A stretch of 63,088 nucleotides of DNA, filler included, from Parasitella parasitica NRRL 2501 (taxonomy: Eukaryota > Fungi > Mucoromycota): assembly GCA_025201805.1 (NCBI GenBank). It is 5 parts of 5 records of this genome, joined end to end, with 100 filler letters (N's around TTAATTAATTAA, not from the genome) between each part and the next. Parts side by side here need not be neighbours in the genome. Positions count along the whole stretch, not along the records: positions 26,125 to 43,697 come from MU619341.1; 4 more parts are not named here. One strand, 5' to 3'. Positions 1 to 63,088 of the stretch are shown here, piece by piece. Each line of letters opens with the position of its first letter. Position 1 is the first letter of the stretch. Below the pieces are notes generated by a model. The model had not been told where the DNA came from, did no database searches, and saw only the letters and a list, made by a program, of their open reading frames with translations. The translations under genes were made by a program, and so were the position numbers.

Positions 1-878
1 CCATAGAATACCATGGTTACCACTATTTCAACTCAGTTGCCATGGCAACCGTTCCTAATCGGATCTAAGGTTAAATGGCATCGATTATTCTATCTAGTAA
101 ATAGAAGTATTCAATAGAATGTCTTGTATAAGAAACCAAATATTTGGGTTCTACTTATTCTAAACTGCGAAGCTCAACTTATCGATGAATGATCCACATT
201 CATAACGATTAGCTGATTAAATATAGAAATAGGTCTTGCTCTGACTACTACTGTGTTATAATCTTGTTTGACAATTAAATGTCAAACATGACCTGATTGT
301 ATTTTATAGATTGATTTAGATAGATTTATGTGATGGAGTACAATTATCTAGTAGTAAGGGTAGAATGATGTACTATGTTAATGGACTATTGGTGTATCTA
401 ATTGTTGACATTGCTATCAGGGTTATTACTTACTATATAATATATGTAGATATTATTGGAAAAGAAGTAATTGACAGCAATGCGGCGATGTTTATATGAA
501 CTATAAACTTATATGTAAACAACGATCGGTAGTGACAGATCAGGTTTGCAGTGATAAGGATGATTTATAGATAAGAGATTTTGCTAGTATATGAGAAATG
601 TTTATGGTAATAAACTATAAAAGCTATTACAGATATTTTCACTAGCGTTCCAATATCTGGTAAAGGTTGAACCTATTTATAATAATTGAATGTTTCATGT
701 AAAATGAGACATCATGTAATGTGAATCATTACAATTTATTCTAATATAAATATACAGCTTCTTGTCAATCGATAAATCAATAGTTTTGAATCTGGTAAAC
801 TAAGTCTTTATTACATTCTTATATTTTTATATCACATACAATCACCTGCTGTGCTCATTTTCAAGACCTGGCACAACA
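1..878. mobile_element. LTR of an LTR retrotransposon, cut by the window start
   Basis: Bases 1-68 are near-identical to 43630-43697, where the same sequence begins TGTTGTATCCATAG at 43622. Ends ...CCTGGCACAACA at 878, giving TGTTG...CAACA termini. Non-coding. The right boundary is inferred. Confidence 0.6.
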
Positions 879-910
879 ATTCTAAATGTTTATAGTGTAA
901 GGGAAAGCAC

Positions 911-1140
911 TGAGAGTTATATGAATAACCGTTATTTCCAAAGGCAAATAAATAAAGAGACTAAAGCTAATTATACCACAGAGAACGTAGGGTCTTTATT
1001 TAAGATTGAAAAAGGAAGCCTCGATTGCTCTGGTCCTGGTTTCTAAAAGTCTTTAAACAATTTCGTTTGAATGTCAGCGTCAATATTGGAATTGGGATGA
1101 GATTCAACAAACTCCAGTTAATAGAAGGCAAAAACCGACA
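911..1140. mobile_element. solo LTR (230 bp) with 5-bp target-site duplication
   Basis: Starts TG (911), ends CA (1140), flanked by AGCAC at 906-910 and 1141-1145. The uninterrupted target sequence occurs in reverse complement at ~18975-19133. Confidence 0.75.
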
Positions 1141-4100
1141 AGCACTTTTTGGACAGGAGTGTTTTCCTTCACATGACATTCATTGATAAGTTCTTAAATT
1201 ATATTTGTAATGCGTTTTGATTTATATGGCTTTCTATGTTATGCGAGCTTGAATGGCATGAATTGACTATGCGTGACATTTGAGTCTTGATTTTTTATTT
1301 ATGCGCTTTTAGCTATACCATTCCATTTCACTTGGTACTCTTTAAGTATATCTGTCAATATATGGATGTCCGAATTAAATTATTTCAGAAAATGGAGGAG
1401 CACATTTCACAGCAACTGAACTACAGCAGTATAAAAAATACCTTCGACACATACACATCAACTTTGTTCTTTCGCATCAATCCCAACGTGACAAGGGAAG
1501 GTAGAGCGAGCAAACAGAACCCTGATGTTTATCCTTGAAAAATATTTATGGGAGTACTTTCTGGACTGAGACATATTCTTGAAGGCTACGTTATTTGCAA
1601 TGCGAACCATGATCAAGATAGTAGACGGAACGTATTCTTCATTTGCATATTAACGTATATGGTAAACCCCCACGGATCTCTGCATTGGAAAACGATTATT
1701 TGCTGCAATATGATGAGGAACAACCTAATGAAGAAATGCTCATGAAAAAATAGCAGAATTGGTTGATTTTAGTACAAATGTCATTCCAGAAGCCACAAAC
1801 AAGATGAACTTATATGAGGTGACAATAAAGGCACATTATGACAAAACAGCGAAGATAAGAGTTACAAGGTCCATGATAAGGTGATGATACAGAATATACA
1901 ACTGTGTGAGATGAACAAATCGTTTTTCCTGGATTGTTAGGGTCTTTTACGATAAAGGAGAAGACCTATAAAGACACCTACCTTTTGCAAGATCAATTTT
2001 TGACACCGCCTCACACTTACCATGCCGACCAGTTGAAGTTGTACAAAGCCCGACCCAAGATGTATTTGCCCATCAGCATTAACCGTGGTCGAACCTCTCC
2101 GGTGAATGGGGATGATTGTTGTGAGCGGTGATGTTCGCATTGGAATCGAATCGCAAACAAATTATTGCATATAAATATCAAATAAGCATTAGCAATAAAT
2201 AAGTGCCTTCGACCTCTTTTTGAAGATTTATTTTTTCTGCCGTCTTTATTTTGCCTTCACAAGAGAAGTAAAATTGTAAATATAACTACTTGTAGTGTTG
2301 GAAGTGAATTATCAGTTGAGATCAACATTTACCATATAAATACATTTAAAAAAATCCTCCCCAGTCTAATCACACTTTTTTTTTCTTAACTTCATATTAT
2401 ATTTTATCAACATCGCCAACAACTATCTGGTATTAAGTTATTTAAATTAACAAACAATAAAGTTGATTTTTTATTCAACTAGAAAAACACAGTCTACTTT
2501 ATACGTCAAAAGTATTACCTCAAATTAGCATTACTATCTAAAGTACAGGTAATTTTACATTCCGTAACTAAGACCTCACAACAGTTAATTCCTGTAACAC
2601 TAATCTTTGCACCCGGCCATCAGTGAAGGTACTGTCTGAACACAGACGTATAGCCCTCTTTGTATAACTATACATCGACTGTTTAGATTGATTTTATATG
2701 CTTTTGTTGTTGCATCAGCAAGCAACAGTACTATCGATTTTGGTACAAAAAGAAGAGAAAGGGTTGCATCATGATGATAATTGTGTCACATACCCAAAAC
2801 GAACCTTTCGATACGTTTGTCACAGTTGGAGTCCATACTTTGGCTGCACTATATCATGATTACATTTTTAACATATTATTAAATAGAACGGAGTTTTCAG
2901 CTTAAAAAATCGCCTTTTTTGGATTTCGAATCTCCTATTTTGGTTGATTCAAGCTATTTCGCTCGACTTTCAACATGATTTACTCTGTTGTAAAAGCTTT
3001 TATTTCAAATCAAAGTACATGGCCATTTATTTCACGCTTTGTTGCATACGTACATATATTTTTTATAGTTTTCTAAAGCTTATATATATTTTTAATTAGT
3101 TTTTGAAAATGAGATATTCCTGATTTAACACCGACTTCTCAAAAATCCGAAACTTGAATGGGAATTAAAAAACCAAACAAAACATTATAAACTCTATTCC
3201 TCGCTGAATTGTGTTTATTTTGCTGTGTTCTTGTTTTATTGTTTATTCTCTTGATCTTACTATAGGTAAGATTATAGCAAATATTCACATTAACATCTTT
3301 TAAACCAGTAATTGTGTCTGATCTTTCACTTGTGTGATCTATCTGTGATTCCGTGCAAAAGAAACCAATAATTCTGGCTGTAGTAAAAAGGTAGAATGTG
3401 TACAGGATTCAAGGTACTTCATCGAACAACACGACACTAATGAGACAATAGGTGTTTCATATTTCTTGATAGCACTTTCAAACCGGAAAACCATTGAAAC
3501 ATAGCCAGAACCAGAGCATGGGACGCAAATTCAATACCGGAACCGGAACAGGTAAAACCCTCGATTTTGACAGCTGACTTTATATTTATGCAGGAAGTTC
3601 GGATCAAGTAATGTGCTGTGTCACATAATTTTGCATCTTGATTTGAAACAGAATTTTGACAGCATATTTTTAATCTAATGCATTACAAAGTATGGTAACG
3701 CATCACCATTTAATATCAAATTTCGCATAACCTGGTAAGAACATATTTATAGTGCCGTTATACAGAAATTATCACTACCATGAAAAGACCAGATCAAGAT
3801 ACTAAAGCAAAATAATTTAATACCTATAGATGTAAGTATACTTTTACCAATATTTCTTTTTGATTATTTTTACGAAATACACTATTATTAGACTGTAGAG
3901 GTAAAATATAATCTTGACACTTCTATCATGGGTCTACTGAACGATTAAAGGCAGAAAATATATGTATCTATTATAAACGTAAATACGAATATACTTCATT
4001 TGTGGTACTATAGAGCGTGATATAATAGGCTAGGGGGTGATTTGTCCGAATAAAGACAATAGCATAGAATTTGATGACAGAGATAATGATGATGACGATA

Positions 4101-4719
4101 TTGAAGACGACAATGGTATTGATGATGTTGATAGAGACGAATACTGGAAGTTTGGAGTAAGACACAGGCTGGTTGTAGGAAGGTTTTGCACTCCTGATAA
4201 GATTAATAGGAAATTTTGCCTGTTACGATAATTGATCCTTTAGCAATCCTATCGTTTTCCATGCAATGTACTACACCAGATATAATACTTTGATATTCTC
4301 GATGGAGTTTTGATTTCCGCTGAAGCTTACCGTCCCTTACTCTGTCAAGGTTGCCCAGTTGTATAATAATACCGTTATTTAAGAACTGGAGATACTTAGA
4401 CTATATCGTGCGACTAGGCTATTACTGAGGACACTACCGTAATATACCGAAAGAAACGAAAGAATACAGTTCTGATTAGAAGAATGATTTTTATTTTTTT
4501 CTTCAACAGTGTCGTATTAAAATTGAAGGCACATATTTTGGAGGTCTGGTTTCACCTGAATACTACCGTGCGAATGTCTAAGTCTTAAATTTTTGATGTT
4601 ATTTTTTTCATTATATTCACAGCTGCATGATACAATGATATTTTATAGTACGAAAAGGCAATATTAGAGTGTATTTAGCCATTTTACAGTGTGAAAAGAG
4701 ACTACTAAAATGTATTTAG

Positions 4720-6774
4720 TCATTTTTGCGCTTGCATTACAATTACATTTTTATAAAAATAGTTTGATGATTTCGCTGATTGTGCTGATTTTTTTAATTT
4801 TGCTAATTTTGCAGCATTTGCAGCGGTTGCAGCGGTTGCAGCGTTTACAGTTTGTACAGGCTTTGCAGATTTTCCAGGTTGTGTGGGCTGTGATTCTGCT
4901 ACTGTTGGTAATGTAGGGTTCTTTCTTGTTGGCCATTCTAAACCGAATATTTTATTATGACGATAGCATCTTGAACATAACTCATGCCCAGTTGATGTTA
5001 TTACGGTCCTAAAGTTTTTAGCGGCCTCGCAGCAAGTCGCTACGTTCATATCTGTAATGATAGACCCTTCACTGTCCGAAATATCCGATTGATCATCAAT
5101 CCATTGATATAGCTGTGTTAATTCCTCGTCGAATGTGATAGAACCCTCTGTGCCTCCCGAGTGGTATCTGTTGTTGAACTGTGAATTTAGTGGGGGGAGA
5201 GGTAAGTGTATTAGTTGTCCAAAAAACTCCTCGGAGCATTCCAGCATTTCTTGTTGAGCTTCTAAAAGCATGTTATATTGCCAAGGCACCTGCGTGTAAA
5301 GGCCACAATTGTGATCAGCAGGCATAGTTATCCAGTGGTTGGGCTGTGGCTCGTTACAAATGAATCTTAAATCCATTTCAACTTGTTTGAGTTTTGTTGA
5401 ATGAGTTCCATCGGTAATGTCATCGATAGCCGTTAGTTCAATCGTCTCCCCCAACGGTTTGCCGTTTGTGATCTCATTGAGTGGTATATTGCTACAGCCA
5501 GTCAGTTCCGCCTTTTCAGCCTTGAGGAGAGTTGCTTTCTTTATTCTTGGTGGACTGAGGATATCTTTATCTACATTTGTCCTTTGCTGAGCGTCACTCT
5601 ATCTCACTACGGTATAGTTCACTTACATATGTAGTCAACCTCTTTCTTGGCACGCCCACTTCTGCGTCTGGTATTGATATGCTCGTCCTCTGGTGGTGTT
5701 TTGGGACTAATTGCATCGTCCTTCTCGGTTGCTTCAGAATCGCTTTTTTCAACATAGAAGCTTCCTTCTTGTAGTCTGTGAAAAGAACGGAGGTGTGTTA
5801 CGCGATTATCAAGTTCAGTTAAACGCGAGGACCTACCTTTCGCACGACACACATCTGCATTCACAATTGTCTATGCCAAAGTAATGATCTGCATAGTAAA
5901 CTGTCATCTCTTCTCCGCATTTGATATCTCGTTGCACTTTGAATGTAATTGAATTTGGTCCGGCCAACATGAACTATGCAAACGTCAATATAAGTGCCAA
6001 CCTTTGTAGTCTTTGTTGCCACTTGCCTCACAGTTTGCATCACAATCATGCTATTCACAGAGTATCAGAACACAACTTCCCTTCGCTAACTGATAGGACA
6101 CACAACTTACATTCATAAATCTAGCAGGGCCAAGGAACAGACAGGTGCATTTCCGACGTGTCGAGACCATGACACTAAAATCACGTCCTTCACTCTTTAA
6201 TTTGGCATCATCTTCTTTTGTCAATTCTGTTATCGCACCTGCACAACATGCCACAACTTCTCCAGCCTTCCAATCTCTGGTTGCCATAATACACGCTTCC
6301 ATTGTGCCAGTGTATCGAGTAGTCGAACTAACTTCAAATCCAGCTTGATGTGAGAACCTGTTTAGATACAAGGACAGTGATCAGTCCATTATGTTCTTTA
6401 AATATGACGGCATCCTTACATATAAAGGTATCGGCGCAAGTGATTGTCAAAGTATTTGGCTTCTTTTATGGACAATTTAGAAATGTATTTTTTGAAATAT
6501 GGAAATCTAATCGATCGATCAGTTGCGTGTACAGACATACCCTCTAAAGATTCATAACTTACTGCAGAAATAGCTTCACTCCATTGTTTATGGCCACCGT
6601 TTGAGAACCTGGGAGGTTTGCTATTCGCCGTATAGTCTCAATTGCCATCTGTTGTTCTCCGGTGGTCAAGATGGAGTCGCTGTTCATACGAATAGTTTTG
6701 AACCATAGATACAAATTGTCCAAAAAATAGCTGGCTAGAATATCATCGTGTCTTGATAATATACTGAAATCCAT
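4720..6774 (-). CDS. SET9: histone H4K20 methyltransferase, Set9/KMT5/SUV420 family (multi-exon)
   Basis: Spliced ORFs give [57 protein letters not shown], the SET domain signature of Set9. C-terminal C..C...[14 protein letters not shown] motif. ATG at 6774; internal exon borders approximate. Confidence 0.88.
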
Positions 6775-7787
6775 TTTTTTTTTTGATTCAAAAATGTGCA
6801 AAAGAAAAAGAGAGGCTTATTGGAAAGAGGCGATCAAAAGCGTTCAATGAAAAAGAAAAAGCCAGGACAAGTGGGGGTAATAAACGTGTGTGCGCTCGTC
6901 TCCTATTATGGATAGGAATAGTATTAATGACCCTCCCCTTGCTTGTTTTCCTTTGAGAATTCAAAGAAATAGATACTCGAACTTTTTTTTATTTTTTATA
7001 TGGCTTTTGATTGCAATGTTAAATTCAACAAGACGAACCAACACAGGCTTTTACACGTGATATAGGGCATGTTTACAGCAAATGACTTGCTTAATCTGGA
7101 ATCAAACGCATCTTCTTGAGAGCATCATCGCATATCCGACTTTATTTCTACTGCAAAATTAAATAGAATGTATATATAAGGTATGCCCGTTGTGATGCAT
7201 TGATTTTAAATCCTGGGCGACAGAAATTCGTCAATCATGCGGCCAGGAAGGATCTTTCGTTCAAGCAGCATCGCACTAATGCCATAACATAAACCTTCAA
7301 GTTTTACCAAATTTCTGGATGGTCAAACTAGCTGGTATTCTGGAAGCATGTTTTGGTATGTCAAGGAATCATACTTTCGGTACGGGATGCCCAACTTTAT
7401 GCTGATTTGGTCAAGACCGACAGCGGCGGCTTGCCTGCATCTGAAAAAAAATAAAACTCTGTCTATAGAACTGAGCGACTTCATCCATTCAAAATCGTCA
7501 ATACCTAACTGACTCATGGCTTCGTATCGATTAAAACATCGTCATCATTTTTGCAAATGCGCTTCTCTAGAACAGAAAGCCAACGCAGAACTCATCAGAT
7601 CTAATAACATTGCCAAACAAAGCTTTATTTCAGCAGTCTTTTGCCCTCTTGTCTCGTTTTACACTGTAACTTTGCTAGCATTGTTGTCGTTGTTGCATCC
7701 ATGTTTAAACACCCGACCACAGATTCCTTCATTCAAAAAGGGATCTCGTTCTGTGGAAGAGTTTCTTTCTTATTCTTACAAAACAAA

Positions 7788-10700
7788 ATGGCTGCATCTA
7801 ACAATCCTTTTTATGAGCTTAGTCCTGATATTAAAAAACTGCTATCTATAGAGACGTTTCGAGTAAGTGTTTTCACTATTCGGCGATTCCAAGCAAACCT
7901 AGACCAGCTTACATCTTCATAGGAAAATGTCTCCACAACAGATTTTATAGAAACGATTTCGAGTGGTGTAATCGAGCAGATGGACAGCAACAGTACTTCT
8001 GCATTTGACTCGAAACCGTTTATTCGTACCTTTGAAAGTGTATTGGAAGAGCTTCATCAGTTGCGTACACGTGTACAGCACCAGTGCAACGAGTTGGAAA
8101 GCAGTGCACAGGTAGCAGAGTCCGAATACAAGAGAAATATCACAGATCTGCATGGAGCTTTCGATGTAAGGATTGCTAGAAAGTTATGATTATAACGTAG
8201 TTCTTATGCCCAGAGTAGAGTGTTTATCGCTCGTACGATAGTTTGGAAAGCAGAATCGGTGATGTTGGCAAAACAGCTATCCGCATAGGCGAACAGTTGG
8301 AGACGATCGACAAAGAGAGATCCAAAGCATCTGAAAGTCGTGATATTATTGAATATTTTATGGAATTCCAAGACGGCAACACAGAGAGACTAGATTCGCT
8401 TCGTCAAGGTGGAGAAGAGGGGCAGCTCAAAACAGCCATTATTGGCAGAAGATTGAGTGCAGTTGCTAAAGAAGTAGACAATGATACTGATGCCAAAATC
8501 GCTATTGAGAAATTCTGTGAAAGCTTTGAAAAGGAGATTTTGGAAGAGTTTGATAAAGCGTATGAGGGCAACGACCCTCGAGGAATGGCTGTAAGAAGGT
8601 ATTTTAGGTATTCGAATACAACAAATACTGAACATCCATGGTATAGCACTGTGCTAAAGTATTGTTTGAATTTAATGGTGGTGCATCTTGCGTCCAAATT
8701 TACGTAAACCAGCACGAGTTTTTCATGTCCAACATGAAGATTGAGGAAATCGATCAAGTTCGATATTCAGAAGACAATGCAGACCTATCAAACCCAAATG
8801 TGGTACCACCTGAAGTGGACACGAGTCTAGTCAAGCTATATGATGATATTCGAATTACTGTGCGTCGAGAAGCAAGCATTATTTCAAGCGTATTCCCTCA
8901 ACCTGCCACTGTAATGCAAGTGTTTTTACAAAGAATCTTTGCTCAATCCGTAAGTCTGTGTGTTTGTACGGCTTCCCTTGCAGCTAACAGCCCTAAAGAT
9001 CCAAGACCATCTTGAGGTCTTGCTTTCTAGATCACAGAAATGCTCCCATCTCGCCTATCTTCGCACATTGGCGTCGACACACGCAGAAACCAAACGCTTG
9101 ATCGAAAATTTAAAGTTTTACTGCGACAAGGAAGTCTCTCTGAAAGATGCAGCTGATATTAATGGACTTGTTACATCAGCCTCTCCTGACGAAACCTTGG
9201 ACAGATGTATGGATGATCTATTCGTGCCATATACAGAGGGAGACCGTTATCTGCAAAAGGAAACCGAATCACTATCTGGATTATTTGGAAATATAGTATC
9301 TGAATTCTTGAGCGCCATGCAGCGTCGTAAAATGACATCCACTCGAAATCAATCCGTCCTAACGCGAACATTGAATCAAATTTCGTCGACATCTACAGCA
9401 GCCATCTTGTCTCCTTCGGGGTCATCGCCTTCGGTATTGAATGAAATTGCAAATCAGTCCACTGTAAATAGCACAAACCCATTTGAAAAGAAACAGCAGC
9501 AGCAGCATCTGCAGCAGCAGCAACAGCATCTGCACCAATACCAACACCAGCAACAACATCAACACCAACAACAACTTTCACGCACCGTAGATGCAAATAC
9601 CATTACTGTGGACGATAGTGGATTTACGTTGCTTTCGCCTGATGCTATCATGCGTATTCTCCGTATACATGCAGAAGCAGTTATTCGTTGTGTAGAGCTC
9701 GAAGATCAACAAGCATTGTAAGGGGCAAGCTGTTTTTTAGTGTCGATTTTTTAAGCTAATTTATATTGCATGGCAGGGTAGCATCTCTTGGCCAGATATA
9801 CAACGTTCTGGTCGATTTCGTAGGACATAAATACCTGGATATTGCAATGGACGAGTAAAAGTAGCATAACAATTTTTAGATTCATTCGCTCATGTAGTAC
9901 ACTAGGATCTTGGACGACTTTAGCAATGTCAAGGAGCCAGAGCTGGCGTGCTTCCCAGTGATCAAATCTGCGACTGATATAACACAACTGATGCAAAAGC
10001 ATTTTGAATCAGCGATGGCAAGTTATCGCACTGTATGAGTCTATTTACGTACATGGCTAAATTTCATTGTCTAGTTACCACTGATTATCGGCATACCGTC
10101 TACTCACAGAGATCTCCTCTCATTGAAAAATAACTTTATGGCGACAATAGAGCGAAAGATCAATATTGTGCTCCAAAAGAGCATCGATGGCATCACATAT
10201 TGGCTGAGCGAGTTATTGAGTCGTCAAAAGAAGAATGATTTCAAACCCAAGGACGAAGAAGGGGCTATGATGAGCATGGGCACCCTGCCGTGCATGCAAT
10301 CAGTGGACTTCATCACACGCGTCTACCGAGCAGCATCGCAATCCTTGCAGGGCAAAAATTTTGAAGCCTTCTTGAGGAGAGTCGGCAATGCATTTCATTC
10401 GTAAAGTACTTGATATGTAATATGGATACAACAGACTAACAAGCGGTTTTTAGCATGTTACTAGAACATTTCAAAAAGTTCAATGTAACCCCAACAGGTG
10501 GTTTATTGGTTACAAAGTGAGTTTTATTGTGATTTTTTTTTTAGAAAAAAGCACAAATTAACAATTTACCTATAATAGGGACATTGCCAAGTATCAAGAA
10601 GTAATTAGAATGTTCAAATTATCTGGACTTGACGAGAGATTCGAAATGCTGAGACAATTAGGGAACATCTTTGTTGTCAAACCAGAGATTTTAAAGTCTA

Positions 10701-10969
10701 TTTTATCAGAAGGTTATCTTGCAAGATTAGATCCTTCTGTGCTTTATCCTTACCTTGAAAAACGAATTGATTTCAAAACTGCTAAATTGGACCGATTGTT
10801 GGGTATTTCAATTGATGAAAATCCTCCCTCGAAGGAAGTGCAATCACCTGTCAAGAATGGAAAACCCCAGAGAAGATCACTGTTCGTCAACGATAATGAA
10901 GTACTGAAGGATATTATGAAGAACTATACAAACAATCGTGATTTTTTGGCTGCATTTAATCTGTCATAA
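7788..10969 (+). CDS. SEC10: exocyst complex component Sec10 (EXOC5), multi-exon
   Basis: FDSKPFIRTFE, KTAIRIGEQLETIDKER, FNGGASCVQIYVNQHEFF, VMQVFLQRIFAQS, LSRQKKNDFKPK, ERFEMLRQLGNIFVV across spliced exons. Confidence 0.93.
9493..9575 (+). repeat. CAG/CAA-rich coding repeat (poly-Q/H insert in Sec10)
   Basis: Encodes QQQQHLQQQQQHLHQYQHQQQHQHQQQ in frame. Confidence 0.85.
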
Positions 10970-11578
10970 AACAGGCTTCGAACGTCATACACTCATTTAT
11001 GTTAACACCCAATTTATAATTTCAGGGATCGTAAAAATAAATACAAGTTTGCCCCTTTATGAGGTCAATATAAAACAAGATTATTAGTAGATTTTGTTAA
11101 AGATAAAACAAAAGGAGGAAGATCCTTCTTGGCCTGTTTCAGTATGCACTAGAGCTTAATTTTTAGTATTAAACAACAAAGACGAAATCAAATGAATAGA
11201 AGCAAAACGAGTAGCTGAAGCTTGCTCTACTTTTTCTTTATTTTGTTTTATTTCGGTTTATTCATTAAATATATTCGCGTATTAATTTATATTACATACC
11301 ATTGTTTATTAAATTTCGTCCCTTGCTTTCCTTCAAATAGATTTTATCCCAAAGTTTCACAAGAATCAAAAGTGATCGACCAGCTAACTTCAAAAACTAA
11401 ATTGTTAAATGACCACATACTGCCATATTTGGTCTAGGTGCAAAATACCCAAAATGTTCCAAATTTTCTATGATATTTAGCATGTCATTTTTGCTTCTTT
11501 TCTTCTTCTCATCCTTTTTTTTTGTACATTTTACCCTCTCTCTAGTATAAATCATATATATATTACATCATAAAAAGT

Positions 11579-14389
11579 ATGGTGGCTCAATCAAATGAGA
11601 AATGTAAAAGACTGAAATCCATTTTGCATGGATTAATCACAGGGCTATTATTAGCAATTTTATTTTTTTCCATAGCAAGATATTTAACAGGTACATACAT
11701 GATCAACATTTATTCAATGCCACATTAACAAAATGGCTAAAAATTTTGATTTATAAATAGAATCACAAGATAATGATCGCTGTCATAGTATGCTGAATGA
11801 AGGGTCGTGGATGACAGACGAGTATAACCAGTGGCAACCATCTGGATGCATGTCTCGCACATATACCAAAAATGAAATAGGTGAATGTTTGAACCAGAAA
11901 AGAATTATATACGTTGGTGACTCCATCATGAGAGAACAATACTATGCTATGACCCACTTTTTAAAGAAGCCATCGTCAAAACCTCAAGATGCGCTCCACC
12001 GAGATCAATCATTCTACTCTGCAGAGCACAACATCACAGTCGAAATGTGGTGGGATCCTTATCTCAACACCACAAAAACGATTGATTTGCTCAAGGGTAG
12101 CACTCAAGAACAAAAGCCAAGCTTATTGATCATGGGCTCCGGTGTGTGGTACATGAGAAGAACAGCAAATGAGTACCTTCGTCTTTGGAAAACTGCAGTC
12201 GACAGAATTTTCGATGCCGCTTTGAATTATCATGTTGCTGATAAAATTATGCTTTCCCCAGTGGAAATTGTCGAGTATCCTTTACTGATACCTGAGCGAA
12301 AAGCTACTTTGAAGCTGGACAAGATCACCATAATGAACAATTACCTCAGGGAAAGAAGTACACTCCTCCGTCATTCTGTAACACCCTTAGTCGTACCATT
12401 TGTATGGAATGAAATTGTAACCTCATCAAAAAACCAGACAAAGGACGGACTTCACTTTATGGAACCAGTAACCAAGGCACAAGCTCAACTGGCACTGAAC
12501 TATCACTGTAACGAAAATGTCAAAGTACCACCTTTTCCCATAGATACAACATGTTGCTTCCGCTATCCAGCCCCTGCTTGGTATCAAAGCTCCATTTTTG
12601 TCTTTTTCTTGTGCTTTGTGCCCCTCGGATTCTCTGTATTCTTCGCTTCTAATAGCTATGGTGGTATGTATTAATTATAATTAGTGTTACTCGTTAATAT
12701 TGTATTTTGAGCGGAATCTAACTAATAACTGTTATAAAATATGTAGGACGTGTAATGGACGCCATACGCTGGTTCTTCCCTGCTGCTGTAGAAACATTGA
12801 CAGCACTGTTTATTTTTGGCATATCTGTCATTTATATGTATCTGGGCGATCGCACTCAACTGTTTGGGAAAATATTCAAGCAATATGATTCTAGTACATT
12901 TGCAATATTGATCTCATTGATGATATTCCTTGGCGCTGTTACACTAGACTCAAATCACAATACGAATAGTGAGAAAAATAACGACGCCGGCTTTCTAAAT
13001 AGACATCAGACCGATGAATGGAAGGGCTGGATGCAACTCATCATTCTGATTTATCATTTTGTTGGTGCCTCTCGCATCGCTGCTATTTACAACCCTGTCA
13101 GAGTCTTGGTCGCCGCTTACTTGTTCCAGACTGGTTATGGTCACTTCTTCTTCTTTTACAAGAAGGCTGATTTTGGCATTGCTCGTATTCTCAATGTCAT
13201 GGTTCGGCTGAATCTGCTTACTTGTGTGCTGGCTTATCTAATGAAGACAGACTATCTATTTTACTACTTCTCACCATTGGTCAGTTTTTGGTTCAGTGTC
13301 ATTTGGATTACTATGCGCATTATGCCAAGCTACAACTCGAAGCTTTGGTTCCTTGTGTCTAAAATCGCTGTGATGGGCGTTTTGACCGGGTTCATCATTC
13401 ATTACCCTGGTGTGTTGGAATCTGCTTTCAACTGTCTCGATTTCTTGTTCCATATTCGATGGAATGTTACTGAATGGCGCTTTAGACTCTCACTTGATGC
13501 TTGGATCGTCTATATTGGTATGCTCTGTGCCCTTGCCACTATCAAGATTTCTGAATACAAGATTAGTTCAAATCACCAGCGACTTTGGTTACTGACTAGG
13601 TTGGCAACTTTGGTTTTTGCCCTATTTGGGATGATTGGTTTTTTCGTGTTTGAATCAATTCAATCAAAAACATCATATACTTTATATCATCCTTACATAT
13701 CATGGGTTCCTGTCCTTTCTTTTGTCATCTTGCGCAATTATACTCATCGCGCACGCAACACTTACTCTCGTTTCTTTGCATTCATTGGAAAGATTTCCTT
13801 GGAGACCTTCATTGGCCAGTTCCACATGTGGCTAGCTGCTGATACTCGCGGTCTGCTGGTTATCCTGCCCAACAGTAGTTGGGTAATCAAGACTCAACTG
13901 GGCTGGTGGATAAATCTTTTGGTTTCCAGTATTATTTTTTTCTTCGTTTGTTATCATCTAAGTGAAGCAACTGGTACTCTTACTAAATGGATTTGCTCCG
14001 GCGCCCAAGAGCAACAAAAGAATAAGGCTTCTGTTATCAATACTACCTTGAGTAGCAAGATAGCCACAGTGAAATCAGCCGCTGACATATCTGATTCAGT
14101 ACCGTTACTACCTACCAACCACAAGACATCTTCCGATGGAGAATCTTCCACGTCCACAGTGTATATAGATGAAGATGTACAAAAAGGACCTGCCCAGCTT
14201 CAAGTTGAACGAGCAAGTGAAGAGTCTTCTATCAATATCGATCAAGTATGGGATGAATCTTCATACGGAGCCCAATCAAAATCATCCTGGTGCAAATCAC
14301 TTTATTTGTCTAGCACCAACAATTATTTTATCAGATCCCTCATTTGCTTGATCGCGATGGGTGTTCTTAATCGATTCTGCGTTGCTTAA
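11579..14389 (+). CDS. Cas1p/CASD1-family O-acetyltransferase (SGNH-like N-terminal domain plus multi-TM Cas1_AcylT domain)
   Basis: YVGDSIMR and DGLHF (GDS/DxxH), GFLNRHQTDEWKGWMQ, VRVLVAAYLFQTGYGH, GKISLETFIGQFHMWLAAD. Introns at ~11691-11760 and ~12665-12747. This is the fungal capsule-acetylation Cas1p family, not CRISPR Cas1. Confidence 0.92.
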
Positions 14390-15612
14390 TCTTTGAAAAT
14401 TTAGATACATATTCACACCATATAAAATGTATACCCAGCTGTGTTGAAAATTGTTTCCTGTATTATTGTGAGAAATCTTTTTGTTATGGCTGAATCATCA
14501 TATACGAGGCCCTTTAAAAATTCATGCAACAAAAAATGAAATAAGAGAACATTAATCGAGTCGCTTGCCAGTAAAGGGTTATTTAGTGGAGATATCGTGA
14601 ACCAGTTTTTTTATAGAATACTAAATCTCGATATGAGTAATATGTACTTTTACTATAGCATTCATAAAAAGTAAATTTTAATTACTGCTACGTAAGTTTA
14701 TAAAGTAGACGTTTCCAAATAATTGATTAATTAACTTGTTGCATATGCCCTTGTATTTAATACACAGTAGTTACCAAAGCCAAATTCTAGTACGTTGTAG
14801 AATTGATCTTCACTCTGTTGGCCTTAAACTTAATCAGAATCTTTCTCAACAAACCATTAGAGCAAATGTATTTGTAAACCAATTCTCTTGTGAAAGACTT
14901 GCAGGCTAGAGGCTTTGAAGAAAAATCAAAATTTTCATTTTATGTTGTTTTTGGCAGAGTTAATGTATTTCCATATGAATAAACGACATTGAGTTAGCAT
15001 ATATCTATAAAATGATTATCTTAAAATTTTTCTAGACGACCAGCTACACAAATGGATCTTTTGTTGCCCGTTTGAGTAAATCACTTGCAGTGCGCAAAAA
15101 AAAACCGTACAAAAAGTTTACCATTGTTTCAAAAGCTTTTAAGCAAGTATGGAATTTATAAAACAAATTTTTTGCTTCATGACAACAGCAATATTAGCCA
15201 TAACTTCTGAAAAATAAATCGTAAATAGAGATCGATCCTGGAAAACATAGGGTTGACTAGGCGCTATTTGACGCATAAATTTATATCAACACGAGCTGTG
15301 CACCCCCCCCCCCGCTGTATCAAGATTATCTCATAGGTCTCCTATACAAGTTCCCACTCCTAGTATTGATATCGGAGGTAGATTGTGGGTAAGACTATTA
15401 ACACACCCCAAAAGTCTTAAATAGTAAACGCTACTATAGTATTACTTAATGCTCACCCTAGCATATGGCATTTTGTATGAATAAATCTGTAGGGTATCTA
15501 TCCGTAATAAAGTGTAATTACTTGGCGAAATGGATTTTATACTAACTTTTGACATAACTAAAAGCCCGGTTACCTCTAAACAAACATACCAACTAAAACA
15601 TCAAAACAATGC

Positions 15613-16379
15613 TGATTTATCAGAATGAAAAATTATTCAAATAAAACGGTTGTAAATTAATCAGGTAAAGATCACGTTTATTACATGAAAAAATGACGGT
15701 TTATATACTAGTGAATCTAAGTGGACTGATGGGAGGATAAGATACAAGCGTGAGACATGGTGTGATTTAGAGAATGGAACGATAGATTGTATCTATTGTC
15801 CATGAACATGTCATATTGAATTATAAATAAGAAACATGATCCATTGGGATATATGTTGTACCAGTGTCAAAGGGCGCAGCGTAATGTTATGTAAATATAA
15901 TTTGTATGAAGAAATAAGACTTTTCTGAATAAAACCAGATACAAAACTGAAGACTTTTATTGACATAAGATATGATCTCTATTTATACTAAAATATATCC
16001 CAATCAATGTTTATCCACATAACATCTGATGTTTGACAAGAAATGTCAAACCTTATTAAATCACAGCATCTCCAGGACAGACCTATCTTTCTATTTTACA
16101 TTAAAGAGAAGATTGGGTAAGATGTCTTCCCGACATCCTGCGATCTGATCTAGATGTATTCTTTGAATAAGCCTGGAACCTTGCAAGAGGTCCAATTACA
16201 ACTTGTAGCTTATTCCTTATTTGTAAAAGAATTACCAACAATTAATATCATGATCCGTGCATTATGACCAAGTTAGATATGACATATGTAGCCTTTATAT
16301 GGATACAACAATATTCCTGAATTGTGTACAGGATTGGGTTTACTTGAGTTTGACTTCCGGTTGGGAAATTGACACATCA
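15613..16379 (-). mobile_element. solo LTR of the family at 32674-32963, interrupted by a second LTR
   Basis: 15613-15853 plus 16311-16379 is the reverse complement of 32674-32963. TGAT...ATCA termini. Confidence 0.75.
15854..16310. mobile_element. nested solo LTR
   Basis: TGTTGTA...TACAACA inverted termini. The end sequences resemble those of the LTRs at 1-878 and 43622. Interrupts the LTR 15613-16379; TSD imperfect. Confidence 0.7.
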
Positions 16380-16624
16380 ATGATATATGCCTATTCAAAT
16401 TGGATTCTGGACAATACACAAAGCAGCTAATACTAAATCTAATTTTAAAAGCTAACCAGAGAAACTAAATATATTAAGTTTATGATAAAAAAAACTATTT
16501 TAATTATTATTTAAGGCTTCAGACACATACAATGTTTGATTCTTTGCTTATTTCTCATTTTATTAAGGATTACAAAAAGTCTTTGATGGTAAAAAATTCG
16601 GATATCATATTCCAAATTGTCGAA

Positions 16625-16990
16625 TCACATTCAAAGCTCAAAATAATCACGTGATTCATTTCAAACTCCGATATGAAAAACCGAAAAACGTTTATTTTTG
16701 GGATAACTTTTGATAGACACGTCGCTCAAGAGAAATCAAGTTATGCTCAAATAGCGATGATCATGCCTGATCTTATGGCACGTAAGACAGTGTTTATTTT
16801 GCTGTTTATCGAAGCCTATCATTGATTATATGCAATTCTGATATGTTAATTTGTGATATCATCTGATAATTTTATAGATATCTATGAAAACATGGATACC
16901 AATGTTGTTTCCAGATAAAGATGAGTCAACTCCAAGTTTTCCAAGTTAGATCTCGGTTTTACGGTCATTTTAGCAAAAGTTATGGCCGAA
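16625..16990. repeat. dispersed repeat, inverted relative to ~43798-44215
   Basis: For example GAAATCAAGTTATGCTCAAATAGCGATGAT (16732) versus ATCATCGCTATCTGAGCATAACTTGATTTC (~44114). Boundaries approximate. Confidence 0.65.
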
Positions 16991-16999
16991 TATCTGATA

Positions 17000-18745
17000 C
17001 ACTATGGCCTCCTGGATGTTCTCGGTGAACATAAATGTGCTCAAACGGGAACATTATTAGGGTCATGGGAGTATTTATGTGCTTGTGAGAACTTAAATAA
17101 TTTTGCCACAGAATGTGCGTTTATAAAAAAAAGTTGAGATAGCTCATTTTTAATGATATAATATTATTTCTGAGACATTTCGGTTTTTTTTGTGCTTGTA
17201 GTAACATTTGCTACCAAATATTTGTTGAGATATTGCATTCCAAAGATCGCATCTGTTTTGAGTAAAAGTTTATTTATGCTCGCATGATCATACAAAAAAT
17301 GTTCATCTGAAAGCAAAAAAAGTGACGAATAAATACCTATTTCTAACCAAAGTGTTGTTCAAGATGTTGAAGAAAACGCTGGTGGTAATAATGCTAGTAC
17401 CAGTAGCAATATACTTGAATAAAGTATATATTTTGTTTGTACATGTTTGCTTTCAAATGTTGAGATGACCTCTTGTAGCGGTGTTTTTCCATTGGCTTCT
17501 TTCTGCATGCTTAGCCCAAAACATTGCATATTGTGATGACCGAATGCATATTTTAGCTTCTTTATTAGCTCTCCTTGGCCTTTTTCTTTTGTTTTTACTA
17601 ACTTTACAACTTTATAAACTGGTATTTTAACTTAAAAAACAGACAATATTAGCACATTTTGTGCCAAATATAAGTACACTATACAGAGTACTAATATCTT
17701 CACGTATCTGTAGTTTCATCACAAAAAATTGTAGCTTCTTTTTGATTATAAAGGAAAAGCTTGCAGTATAGCTTGGAATAAAGAATTGATACGCAAACAT
17801 ATTTTTTGTGTATTGCTATCATCATGGTATGTATTCGAGTTTATTCTAACAAACTATTAATCCTTTTGTCAATAATATATAGAGGCTCTACTCAGTTCAA
17901 TCTTTCATATGAGAGCATGGTATTGCTATGTGCATTAAATTGTTTGTATCAACTAAATGACTGACTACTTTTACTGCTAAATATAAGCAATAATAGCTAA
18001 AGATGATACTATGTATGAATAAATTTTTTGCGTTACGTTGTTTGAGTGTCAATGTCAAGGTAGTATTGAATACTTTTTGGCTTGCTTCTTTTGCTTTACT
18101 AATATACACTAAAACTAGATCTCTTCTATTATTTAGGCATGCTACAGGTATAATTTTGTGCCCAGTATCTGAACATATACGATGAGAGGTTTGTTGCTCA
18201 TTTTTGCCCTGGATTCTAGAAGTTATGAAGCTTAACCTTGCTACTTTTTTTCAAGATGCTGCCTCCTTGCTTCTTTTTTCGAGTATTACATATGATCTAG
18301 TGTATCATCTCATTTCACAATTAATGTAGGTGGTTATTTTTTATTGTCGTCAACAAAATTTATTATACTCATGCACTTTTCTTGTATAAAGCAAATACCT
18401 TAGCGGCCGCTTCAATTTCAAATCGGGTAATAGCTAACCTTGCACTGTTTTCCATCATTGCCTGTGTGAACCAAAGGCTACATAATCGAGACAATATTGT
18501 ATGTAACGATATGAAATAAAAGCAATAATAAATTACTGGTCCATACTACAAAAATTGAGAAATAAACAAAATCTACAGCTACATTTTTATACGCAAATTT
18601 TACTTTTTTGAGCACATTTTTTTGAGTGTACGGGCACATTTTCGCTTCATGAGCAAATTTTTTCAAGCCTTTTGACCGTAATTTTAAGCCTATGTTACTA
18701 GTAATTTATGTGCTCATTTAAGCATAAAAGTGTGATCATTTAAGA
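17000..18745. mobile_element. degenerate TIR DNA transposon with CACTATG terminus (possibly CMC/EnSpm-like)
   Basis: Begins CACTATGGCCTC...GATGTTCTC. 17000-17320 recurs inverted at 61905-62225. 18460-18750 recurs inverted at 25730-26024, whose outer end is CACTATGACCTC...GATGTTCTC. Truncated by an LTR at 18746. Confidence 0.55.
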
Positions 18746-18925
18746 TGTTGGATCAAAAAGATAATGAAAAAAAACCAAAGGTTAACGAGATACGAAAACT
18801 TAAAGATACTTTATTTAGGATCGAAATTGCATCTGCTATTTATACTTTTTACAACTACATAAATTTATGGTGACTTATTTAGATTACTAATTGACAAGAC
18901 TAATTCACAGTGACAATCTACTTGA
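18746..18925 (-). mobile_element. LTR fragment; related copies at ~27235-27418 and ~44620-44762
   Basis: TGTTGGATC.../...ATCCAACA terminus. GTATAAATAGCAGATGCAATTT core shared by the three copies. Confidence 0.65.
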
Positions 18926-19744
18926 CAGTGCAATGGAATGGTATAACTAAAAGCAAGTATCTAAAAAAAAATTAAGACTCAAATGTCACGCATAGTCAAT
19001 TCGTGCCATTCGAGTTCGCATAACATATTAAGTCATATAAATCAAACCGAATTACAAATACAATTTAAGAAGACCTTATCAATGAATGTCGTGTGAAGAA
19101 AAACACTCCTGATCAAAGTGCTTTCCCTTACACAATAGATATTCAGAATAAGAATAATAATGACAAAGATATCAATTATGGCAGCTCGTCATTCAATGAG
19201 TTTTTCCCATCATTCTAGATAAAGATATCTTTAACAGAATAACTAAAGTATGACGATAGCCATCCTAACACGGCCAACCAATGTTACGCAAATCTCCATC
19301 AATGGTGAAAGCATTCAGCATCATTTGCTTCTCCTTAAAACCAAAAATTAAACAACAACAAATTAACGCATTGACTCTAGGATCAATGCTTCATTCATGA
19401 GAACTGATATACAACAATTCAAATCCTATAAATACTAAGATGTTTTTCTCTAGATAAAACCTCAGTATACTTTTATAATAAAGAACCCCAAACTTGATTA
19501 TAATTGTAATTTCATAACGCTTTTATTTTTACTTTTTTTTTTTATTTCGTAAATCTATCAAATTTACTGCAGACAGGGTACGATATGAGGTTATACAACA
19601 AGGGCTACACGTCTTTGATCTGACAGAGCCTTAACCTTTATCCTGGTGCTCAGATCTGTGTTACTTACAGGAATAACCTTCTTGATTTGAAACAGAGACT
19701 TTATTCTCCAATTTACACAAGCGTATCACATCACATCATTGGAC

Positions 19745-20010
19745 AATCTGATGTATATTTCAGATATTTCAATACAATAAAAAGAGACTTGTAATAATTC
19801 ACAGCTTTCAACTGTATCCGAACAATAAAAGAAGTATATCGTTTATTATGATATAAATACAGGGTATTTATATCTTCAATGATTTACTACAACTCAGATG
19901 GTAGCTGTAATAACCAATAGATTAATGTGATAGTATGTTGTCACTGTTGATGAACGAATAGAAAATACACCGTGTTATCGTTGTCAATTGGTTTGATATG
20001 TTTCATTGTT
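19745..20010. repeat. dispersed repeat, direct copy at ~26305-26578
   Basis: Near-identical text (GATGTATATTTC...GATATGTTTCATTGTT) at both places. Confidence 0.8.
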
Positions 20011-20064
20011 GAGATTGATCNNNNNNNNNNNNNNNNNNNNNNNNNNNNNNNNNNNNNNNNNNNN

Positions 20065-20076
20065 TTAATTAATTAA
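20065..20076. other. artificial scaffolding linker TTAATTAATTAA between N runs (also 26069-26080, 43742-43753, 61849-61860)
   Basis: The identical stop-rich 12-mer is centred in N runs four times. Confidence 0.95.
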
Positions 20077-20139
20077 NNNNNNNNNNNNNNNNNNNNNNNN
20101 NNNNNNNNNNNNNNNNNNNNAAAAAAAAAAAAAAAAAAA

Positions 20140-22038
20140 AAATTGAATTATATATTATCACATAGCAGCATTGAAAGATATAGGGAAGAAAGGGATTCAA
20201 ATTTATTATTACTATATATATGAAAAATAAAGCGTGGCTCTGAGAGCATTTACCACATTTCCAGCCTTCGCTTCGGCAACATTTTGATTCCCAACTTTGA
20301 ATTGGCAACCAGTGGTGGTCTGATTGTAAGTTTTACTTTTGGTTTTAAAATTTACATGTTATATTTATTTTTTTTCTTTTCATTCTAGGTAAATATATTT
20401 TTTCCAAACATGTACAAATATAACATAGCAAACCATATTCCTTCAAGTCATCATGTTCCTCGCCCAAAACACGAAATGTTTTATAATCAAATTTTATCCA
20501 AAGCTGTGCAGTCATGCTTGACGGAACCTTTTTCCACTATACCCAGCCAGCTAAAAACTGCTACTCCTGGAAAAGGCAAGACTTTTCATTATTCATCTTT
20601 GAATAACTTGATATCCGAAATGCGGTCGATTATTGATTCATCTGAAGCTCTTTCAATTTTTGATGACTTTTTCTTGGTTACTTGGGGTCTGGGGCTTAAG
20701 GCGAAATTTATTGACTCTTCACCAGAAGGTTATAAAACGGCTCTTACTGTATATAACTTAGATTGGTCTAAAATTGCGGAAAACAGCTCCTACTTGGATC
20801 TTGGATTTTCCTTTTTTCCAAGTGGTATTCCAGACAACGAGAAATTAACTGGTTTTTTTACTCACTACCATAAAATGATCGACACTGTATATAGCAACTA
20901 ACGATGGTAATCGATTGGACGGAGGTAATCAAAACAGTTCTTAAATTTTATTATTATTGTATTAATATTTCTATAATAGCTACCATTCGTTATGATCCTT
21001 TTATATTTAACACAAATCTTGGTGGTTTTAAATACAAAAAACAAGATCATGACATTCTTTTAATGCAAGCATACTCTTTATCGAAAGAAGATCTATACCA
21101 GCGTGGCTCAGCAGATCGCCATGGTAAAGATTTTGAACCAAATGAAATTATTAGCAAGTCAAAGGGTCTTTCAAAATTTGTGGTAAAACAATTTTCATTA
21201 TAAATGTTTGCAGTATTTTAACTTTTTTTATTTTATATATAGGAGGAGAGGCTTCCTTTAGTTCTTGAAGGCATGAAAAATAAGTCCTATCCAGCAAGAA
21301 TCGAATACCGTTTTCTCGCTCAAAACTTTGCTCATTTAGCTCCTATTTTGGAAGCCCACTTGATGTAAGTAGTAAAAATTTAGGAACTTTCTATACATGG
21401 TCTAATTTTTTTTTTTTTTTTTTTTTTATAGCAATGGCGATTTTGCATCTTGCACTAGTTGGCAATCTTCGCATATGTTATGGTTATATGCTGACAAATT
21501 CATGGATTCTATTTGGTCCTTAACCAAATACTCTGTAAATATGGCTGGTGAATTGTTTGTGGATCGAAAACTTTCTTTGATAGCAGTACTTGCTTTCCTA
21601 TTGAGTGGAATATTTCACAGACCTCTAGGCAAGTCTTGGTGGCGTCAAGTACATAAAATAATAGAAGAACATCGCAGGCCGAATTCAAATATATTGTTTT
21701 TTCAAGATTTCTTGGCCCTCGATACTAATAGTAATAGCTGGTCTATTACTAATACATTCAACATTTCAACAATTCGAGCAATATACCATCCAACATTAGA
21801 AAATACCCAAATAGAAATTACAACAGATATAGACGAGCAAAATCAACAAGAAGGCTTAATACCATCATTTATATATACCAACCGCTCACCAGGATATCAT
21901 ATACAACTTGACATCCCCGACAATTGTAAATTTGTAAATACAACTGATTTGATTTATCAGAAAAGTTCAAATAGAAAATTAATCAGTAAAGACCCGTTTA
22001 TTACATTCAAAAATAGAGGATTTATATACTTTCTATGA
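20140..22038 (+). CDS. uncharacterised intron-containing gene (5' end lost in gap), probably TE-associated
   Basis: Open exons joined by GT-AG introns: IPNFELATSGGLI|VNIFFPNMY, WGLGLKAKF, YLDLGFSF, LMQAYSLSKE, PARIEYRF. No family recognised. Confidence 0.55.
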
Positions 22039-22496
22039 ACTGAGGGAAGCGATGTGAAGATAAATGTTTTAGTAATGAGAGATCCGGGAGATAGGGTAGA
22101 TTGTATCTATCCCAAATGTCATGTCATATTATTTTATGATCTGATGTTTTACTCTTCAGTATGAGTTTATATTATATTGACATCCGGTTTTAAAATTGAT
22201 ACATCATTACCCCACAACAGCTTGTCGACTACGGGTAGAAAGCGATAACCATAAGTAGATGCACCTCTTGAACAGTGCAAGTGATGTTGAGATGATAAAC
22301 CGTGAAAAAAAGAAAAAAAAGAAAGAAAATATTGAATATCCTGATGAGTTGAGATGTTGTTGTAATTCTTGAATGGTGTTGCAATAGTATCGAATAAATC
22401 GCCAGTAAAAACATCTGTATATTCAAAAAACCAAGTTGGAAAAATACGAATATAGTTTGCAAGGGAAAAGGCAGAATTAAGCTTGCTATAATGAAG

Positions 22497-24180
22497 TTAA
22501 GGTGGAGTTGTTGTTGGTCTTCGATTGCTGATCAAACGTGCGTGTCGTTTTGAAGATCTTTCTTCACGTGTTGCAACCTTCCTTTTGTTGAGAGATTTTG
22601 GTGCTCTCTTTCCTTTATTACTGGAGTCTTTCTCAGATGCTCCAAGTCGAGACCAATACAACTTAATAGACTCTTTTGAGTCAAAGTTGGATGGAACCTC
22701 CCATGTATCCCAACTTTCCAACGAATTGAAAGGAATGTATTGGTTTCAGAATATAGCTACCATTCTTTGTGTAGCCATGAGTATAGAAGATACCTTCATA
22801 CTTAGGATCTGTCTTACTATTGTTGCTCTCTGCATTTTTTATCATAACCGATGCACCTACAGGGAAGGGCTTTTCTAGTATCTTATGTCTTTTAATACAA
22901 CATTCATTATCAGCTTTCTGTGTTCGAACAATTTGTTCTTGAATAGCTGGTACGAGGATTTTATCAACTCGCTTAATTTTATCTTTCAATGCTTTGACAT
23001 CTAATTCTTGTTCTGGTAAATATACCTTTTCTTTTGAGTAATCCTTTAACTCATTTGAAAGTCTTGCAAACATGACTACAAATGGTTTCATTTCATGTAA
23101 TCTCGATTTATGCAATTACAGGCTATAAGCTGTGCCATCGAGATATAAATCCCAATTTTCGGCACAACCATCTAACATTTTGATGATGATCGCTTTGGCA
23201 GATTTCACTGCTGCTTCACAAGCTGAATTACCATATGGTGTATATGGCAATAATAGACGCTGTTCAATTTGAGCATTCGCTGCTATACTTTCTAATAATT
23301 GAGAGGAAAACTCCTTTCCATTATCATGCGAAATAATAGCTGGATATCCAAATAAACTAAATATCGACACTAGTTCTTTTGCAACTGTAGATGCAGTTTT
23401 GTTGGGTAATGGTCGTAATACAATAAATCGCAAAAAGAGATCCATCGCTACTAATATAAAGTTATTGCCTCTAGGTGTAGTTACATCAAATGTTCCTAGA
23501 TCAAATACCCAATGATCACCTATTGATTTTGCAGTGTGATTCTTTGGTGGATGGAATACATGTTTTCCCAGATTGAATACTCTGCATTTACTGCAATTCT
23601 TTACATACTGCTCGATGTCTTTTCTTAGACCCTTCCAATGCATTTGGTATTCCTCATTTATAACTTGTTCCATTGCTGTAATACCATAATGTCCTAGCAA
23701 ATGTGATTTTTCTAACAGTTCTTTCTTTTGCTCCTCATTTTTAGGTGTTTCGTATATGTCTAAATGGGATGCATAAATAAAAAAATCCTTTTCTTTGTTG
23801 CTTTCATCGGGATCATTATGATTTTCTTTAATCTCCTGTTTACTTGCACCTGTGTGCTCTGTGCTATTTTGAGTAGTAATTTCAGAAGTGATATTATTCT
23901 CTTTACTGGCTTCATTCAACCTTTGCCTCTTAGCATTGTCATTGTCTGTCTTCTGATCAGCTGGTTTAACTGCATCAATTGATCGTTTTATAACTGTAGC
24001 TCTTCTAGCGAGAGAACTACACCCTTCCAGCTTCTTTGTATCAGGGACAAAGATGCGAGAAAGACAATCAGCTAGAATATTAGCAATACCACTTGTGGAT
24101 GTAATGTCAAAATCGAATTCAAAATAATCTCATAAAAGTTTTCAACCATTCGAGACAGTTTGGCTCCGTTTACAAGGTTG
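22497..24180 (-). mobile_element. Ty3/gypsy (chromovirus) pol remnant: RNase H tail, HHCC zinc finger, integrase core, partial chromodomain
   Basis: NILADCLSR, HLLGHYG...CSKC, WVFDLG, LVAMDLF, SHDNGKEF, DTWEVPSNF. Stops and deletions present. Confidence 0.9.
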
Positions 24181-24514
24181 GGGTCTCATCCGACTAGTTT
24201 TTAGCTCTCCGAAACCAAAATAACAACGCATTAATTTGAACTATCGATTATGGTAGGCAAATGCATCATATGTAACCAGCTTTCGAGAGCTATTGTGATA
24301 TAATGGTCTTATTATTTTAATATATACACTTAAAAAGATTTTTAGCTGTAAAATTTATTTTGATCTGATCTATGTAAAGTCATTCCACAACTTTTAATTC
24401 ATCCAGGTACGCACAGTTTATTTGCTGATTATAGTGTATTTATTCTAAGATATTATAACCATATCCACTAAAAAGTTAATTTGGTATCTCAGCATTGTTG
24501 AAGAATTTACATTT

Positions 24515-25597
24515 TTAACGGTTTTGCTTTCCAGGACAAATGTAAATGCTGTTTGGGTCACGCTGCTCGCAAGTGAAGCATCGTTTCCCTCCTATTTTTC
24601 TCTTTTTGATGGTTATAGTTGACGGATACAAAGATATATGTGGTATAATAGGTTTTGGAGCCAATGTTGGACTACCTGGTGGTCTTTTGGTTGGTATATT
24701 GGATCTTGATGAATGAGGAAATATATTCCTCAAACTAGACAAAGGAACAGCAGAGTTTATAACCACATCAGGTCGATTTTCAGGATTGACAGCATTTTTT
24801 GTGGCAGCCAGCTTGGCATTTTTCGATATTTTGGTGGTGTTGACATAGATATCATTATTTTGTGATTTGTTGAAGAAAGATTCGAGTAACTCGGGAATCT
24901 TATAAAAGTCAACTGGTATTTTGCCATCAGAAAGTGCTTGGTTTTGGATGTTTGTGCTTCGACACCATTCCTTTGCCATTTTTACAAAATCAGGTTTTGC
25001 TCTATATATATTATTTACTGATTTTAGTTGAGTGTATAGTGCCCAGAACTTGTCTTGTTTATTTTTGGTATGAATGGGTATAACCAGGTATTGGGTATTT
25101 TGCATGTACGCTAGATATTGATACGTAGACATTTTCTGTCTACGAACAGATCGTAGATACCATCGATAGTGCACACATCTGTAAAACATCTTGAATCGTT
25201 TTAGAGATAAATGGTATAGAGTCTGCGTCAACAGAATCTTGTGAGATCATTTCCAAATGATGCTTGGTAAAATCAGGGACAGGGCAAATACCAAAAGTCT
25301 CTCCAACAGGAAAGAAATGTATACTATTACCATCAGGGTCATAGTATGAGCCTTTTACAGTCATACCTAGCTCACTTTTTAAATGATTAATTCCATGGAC
25401 CAGCCAGGGGTTATAATGGGCGCGCCCGTATAACGCTTCTCCAAGGCTTGCTGATTGTCTACTGACTGATTATCGTCTTAGACATAATACCGATGTGAGT
25501 AACATATATATTGATGCATGTTCTATTTTAATGAATTCTAAAACTATTAATCAATAGGTTGGATCTCTTAATCGTTATAATGTGGTTCACAAGACCC
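24515..25597 (-). pseudogene. 3' remnant of a fungal putative-transposase gene, with an internal inversion
   Basis: HYNPWL, YQYLAYMQNTQYLVIPIHT, PDFVKMAKEW, FYKIPELL and a terminal CxxC...C. Frameshifted. The upstream motif NASPRLADCLLTDYRLRHN lies on the opposite strand. The family (possibly DUF6729-associated) is recalled, not verified. Confidence 0.5.
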
Positions 25598-25601
25598 GCG
25601 C

Positions 25602-26024
25602 CACTATGACCTCGCCGATGTTCTCATGAGAATATATATGTGCATGAACGGGAACAGTTTTTAGAGCCAAAAAAAGTGCTTATCGAGCTAGGTTAAGGCG
25701 ATAAATGTGCTCATGCGAGAGCAAAAATTGAAACATCTTAAATGATCACATTTTTATGCTTAAATGAGCACATAAATTAGTAGTTTCATAGGCTTAAAAT
25801 TACGCTCAAAAGGCTTGAAAAAATGTGCTCATGAAGCGAAAATGTGCCCGTACACTCAAGAAAATGTGCTCAAAAAAGTAAAATTTGCGTATAAAAATGT
25901 AGCTGTAGGTTTTGTTTATTTCTCAATTTTTGTAGTATGGACCAGTAATTTATTATTGCTTTCATTTCATATCGTTATATACAATATTGTCTTGATTATG
26001 TAGCCTTTGGTTCACACAGGCAAT
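25602..26024. mobile_element. terminal fragment of the CACTATG-ended DNA transposon
   Basis: CACTATGACCTC terminus. 25730-26024 matches 18460-18750 inverted. Runs into a gap. Confidence 0.55.
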
Positions 26025-26123
26025 NNNNNNNNNNNNNNNNNNNNNNNNNNNNNNNNNNNNNNNNNNNNTTAATTAATTAANNNNNNNNNNNNNNNNNNNN
26101 NNNNNNNNNNNNNNNNNNNNNNN

Positions 26124-26270
26124 NTTTGGGGTTCATGCTCTGCTCCTTAATTGAAATAAGTGCTTCACTGCAATAAAGAGCTGTATTCGCAGTGGTAAAT
26201 TCAAGCTCAGAAATATGTTTCCATTGCAACTTGCGCATATCCCTAATTTTCATTGCTTGATATCTCAAAA
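26124..26270. repeat. inverted near-perfect copy of ~27515-27663
   Basis: TTTGGGGTTCATGCTCTGCTCC... is the reverse complement of ...GGAGCAGAGCATGAACCCCAAA. Confidence 0.8.
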
Positions 26271-29200
26271 AGTAAGTCTTTAATGTTGCATTTGTTTGCT
26301 AAATTGATGTATATTTCAAATATTTCAATACAATAATAAAAAGAGACTTGTAATAATTCGCAGCTTTCAATTGTATCCGAACAATAAAAGAAGTATCTCG
26401 TTTATTATGATATAATTACAGGGTATTTATATCTTCAATTATTTACTACTACAACTGAAATGGTAACTGTAATAACCAATAGATTAATGTGATAGTATGT
26501 TGTCACTGTTGATGAACGAATAGAAAATACGCCGCCGTGTTAGCATTTTGTCAATTGGTTTGATATGTTTCATTGTTAAAATTGGTCCAAGAATATGAAC
26601 TGATGTAACATATCAAATAGTTTGTTCGCGCCTTGACATTTGAGCAAGTCCGCATATCTTGTTGATGTCATGGCAGCCGAGACATCGCGATAACTAGTGA
26701 CAGTTGAGATATTATACTGATTCGTATCTGATACAATCATATAATATATTTGCAGTAAATCAGTAAGCTTAGTACTTGTAGGAATTGATATCGAGAAGAT
26801 GTAGCAGTGCGTATACATCATAAATGCTTTCCTCAGCCTTTAAATTCTGCATCAAACCATATTAATTAGTTATGCTTTAAAATTATCTTTTCATATTCCA
26901 GGTCTTTCTCTTTCAATTTATGATGTTTTTGTTTCCCAACGAAAACAACTTATATTCTTCTGAGAGTAGATACAAACGCATGCAGTCGACCAAACAATCC
27001 ATCACATCAATATATATCATATTTGATCTGCCACAATTAGAGACAGGAGATCATTGGCAATGTACTTCAATTGAAGATTGTCTAATGATGTGATCTGATA
27101 CCCTTGTGTAAATTGGAGAATAAAGTCTCTGCTTCAAATCAAGAAGGTTATTCCGAGCACCAGAATAAAGGTTAAGGCACTGTCAAATCAAATACGTGTA
27201 GCCCTTGCTGTATAACCTCATATCGTACCCTGTCAAGTAGTAGATTGTCACTGTGAATTAGTCTTGTTGTCAAAAATTAGTAATCTAAATAAGTCACTAT
27301 AAATTTATGTAGCTGTAAAAAGTATAAATAGCAGATGCAATTTTGATCTTAAATAAAGTATCTTTAAGTTTCTGTATCTCGTTAACATTTGGTTTTTATT
27401 GTCTTTTTTGATCCAACAATTACGTTAAAATAACACATTTGCACAACATTTCGCTGTGCGCATTATATTGGGTAAAACGGAGATAATTTTAAAGAGAACA
27501 CATTCCAATACTATTTTTTGAGATATATTAGGCAATGAAAATTAGGGATATGCGCAAGTTGCAATGGGAACATATTTCTGAGCTTGAATTTACCACTGCG
27601 AATACAGCTCTTTATTGCAGTGAAGCACTTATTTCAATTAAGGAGCAGAGCATGAACCCCAAAAACAATCTGGTTATGTCTTTACATGAATCGATACCCA
27701 AGATGCTGTAAAATATGAATATAAAAGCTATTTTTATGTAGCTTTATGTTTAGGTTAAAATAAATGCCACCTAATCATGACCATCACCTTTTTCACCGCT
27801 TAAAGGCATAATCTACAATCTCTGATATCTTTACAAACTAGTAAGTGATAAAGACACAATATTCAGCCAACATCTTATTTTTTTGCGTCCTTCTACAGCA
27901 TATCCGAGTTTCATGCATCACTGACCATTTTTCAGATTTTGCTATGTTTGGACCCCAAACCTCAGATTCGATTTTCAATTTTCAACTTTGAGTCAACCTT
28001 CAGGGTCATTTTTAGGTACGGATTTGAGGTCCAACTAAGAACAAAGGCTAATACTAGTATGACAACTGTATCCCACTACGTCTTCCTATTCTCGATATCT
28101 ATCTTTGTTGTCGAGATATTACCACAACTAGATTTTTCAGATTTTGCGGATTTTACAGTATATGTTCCTATTACAAGTACCTTATTTTGCAACTAAACCA
28201 AGTTTACGTTCCTAAGTAAAGTAATAAAGCACATTTTGGTACACTAACTGGTGTTAAATATGTTGTACAAAAGCTCGAATTCGACAATCTAGAGCCAATT
28301 TTGTCTTTTTACGTTAAACTTTGTCCCCCTATTTCTCTACAAACCACTATGACAACTTGGCCTGAGTAATTACTAAAATATTTTCAAAACTTAGTTTTCT
28401 GCTAGTTGTATTAGTGTTAGATAGATATGTCAAAAAAAATTTTTTTTCAGATGTTTTTAGCAGAGGCTTCATTTATTTTCACAGTTTTCACAGCAATAAA
28501 TGGTATTTAAAGATACATGATATACCAATACTAAAATGGAGCTACAAAATAGCTACCAAAAAATTTTAGTTTGGTCAGAAAATACCAATTTTTGAGCGAG
28601 AAAATCTCGAGAAACGACATTAATTTTTACCCTTTTGAATGGCTTCATTTTGGCCCTCTAAACATAGGACCGGAAAATGGTGGATTCAGTTTGGTCGAGA
28701 CAAGATTTCGATTTCTGGCAGATATAATAAAGCTACAGTTGTAAACAAAGTATTGATTTGTAGGCATTGACATGATGGTTTGTTTGGTCAACTTTATAGA
28801 GTTGAATGTGCTCAAAATATGCTTGATTTTACTCAAAAACTATCAAAAATGGCGTTTTTTGAATATTTGAAAATTGGTAATAAAAAAAGGTGTTTCCATA
28901 GCCTTGTAATATATATGGTTGGGTGCAGAATTTAATTTTTGTCATAAAACACTTAGTTCGCATATCCGATATGCCTATTGCGTTTATGAGATATTTAGCA
29001 ATGAACGATGCAAAAAAAATCTCGAAACTGGTTTGAGTCAAATGGAAACACAGTGCTGAGATTCAACCTACAGTCTTTTTTTTTTTTTTTTTTTTTTNNN
29101 NNNNNNNNNNNNNNNNNNNNNNNNNNNNNNNNNNNNNNNNNNNNNNNNNNNNNNNNNNNNNNNNNNNNNNNNNNNNNNNNNNNNNNNNNNNNNNNNNNNN

Positions 29201-30339
29201 NNNNNNNNNNNNNNNNNNNNNNNNNNNNNNNNNNNNNNNNNNNNNNNNNNNNNNNNNNNNNNNNNNNNNNNNNNNNNNNNNNNNNNNNNNNNNNNNNNNN
29301 NNNNNNNNNNNNNNNNNNNNNNNNNNNNNNNNNNNNNNNNNNNNNNNNNNNNNNNNNNNNNNNNNNNNNNNNNNNNNNNNNNNNNNNNNNNNNNNNNNNN
29401 NNNNNNNNNNNNNNNNNNNNNNNNNNNNNNNNNNNNNNNNNNNNNNNNNNNNNNNNNNNNNNNNNNNNNNNNNNNNNNNNNNNNNNNNNNNNNNNNNNNN
29501 NNNNNNNNNNNNNNNNNNNNNNNNNNNNNNNNNNNNNNNNNNNNNNNNNNNNNNNNNNNNNNNNNNNNNNNNNNNNNNNNNNTGCTTTACTAATTCAATA
29601 TGATGTGTGAAAGACTGCCAGTAATTCACATCACCACGCTTAAACGCTTAATCTGCAATTACTGCTATACTTACAAACTATTATACGATGAAAATACAAC
29701 TTTCAGCCGAAAGAATTTTCATTTGAACTATTCTATAACAGCATAATATCCAATTCTCAAATATTTCTGATCATTTTTCAGATTTTGCTAGGAGTGTTAT
29801 GTCAAAATAAGTCAGTAAAATGAATCTGCCAAAGAGCTACACTTTTATTAAAAATACATCGTCCTCTGAATGTATTTATATAAACTAACATTATGTGCTA
29901 ACGTCATCATACACAGCTGTAATAACCAACATTTATATATAGAGCATGCGGTGTAAATTCCTGATTTACCACGTACATTGGCTTTTAGCCCCTTGATCTT
30001 GCTACAAGGTCTATGGCATGTTATTGACATAACAATGAGTTTGGACGCCACACCTCATATTAGATTTTCAATTTGCAAATTTGCGGTAACTTTCAGGACC
30101 ATTTTAAGTTATGCATTTAGGGTCCAAGGAAAGTATCTACCTTGTTCTAGCACTTGTACAATATAACTGTATCTCGACTGCGCTTTCCGAATTCCAATAT
30201 CTATCTTAGTTGTCGAGATAACGCCAAAACAAGATTTTGCTGAATTTATAGCAAGTTATATGGATAAAGATTGATCAAATCTTACGTCTATAAAAGTCTC
30301 CAGTTGTGTATTTGGAGTTTTACTGTGAGAAAGTCTTTA

Positions 30340-31240
30340 TTACGTTAAAATAGCACATTTGCACAAAATTTCGGTGTGCGCTTTATATTGTTGGGTAAAA
30401 CAGAGATAATTTTAAAGAGAACACAATATTCCAAATTATACGGGAAAAGATGCTCTCTTAAAATAGAATATATACATAATTTCAACGATTGCTTTGTCAA
30501 ACTCACATTTAAGAGCAACATGATTTGTGTCAATAGGGACAGAAAGCGTTTGGTATGCAGTAGTTTACGCAACCTAAAAAAAAGCCTTCTTCTTGTGATT
30601 ACAGATATATTTTGTTGTTTTTGCTTTATTCGACACGTTCATTGAACGAAACAAATATTCAGTTTGTAGAGTGTAAAGACACTGCTAAGAATCAAGAGAG
30701 TACTGTACATTACCTATTAGCTTTAGAAGTATGTCATTCACAATCTTTATTCATACATTAAAGTATAAAAAATCGGACAATTTGGCCTAAATCAAAATTT
30801 AGGTTTTTCTGTTTAATCCAGTTAATTTTCAGTAATGTTGTGCCAGAAAGGCATAAGATTAAGCAAATATTAGATTGGTAATTCTTTGTATACAATGACA
30901 AGGAATAAGCTATTAATGTACAATATATAGAACATGTAATAAACTTGGTATTACATACCAAGTTCAATGTTTAACCATGATGACAAATAGTGTTACAATA
31001 GATATAATCTAGTATTAAAAGATGGCATATTCTTATCAATAAAGTCATTAGTTTTTGTGTCTGATTTTATTTTTATAAAGTTATACATTTTTTGAGCAGA
31101 TCATGTTTATATATCCCCTGCGCATAGCAAATAATACAATTTAATTTAATCTTTGCATATTAAGATAGAGCACCAGTTCTTGTATCATCAGTTTGTTTTA
31201 TTATGCATGGAGACTTTTTCATGAATTTGGCATCAAATAT
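30340..31240. repeat. non-coding dispersed repeat family; partial copies at ~27420-27510, ~33465-33752 (inverted) and ~62340-62935
   Basis: Shared blocks such as TTGGGTAAAACAGAGATAATTTTAAAGAGAACACA, ATTACCTATTAGCTTT and TTTTTCTGTTTAATCCA. Boundaries approximate. Confidence 0.7.
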
Positions 31241-32673
31241 ATGCAATGAAAAAAATTACAAAATATTTTTTTTTGACAAACTGAACGATTTAGAACAAAA
31301 AATGCGCTTGCTTTTTTAAATTCAGCTGAGCGCTCAATCAAAGGCTTTGGAGGCATAACTGATAACTATAACATGATATATCAGTATGGAATTATCTCTT
31401 TTCCAGAAATCAGTAGTAAAAGATAGTTCAGAATCTCTATATTCTGAATACAACACCAAAAAAAAGCACAAAATACGTTATAACCGTGTAATATCTTCAA
31501 AATAATACTGATGTATGTCGCAAATTTCTCAATTTCGCATATTTGTTTTAAGCAGTGTAGAGATACGAGAAACAACCCATATGTCAATTATAATACACCA
31601 TTCAAATGCTACAATGCATTCAAACTCGGCTGTCATAAGTAAAAGTCTAGATCAGAAATATGAGACTTGATATAACTGTTTTTCCCCTTTTTTCCTCTTT
31701 TCATCAAGACTTTAGATTGAAATAACTTTTCATCCAAACAACCAATTTTCAAAACATAAAAGATATTCTATTCAACAACATCAANNNNNNNNNNNNNNNN
31801 NNNNNNNNNNNNNNNNNNNNNNNNNNNNNNNNNNNNNNNNNNNNNNNNNNNNNNNNNNNNNNNNNNNNNNNNNNNNNNNNNNNNNNNNNNNNNNNNNNNN
31901 NNNNNNNNNNNNNNNNNNNNNNNNNNNNNNNNNNNNNNNNNNNNNNNNNNNNNNNNNNNNNNNNNNNNNNNNNNNNNNNNNNNNNNNNNNNNNNNNNNNN
32001 NNNNNNNNNNNNNNNNNNNNNNNNNNNNNNNNNNNNNNNNNNNNNNNNNNNNNNNNNNNNNNNNNNNNNNNNNNNNNNNNNNNNNNNNNNNNNNNNNNNN
32101 NNNNNNNNNNNNNNNNNNNNNNNNNNNNNNNNNNNNNNNNNNNNNNNNNNNNNNNNNNNNNNNNNNNNNNNNNNNNNNNNNNNNNNNNNNNNNNNNNNNN
32201 NNNNNNNNNNNNNNNNNNNNNNNNNNNNNNNNNNNNNNNNNNNNNNNNNNNNNNNNNNNNNNNNNNNNNNNNNNNNNNNNNNNNNNNNNNNNNNNNNNNN
32301 NNNNNNNNNNNNNNNNNNNNNNNNNNNNNNNNNNNNNNNNNNNNNNNNNNNNNNNNNNNNNNNNNNNNNNNNNNNNNNNNNNNNNNNNNNNNNNNNNNNN
32401 NNNNNNNNNNNNNNNNNNNNNNNNNNNNNNNNNNNNNNNNNNNNNNNNNNNNNNNNNNNNNNNNNNNNNNNNNNNNNNNNNNNNAAGCTCCGCCCTACAT
32501 CAAAACAGGGGGAAACCCTGTTTTTTTGTTTTTAGGATTTAGGTGTTTACTTAGCCAAATTAATCGTGATTTTATGAGAAAAACAAAAACAAAAATAAAA
32601 AAAATAAAAAATAAACAGAATTAAAAAATACATAATCATCTTCCCACTTTATTTGAACATAAGCATTGAGCAT

Positions 32674-33465
32674 TGATGTGTCAATTTCCCAACCGGAAGT
32701 CAAACTCAAGTAAACTCAATCCTGAACACAATGCAGGAACATATCCCAATGAGTCATGTTCCTTATTTCTAACTCAACATGACATGTTCACGGACAATAG
32801 ATACAATCTATCGTTCCATGTCTCACACTTGTATCTTATCCTTCCATCACTCCACTTAGATTCACTAGTATATAAACCATCATTTTTTTCTTGTAATAAA
32901 CGAGATCTTTGCTTGATTAATTCACAACTGTTTTATTTAAATAATTTCTCATTCTGATAAATCATTTTTTAATCTGTATCTACCTATCTCGCTTATTACA
33001 AATACAAAACTATCGCAATATGGCTCCTAATAACCAACTCGACAAGAACAAGACTGCAACCTGACTCCAAGGCTCATTTGGATAATTCCTCTTCTCCGGT
33101 ATCCCAAGTTGGTCAACATGGCAAGTCTTCCTCTGTTCCTCAATCTCGACCCAATCAAATGGAGGTCGATGACCCCATGGATGTTGCTCAAGAGAGCTCA
33201 TCGTCTAAGGCAATTGCTTATGATAATAATCGTGGCAATGCCGGTTCTGCAACTGATGCTATTCAAGAGAATCCATCGAGCAGTAGTGATGTACCTGTAC
33301 AGAGTGCAGCTCTGGCAAATGCATCTGTTGTTGTTGACAGTATGAAAACTTTTCCAGCTGCTTCCACTGTACCTAGAGGTAACTATATAAAAAACCCATG
33401 TGTGGTTAATAGTAGTATACTCGCTAAATCAATTGAAACAATAGACTTTGCATCGTCTGTGTTAT
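32674..33465 (+). mobile_element. 5' LTR (32674-32963) followed by a truncated, decayed gag-like ORF
   Basis: TGAT...ATCA LTR with TATATAAA and AATAAA, second copy at 15613-16379. Followed by ATG at 33019 and an S/A-rich ORF cut by another repeat. Confidence 0.65.
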
Positions 33466-33959
33466 GCGCAGAGGATATATAAATATGATCTGCTCAAAAA
33501 ATGTATAGCTTTATAAAAATAAAATCAGACACAAAAACTAATGACTTTATTGATAAGAATATGCCATCTTTTTATACTAGATTATATCTATTGTAACACT
33601 ATTTGTCATCATGGTTAAACATTGAACTTGGTATGTAATACCAAGTTTATTACATGTTCTACTGTACATTAATAGCTTATTCCTTGTCATTGTATACAAA
33701 GAATTACCAATCTAATAATTGCTTAATCTCATGCCTTTCTGGCACAACATTGCCCCGCCAGATTGAGCTATTATTTGATTCTTCTATTCCTCAAGAGTTA
33801 AACTCGAAGAATAAGACTAACAAATTTTACCATATGTTAAATATATGTTATGCAATAGAGCATTGTAAAGCAAATTTTAGTCAGTAAAAACCTTGAGAAC
33901 CTTTTACAATAGGAAAAAAAATAGGGAAAAAGACTTGGTTATTGCTTTACGTTAGCCTT

Positions 33960-35147
33960 TTACGACCTTTTAACTTGTTTTCCACCACTCTTTTGTTTAC
34001 GTCGAGTAGCAGATTGTCTCATATTAACTGTTTTAGGAGTTAATCGTCGTTTACCGACAGCTTGAGCACCATCTCTTCGACCCCAATACAATTCAATGTG
34101 TTTGGTTGAGTCAAAGTTTTCAACAGGTTCCCAAGTATCCTCGTTAGGATCATCAAACCCCTTCCAATGCACTCGATATACATAATTGCCGGGAGTTCCT
34201 TTGTGATCAATGACAGCCTGTATCTCGAAATGTTCTTTGGAGAAATCATCGACCGACGTTGGTTCAGGATTTGCAGCAGCTTTGTATATAATGTGATGAG
34301 TAGATATATCTCTACTAAGTAGAGCATCTGTCTTATCCACAAGCACATAAGAACCTTTATCAGTTATATTATGGATTAGATATGGACCCTCATACCGTTC
34401 ATCGAACTTATTTTGCGATGCACATTCTTGATCATAACCTTGCTACCTATTAGGTAGGGAGTATTGACCATTTTATGTTTCTTTGCAAAATAAGCATGAT
34501 CAGCATTTTGAGTCTCTACTATACGTTTAGAAATAGCCGGTATATGAACATCTTGTACAAACTGATAGCGTTCGTTTATGATCTTATTATCAGCTTTCTC
34601 CGAACTTGCAGTAGGTTTTATCTTTGAATAGTCTGCGAGACCATTAGGTTGTCGATTGAACAAAAGCGTATAAGGACGAGATTTGTGCAAATATATAGTT
34701 AACCCATGGTATATAGTGTTCCCATTGATCACGTTTACCCTTAAGCAATTTGATTGTAGTTAGTTTGGTCAGCTTAATGAATGATTCACTAGTACTGTTG
34801 CCAAGAGGATTGTTACTAAGTGACAGACGCTTATCAATGCCACTGACTTCCATCATAGCACTAACAACTTCGTTAACCCATTCAGCACCTCGATCAGAAG
34901 TAAGCTGCTTAGGCCAACCAAATAAGCTGAAAATCTGTAACATCTCTCTAGCAATTGTAGTCGCATGTTTATCCGGGATACATCTGATCACAGTAAACCT
35001 TGTAAAATAATCAGTGAAGACAAACAGAAAGTTATTTCCAAAAGAACTAGTAACACCCATATCACCTAGATCCATACACCAGTGATCCAACGGTTGGTCG
35101 GCTTTAGTACTGCGAAAAGGATGATATCCCTCTCTTGCAATATTGTA
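33960..35147 (-). mobile_element. Ty3/gypsy chromovirus pol, 3' part (integrase core plus chromodomain), frameshifted
   Basis: HWCMDLG, FVFTDYFTRF, TSDRGAEW, GPY motif, YRVHWKGFDDPNEDTWEPVENF. Continues at 42265 across the Tc1 insertion. Confidence 0.93.
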
Positions 35148-35319
35148 CACTATTTTCACAAATTATTGGCGCACATTTGGAAAATAAAATGGCACACATT
35201 TGAGAAAAAACTTGGCGCACTAGTTGAAAAAAGCTTGGCGCATCGAAAAAACAAAATTTGGCGCATAAAAAAGTTTAATATTGTCGTATTTGAGGGCTTC
35301 TTTACTTTTACATTAATTT

Positions 35320-36641
35320 TGAATTTGAATGATTTTGTACATGAAGACGGCCAGGGAAACCTTTTTAACGACAAAGGCATGGCTGTTGCAGTCGTGGAAA
35401 TGGAAGTAGATGAAGAGATGTATCCCATTGAAACGGTGACAAATTTTGGGATGTACCAGGAGCTCAAACCACCTGAAAAGCCCGAGAAAAACAATGAAAA
35501 GAAAGAAGACAGAGGAGATGTCAAGCTAGAGAACAACACGACAACCCGTATCTACAAAAGTTACAAGGAAGTAGAGAAGGAGCAACTGTTTGCTTTGGTC
35601 TATGAAAAAGGCATGAGTGCTAGAGAAGCAGCCCTGAAACTTCATATCACTCCACGCACAGCACAAAGATGGATAGCGAACAATCAGCGAGATCCTCAAA
35701 CGTATACCGCAAGAAAAGAGGGTAGTGGAAGACCAGTCGGTAGACCAGCAATTATGGATGATCGTCATAAAACACATTTGGTCGACTTAATCGACGAAGA
35801 GCCTGCATTAGTGTTGGATCAGATGATGGATAGCCTGACAGCCGAGTTCATTGACCTCGAGATATCAAAAACAGCACTGTACAATTTCGTTACCAAAGAA
35901 TGCAAGATCAGTCTGAAGAGAGCTCACTTCCATTCGGTTGAACGCAACTGCTTGTAAAAGATCACAGCAAGAAAGGAATGGGTAGAAAAATGGATGGCCA
36001 CCGACATGGACTACATGAGCAACTGCGTATTCGTCGACGAAACAGCATTTCATATCAACATGAAGCGATTTATCGCATGGTCAAAAGTGGGAACTCGCGC
36101 CGTTGTCAAAATACCGAAGACTAGGGCAAAAACAACAACAATCTTGGGTGCAACCTGTGCTTTTGGTGTTGTCAACATTAAAGTAAGACGTCCTCGAGTA
36201 ATGCCCACTTCCAAGAAAAGAAAAACCGCTGGATCGAGTGGACAAACTCAAACACAGAGCAAAGGCACTGTTACAGGTCATTACTTTAACTTTATAAGCG
36301 ACACCATGGACGAAATGGACAAGCACCCAGAGATTTTCAAGGACAACTACTTGATTATGGATAATGCTCCAATCCACACAAATGATGATATCAAGATTCT
36401 TATTGAAAGTCGTGGCTACAGATGCGTCTATCTTCCTCCTTACTCGCCAGAGCTTAACCCTATTGAGCAATTCTAGTCTATTTGTAAGAGTAAGCTCAAA
36501 CGAGAGAAGCTGCTGAAGGAAGAGACACTCACATCTAGAATCGGAGATGCATGCAATCAAGTGCTTGTTAGTGATCTTAAAGGATTTTGTAAATACTCCT
36601 GTGATAGATTCGATGATTGCTTGAAAGAAATGCCTATCTAG
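35320..36641 (+). pseudogene. Tc1/IS630 DD34E transposase with two in-frame stops (35955-57, 36474-76)
   Basis: HTH region (SAREAALKLHITPRTAQRW, GRP) and catalytic FVDE...MDNAPIH-34aa-PPYSPELNPIE. ORFs 35082-35957 and 35994-36476 share a frame, which continues to TAG at 36641. Start not resolved. Confidence 0.93.
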
Positions 36642-36652
36642 AAATAAAGATT

Positions 36653-36745
36653 ATTTGTCGCATGTGTCGCATTCAATTTTTGTGCCAAGTTTTAATCCAT
36701 TTATGCGCCAATTTTTTTTCCAAATGTGTGCCAGTGAAAATAGTG
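36653..36745 (+). repeat. internal, partly deleted right end of the Tc1 element
   Basis: Direct copy of 42096-42264 lacking ~76 bp. Ends GTGAAAATAGTG followed by TA (36746-47). Confidence 0.88.
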
Positions 36746-36829
36746 TATTTTCCTTGTTATGGAGGGCCTCTGTATTTCTCGGGTTGATTCGGACTAGCAA
36801 ACATCTCATACTCCTTTTCAACACCATAG

Positions 36830-37080
36830 ATCTCTTTGCCTCCTCGTGGTAAGATCTACTCCATCAACGAAGGTAACTACAGATACTTTGACGAGCCCAG
36901 CAAGAAATATGTCGATCAAGTCAAGCAAAAATACAGCGCTCGTTATGTTGGTTCAATGGTATCCGATATCCACCGAACATTGTTTGTATGGTAAGTTACA
37001 CACACGCGCATCAAAAACATGCGAAAACACAAGCTAACTCCCCCTTCATGTGTGTAGGCGGCGGTATCTTTGGTTACCCT
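36830..37080 (+). pseudogene. FBP1: captured fragment of class I fructose-1,6-bisphosphatase (one exon, one intron, start of the next exon)
   Basis: 36830-36990 reads ISLPPRGKIYSINEGNYRYFDEPSKKYVDQVKQKYSARYVGSMVSDIHRTL. Intron GTAAGT...GCTAAC...TAG at 36991-37057, then GGIFGYP. Not listed in this frame in the ORF track. Confidence 0.9.
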
Positions 37081-37620
37081 ACTGGAGTGATGTCTGACTA
37101 AAGACCATCACGAAAGAGAAGGTAAATGTTAAAAGCAGGATGTCTGCATGGCCATCCAAATGAAATAAATATTTTTGATCAACTTGCTTTAGAAGATGAT
37201 AATGCTCACAATTCATGCTAATGTGCTGTCTGGTAGAAATCTAGCTACTCTTCCCAGATGGATTTGTACAGATTTGAAAAGTGATGTAGTAGCAAAAGAG
37301 AAAGAAAGAGTCAGCTCCAAATCATTTCGCAACCTCATCATCAAAGCAATAAAAAACAAAGCGATCCCTCCTATACCAAATTCCCCTGATGGGCGCCAGA
37401 GTCATGGCATTATGAACCGCTGCGTCTCAGCTACACCCACCTGATTTATGGTTGGAACTTCCTGGATCACAGCAGAGTCAACACTTCTTCCTTGCAGACA
37501 AAGAGGTGGCCTCAGCGATCATAATGTAATCTTGCTGCTCGTATAAAATGCTTAAAAGTGCGTTGGCGCTTCTCACGTACTCTGGAAGATTCATTGTAGA
37601 CAGTCTGAGGCTTTTCAAAA

Positions 37621-37740
37621 CGAGCTACAACGATTTAAAGCGAGCTTTAACGATCTATCACGATCTACAACGATTTAAAACGATTTAAAACGATCTACCA
37701 CGAGCTACAACGAGCTACAACGATTTAAAACGAGCTACAA
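37621..37740. repeat. 10-bp minisatellite, 12 units (CGAGCTACAA / CGATTTAAAA / CGATCTACAA variants)
   Basis: Exact 10-bp register, every unit beginning CGA. Confidence 0.92.
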
Positions 37741-37879
37741 TTCAAATACTTGTCAATTGTAGCTCATTAACTAGCAGCTATGCTATGCTATGAAGTGTCT
37801 GTATTGCTACAGATTGGCGTCGCTATCAAATGATGATCTGCAATTAACATAATATATCTAAATTTGAGAGAAGAGAGAA

Positions 37880-39135
37880 TTACTCAATGTCCGTCGGCAG
37901 CTTGTTCTTGAGCGAGTTTGCTGGAAGCACTGTAATCAGTCCTTGCTCTTCATTTTCCATAATCTCGTACACTAGCTTTTGCTTCTGTAACTCCATTTCC
38001 AAATAGCACAGGTTCTCGAAAATTTTGGGCCATCGATTTCTTTCGCCATAAATGGTAGGCACCTGAGCAGATCGGATTTCTTTGTATTCATACTTGCCGT
38101 CGACTAGGAAGCAAACTTCAGACAGAATGACGGTGGAATTGACGCTCTGGATTCCACAGACTTTGGTATTGATAAAGCTTTGCACGTCAGAATTGAGGTG
38201 GTGGCTTGCGATTCGCTTCATCATGCTGATTAACGTGCTAATCTGCTTGGTAGCGTCGTCAATAACCTTGTCACTAGATGCATTTGATAATCCAAATGAT
38301 CCCTCCAATGCCACTCTTTCGATTCCCCAATGATCGTAGCTCATTCCGTCGACAAGCTTATCCTCGTCAATTGATAGCGTTGGGATTTCACACCAATTCA
38401 TTTGTAAGAGACCCGTCTGATTTGAAAAAGTTTCAAAGATAGGCACAATATAACGTACCCAAAACGTTCGTTCGTAATCCCTTTTGCTGGTCGAGGAAGG
38501 CGGTACAGCAGACGTGCTTGTGTCTACAAAACGAGTAAACATGAACTTGGCGGCGCGAATCAATTTAAGATCATGTGGTGCTGGGTTGTTGGTGCTGTAA
38601 CTCCAAATGAACAGAGGCAAAATATCAATATATTCTCTATGATGGCGTCTTGTATAAATATTGCCAGAAATGGATACTGACGTAAGGTGCTCAGATTCGT
38701 AAGTAGAGCTTCACGTTGGCCGATTGCCACCAGATCATTCAGTTCAGTGGCGCGTTCTGCTGGGATCTCTGCTCTGCTTGGGCCAATTTTGCTGGAGAAC
38801 ACCTGTACACTGTTGATGTTGCTGCGCTTGTTGAGGATGATAGTGGTGGCATCTGTTTGCTTTGTGTGCTTGGCGACATGTGTCCTGAATTCTTCAGTGT
38901 CTCCAAAGTGACTCAAGCATGATGGGCACGCGAATCTCTCTGGGATCTGGCTGTTTGTTGACTTTACAAAGACTAAGTCCTTTGTATCTCTATGGCGCTG
39001 TCCTCGTTTCATGGCTGGTACTTCAATCTCGTGCTCAGTCAGCAGATGCAATCGTAGATTGCGACCCTCAGACTTTACTTCATTGCATTGGTAACAAGCG
39101 TAAATGAGCCTGACAACTTGTGGAGTAGCCGACAT
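37880..39135 (-). pseudogene. two C2H2 zinc fingers plus probable PD-(D/E)XK restriction-endonuclease-fold domain (Mucorales expanded, Crinkler-like family); one frameshift near 38620
   Basis: CYQC..LRLHLLTEH and CPSC..FRTHVAKH, then ERTFW..VPIF, WCE, LVDG, ERVALEGS, KVIDDATK. The nuclease fold is inferred from motif order. Confidence 0.65.
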
Positions 39136-40850
39136 CTGAGTACAATCTACGATATGCCGAAAGTATCTGTAAGAATATGTGAAAGGAGGGAAATAAGTTT
39201 TAATTTTTTAAAAAATGGAAATTCCCTACATACCGTACCGTCACTACAAATTGAAACGCGAACGGTTGAATGCCAGTAAATGCTTGCAAGCATGATCCCG
39301 ATGCAAAAAGCACTTGGTGACAGGCACGTATACAATGTTTCGAGCATATTGGTACCGTTCAACTTGTATGATAAGCAACACTTGTCAAGGAATCAGTCAG
39401 GCAGAACCAGTCGCAATTATAGATAGTTAATTTGCTTGGCAGAAATGTGAATTTAAAGCAATTTTGCCATAAAATCGATACAAACAGTGATTATATGGAT
39501 ATCGGTGTATTTTTAATGCTCGGCTGTATTGTTATTATGACTTGAAACCACTTGAAGACGAAACCCAATATTTAGCGTTGTGCAGGAAATAATTTTGGAT
39601 GGTGCAAATAGCATACCCTTTTTTTTTAACACAAGGCCGTGTAAAAGATTGTCTTGTGACAATTCAATACGCATTATGGCTTGATGCTTTTGTCAATGGT
39701 GTTCTTTGGAAAGCGATATATAATATACACGAATGAAAGCGTATCAGCCTTCTGGTCTACGTACTATTGCCTTATGTGAAATTTGCCAATTTGCATCCCT
39801 ATTTCGATCTGTTTGCCACACTTCTAAGTTGGGTTTGATAATAAATGACAGGCATTTTGCTGTCTGCCCTTATTTGAAGCATTTACAGAAACTAATTGTC
39901 AACCAATGCCATGTCGTTCAATTGCCCAAAATACTTAAACCGCTCCATGTTTACATCATAATAGCTTCCAACGATTCACTAGTAGATGAGCAAGTCGAGC
40001 GATATTATTTTAAATTATGACGAGAAGCCTTCAATTTTATTGTGATTTACTATTTGAAAATGCAATCATGTTCACCATTAGTTTCTCACAAAAATAGTGG
40101 TAAGGGTGATATTTTGCATCGTGCACAATCGAGATCTCTTCAATTATATTTGCACCTTTTGCATTCCAGAAATAACGCTTACAGAATCTTCTTAACACTA
40201 CCAAATGTGGGAGACCTGTTGGCTTTGATGCGCGACATGAGGAGAACAAATGTGAACAATGATCTAAGTGGCCTACTCAAAAGAGGTCAATAACGCAATG
40301 AAATAATGAATAAAGAAGGGTACTTCCTAGAAAGAACGAAATATTTCTTGAAGGATAATTTTCTTTGTTTCCTTACAGGCAGTGATCCACCAAACTTTAC
40401 GCTTTATAAAAAAGCAACCGCCAGTTAGTAACATCAACTGAGAGATGCTTAGGTGGAATCACATTACAAACCAGGTTGGCGTCAAAGAACTATAGCTCAA
40501 ACGTCAATGCTATGAGATTAAAGACATGCGGTACTAATGAGCAGTACGATAACCGACCAATGTCAACTGGAATGGCTTTATATCAAGTAAGAGAAAAGAG
40601 AGCATGGAGGTAACCACGAAGCCTTTTGCGTTTGCAACCATTCAGTAAGAACCGCAGGAGCGAGGAAGGAATCATTAGCCATGACATTAGAGTTGTTATA
40701 TTTTGCAGACCACGGAAACAAACTGAAAAGAAAAGTTCGGTTTCTCTGATCTGCTATAAATTCGAAAATTGGTCAGAAGCGAATGATTTTGACAAATATA
40801 GTTTGATCCTTAAAAATCAGTGAATGTACAACCACAAATGTCCTGTGGTA

Positions 40851-40910
40851 TCCAGACATATCTAGATGTATCCAGATATATTTAGGTGTAACCAGATGTA
40901 ACCAGATGTA
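40851..40910. repeat. 10-bp minisatellite, 6 units (consensus TCCAGATGTA)
   Basis: tccagacata tctagatgta tccagatata tttaggtgta accagatgta accagatgta. Confidence 0.85.
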
Positions 40911-40932
40911 TCGCTCATCCATTGCTGGGTTG

Positions 40933-41727
40933 TTCAAGATTGATATGCGCTTTCTGTATGACACTGATTAGCACGAGTATGATATTGGCGCTGGCGAGGC
41001 TGCCAAGGCTTACCAAGAAGCCAAGTTGGTGGATGACCTGAGCAAATTGATTAGAGAATTAAAGGATGTGCTAGATGGATTGATGAATATTGTCTTGGAT
41101 GATCACACGGCCAACAAGCTCGAGTCATGGTTTCTGCAAATTTGTGGTCTTTCGGCGGAAATTGGATCAACACACCTGGCATTTGATGGTCTTTATGTGG
41201 TAGTGCCACAAGCAAAGCTGCGCTTCCCCTCTAGCATTGCAACCATGGGTTCATTTGTGGATTTCTTGGACGTGCTGCTGCTGCTTACAGTAAGTCTTTG
41301 ATTTGGCTGCTTCGGTCTTGATAAGAAACGCGTATCTAAATCTTTATTTTAGGCAAAGCTTGAAAAGTGTGCCATGAATATCACGTCTGCTGTGGAAGAG
41401 CTGGAGAACAGACAAAGTTCAATGGGTATTGCTTTTAGTCGCAATCGCTCCCTTTTGTAGGGTAAGAGACGTGATGCTTGGATGCGCCCAACGTATTATT
41501 CCCCTCCTCGTTATGTGGCTGCTGATGCCAAATTGCCTGTCAACTTGTTTGGTCTCGACAAAGATGATAGTGATGCGCATTCCAAGGAAGATGTGGAGGA
41601 TGACCAAGTCTTAGATGCAAGTGATACGAACGCTGATCAGTTTGGAAGGGTCTATCAAGATGGCGCGTGGAGAAACGTCTTCGTCAAGGAATCAGGTGTG
41701 GACACCCATCGCCCAGATGAAGAGTGA
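40933..41727 (+). pseudogene. 3' fragment of a second probable restriction-endonuclease-fold gene, with an intron
   Basis: FKIDMRF...EYDIGAGEAAK...KLVDDLSKLIRELKD, QICGL, DGLYV. Intron 41290-41352. In-frame stops at 40969 and 41458. Confidence 0.6.
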
Positions 41728-42264
41728 CAACATCATACCGCTCTTCACTGCCTTTTTCTTTTTTCTTTCTTTCCCTCTCTTTATCACTGTCAACAACACT
41801 ATGGAGAGGTTCGGTGATTCGCTTGTAACAACATATCTTGAAACAATTGCAACACAATTGGTGCATGGAAACATACGCCAAAGTCAAAAACAACAACAGA
41901 CAGATTATATATCCCCACCCTTTATTTCTTTATTTTCTTTATATTACTTATTTCCCACCGAGCTTAAATCGATTGATAGTATAAGTTAAAAAATCTATTG
42001 CCTTTATATATCTTTGAATTCGCTCAGAAATAAAACTTCAAGAAGATTCTAGCATAATAACATTTCCTATTTTTGTTCTTCAGGTCTAATTATCAATTTG
42101 TCGCATGTGTCGCATTCAATTTTTGTGCCAAATTTTAATCCATTTATGCGCCAATTTTTTTCCAGTTAGCACGCCAATTTTTTTTCCAAATGTGTGCCAT
42201 TGTATTTTTCAAATGTGCGCCAATCATTTTTCCAAATTTGCGCCAATAATTTGTGAAAATAGTG

Positions 42265-43621
42265 TACTTGTTACATTCAATAATACAATTAGCTAATATC
42301 CTTTCAATATCTTTTTTTTGAAGATTTGTCCAATGAAAACCATTTTTATGAATGGCAAGCTCTACATGTTTTTTCCCAAAGTGACCAACCAAGTGTTGAG
42401 AAATAATCATGTTATCTCTTTCATTAGCAGGTGGAGTCATATAGTCAGCAAACTTAAGTGTACGCATTATAAGTTCCTTTTGCTTTTGCGAGGCAGCTGA
42501 GGTGATACCATCTTTCATTGAAGTGGCTTTGACAGCCTTAGCATTTTCTGCATTGCGGAAAGAACCAGAACGTGACACCTTCGTAATTTTGACGGGTAAG
42601 CGTTTCATCTTAATAGTAGGGGTTTTCCCTTTTAAAGAGATTATCTTCTTTCGCTTTAACTTTTCAGCACCATCAGCATAGTACCTGCCCCCCAGAAGAT
42701 GGCGCGCTGAAGCATCAGCATCAGAATCTTCGTAGAGTCGAGACAAAGCATCAGGAATAACATTGAGGACGCCTGGAAGATGTACTATATCAAACGTGTA
42801 CGAAAAAATAGTTTCCCACCATCCAAGCATTAAAGCATTGGGTACCTCCTGTGTATTGAGATAAATCAGACTTTTATGATCAGTATGTAAGGTAAATTCG
42901 CGCATATACAACAGTCGATGAAATTTAACTAATGCATAGCAAATTGCCAAAAGCTCTCTTTTCGTAGTGCTGTAATTGCGTTCAGACACAGACAACTTAC
43001 GGGAAATGAGGCCCACATACCGAATTTCGTCATCGACAATCTGATACAAAACAGCCCCAATGGCCGTTAGACTAGCATCAGTAGCCAAGTGAAATCGAAC
43101 CGAAAAATCAGGAGGTGACAGCACGAGTGCCATGGTAAGTGCATCCTTCAGGTTGGTCACAGCTTTTTCATGAGACTCATTCCATACAGATGCTAAATCA
43201 GCGTAATGCTTCAAAGAATCGAGATCCTGAGTCAAACGAGAATAGCATGGAATGGCAGCACGGAAGTACGACATTAAACCCAAGAAAGATGCCAACTGAC
43301 GACCAGTTTTGATAGCCGGCCATTGTGCAATGTTAGTCAGCTTACGACCATCCGGCAATAATTTGCCTTGAATGACGCTCCAGCCTAACAAGTAAATACT
43401 ACGTTGTGCAAACACTACTTTTGCAGGATTAAGCATCAAATTAGCGTTTGTGAGACGACGTATCACCTCAGACACCAATTCAAAATGGTCTTGTAACGAA
43501 CCATTGCTGCTCAAAATTATTTCGTCCACATAGCATATAGCAGAATATTGGCAATCCGTAGGAAACGATGATGGAGCTGAAGATGTTGTTGTATTCAAAT
43601 CCGAGAGCAATGTTTGTAATG
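42265..43621 (-). mobile_element. Ty3/gypsy pol, middle part (RT C-terminus, RNase H, integrase zinc finger)
   Basis: YVDE (degenerate YVDD), FLGLMSYFR, LATDAS, ERNYSTTKRELLAI, LHTDHKSL, NVIPDALSR, HLVGHFG. Same element as 33960-35147. Confidence 0.93.
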
Positions 43622-43697
43622 TGTTGTATCCATAGAATACCATGGTTACCACTATTTCAACTCAGTTGTCATGGCAACCGTTCCTAATCGGATCTAA
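43622..43697. mobile_element. start of an LTR inserted into the gypsy RT; runs into a gap
   Basis: TGTTGTATCCATAG start. Matches window bases 1-68 with one mismatch. Confidence 0.7.
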
Positions 43698-45179
43698 NNN
43701 NNNNNNNNNNNNNNNNNNNNNNNNNNNNNNNNNNNNNNNNNTTAATTAATTAANNNNNNNNNNNNNNNNNNNNNNNNNNNNNNNNNNNNNNNNNNNNACT
43801 TGATTTCTACTGGGCCATGTCTCTATCAAAAGTTATCTGCAAAACCAGTTTTATTTTTCAATTTTTATCATAAATATCACATATTTGCTCATCACTTGTG
43901 CTAAAATCACCCTAGAACCGAGATCTAACTTGGAAAACTTAGCTTTGACTTGGCGCTATCTGGCAACAACATTGGCTTTCATGTTTTCATTGATATCTAC
44001 AAAATTATCAGATGACATTACAAATTTACATATAAGAATTGCATATAATCCATCATACCCTTCCATAAACAACAAAATAAACTCTGTCTTATCCCCCCAT
44101 AACAACACCCATCATCATCGCTATCTGAGCATAACTTGATTTCTACTGGGCCATGTCTCTATCAAACGTTTTTTTGTTTTCTTCATCGGAGTTTGAAACA
44201 GTATCACGTGATCCTGTTTTTCTTGTGTGCTGCCATTTTTGGAGTAACTTCAACAATTGATTTGCTTTAGTATTTGCAATCCTCTAAAGTTGGTATAACT
44301 TGATTTCAAATCGATACGAACAGATCTGATGAGTAAAATATGGAATCATTAGATACTTATATATCAGCACGGTAGGATGTTATATGTGAAATACATTCAC
44401 TATAAAGATCTGCATTTCACTTCTAGATTCATACTGTCTGGCCAGTAGATGAACCACCCAGCTTTATACACCCATTGATTTGAAATTAAAATCTATACCT
44501 TTGTCAATTTAACATCTATTGTATTTTATTTTAAATTTTTTTGCAGTGAATCTATACAACATTCTACACCGATTCCACATAAACATCGTATCCTTTCGAG
44601 TAGATTGTTATAGGGAATTAATACTGTCAATTAGTAATCTAAATGCGTCACCAAAAAAATTTATAGCTACAGAGAGTATAAATAGCAGATGCAATTTGGA
44701 TCTTAAATAATGTATAATAAAGTTTTAGTATCTCGTAAACTTTTTTTTTTCTGATTCCAACAAGTTTGGCACTATCTAGCGACAATCAACATTAAATTTC
44801 CTCCAAATGGCTCTGCTTCATTGATGAATTGAAATTTAGTAAAAGCAAATTAGATACCAGAAGATGCGTTATCCCGTTTTCCTTGTAACTGATTTTATGT
44901 TGGTGTGAATTCCAGATAATTTAATCTGATGTAATTAGGAATTCAAAGGAGCGTCTTGTATACAAACTGCTCTAGTGTTAACAGGCTATAAAGTATCCAG
45001 CATGTAACAATATTAAATTTCTCAAGAAAAAAAAAAGAGAAGGATGTGTTTATTGTTATTTTATACATTTGTATAAATGAAATCCACAAAACTGTTGCAA
45101 TAAAAAGAAATGAATATGGAGTGGAATGAAAAAAAAAAATCTTCTAAAGTAGATTTGGAATATAAATCCTAATGCTAAT

Positions 45180-46651
45180 CTAATTACCCTTATGCAAAGA
45201 GTCTTTGTATGTCCAAGCACCCTCATCGACTAAAGGATTGCCAACCATATTGGCCAACAATGAGACTGTGCGCTTTGAATATTTGTCAGAAGCTTCTGAA
45301 TCCTTGATGAATGTAAACAAAGCAGGTTTGAACTGTTCTGCCAAATTATTTTCGCGGTCTTTTCTGATTTGACGCTGCCAATCCTCAATCTTTGTTTTCT
45401 CTGCATTTGCCACTGCGTAATTCTTTGTCTTGAGAGCCTCTGTAACAGGGCCCCATAGACGATGAGATTCTATTTCCTGCTGTTGGTCAAGAGGAGCGGT
45501 TTTACGCTCGGCCATCGCTTCTGCCTCTGCATCGAACAGTAACTCCTGTTTATTACCCTGTTTGGTATAAAAAGATTGGTTGCTCCATCGGCCAGATAAG
45601 GTGCAGTATTCTTGACCATTGTATGTAATATTTCCCTTGATACGATGATAGTCGCCGCCAAACCATGGTTTAGGGATGAATTCGATGACTGCTGTAGCTC
45701 CACTGTTGCTAGTGATCGTACAAATCCCACTCAACTCGAGATAACATGATCCAGTCAAAACTCCTCGAATCAGTAAATCGGGATAGTCAATCACGTATTG
45801 TTCATCAAACTTGCTTAAATTTAGCACCGCACGGCCGACCTGCTCTACTTTGATGGTTGTGCCCTTGAATTTGGATTTTTGGCCGCAATGGCCGTTCAAT
45901 GACACGCCTTCCGCGGCGCTTTCAAGATAAAATGCAGAAATAGGGGGGTGGTGGCAAACTATAAGAAATGAAAAAGATTAGATCTTGCATAAATGCACTC
46001 ATAAAGCGCCAGCCATTTGACAATCTTCCTTACCTTGTTCACAGACACACTTTACATTGCCCATGTGACAATTGAATTGCTCACCCAAAATCGGGTTGTA
46101 GGGCTTTTTCTCAGTCAATCCGTTAGTGCAACGTGATGCATAACTACCCCATAACGTGGACATGAACCATCTAGTGACAGCCAGCATACGTTCTGGATAA
46201 GTCAATTAATGCTTGCGCATTCACTGTATATTTTGTCCTCAAAGCTTACCTTTGGGGTCGTTTGGCTGAGTCACTGCTGTAAAGCTATGATAATTTTGAA
46301 AAAAGTTAATATATATTCACCATTCATCAGAAATAGTCTCGGAAGTTTAACTTTTACCATGTAGGATGATCGCCCCAATAAGTGCTACAATAGAAAGTTA
46401 AAAATTCTGTAACCAACCGAACACAACAAATATCACACCTACCCGTATTCTAACAAAGACAAGCCATTTAGAAAGAAAGCAGGGCAGGTCAATGAAGACA
46501 GATCTCCGGTGAAATTAATTACTGTCTTGAGGAAATCTTTGAATTGTCCAGCGAATCCAGGCTCTGCGCCTTTGATTGACATGTTGTCCACATCGCCTGC
46601 AGTTGGTTCAGCTTCTTCCTGCTTCTTGGATTTGGTACGGAAAATTGCCAT
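45180..46651 (-). CDS. short oxysterol-binding protein (Osh/Kes1-like ORD-only), multi-exon
   Basis: [28 protein letters not shown]|[10 protein letters not shown] signature. Includes mini-exons 46358-46384 and 46250-46284. Confidence 0.92.
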
Positions 46652-47655
46652 TGTGTGTATAATAAAGAAAATATATAAGGAGTAAAGAAGAAAAGGGAAT
46701 TGGAGCTGTCGGCAAACTTTTTTTTTTTATATCTAGTATCCACGACCTACATCATGGATTGAAAGAGCGAAATGCTCCTGCAGCTGCCCGCTGATGATGC
46801 TATTGTTGCTGCTGCTTACTGCTTGCTACCGCTTGCTACTGTTCGCACTCTTTTGCAGTTGAGCGGTAAGCAAAACCCGACCTATTGTCACCTTGCGCAA
46901 AATTCTTTTGTGGTCCTCGTAGGTGAGCCATTTCTTTGTTTGATTCCAAGATCCATTGAGTAGTTTTGCATTGATAACAGACAGGCAGATAGCAGTAGGC
47001 CAAGAGGGAGTCGTATGGTTGGATTTTCATATGGGTTTTCTTTGAAAAAGAGCAGTACACATGACACTGCCCTCTGATCTAATGATCTTTGTAAACAAAT
47101 GTAATGCTTTATATATGCTCACTTGACCAAATGTCAGCTACTACGATCTAGTAGCCACAATGTTAATTGTAGAAAAAAAAGAAATAAAGTTTATTTTTGG
47201 ATAAGAAATACATAAAACAAGATCAATGATAATTACTGAAGGTTTAAAAACTACTACAAAGAAAAGGCACCACAATATGATAATATGGAGAGAGAGAAAA
47301 ATGTACATGGTAAATAATCATTGATGTGCTTGCATAGTGTGGCAGGTTCTAAAAGAAGTGTATGTTTTTTTTTTGGTAAGATGCTTGTGGGTGAGTNNNN
47401 NNNNNNNNNNNNNNNNNNNNNNNNNNNNNNNNNNNNNNNNNNNNNNNNNNNNNNNNNNNNNNNNNNNNNNNNNNNNNNNNNNNNNNNNNNNNNNNNNNNN
47501 NNNNNNNNNNNNNNNNNNNNNNNNNNNNNNNNNNNNNNNNNNNNNNNNNNNNNNNNNNNNNNNNNNNNNNNNNNNNNNNNNNNNNNNNNNNNNNNNNNNN
47601 NNNNNNNNNNNNNNNNNNNNNNNNNNNNNNNNNNNNNNNNNNNNTTTGTATTAGT

Positions 47656-49501
47656 CTATTTTTTAGAGATGGCCTCCAGCAACAGTTTGGAGCCAGAGTT
47701 GGTTTTAGCCGCTTCTTCAATGTCTTTTTTGTGAGATTTAAGCTCTTTCTTGACCTCCTTCTTTGTAGCAGGCTCTTCAGCAAGAGCAAGGACGACATAG
47801 CTACCATGGTTGGTAGCAAAATGACCAAGATGAGGCTTGATCACTTCGAGAAGCTTTGGTGCAAACTCGAGGGGTTCGACAGCCTTATCATTTTCACTTT
47901 CTGCGGTATCTGCCTTGATCATGGCCTTGATAATACGGTTGGCAAAACGATCTTCGATAATGTGATTTTCCTTTTCGATACTTTCAGCAGCCAAAGCTAG
48001 AATGGCATCAATGGCTGCAGATTTGTCACCAACAGCATGGAGCATAATTTCTTGCACAACCTGAGAGGAGAGCTTTTCTCTCATCAACGTGGCTGTGTTC
48101 TCTGTAACCAGCTTGATCAATTGAGGGGAAGTAGCGTTCAAGATTTCTTGGGCTCTGATCTCGGGTTCTTTCTTACTGACACGGATTTGGTCACCTTCCT
48201 TCAAGAGTTGGACAGTTTCAGGGGACAGATATCTCGTATTTCTGCCAGCCAAAATGTACATGAAGAACCGACGGCCAAACTTATCAGCAAACAGTTCTGT
48301 AGCATGCTTGCTCAGTTCACCGAGAACAGCTTTGGAGACCAGCACAGTATCGTCAGTAACATCCAACAAACGGAGCAACACAAGATAGCCGTACTCATCG
48401 GAAGCGATCTTTACCAAGAAGGGCTTGAATGCCTTGATAATGTTCTTACGGTCTTTGGGAGTAGCGATCGAAAAACAAATCATAGCAACCCAAGCGCCCT
48501 CACGTGTGTGCACAATCTCTTGAAGGGAATCTTTGAGGTGACCCATCATCTCCTCACGACCCTTATCATCAGCTAATGTCATGTACTGATACAAAGCCTT
48601 GTGAACAATGCTGTTGGTAATTGTGCCCTTAACCAGACAACCTTGAAGCATCTCAGACATGTATCTCAGAATAGGCTCCTTCTTTTCAGGGAAACTAGTT
48701 AGTAAATCATCAAGTGTCTTGGCGCCACCACCGTTGCTAAACAGTGTCATTTCGGGGCCGTAGAATTCAGCAAGTAACTCATGTCTTTGAGCAGCATTAG
48801 CATATTGAGCATAGAAGGTTTCAATGACAGTGGACGCTTCCTTGTGGCGGATCAACTTGCGAACATGGGATCGGAATTCAACCAGAATATGGTCTCTTTG
48901 TTTATGGCTGCAAGGACGGATAAATATTGTGATACTTTTAGCATTTACTGTATTGACAAACTTACCAGTATTCAATAGCCTTCATGACAATGAATTTGCC
49001 ATACATGGATTTTGAGAGTTCGACGAATTTTCCCCTGAGCTCTTCAGCAATTTGGTTTCTTTGCTCGGCGTTACCCTTCTTGAGACAGGTTTGGATCATA
49101 CGAGAAGCATCATGTTTGAAGATGACCTATGAAAAAAAAAAGAAAAAGGTTATTCGATTTACAAATTTCCACTCAAAAAGCCGTTCGTCTCTTACATCTT
49201 GGACTTTACCACCGATAATACTCATCATCTTGGCCATCAAATTCTTTTGCTCATCACGGGAAATGTCACCGCGGCGAAGCTGTTCCCAGACCTTTTTTGC
49301 TTGAACAATCATCTCAAAGTTCTTGTCATGAGACTTGCGTTCCCAGCGAGTGGATTTCTGCTCATTGCGAGATTCTGGACAATTGATGGATGTCAGATAA
49401 GGCCGATTTTTGTGATCATGTTTTCCATGCTTACCAGTCTTTGATTTCTTGTTGGATGTGAGCTCATGCTCAGCAGTTCTCTTTTCTCCAATAGCAGACA
49501 T
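47656..49501 (-). CDS. PUF6: Pumilio-repeat protein Puf6/PUM3
   Basis: KKVWEQLRR, VIFKHDASRMIQTCLKKG, VRKLIRHKEAS, EIVHTREGA, DVTDDTVLV, DKFGRR. ATG at 49501. Confidence 0.92.
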
Positions 49502-49757
49502 GAGTATCGAGTTGTTAGGTATGAACGTTAAGAGCAAATAAAGTTTTTTTTTTTCCATGAATTTAAGCAAAAGAGAAGCAAGGGTAAACTGTCACCAATC
49601 AAGCCACTATGTGCAAATGCCTCTTTGGTTTGTTGGCTGAACGAGACGAGACAATCCACGAAACATCGCGAACGTCTTTGACCGGAGTTGGTGAATTCTG
49701 ATAAGGAAGAGTTTTGGATTGTACCGCGTTTATCTCTCTCCTGTATCATACAATATC

Positions 49758-52700
49758 ATGGCTGCTAAACCCGAGTTTGGTGTATCTTCTTCAAAATTTA
49801 GCGGCAGGAGAGGCCGAGGTGGCATTGGAGCTCACTCAATGGGCTCAACCCGAGCAACCACATCCTTCAAACAATTTGGCCTGCCCAAGAATGCAGGCTC
49901 CAATGAACAATCCAACGTCGATCAGCGGTTTGAAGATGTGGCTGTATTGGATGCTCTTGATTCAAGATTTGAATTTGAACGCTACCAAGAGGGCCCTGAG
50001 AGATTGGGCTGGCTATTGAATATGCATGAGGTATGTCCTTGGAGTACTCACACATGCAATTCTGCTTGCCCTAACGCAGTACTGTAGACACTGGTCAAGG
50101 ATTCAGACTGGCCAACCGGAAGGTCCGGCGTGGATTACTACTTTATCAACGACAATGGAGAAACATTCAAAGCTACATTGCTCTTCAGTCCATATTTCTT
50201 TATCGGTTGCAAGGTAAATCGGGAGCGATTGGATGTTGGCAATATGAGCTATTTTTTGACAACTTTTCAACGATAGCCAGGAACTGAAAGCGAAGTCGAA
50301 GACTATTTGCATCGAAAATTCGAAGATGTCATTGAAAAGATGAAGCGAGTCAAGAAGGAGGATTTAAAACAAGTACGTAGTATGATTGCACAGCTTTGGA
50401 CCTACCATTGATCTTGCCGTTCATCTAGCCCAACCATTTAATTGGTAATACCCGTTCCTACATCCAACTCTACTTTAGAAATCAGTCGGATCTGTTTTCT
50501 GTCAGAAAGGTATTGCTGCTCATTGCAAAGAAAAACCAAGAAAAAATAAACACATTGGATTCATATGCAGAGGTGATCAAGTAAGTGTATAGACATGATG
50601 GACTGAAAAGAGGGAGAGCCTGCTAATTGACTGTGCAAAAACAAACAGTGCCACCAACAATATTGGATACGAAAATCAACCTCATTTCGCTGCAATGTCA
50701 ACCCGTAAATCTTCAGAGGAAAGCCTACAGAATATCACGGATATTAGGGAGTATGACGTGCCCTACTATGTTCGGGTAGCCATGGATTTAGGTAATATGG
50801 AAAATCGTGTAGAGTTGTCGAAATGCCACATATTCATGTATTTATGCATACATAGATATTCGAGTTGGTCTTTGGTACATTGCAAAAGCTTTGATGGATG
50901 GAACCGTGGAATTAACCAGAGAGACTGAACTGGTACATCGTCCTGAGCCAGTGGTGCTTGCGTTTGATATCGAAACTACAAAATTGCCACTAAAGTTTCC
51001 TGACGTAACCATTGATAGCATCATGATGATTTCTTATATGATTGATGGCAGANNNNNNNNNNNNNNNNNNNNNNNNNAAAAAAAAAAAAAAAAAAAAAGC
51101 CTGACGATGTATGGATATATTCAACCGTTGCGCTAGGGCTATCTAATTACAAATCGTGAAATTGTCAGTCAGGATATTGAAGATTTCGATTATACACCAA
51201 AGCCAGAATTCGAGGGGCCATTTACAATTTTTAACGAAGACGATGAGGAGTCGGTGCTAAGACGATTCTTTGAGCACATCCAAGAAGCAAAGCCAACTAT
51301 TTTCGTAACATATAACGGTGACTTTTTCGATTGGCCGTTTGTGGAAGGTCGAGCAAAAGCGAACGGTATCGATATGTACCAGGAGATTGGAGTGTACAAG
51401 GACGAAGAGGATGAATACAAGTGCAAACACGCCACTCATATGGATGCATTCCGTTGGGTGAAGCGTGATTCATATTTGCCACAAGGCAGTCAGGGTCTGA
51501 AGGCTGTGACAACGACGAAATTAGGCTACAATCCGATGGAGCTGGATCCTGAAGACATGACTCGATTCGCCAGTGAAAAACCGCAAGTGTTGGCTCAGTA
51601 TTCCGTTTCAGATGCTGTTGCGACGTACTACCTGTATATGAAATATGTGCATCCTTTCATTTTCTCGCTATGTAATATCATCCCTTTGGTTCCGGACGAG
51701 GTGCTGAGAAAAGGTACAGGCACATTGTGTGAATTGTTGCTAATGGTGGAGGCATACCGGGTCAATGTGATCATGCCAAACAAGCATGTGGATGAAGCAG
51801 TTCAGTTTCACGAGGGCCATTTACTAGAAAGTGAGACGTATGTCGGTGGCCATGTGGAGGCGTTAGAAGCAGGTGTTTTTAGAAGCGATATCAACAGCGA
51901 TTTCAAGATTGATCCAACCGCTGCGCAAGAGGTAATTCTATTCAAATTTCTCAGCGCACAAGGAGACTAAACATTTTGCTTGAATATCCAGTTGATTGAT
52001 CAATTAGACGAAGCACTCAAATTCACGATTCAAGTGGAAGAAAAAAAAAGCCTACAAGATATAGTCAACTATGACCAGATAAAAGCAGAGATCCAACAGA
52101 AACTAGAAGAATTGCGGGACAAGCCAATGCGACAGGAGCCGCCATTAATCTATCACTTGGATGTGGCAGCAATGTACCCGAACATCATTTTGACTAACCG
52201 ATTACAGCCGGATGCCATGGTGGATGAATCACACTGCGCAACATGCGAGTTTAACGTCAATAATAAATCATGCGACCGTAGAATGAAGTGGACGTGGCGT
52301 GGCGAATACTTTCCTGCAAAGCGAAACGAATACAGAATGATTGAAAACCAACTGACGATTGAAACGTTTCCTCCTAAATATCCAAATGGCCCGTCGCGAA
52401 ACTGGAACGCCTTGACAGAGACGGAAAAATCAACACTGATGCGATCCCGTTTGACGGATTACTGTAGAAGAGTTTACAAGAAAGTCAAGGAAACTAAACA
52501 AGTTGAGAGGGAGTCTATCATCTGTCAGAGAGAGAATCCATTTTATATTGAAACTGTGCGTGCTTTTCGTGATCGTCGTTACGAGTACAAGGGTCTTCAC
52601 AAGACTTGGAAAGGAAAACTAGACAGCGCTGTCAAGGACGGCTCTGCTACAAAGATTGCTGAGGCCAAGAACATGATTGTACTGTACGATTCTCTACAGC

Positions 52701-55700
52701 TGGCACACAAGGTTATCCTCAATTCATTCTACGGCTATGTGATGAGGAAGGGTGCTCGTTGGCACTCTCTGGAGATGGCCGGTATTGTGTGTCTGACCGG
52801 CTCAAAAATCATTCAAATGGCTCGTCAGTTGGTTGAACGCATAGGCCGTCCTTTGGAACTGGACACGGACGGTATTTGGTGTATTCTTCCAAAGAGCTTT
52901 CCAGAAAGATTTAAATTCACATTAGCTAATGGCAAGTCGTTCTCCATTGATTACCCATGTACTATGTTGAATCACTTGGTGCATGCACAATTCACAAATG
53001 ACCAATATCAACGGCTCAGTAACCCAGAAACGTTCGAGTACTCTGTCAGCAAAGAAAACAGCATTTTCTTTGAAATCGATGGTCCTTATCGTGCCATGAT
53101 TCTGCCATCGTCCACTGCAGAAGACAAACTGCTCAAGAAGCGTTATGCTGTCTACAACAAGGATGGCTCCCTCGCTGAACTGAAAGGGTTTGAAGTGAAA
53201 CGTCGTGGCGAGCTCAAGCTAATCAAGATTTTCCAGTCAGAGATCTTTGATGTCTTTTTAAAAGGAGAGACACTGGAAGAGTGTTATACTGCTGTTGCTC
53301 AGGTTGCTGATCGCTGGCTTGACATTTTATTCAGTAAAGCGATCAATCTGGAGGACGAAGAATTGTTCGAGCTGATTTCAGAAAACCGTAGCATGTCAAG
53401 AACACTCGAAGAATACGGCACCCAAAAATCAACAGCCATCAGTACTGCAAAACGTCTTGCTGAATTCTTGGGGGACCAAATGATCAAGGACAAAGGCCTA
53501 GCTTGTAAATTCATCATTTCTGCTCGTCCCTATGACATTCCTGTTTCTGAACGTGCGGTTCCTGTCGCTATTTTCCAAGCAGAGCCAAGCGTAAAGAAGC
53601 ATTTCTTGAGAAAGTGGCTGCGCGACAACACACTCGAAACATTTGATATTCGCGACATTTTGGATTGGGATTACTATGTTGAGCGTTTTGGCTCGGTCAT
53701 TCAGAAAATTATCACTATCCCTGCTGCGATGCAAAAGGTGCGAAATCCTGTTCCTCGTGTTAGACATCCAGACTGGCTGTTTAAACGTGTGGCTGCCAAG
53801 GACGACAAATTCAAGCAACACCGCATCACTGACATGTTTAGTAAATCTGACAAGCCATTGCTCGATGATATGATGGATATCGACGATATCGAGGAGCTCA
53901 ATATCTCTGGCGCTGCAGCGAATGGAGTCATTGGACTACCCAAGATAGCCAAAGTTGTTAAGCGCAAACACGGAGCTTCTGCTGTATTCGACATCAATGC
54001 ACCTCTGCCTCAAAAGGACCTCAAGGAGAATATGCCAGACTGGCATGTCGACTACCCAGCATGGCTTGAGTTTCAAAAGCGCAAGTGGAAGAGACAGCGG
54101 CTTATCCGCGAGCATAACAGAAAATTGGGCAATGATTCGCAATTCTTGAGCACTCAGACCTCTGGAACCGCAGGTTTCTTTAGGCGACAAACAGGATCTT
54201 TAGTCACTAGTGTGTGGGAGGTGCTACAGATAGTAGAGACTGATATTCCTGGTGAGTATCGCATGTGGATGATGGTCCAAGATCAAATGTTCAATATTCG
54301 CTTGACTGTGCCTCGCACATTCTACATCAACAGCAAACAGCCATCTCCTGAAATCATTCAGCAAGAGAACCCAAGTTGCAACATGACAAAATGCACACGA
54401 ACACTGCCTCGCTCTCATCCTGTCCACAACCTGTACCAGATGCTCATGCCCGAAACAACCTATCAGAACGAAATCAAAAAGTTTACAAACATCTTTAATG
54501 ATCCATCCACTGAGGGTGTCTATGAGACCCAAGTGCCACTATTAGCACGGGCTATTCTTCAGCTAGGTGCCACCTGTCAGTATGACAAGCCCATGGGAGG
54601 CCCTACAAGAAAGATGGATGACCAGTTTACCTTGCAGGATTTGATGCAACGCTCCGAAATGACCAGTCATTATATCAGTGACCCAAAGCAGTTCAATTAC
54701 ATATACCTCTTTCATGCCCATTCTGATAACCGCCATTTCTTCACTCTTGTCGGATCTACAATCCCTGTTGCGCAAGTCTTTATAGTGGGCCTGTCCAAGA
54801 GGAATCAGCAGGTGCCTAATATCGCTAGGATCTATGGGGAAAAATACCAAGCTATCTTTGGCCAAGGTAAACCAGGCAGCGATACCGTGGAGATCCTTGA
54901 AACTTGTGAATTTGAGACAAACTACGCTGCCAACGAGCGCGACGCTCTAAAAGCCATCAACAAAGCATTGTCCAAGTATCTGGACAACAAGCGTGGCAAG
55001 GCAGTCTTAGCAATTAACTCTCCACGATCTTCAAACTACTTGGCCTCTAATGCACGCATGATGAACTCGATACCCTTTGTGCGTATTCCTTCATTGCAAG
55101 AAGATAATCGTTTCGATGCCCTCAACTGGGTAGTGCCTATTGTCAATCGTATGCTAAAGCACTATATGGAATTGGGTACCTGGATTGATGAAAAGATTTC
55201 TCAAGCTCGTTATGCGAATATTCCATTCTGTAACATCCCTGATGATCCCTATTTATTCATGGCAGACATCATGTTTGCGAGAAAATTGATTAAAAACGAT
55301 ATGATCATATGGTGGTCTGCTAGCCCTATGCCTGATCTTGGTGGTCGCGAAGAGGACGAGAGCCTAGCAATGACGAGCGAGATTGTCAACAGTGAACTAA
55401 GTTTCCCCGGTGCCTATGAAACAGTGTGCGTAGAAATTGACATTGTGCGCCTTTGCCTTAATACAATCATAGAAGCCAACGTCATTAACGAACTGGAGGG
55501 TGCAACAGGCGGGTTGGGGGGATTCGATACATCCAGCTACACATTGGATGATTTCGCTAATGGCAATGTGAACAACGCAGCTGCTTTTGGAGAGAACATG
55601 ATATCTGGCAAGACGTTTGGTATGCTTCGTTCGCTCGTGCAGCAGTGGTTCCATCAGGCGATTACAGACAAGAATAGTCGATATGGAGAGCATATGATTG

Positions 55701-56932
55701 ATACGCTTCATCGCTGGCTTCTCAGTACAAACGCATTTATGTACGACCCTTCGCTGTACGGCTTGATTCACACTATGATGAAAAAAGTGTTTATGCAGCT
55801 TGTAGCTGAATTTAAACGACTAGGCGCCACCATTGTATTTGCTAATTTCCACAAGATTGTCCTCACTACAAGCAAGGAAACTATTGAAAGCGCTCTTCCC
55901 TATTTCCAATATCTGTATAGGTCTATTCAGCACAAGCAGGTCTTTGAAGTACTGGAATTGAACCCTACCATTTACTGGAATGTTCTCGTGTGGATGGACG
56001 AAAAGAACTACGCAGGCGTCATGGCGAGTGAAAATGAAGAACAAACACCAGTAGTAACAAAAAAGTGGAATATTGAAGACTATCTTCCTGAAGTCTCTCG
56101 CACTTTGTTTAGCAAGCAAACCTCTGCGTTTGTGTATAAGGTATACAGCTTTAAGCGTCAGTTCCCTCGTAGTATCGGCAGCCAGTTGAGAGAAGAGAAT
56201 GACGCCAAGCCAGACCCTCGAGTGCAAAATCTGCAACGCTACATTAAACAAGACGTGGCGCGAAAGGTGCTTCGAAAGGTTCCCATTTTGATCCGTCGTC
56301 AAGAAGAACAGCTCGCTCATGCAGATGCAGACATGGTATTTCCCCAACTGGCTGGCTCTCATCTTGCCATGGACAACCCTGCTTTAGAATACGTCAAATC
56401 AGTATGCGCCGTTCTCAATTTAGACAGCCGTGTTGAAGACGAAGTCCGTGTATTGAAAAGAAGTGCGCTCGAAGTTGTAGGAGGAATCAGTGATTTCAGC
56501 GACATTGCGCAGTTCCGCAATCCTTGCGAATACTTTAAGCTCACGGAAATCATCTGCTCTTATTGCAACTACACTACTGATTTGGACTTTTGCAGAGATA
56601 AAGAGCTGATGCCGAAGCAGGGCCATATTCAGGCATGGCGCTGCAAGGGGTGTCATTCTGAATACGATAAGCGGCTAATTGAAGATCGCATGATCACACA
56701 GATACAAACTTGGTTTACCGCAAACGATATTCAGGACTTGAGATGCAGCAGATGCCGCACTATCAAAACCGAAAATCTAATGAGGCAATGCGACAAGTGC
56801 GGTAGTGAGTATATCAAGATGTTGAGCAAAGCAGAGCTAGAACGGAAGCTGAAGGTTTTCAGGAATGTGGCTAAAGAGCAGCAGTTGACTCGTTTATCAG
56901 AATCAATCGATGTTTACATGATGGATATATAA
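49758..56932 (+). CDS. POL2: DNA polymerase epsilon catalytic subunit, multi-exon (one gap inside an intron)
   Basis: [55 protein letters not shown] and C-terminal Cys clusters. Confidence 0.98.
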
Positions 56933-57311
56933 CGCCGTTGTTGATAAAAACCAATGTTAATTTGTATATAAAATGTCTAATAAAATAAAACGTTCGGTCA
57001 ATCTTAATAACTTTGCGTACTCTCTTTATCGGCGGCTCCATATTTATTGTATATCCTTAATGCAATATTGCAACAACTGTCAAATTCATGTTCCTGATTC
57101 ATTCATGTATGGGACTGTCTGGGACGAAGCCGCTCAGTCACATCTTTTTTTTTCTTTTTTTTTTTTTTTCTTCATCATCCTACAGATACACTTTTCAGGT
57201 TGCTTTCAAGCGAGAAAGGGTAGAAAAACTGATCTCATAGAAAAGATTTATACGCATCTTCTTCGATTGAATTTCTGACCAATCCTTTGATTTTTTCTGA
57301 TTGCTGGCATA

Positions 57312-60300
57312 ATGAAGGAGCAAGTCATTGATAACACCCCAAAAAAGATGTAAGCATGAAAACGGAAAACATGAGCGCTACCCTCCTAACTGGTAACAAA
57401 TCTTAGTCGCTATATTCAATTTGGTGTCTTGTCACCACAGAATATGGTGAAGATAGCAGAATTCGAAATTACGCAGAGAGATCTTTACATGCCAGAGAGC
57501 CGCACTCCCATCAAAGGTGGTGTGTTGGACTTGAGATTGGTAACTATGCAGATTGACAGCTTGCTGCGGACACAGGAGCAACATTAGTGACCTTATCAAA
57601 TAGGGTACAACTTTGAAAGATGCAGTCTGTGAGACTTGTGGACAAAAGATGCAAGAATGTGCTGGTCATTGGGGCTATCTCAAATTAGTTTTACCAATTT
57701 TCCACATTGGTTATTTTAGACCTGTCATCAACATTTTGCAAGAGATTTGTAAGGTAAATTTTAATACGTTTGGCAAATGATTGTAGGGGCTTGGGATTTA
57801 AAGAAAGCTTCAAATAGACGTGTAGTCTTGTCATGTTGGATGAAGCAGATCGCCGTATGTACTTGAGAAGATTAAGAGCTCCAGGCTTGGATAATCTGCA
57901 GCGAAATCGAATTATCAAACAAATCAACGACAAGTGCAAAAAAGTGACATATTGTCCTCATTGTAATGCAGTCAATGGTGTCGTCAAAAAGGTTGGGCCT
58001 ATGAAGATCACGCATGATAAATACCGTTTGAAAAGAGTAGATGCTGAAGCCGAGCAATTTAGAAAAACCTTTGAAACAGCAGCTGCGTCGATGCCTGAAA
58101 TCAAGCCTCACATCAGCAAAGCACAGGACGATTTGAACCCTCTTCGAGTTTTGAGGCTCTTTCAGCGCATCTCGCCAGAGGATTGTGAACTGTTGGGATT
58201 GAGCGAGGAGCACGGTAGACCTGAATGGTATATCTGGCAGTATCTTCCTGTTCCACCTTCATGCATCCGTCCCTCAGTTCTTCAGGAGGATAACAGCAGT
58301 AACGAAGACGATTTGACAGCAAAACTTACTGAGATCATCTTTACGAACGCCATTATCCGTGCTGGTTTGGAACGAGGTGTCACTGTGATGAATTTGATGG
58401 AACAATGGGAGTTTCTGCAGTTGGCAGCAGCCATGTATATCAATAGCGAACTGCCTGGCGTTCCCAATGCTAACTCTGGTAAGCCCAGTCGTGGCCTTTG
58501 CCAGCGATTGAAGGGCAAGCAAGGTCGTTTTAGAGGCAATTTATCTGGCAAGCGTGTTGATTTCTCTGGGCGTACTGTCATTTCGCCCGACCCTAACATG
58601 CGAATTGATCAAGTCGCTGTCCCTGAACGTGTGGCCAAAGTGCTTACTTTCCCTGAGCGGGTGAATCGACACAACATCCACAAGCTGCGTCAAAATGTCA
58701 TCAATGGTCCGTTTGTGCATCCGGGCGCCAATTTTGTCCAAGGGGCGAATGGGTTCAAGAGATTCTTGAAGTTTGGCAATCGTCAAGAAATTGCTGCCGA
58801 TCTGCAAATTGGCGATCTTGTTGAGCGCCACTTATCAGATAACGATGTGGTCCTGTTTAATCGTCAACCTTCGCTCCACAGATTATCCATCATGGCACAT
58901 TTTGCCAAAGTAATGCCATGGAGAACTTTCCGTTTCAATGAATGTGTCTGTTCGCCCTACAATGCCGATTTTGATGGCGATGAAATGAATATGCATTTGC
59001 CCCAAACCCAAGAAGCCAAAGCAGAGGCTATTGAACTGATGGGCGTTAAGAACAACTTGGTAACCCCTCGTAACGGCGAACCGCTGATCGCAGCTACCCA
59101 AGATTTCATCACAGCAGCCTATTTGCTATCTCATAAGGATACGTTTTATACCCGTGGTGAGTTTACTCAAGCCTGTACTATGATGGGAGACGGCGAAATG
59201 AAAGTCGATCTCCCACCGCCTGTTATTTGGAAGCCTCAGCGTCTGTGGACTGGCAAACAAGTCTTCAATGTACTCTTTAGACCAAACAAGGACAGCAAAG
59301 TCTTACTAAATGTCGAAGCAAAGACCAAGTCGTTTGTAAAAGAGGATGGTCGTCTTCCTGACATGTGTCCTAATGACGGCTGGCTTGTTGTACAAAACAG
59401 TGAAATCATGTGTGGCCTTGTGGACAAAGCTGTTGTTGGTGACGGCAACAAGAATTCAGTGTTCTATGTTATTTTGCGTGATTATGGGCCAATTGAAGCC
59501 GCTAAATGTATGAATCGCTTGGCTAAGCTATGTGCTAGGTGGCTCGCTAATCGTGGTTTCTCTATTGGTATCAGCGATGTAACGCCTGGTGAACGGTTGA
59601 GTAAGATCAAGTTTGATCAAGTTACAACTGCATATGCCAAGTGTGATGATATTATCAAAGACTACAATAATGGCCAGCTGGAAAATATGGCAGGCTGTAA
59701 CGAAGAAGAGACTATGGAGTCCATGGTATCTGGTATATTGTCCAACGTTCGTGGAGATCTTGGTAAAGTGTGCATGGATGAATTAAACATGTACAACTCT
59801 CCCAGTATCATGGCCCGTTGTGGTTCCAAGGGTTCTCAGATTAATGTGTCGCAAATGGTTGCTTGTGTCGGTCAACAAATTATCAGTGGTAGTCGTATTC
59901 CTGACGGCTTCCAAGATCGTTCTCTACCCCACTTCTTGAAGCATTCCAAAAGCCCTCCTGCTAAGGGTTTCGTTAGAAACAGTTTCTACACTGGCCTCAG
60001 CCCTACTGAATTCTTGTTCCACGCTATTTCAGGTCGTGAAGGTCTGGTTGATACAGCTGTCAAGACTGCCGAAACTGGTTACATGGCTAGACGTTTGATG
60101 AAGGCCTTTGAGGACCTGGTCACTCACTATGATCTCTCTGTACGTAACTCTGAAGGTGCTATGCTTCAATTCTGTTATGGTGCTGATGGTTTAGATCCTA
60201 TGACTATCGAAGGTGATGGTATTCCTGTAGAATTCTCTCGTAATTTACGCCATATCAAGGAAATCACTCCTCCCAAGATAGACAGAGGTCTCTTGCCATG

Positions 60301-61800
60301 GGAAATCAATCTATTTGCTGAAAAGGAGACACAAAGAGACATTTGGAAAAAGAACTGCATGCCTACCTTCATTGAAATGGTTCTCAACTTTGTGAATGAA
60401 AAGATGGCGAACAAATTGGCAAAGATTAGAAAGGCTCACGGTTTACAACCCGGCTTGGCCATCCCTGACGAAGACTATATGGATATTGACATTGACGAGG
60501 ATGAAGACCCTGTGGTAAAAAATGTTATTCGTAATCTGTTTGTTGTTACTGAGCGTCAGCTGCGCGACTACCTTGGTGTCTGTCTCTCCAAGTACCTTAA
60601 AGCAAAGATTGAACCTGGTACTGCGGTTGGTGCTATTGGTGCGCAATCCATTGGCGAGCCTGGTACTCAAATGACCCTCAAGACTTTCCATTTTGCTGGT
60701 GTTGCTAGTATGAATATTACTCTTGGTGTGCCCCGTATCAAGGAAATCATCAATGCTGCCAAGATTATCTCTACTCCTATTATCAAGTGTGAGCTTCATT
60801 CCAACAGAGATGTGAGAGCTGCTCGCGTTGTTAAAGGTCGTATCGAGAAGACTACTCTTGGCGATGTTGCTATGTATATGGACGAGGTCTATGAACCTAA
60901 TGAGACCTATATTTTGTTGCGCATTGACTTGGAAGCCATCAACAGATTGCAGCTAGAAACTAATCTCCACCAAATTGCACATGCTATAAAGACTGCCCCA
61001 AAACTAAAGATGGGGCAACTGGTAAGTCTGGTTTTTTTTTTATCTATGAAATCAATCTGTTTATCAATCATTATCATTTAGGACGTACAAACCAGCAGAC
61101 CTGATATTATTCGTGTCTATGTCCATTCTAAACAAGATGAATCCATGTACTACAGTTTGAAGGCTCTAAAGCGTGTTTTAACGAATGTTGTTATTACTGG
61201 CTTGCCATCTGTTGTCCGTGCAGTTATCAGTGAGAAAGAAGGTGGTAAGGGTACTAAACAGTTGTTGGTTGAAGGCTATGGCTTGCTTGAGGTGATGACA
61301 ACAGATGGTATTGTTGGTAGAGAGACTACATCGAATCATATTATGGAGGTTGCCCAGGTGTTGGGTATTGAGGCAGCAAGGTAATTAAACCCGTGGATAC
61401 ACACTTGGTCGTATTTACGCAATGTCTACTAACACTGTTGTATAGAAATACCATTATCAATGAAATTCAAGTTACCATGTCGTCTCACGGTATGACCATT
61501 GATCACCGCCATGTGTTCTTACTCGGTGATATTATGACTAGTAAGGGTGAAGTGCTCGGTATTACTCGTTTCGGTATTTCGAAAATGAAAGACAGTGTTC
61601 TCAGTATTGCATCGTTTGAAAAGACAACAGATCATTTGTTTGAAGCTGCTTTATATTCTAAAAAGGATGGTATTGTGGGTGTCTCTGAGCAAATTATTAT
61701 GGGTATTCCCATGTCCATCGGTACTGGTCTCTTCAAACTGATCCAGAAATCGATGAAAAACAACATTCCATCATCTAGACCTCTATTATTCGACATTTAG
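57312..61800 (+). CDS. RPC1: RNA polymerase III largest subunit (Rpc1/Rpo31/POLR3A), multi-exon
   Basis: N-terminus [67 protein letters not shown]. No CTD heptads. Confidence 0.96.
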
Positions 61801-61904
61801 CGCANNNNNNNNNNNNNNNNNNNNNNNNNNNNNNNNNNNNNNNNNNNNTTAATTAATTAANNNNNNNNNNNNNNNNNNNNNNNNNNNNNNNNNNNNNNNN
61901 NNNN

Positions 61905-62225
61905 CTTTTGCTTTCAGATGAACATTTGTATGATCGTGCGAGCATAAATAAACATTTACTCAAAACAGATGCGATCTTTGGAATGCAATATTGCAACGAA
62001 TATTTGGTAGCAAATGTTACCACTACCAGCATAAAAAAAACCGACATGTCTCAGAAATAATATTATATCATTAAAAATGAGCTATCTCAACTTTTTTTTT
62101 ATAAACGCACATTCTGTGGCAAAATTATTTAAGTACTCACAAGCACATAAATACTCCCATGACCCTAATAATGTTCTCATTTGAGCACAATTATGTTCAC
62201 CGAGAACATTCAGGAGGCCATAGTG
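61905..62225. mobile_element. terminal fragment of the CACTATG-ended DNA transposon
   Basis: Reverse complement of 17000-17320, ending GAGGCCATAGTG. Confidence 0.6.
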
Positions 62226-63088
62226 TGTAGATAAATATTGATCAAGAGATAGAGTTTTAGTATAAATAGAGGTTATATTATCTTTTATGTCCGATTTTGT
62301 GTCTGGTTTTATTTTCAGAAAGTCTTTATCAAGTTAAAGTAACAACACATTTTTTATATACAACATTTTGCTGCCGCCACCCTTTATATTGGGAAAACAG
62401 AGATGATTTTCCATATTATTTAAAGAGAGCACATTCCAAATTATACGGAAAGATGTTCCCTTAAATAAAAATATAAATAATTGCAGCAATTATTTTCTTA
62501 TTGAAGTCAAATTCAGGAACAACTCGATCTGTGTTATTAGGACCAGAGAGTGTTTGATATGCAGCATACTCAACATAACACCTATTACTAGTAGAGATAT
62601 ATTTTTTGTTGTGTTTGCTCCACTCGATTAAAATGAACTGAACAAATATATTCAGTTGGAGTGTAAAGAAGACACTGTAAACAACCTAGAGAATACTGCA
62701 AATTACCTATTAGCTTTCGAAATATGTCATCCACAATCTTCGTCCATGCATTAACGTATGAGAAATCGAACATTTTGGCCTAAAAAACAAAGTTTTGGTT
62801 TTTCTGTTTAATCCATATTAATTTTTCAATAAAATTCTCTTTAATCTTTGCATAGTTAGATAGAACACCAACTCTTGTATCAATGTGTTGTTGTATTATG
62901 CTTGGAGACTTTGTGTTGGATTTGGCATCAAATATGCTATCAAAGTGTTTCTTTTTTTTTTTTTTTAAATTGTGTTTATTGATTGAGCCGCGTACTGTAG
63001 GATATGAGTTCCTATCGAAGAGGCGGGTGCAATTGAGATAAAATATAATGTTATAGATATAAATAATAATGATAAGAACAATAAAGAA

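Follow-up and report, generated by a model that had tools for sequence, protein, structure and literature searches.

A probable Tc1 macrotransposon carrying 5.3 kb of passenger DNA within a gypsy integrase of Parasitella parasitica

We propose that a 7,117-bp unit in Parasitella parasitica NRRL 2501 is probably a composite Tc1 macrotransposon, in which the outer ends of two linked elements moved together, with everything between them, into a TA of a gypsy integrase. The starting arrangement would have been a complete DD34E Tc1 and a fractured second copy in direct orientation, of which only a 169-bp full-type right end was left. The right end of the first element would have lost its outermost 23-bp repeat units, the presumed transposase-binding sites, and it may be this weakening of the inner end that favoured use of the distal one. 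Transposase, probably from the complete element (Tc1-A) itself, would then bring together the left end of the complete element and the right end of the fractured one, cut at the two outer tips and paste the whole 7,117 bp into the integrase TA. Carried along between the ends would have been 5.3 kb with what remains of the 3′ part of a gene for fructose-1,6-bisphosphatase (FBPase), followed by a C2H2 gene and a gene for a 249-aa hypothetical protein. A fungal variant of macrotransposition, autonomous when spreading, is in our judgement the best reading of the unit.

The integrated unit and its gypsy target

The unit lies in a window (the whole stretch of DNA analysed) of 63,088 nucleotides, and is bordered by unstranded TA duplications at 35146-35147 and 42265-42266. 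Directly inside these are the two copies of a 26-bp terminal inverted repeat (TIR), CACTATTTTCACAAATTATTGGCGCA, at 35148-35173 (+) and 42239-42264 (-), which match at 26 of 26 positions; these two are the matches to the motif in the window, against 0 expected from 100 shuffles, and bear out the original prediction of TA duplications and perfect TIRs at 35148 and 42264. A TA adjoins all three Tc1 tips in the window, and also those of the M. velutinosus and M. circinelloides copies, and subterminal 23-bp repeats are present at both left and right Tc1 ends. Tc1/mariner elements are usually regarded as minimal, carrying transposase only, and the 7,117 bp between the outer tips compares with a usual length of ~1.3-2.5 kb, a range that does include the inner element at 1,598 bp. 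As expected of a macrotransposon, the ends are supplied by two separate Tc1 elements in direct orientation with non-Tc1 DNA between them, and the outer ends share one TA duplication in a contiguous target. Among the copies compared, both outer tips and the duplication occur in one complete copy only in the window.

The flanks are identified as Ty3/gypsy pol on the minus strand, with the upstream half (RVT_1/RT, RNase H and integrase zinc finger) at 42267-43652 (-) and the downstream half (integrase core rve and chromodomain) at 33960-35145 (-); a domain search placed rve on 34644-35147 (-) and chromo on 33960-34346 (-). Removal of 35148-42266 restores a minus-strand frame that reads ILANCIIECNK up to the junction and YNIAREGYHPF beyond it, confirming that the flanks are two halves of one gypsy integrase. 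Alignment to other gypsy copies agrees: the rejoined protein matches a Parasitella gypsy integrase free of gaps over the junction and through the C-x2-C zinc finger, and copies in the same genome cross the site uninterrupted, as in an empty-site copy where a loose end at 42258 (runs X1 and X5) leads from left-flank sequence directly into the right flank. We conclude, as had been predicted, that the outer ends integrated as one unit: the TA is duplicated once, the target is contiguous and in frame, and the reads include gypsy copies with an empty site.

The unit is also free of assembly gaps, as previously claimed, with 0 N runs in 35146-42266 and the N runs of the piece at 29098-29582 and 31785-32484. 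The same 5,367-nt unitig (36659-42025) is present in two runs of different studies and extends across J1, where the inner Tc1 tip meets an FBPase intron; its depth of 108 compares with 132 for the unique unitig 42172-42311, which bridges the outer right junction. By contig depth the passenger DNA is single-copy and the Tc1 parts stand at 3-4x. Spanning of the junctions, on which the prediction had been made to depend, therefore holds at single-copy depth for J1 and the outer right junction and not for 42095/42096, in repeated sequence, which no contig bridges among the listed short-read unitigs.

Inner element, passenger DNA and outer right end

The transposase-bearing part had been put at ~1.6 kb, which is correct as to size; the third Tc1 tip, GTGAAAATAGTG, with its TA at 36734-36747, was missed earlier and makes of this part a complete Tc1-family element, Tc1-A, of 1,598 bp (35148-36745, +), with its own left end and a shortened right end. 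The left terminal region (35148-35270, +) consists of the perfect 26-bp TIR followed by ~3-5 copies of a 23-bp TTGGCGCA-containing repeat. The inner right end (36653-36745, +) retains only a 12-nt tip and 2-3 repeat units, making it ~72-76 nt shorter than the outer right end, and is followed by the TA of J1 (36746-36747, unstranded), identical in three species. Between these ends, the transposase gene (35379-36641, +) encodes HTH and DDE_3 domains (Pfam DDE_3, E=2.6e-21, plus HTH_23/HTH_32) with DD34E spacing, counted on the translation from MDNAPIH to NPIE. The gene is interrupted by in-frame stop codons at two positions, TAA (35955-57) and TAG (36474-76), and both are private to the window copy. 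The orthologues of Tc1-A carried by M. velutinosus and M. circinelloides show 96-98% identity, and no disabling mutation is shared between copies, which suggests that the reading frame was intact when the copies of the three species diverged.

Between Tc1-A and the solo right end lie 5.3 kb of non-Tc1 DNA, beginning with the FBPase 3′ remnant (36748-37084, +), which comprises an intron tail, an exon at 36830-36990, a further intron and 27 nt from the start of the last exon, the rest of which was lost via a 336-nt deletion between CTACTG repeats. Each FBPase exon was searched individually, unjoined, and the exon matches FBPases in the PDB with E=5e-14; M. velutinosus still has both final exons intact in its copy. 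A 10-bp minisatellite (37617-37758, unstranded) is followed by a C2H2 zinc-finger gene (37883-39135, -), full length in two frames with a frame change near 38629-38659 that is either an intron or a frameshift, and by a homologue of the 249-aa hypothetical protein (P0162) at 40906-41724 (+), a member of a large family found only in Mucoromycota. The smaller passenger ORFs gave no Pfam match, and ten ORFs of the window had no exact match in the protein collection. Gene-fragment capture, as originally invoked, thus applies to the FBPase piece and not to the C2H2 and 249-aa genes, both of which are full length. The FBPase 3′ end, the C2H2 gene and the downstream DNA follow one another in the same order in M. 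velutinosus and Parasitella, and this collinearity rules out a series of later insertions as the source of the passenger DNA. With one collinear block, and no nested element with its own duplication found in the window's passenger DNA, the suggestion that part of the cargo inserted after the jump is not upheld.

The outer right end is a solo, 5′-truncated Tc1 right end of full type, 169 bp long (42096-42264, +), that begins just past the transposase stop and contains ~4.6 copies of the 23-bp repeat and the perfect 26-bp TIR. It is separated from the passenger DNA by a 95-nt fragment of a short dispersed repeat (41997-42095, unstranded, ~10x depth), other copies of which have unlike flanks. No tRNA genes were found in the region, so this repeat is not an evident tRNA-derived element.

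Copies in other species and the weighing of explanations

The package is found at different loci in other species, in M. velutinosus, which has two partial copies, and in M. circinelloides; these copies are truncated or rearranged, and none is whole with both of its ends. J1 is identical in the window, in M. velutinosus L002 and in M. circinelloides PS15p L010; the left flanks at the latter two are unlike gypsy and unlike each other, each with a TA. In three species the Tc1-A tip marks the exact point at which the FBPase remnant is cut; species lacking Tc1-A have a shorter remnant. Under simple insertion into an intron the upstream FBPase exons should lie left of Tc1-A, and in M. velutinosus none were present within 7 kb. 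At a second M. velutinosus locus, L009, passenger DNA corresponding to 40157-41144 is joined, through a microhomology deletion, to the terminal 40 nt of the outer right end and its TA, after which a host-gene flank follows. The same link being present there, the association of the passenger DNA with the outer end predates the gypsy insertion.

Between species the package is 94-98% identical, non-coding sequence included, with Ks of 0.01-0.12, as against 81-87% for host genes (neighbouring genes) of the same two genomes, and this difference points to recent movement or horizontal spread of the package, which would have passed between species recently. Vertical orthology of a native FBPase/C2H2 neighbourhood was considered as the sole explanation and rejected, as the flanks differ in every species and host genes are far less similar. 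No second full copy, donor site or excision footprint was seen, and a search of M. circinelloides L012 for an unoccupied counterpart of the M. velutinosus right flank met intergenic DNA too diverged for alignment. Two metagenome scans with the end motifs gave no match in one case and a chance match in the other. The passenger block also occurs, 88-97% identical and at unrelated loci, in Parasitella, M. bainieri and a second 'M. circinelloides' assembly, in each case without Tc1-A; in Parasitella and M. bainieri it lacks any Tc1 end, and the block may have other means of movement.

These last copies speak for an explanation that we consider unlikely, namely that the block belongs to an unrecognised mobile element spreading in Mucoraceae by its own mechanism, beside which Tc1-A landed, so that only the final move into the gypsy would be due to the Tc1 ends. 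The very low Ks in all pairs and the origin of one passenger ORF in a large Mucoromycota-only family would suit such an element, but terminal repeats, a duplication and a transposase belonging to it were not found, and the shorter FBPase remnant where Tc1-A is absent fits decay of the composite better. Still less probable is filling in situ, whereby a simple canonical Tc1 first entered the gypsy element and a later double-strand break near its 3′ UTR was repaired from a Tc1-A elsewhere, synthesis proceeding through the short right end into 5.3 kb of flank before a join at 42096 that took in filler DNA. The TA duplication follows from this route just as well, and both the abrupt start of the outer right end in the 3′ UTR and the dispersed-repeat fragment, which resembles filler at a repair junction, are in its favour; however, the passenger DNA is single-copy although copying would leave a template copy, the left element agrees with the orthologous Tc1-A copies over its whole length as far as the tip, and M. 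velutinosus has the passenger DNA attached to this right end at a place that is not in a gypsy.

The M. velutinosus junction, as an independent link between the two, also speaks against an assembly chimera, in which two loci were merged via the repeat 41997-42101 and the outer right end does not in fact adjoin the passenger DNA. The listed unitigs do end at 42025 and resume at 42102, in a stretch of ~10x depth, but both integrase halves would still need a Tc1 tip at the same TA, and J1 and the outer right junction are each bridged in the runs of two studies; we hold a chimera to be very improbable.

Significance and relation to known systems

Under the macrotransposon model, the unit is a natural fungal case in which a Tc1 moved 5.3 kb with two whole genes. 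Should this and the high similarity of the package between species be borne out, cut-and-paste elements can shuttle genes within and between the genomes of mucoralean fungi, which include agents of mucormycosis and their mycoparasites. It is conceivable, though we lean against it, that an autonomous Tc1 which gained a second right end became a 7-kb gene vehicle, passing horizontally among Mucor species and reaching the fusion mycoparasite Parasitella parasitica; early-diverging fungi would then possess a DDE-transposon counterpart of cargo-carrying fungal elements. The unit also provides a concrete, testable substrate for how one weakened end redirects Tc1 transposase to a distal end. The Starship elements of Pezizomycotina (ascomycetes) use a tyrosine recombinase, span tens to hundreds of kb, carry cargo and show signs of horizontal transfer. 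Both they and the window unit are fungal cargo carriers with such signs, but the latter has no resemblance to Starship machinery.

The original prediction was aware of no account of a cargo-carrying Tc1 system in a mucoralean fungus; in plants, capture by Tc1/mariner ends is known from Pack-Mariner, where it arises from mobilised neighbouring insertions (PMC8903248). The Pack-Mariner/Pack-TYPE elements of rice and maize likewise have Tc1/mariner-type ends, TA duplications and host gene fragments inside, and their proposed origin, from two neighbouring insertions mobilised together, is that which we propose here (PMC8903248). Pack elements are, however, non-autonomous and small and usually hold fragments only (PMC8903248), whereas the window unit has a transposase gene, probably intact during spread, two full-length genes, a length of 7.1 kb and one copy per genome. 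The Pack-like label given to the unit is therefore not strictly appropriate: a host gene fragment does lie between the ends, together with the unit's own transposase gene, and its bounds, a full element and the fractured right end of a second, are those of a macrotransposon.

A close parallel in arrangement is maize Ac/fAc (Huang and Dooner 2008, as cited in PMC8225341), in which, as that source presents it, transposase joins the 5′ end of a full element to the 3′ end of a fractured one that lies close by in direct orientation, and the whole intervening segment moves. Ac/fAc is a hAT system with an 8-bp duplication, shown genetically in a plant (as cited in PMC8225341), whereas ours is a Tc1 system with a TA duplication, read from sequence in a mucoralean fungus and present in several species. 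Bacterial IS630 composites (PMC9977792; Tn630 in PMC11544213) belong to the same superfamily and also move jointly as two copies flanking passenger DNA, but they occur in prokaryotes, usually with a whole IS copy on each side, unlike the window unit, whose second copy is a 169-bp end only. Finally, non-standard transposition products, as cited in PMC8225341, are also known in a fungus from the Tc1-mariner element impala of Fusarium oxysporum (Hua-Van et al. 2002).

Insertion into the gypsy integrase

As the original prediction held, TA copies stand beside the outer tips of the element (35146-47 and 42265-66), and its perfect 26-nt terminal inverted repeat (35148-35173 versus 42239-42264) occurs at no other site in the window, with zero expected from shuffles; the interior has no N run. 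The predicted gypsy flanks carry the RVT_1, RNase H, rve and chromo domains of Ty3/gypsy pol, and removal of 35148-42266 restores the claimed single open minus-strand frame (...CIIECNK joined to YNIAREGYH...), which aligns gap-free across the junction to a Parasitella gypsy integrase. At a loose end at 42258 in the read contigs, left-flank sequence runs straight into the right flank, so other gypsy copies are unbroken at the insertion TA.

Read contigs, from runs of two studies, were checked over 36400-42399. A single 5,367-nt unitig spans 36659-42025 without difference at a depth of 108; the unique unitig 42172-42311, which links the outer right end to gypsy, has a depth of 132. Bridging at such depths confirms J1, the junction of the inner Tc1 right tip with a fructose-1,6-bisphosphatase (FBPase) intron (TA at 36746-36747), as well as the outer right junction, and shows the passenger DNA to be single-copy. 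A short dispersed repeat, with a depth of about tenfold, occupies 41997-42101, and as none of the contigs listed bridges 42025 to 42102, junction 42095/42096 rests on the assembly.

Further repeats lie in the window. Just past the chromodomain end of the gypsy, 30834-33751 is an element whose ~300-nt inverted ends are 97-98% complementary; it surrounds an N run (31785-32484), and its ORFs have no Pfam match. Two diverged direct repeat copies (27419-28145 and 29746-30425; 76-97%) flank the N run 29098-29582, and a 147-nt inverted repeat pair (96%, 1.2 kb apart) occupies 26125-27663; because its left arm begins at a piece edge, this element may be cut off.

Three Tc1 ends and the passenger DNA

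A third Tc1 tip at 36734-36747 (GTGAAAATAGTG, then TA) makes 35148-36745 a complete 1,598-bp element, Tc1-A, whose transposase (35379-36641) combines HTH and DDE_3 domains with DD34E spacing and contains two in-frame stops. Among the three Tc1-A copies compared, each stop and frameshift is private to its copy, which argues that the transposase was intact when they diverged. Both Tc1 ends are built of a 23-bp repeat with TTGGCGCA, ~5 units in the left end and ~5 in the outer right end; the inner right end of Tc1-A is missing ~72-76 nt, tip-adjacent units among them. The outer right end (42096-42264), which starts just past the position equivalent to the transposase stop, is a 5'-truncated, fractured second Tc1 copy. 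Tc1 parts reach 3-4 times single-copy depth in the read contigs, and since the multi-copy unitig 42102-42169 agrees with the outer-type right end, that type is the usual form of the family.

The passenger DNA begins with an FBPase 3' remnant (36748-37084; the tail of an intron, one exon, a second intron and the first 27 nt of the final exon), whose exon matches PDB FBPases (E=5e-14) and from which 336 nt between CTACTG repeats have been deleted. There follow a full-length C2H2 protein gene (37883-39135, minus strand) with homologues in Mucor and Parasitella only, a plus-strand match (40906-41724) to a hypothetical protein of 249 aa whose large family is confined to Mucoromycota, and a dispersed-repeat fragment (41997-42095). 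The 10-bp minisatellite at 37617-37758 (AAAACGATCT-like), upstream of the C2H2 gene, is expanded in Parasitella (L001:11916-12346); in M. bainieri and in two further contigs, homology to the window stops within it.

The package in other genomes

Loci were retrieved through proteins of the passenger DNA. M. velutinosus contig 38 (L002/L003) has Tc1-A with an identical J1, the final two FBPase exons whole through the stop codon, and then the C2H2 gene and downstream DNA, collinear as far as window 40159; its left Tc1 tip adjoins TA and then unrelated, non-gypsy DNA, and no upstream FBPase exons were found within 7 kb. The public annotation fuses the Tc1 transposase (DDE_3) and FBPase C-terminal exons there into a 379-aa model (L002:12028-13558); protein P0163 likewise reads out of the hypothetical gene and on into Tc1 right-end sequence. 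Contig 21 (L009) has a second partial copy, which extends from the 3' UTR of FBPase as far as 38597 and resumes over 40157-41144. There a 14-nt microhomology deletion connects the passenger DNA with the final 40 nt of the outer right end; next come TA and flanking DNA of a host gene for a PIN-domain protein. The union of passenger DNA and right end thus predates the gypsy insertion or arose independently of it. In M. circinelloides PS15p (L010) the left tip is intact with TA, the flank differs again, J1 is the same, the passenger region is rearranged and the outer right end is absent. Two inverted repeats of ~460 nt (L010:11117-11584 and 12503-12961) bracket the equivalent of 37561-38631, which is reversed compared with its orientation in the window, in M. 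velutinosus and in Parasitella, probably an inversion produced when the two repeats recombined. The Parasitella locus (L001) is collinear with window 37078 to 40564 and keeps only the last ~24 FBPase codons; in M. bainieri, passenger pieces are split over two contigs.

Two other elements accompany the M. velutinosus loci. One, non-autonomous and 1.7 kb long, has CACTACGGCCGAA... inverted ends (L009:7560-9255; L002:7983-8887) and is inserted at the equivalent of 40157-40159 with a TTT duplication, its L002 copy being truncated after 905 nt and fused to other DNA. A second Tc1-type element (L009:4254-5907; TIR CTGTAGGGGGAAAAACTGTCC, TA on both sides, HTH_Tnp_Tc3_2 and DDE_3) has flanks non-contiguous in the paralogous L002/L003, and so also lies at a rearrangement junction.

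M. velutinosus and M. circinelloides PS15p share 80.8% and 87.5% DNA identity in host genes beside the loci, and their intergenic DNA is scarcely alignable; their PIN-domain proteins are 83% identical, with 71% identity to that of Parasitella. Package identity is 94-98% when the window, the two Mucor species and Parasitella are compared, non-coding stretches included, with C2H2-exon Ks of 0.01-0.12 and Ka/Ks, on small counts, mostly 0.3-1.6 and up to 2.7. Together with the private defects and the flanks differing everywhere, these comparisons of sequence point to recent transposition with horizontal spread or introgression rather than a vertically inherited native neighbourhood. The Parasitella passenger block (L001:8444-13049), 89-97% identical in DNA to Mucor copies beside 71% for the host protein, is a candidate for gene transfer between mycoparasite and Mucor.

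A macrotransposition model

We propose macrotransposition as the best reading of these observations. The left end of Tc1-A would have been brought together with its fractured neighbour's competent right end, 5.3 kb off, and the whole unit would have been excised and inserted at a TA within the gypsy integrase, the inner end plausibly being bypassed through loss of its tip-proximal repeat units. In three species the cut in the FBPase remnant falls precisely at the tip of Tc1-A, which suggests an earlier move that took the 3' part of the gene, Tc1-A having landed in its intron.

Enlargement of a simple Tc1 in situ by break repair would fit the filler-like repeat at 41997-42095, but is contradicted by the right-end link in M. 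velutinosus and by passenger DNA that is single-copy. That same repeat could have seeded an assembly chimera, which is unlikely given that Tc1 tips adjoin both halves of one gypsy codon frame. The passenger block may also be part of an unrecognised element, as its presence in Parasitella and M. bainieri without Tc1 ends would allow, and such membership would leave the route into gypsy unchanged.

Macrotransposition has precedents. Maize Ac/fAc is an established case of end pairing between two linked elements, and fungal impala is cited for the same (PMC8225341); Pack-Mariner elements built from neighbouring insertions have been described in rice (PMC8903248), and bacteria have IS630 composites (PMC9977792, PMC11544213). 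Among the DNA transposon superfamilies of Mucoromycota, Tc1/mariner is the most frequent (PMC5751038); it has also been curated in Mucor (PMC9963178), and we found no report of a cargo-carrying copy in these two sources. Compared with the known composites and end-pairing systems, the element described here is fungal, was autonomous when spreading, carries whole genes and is common to several species.
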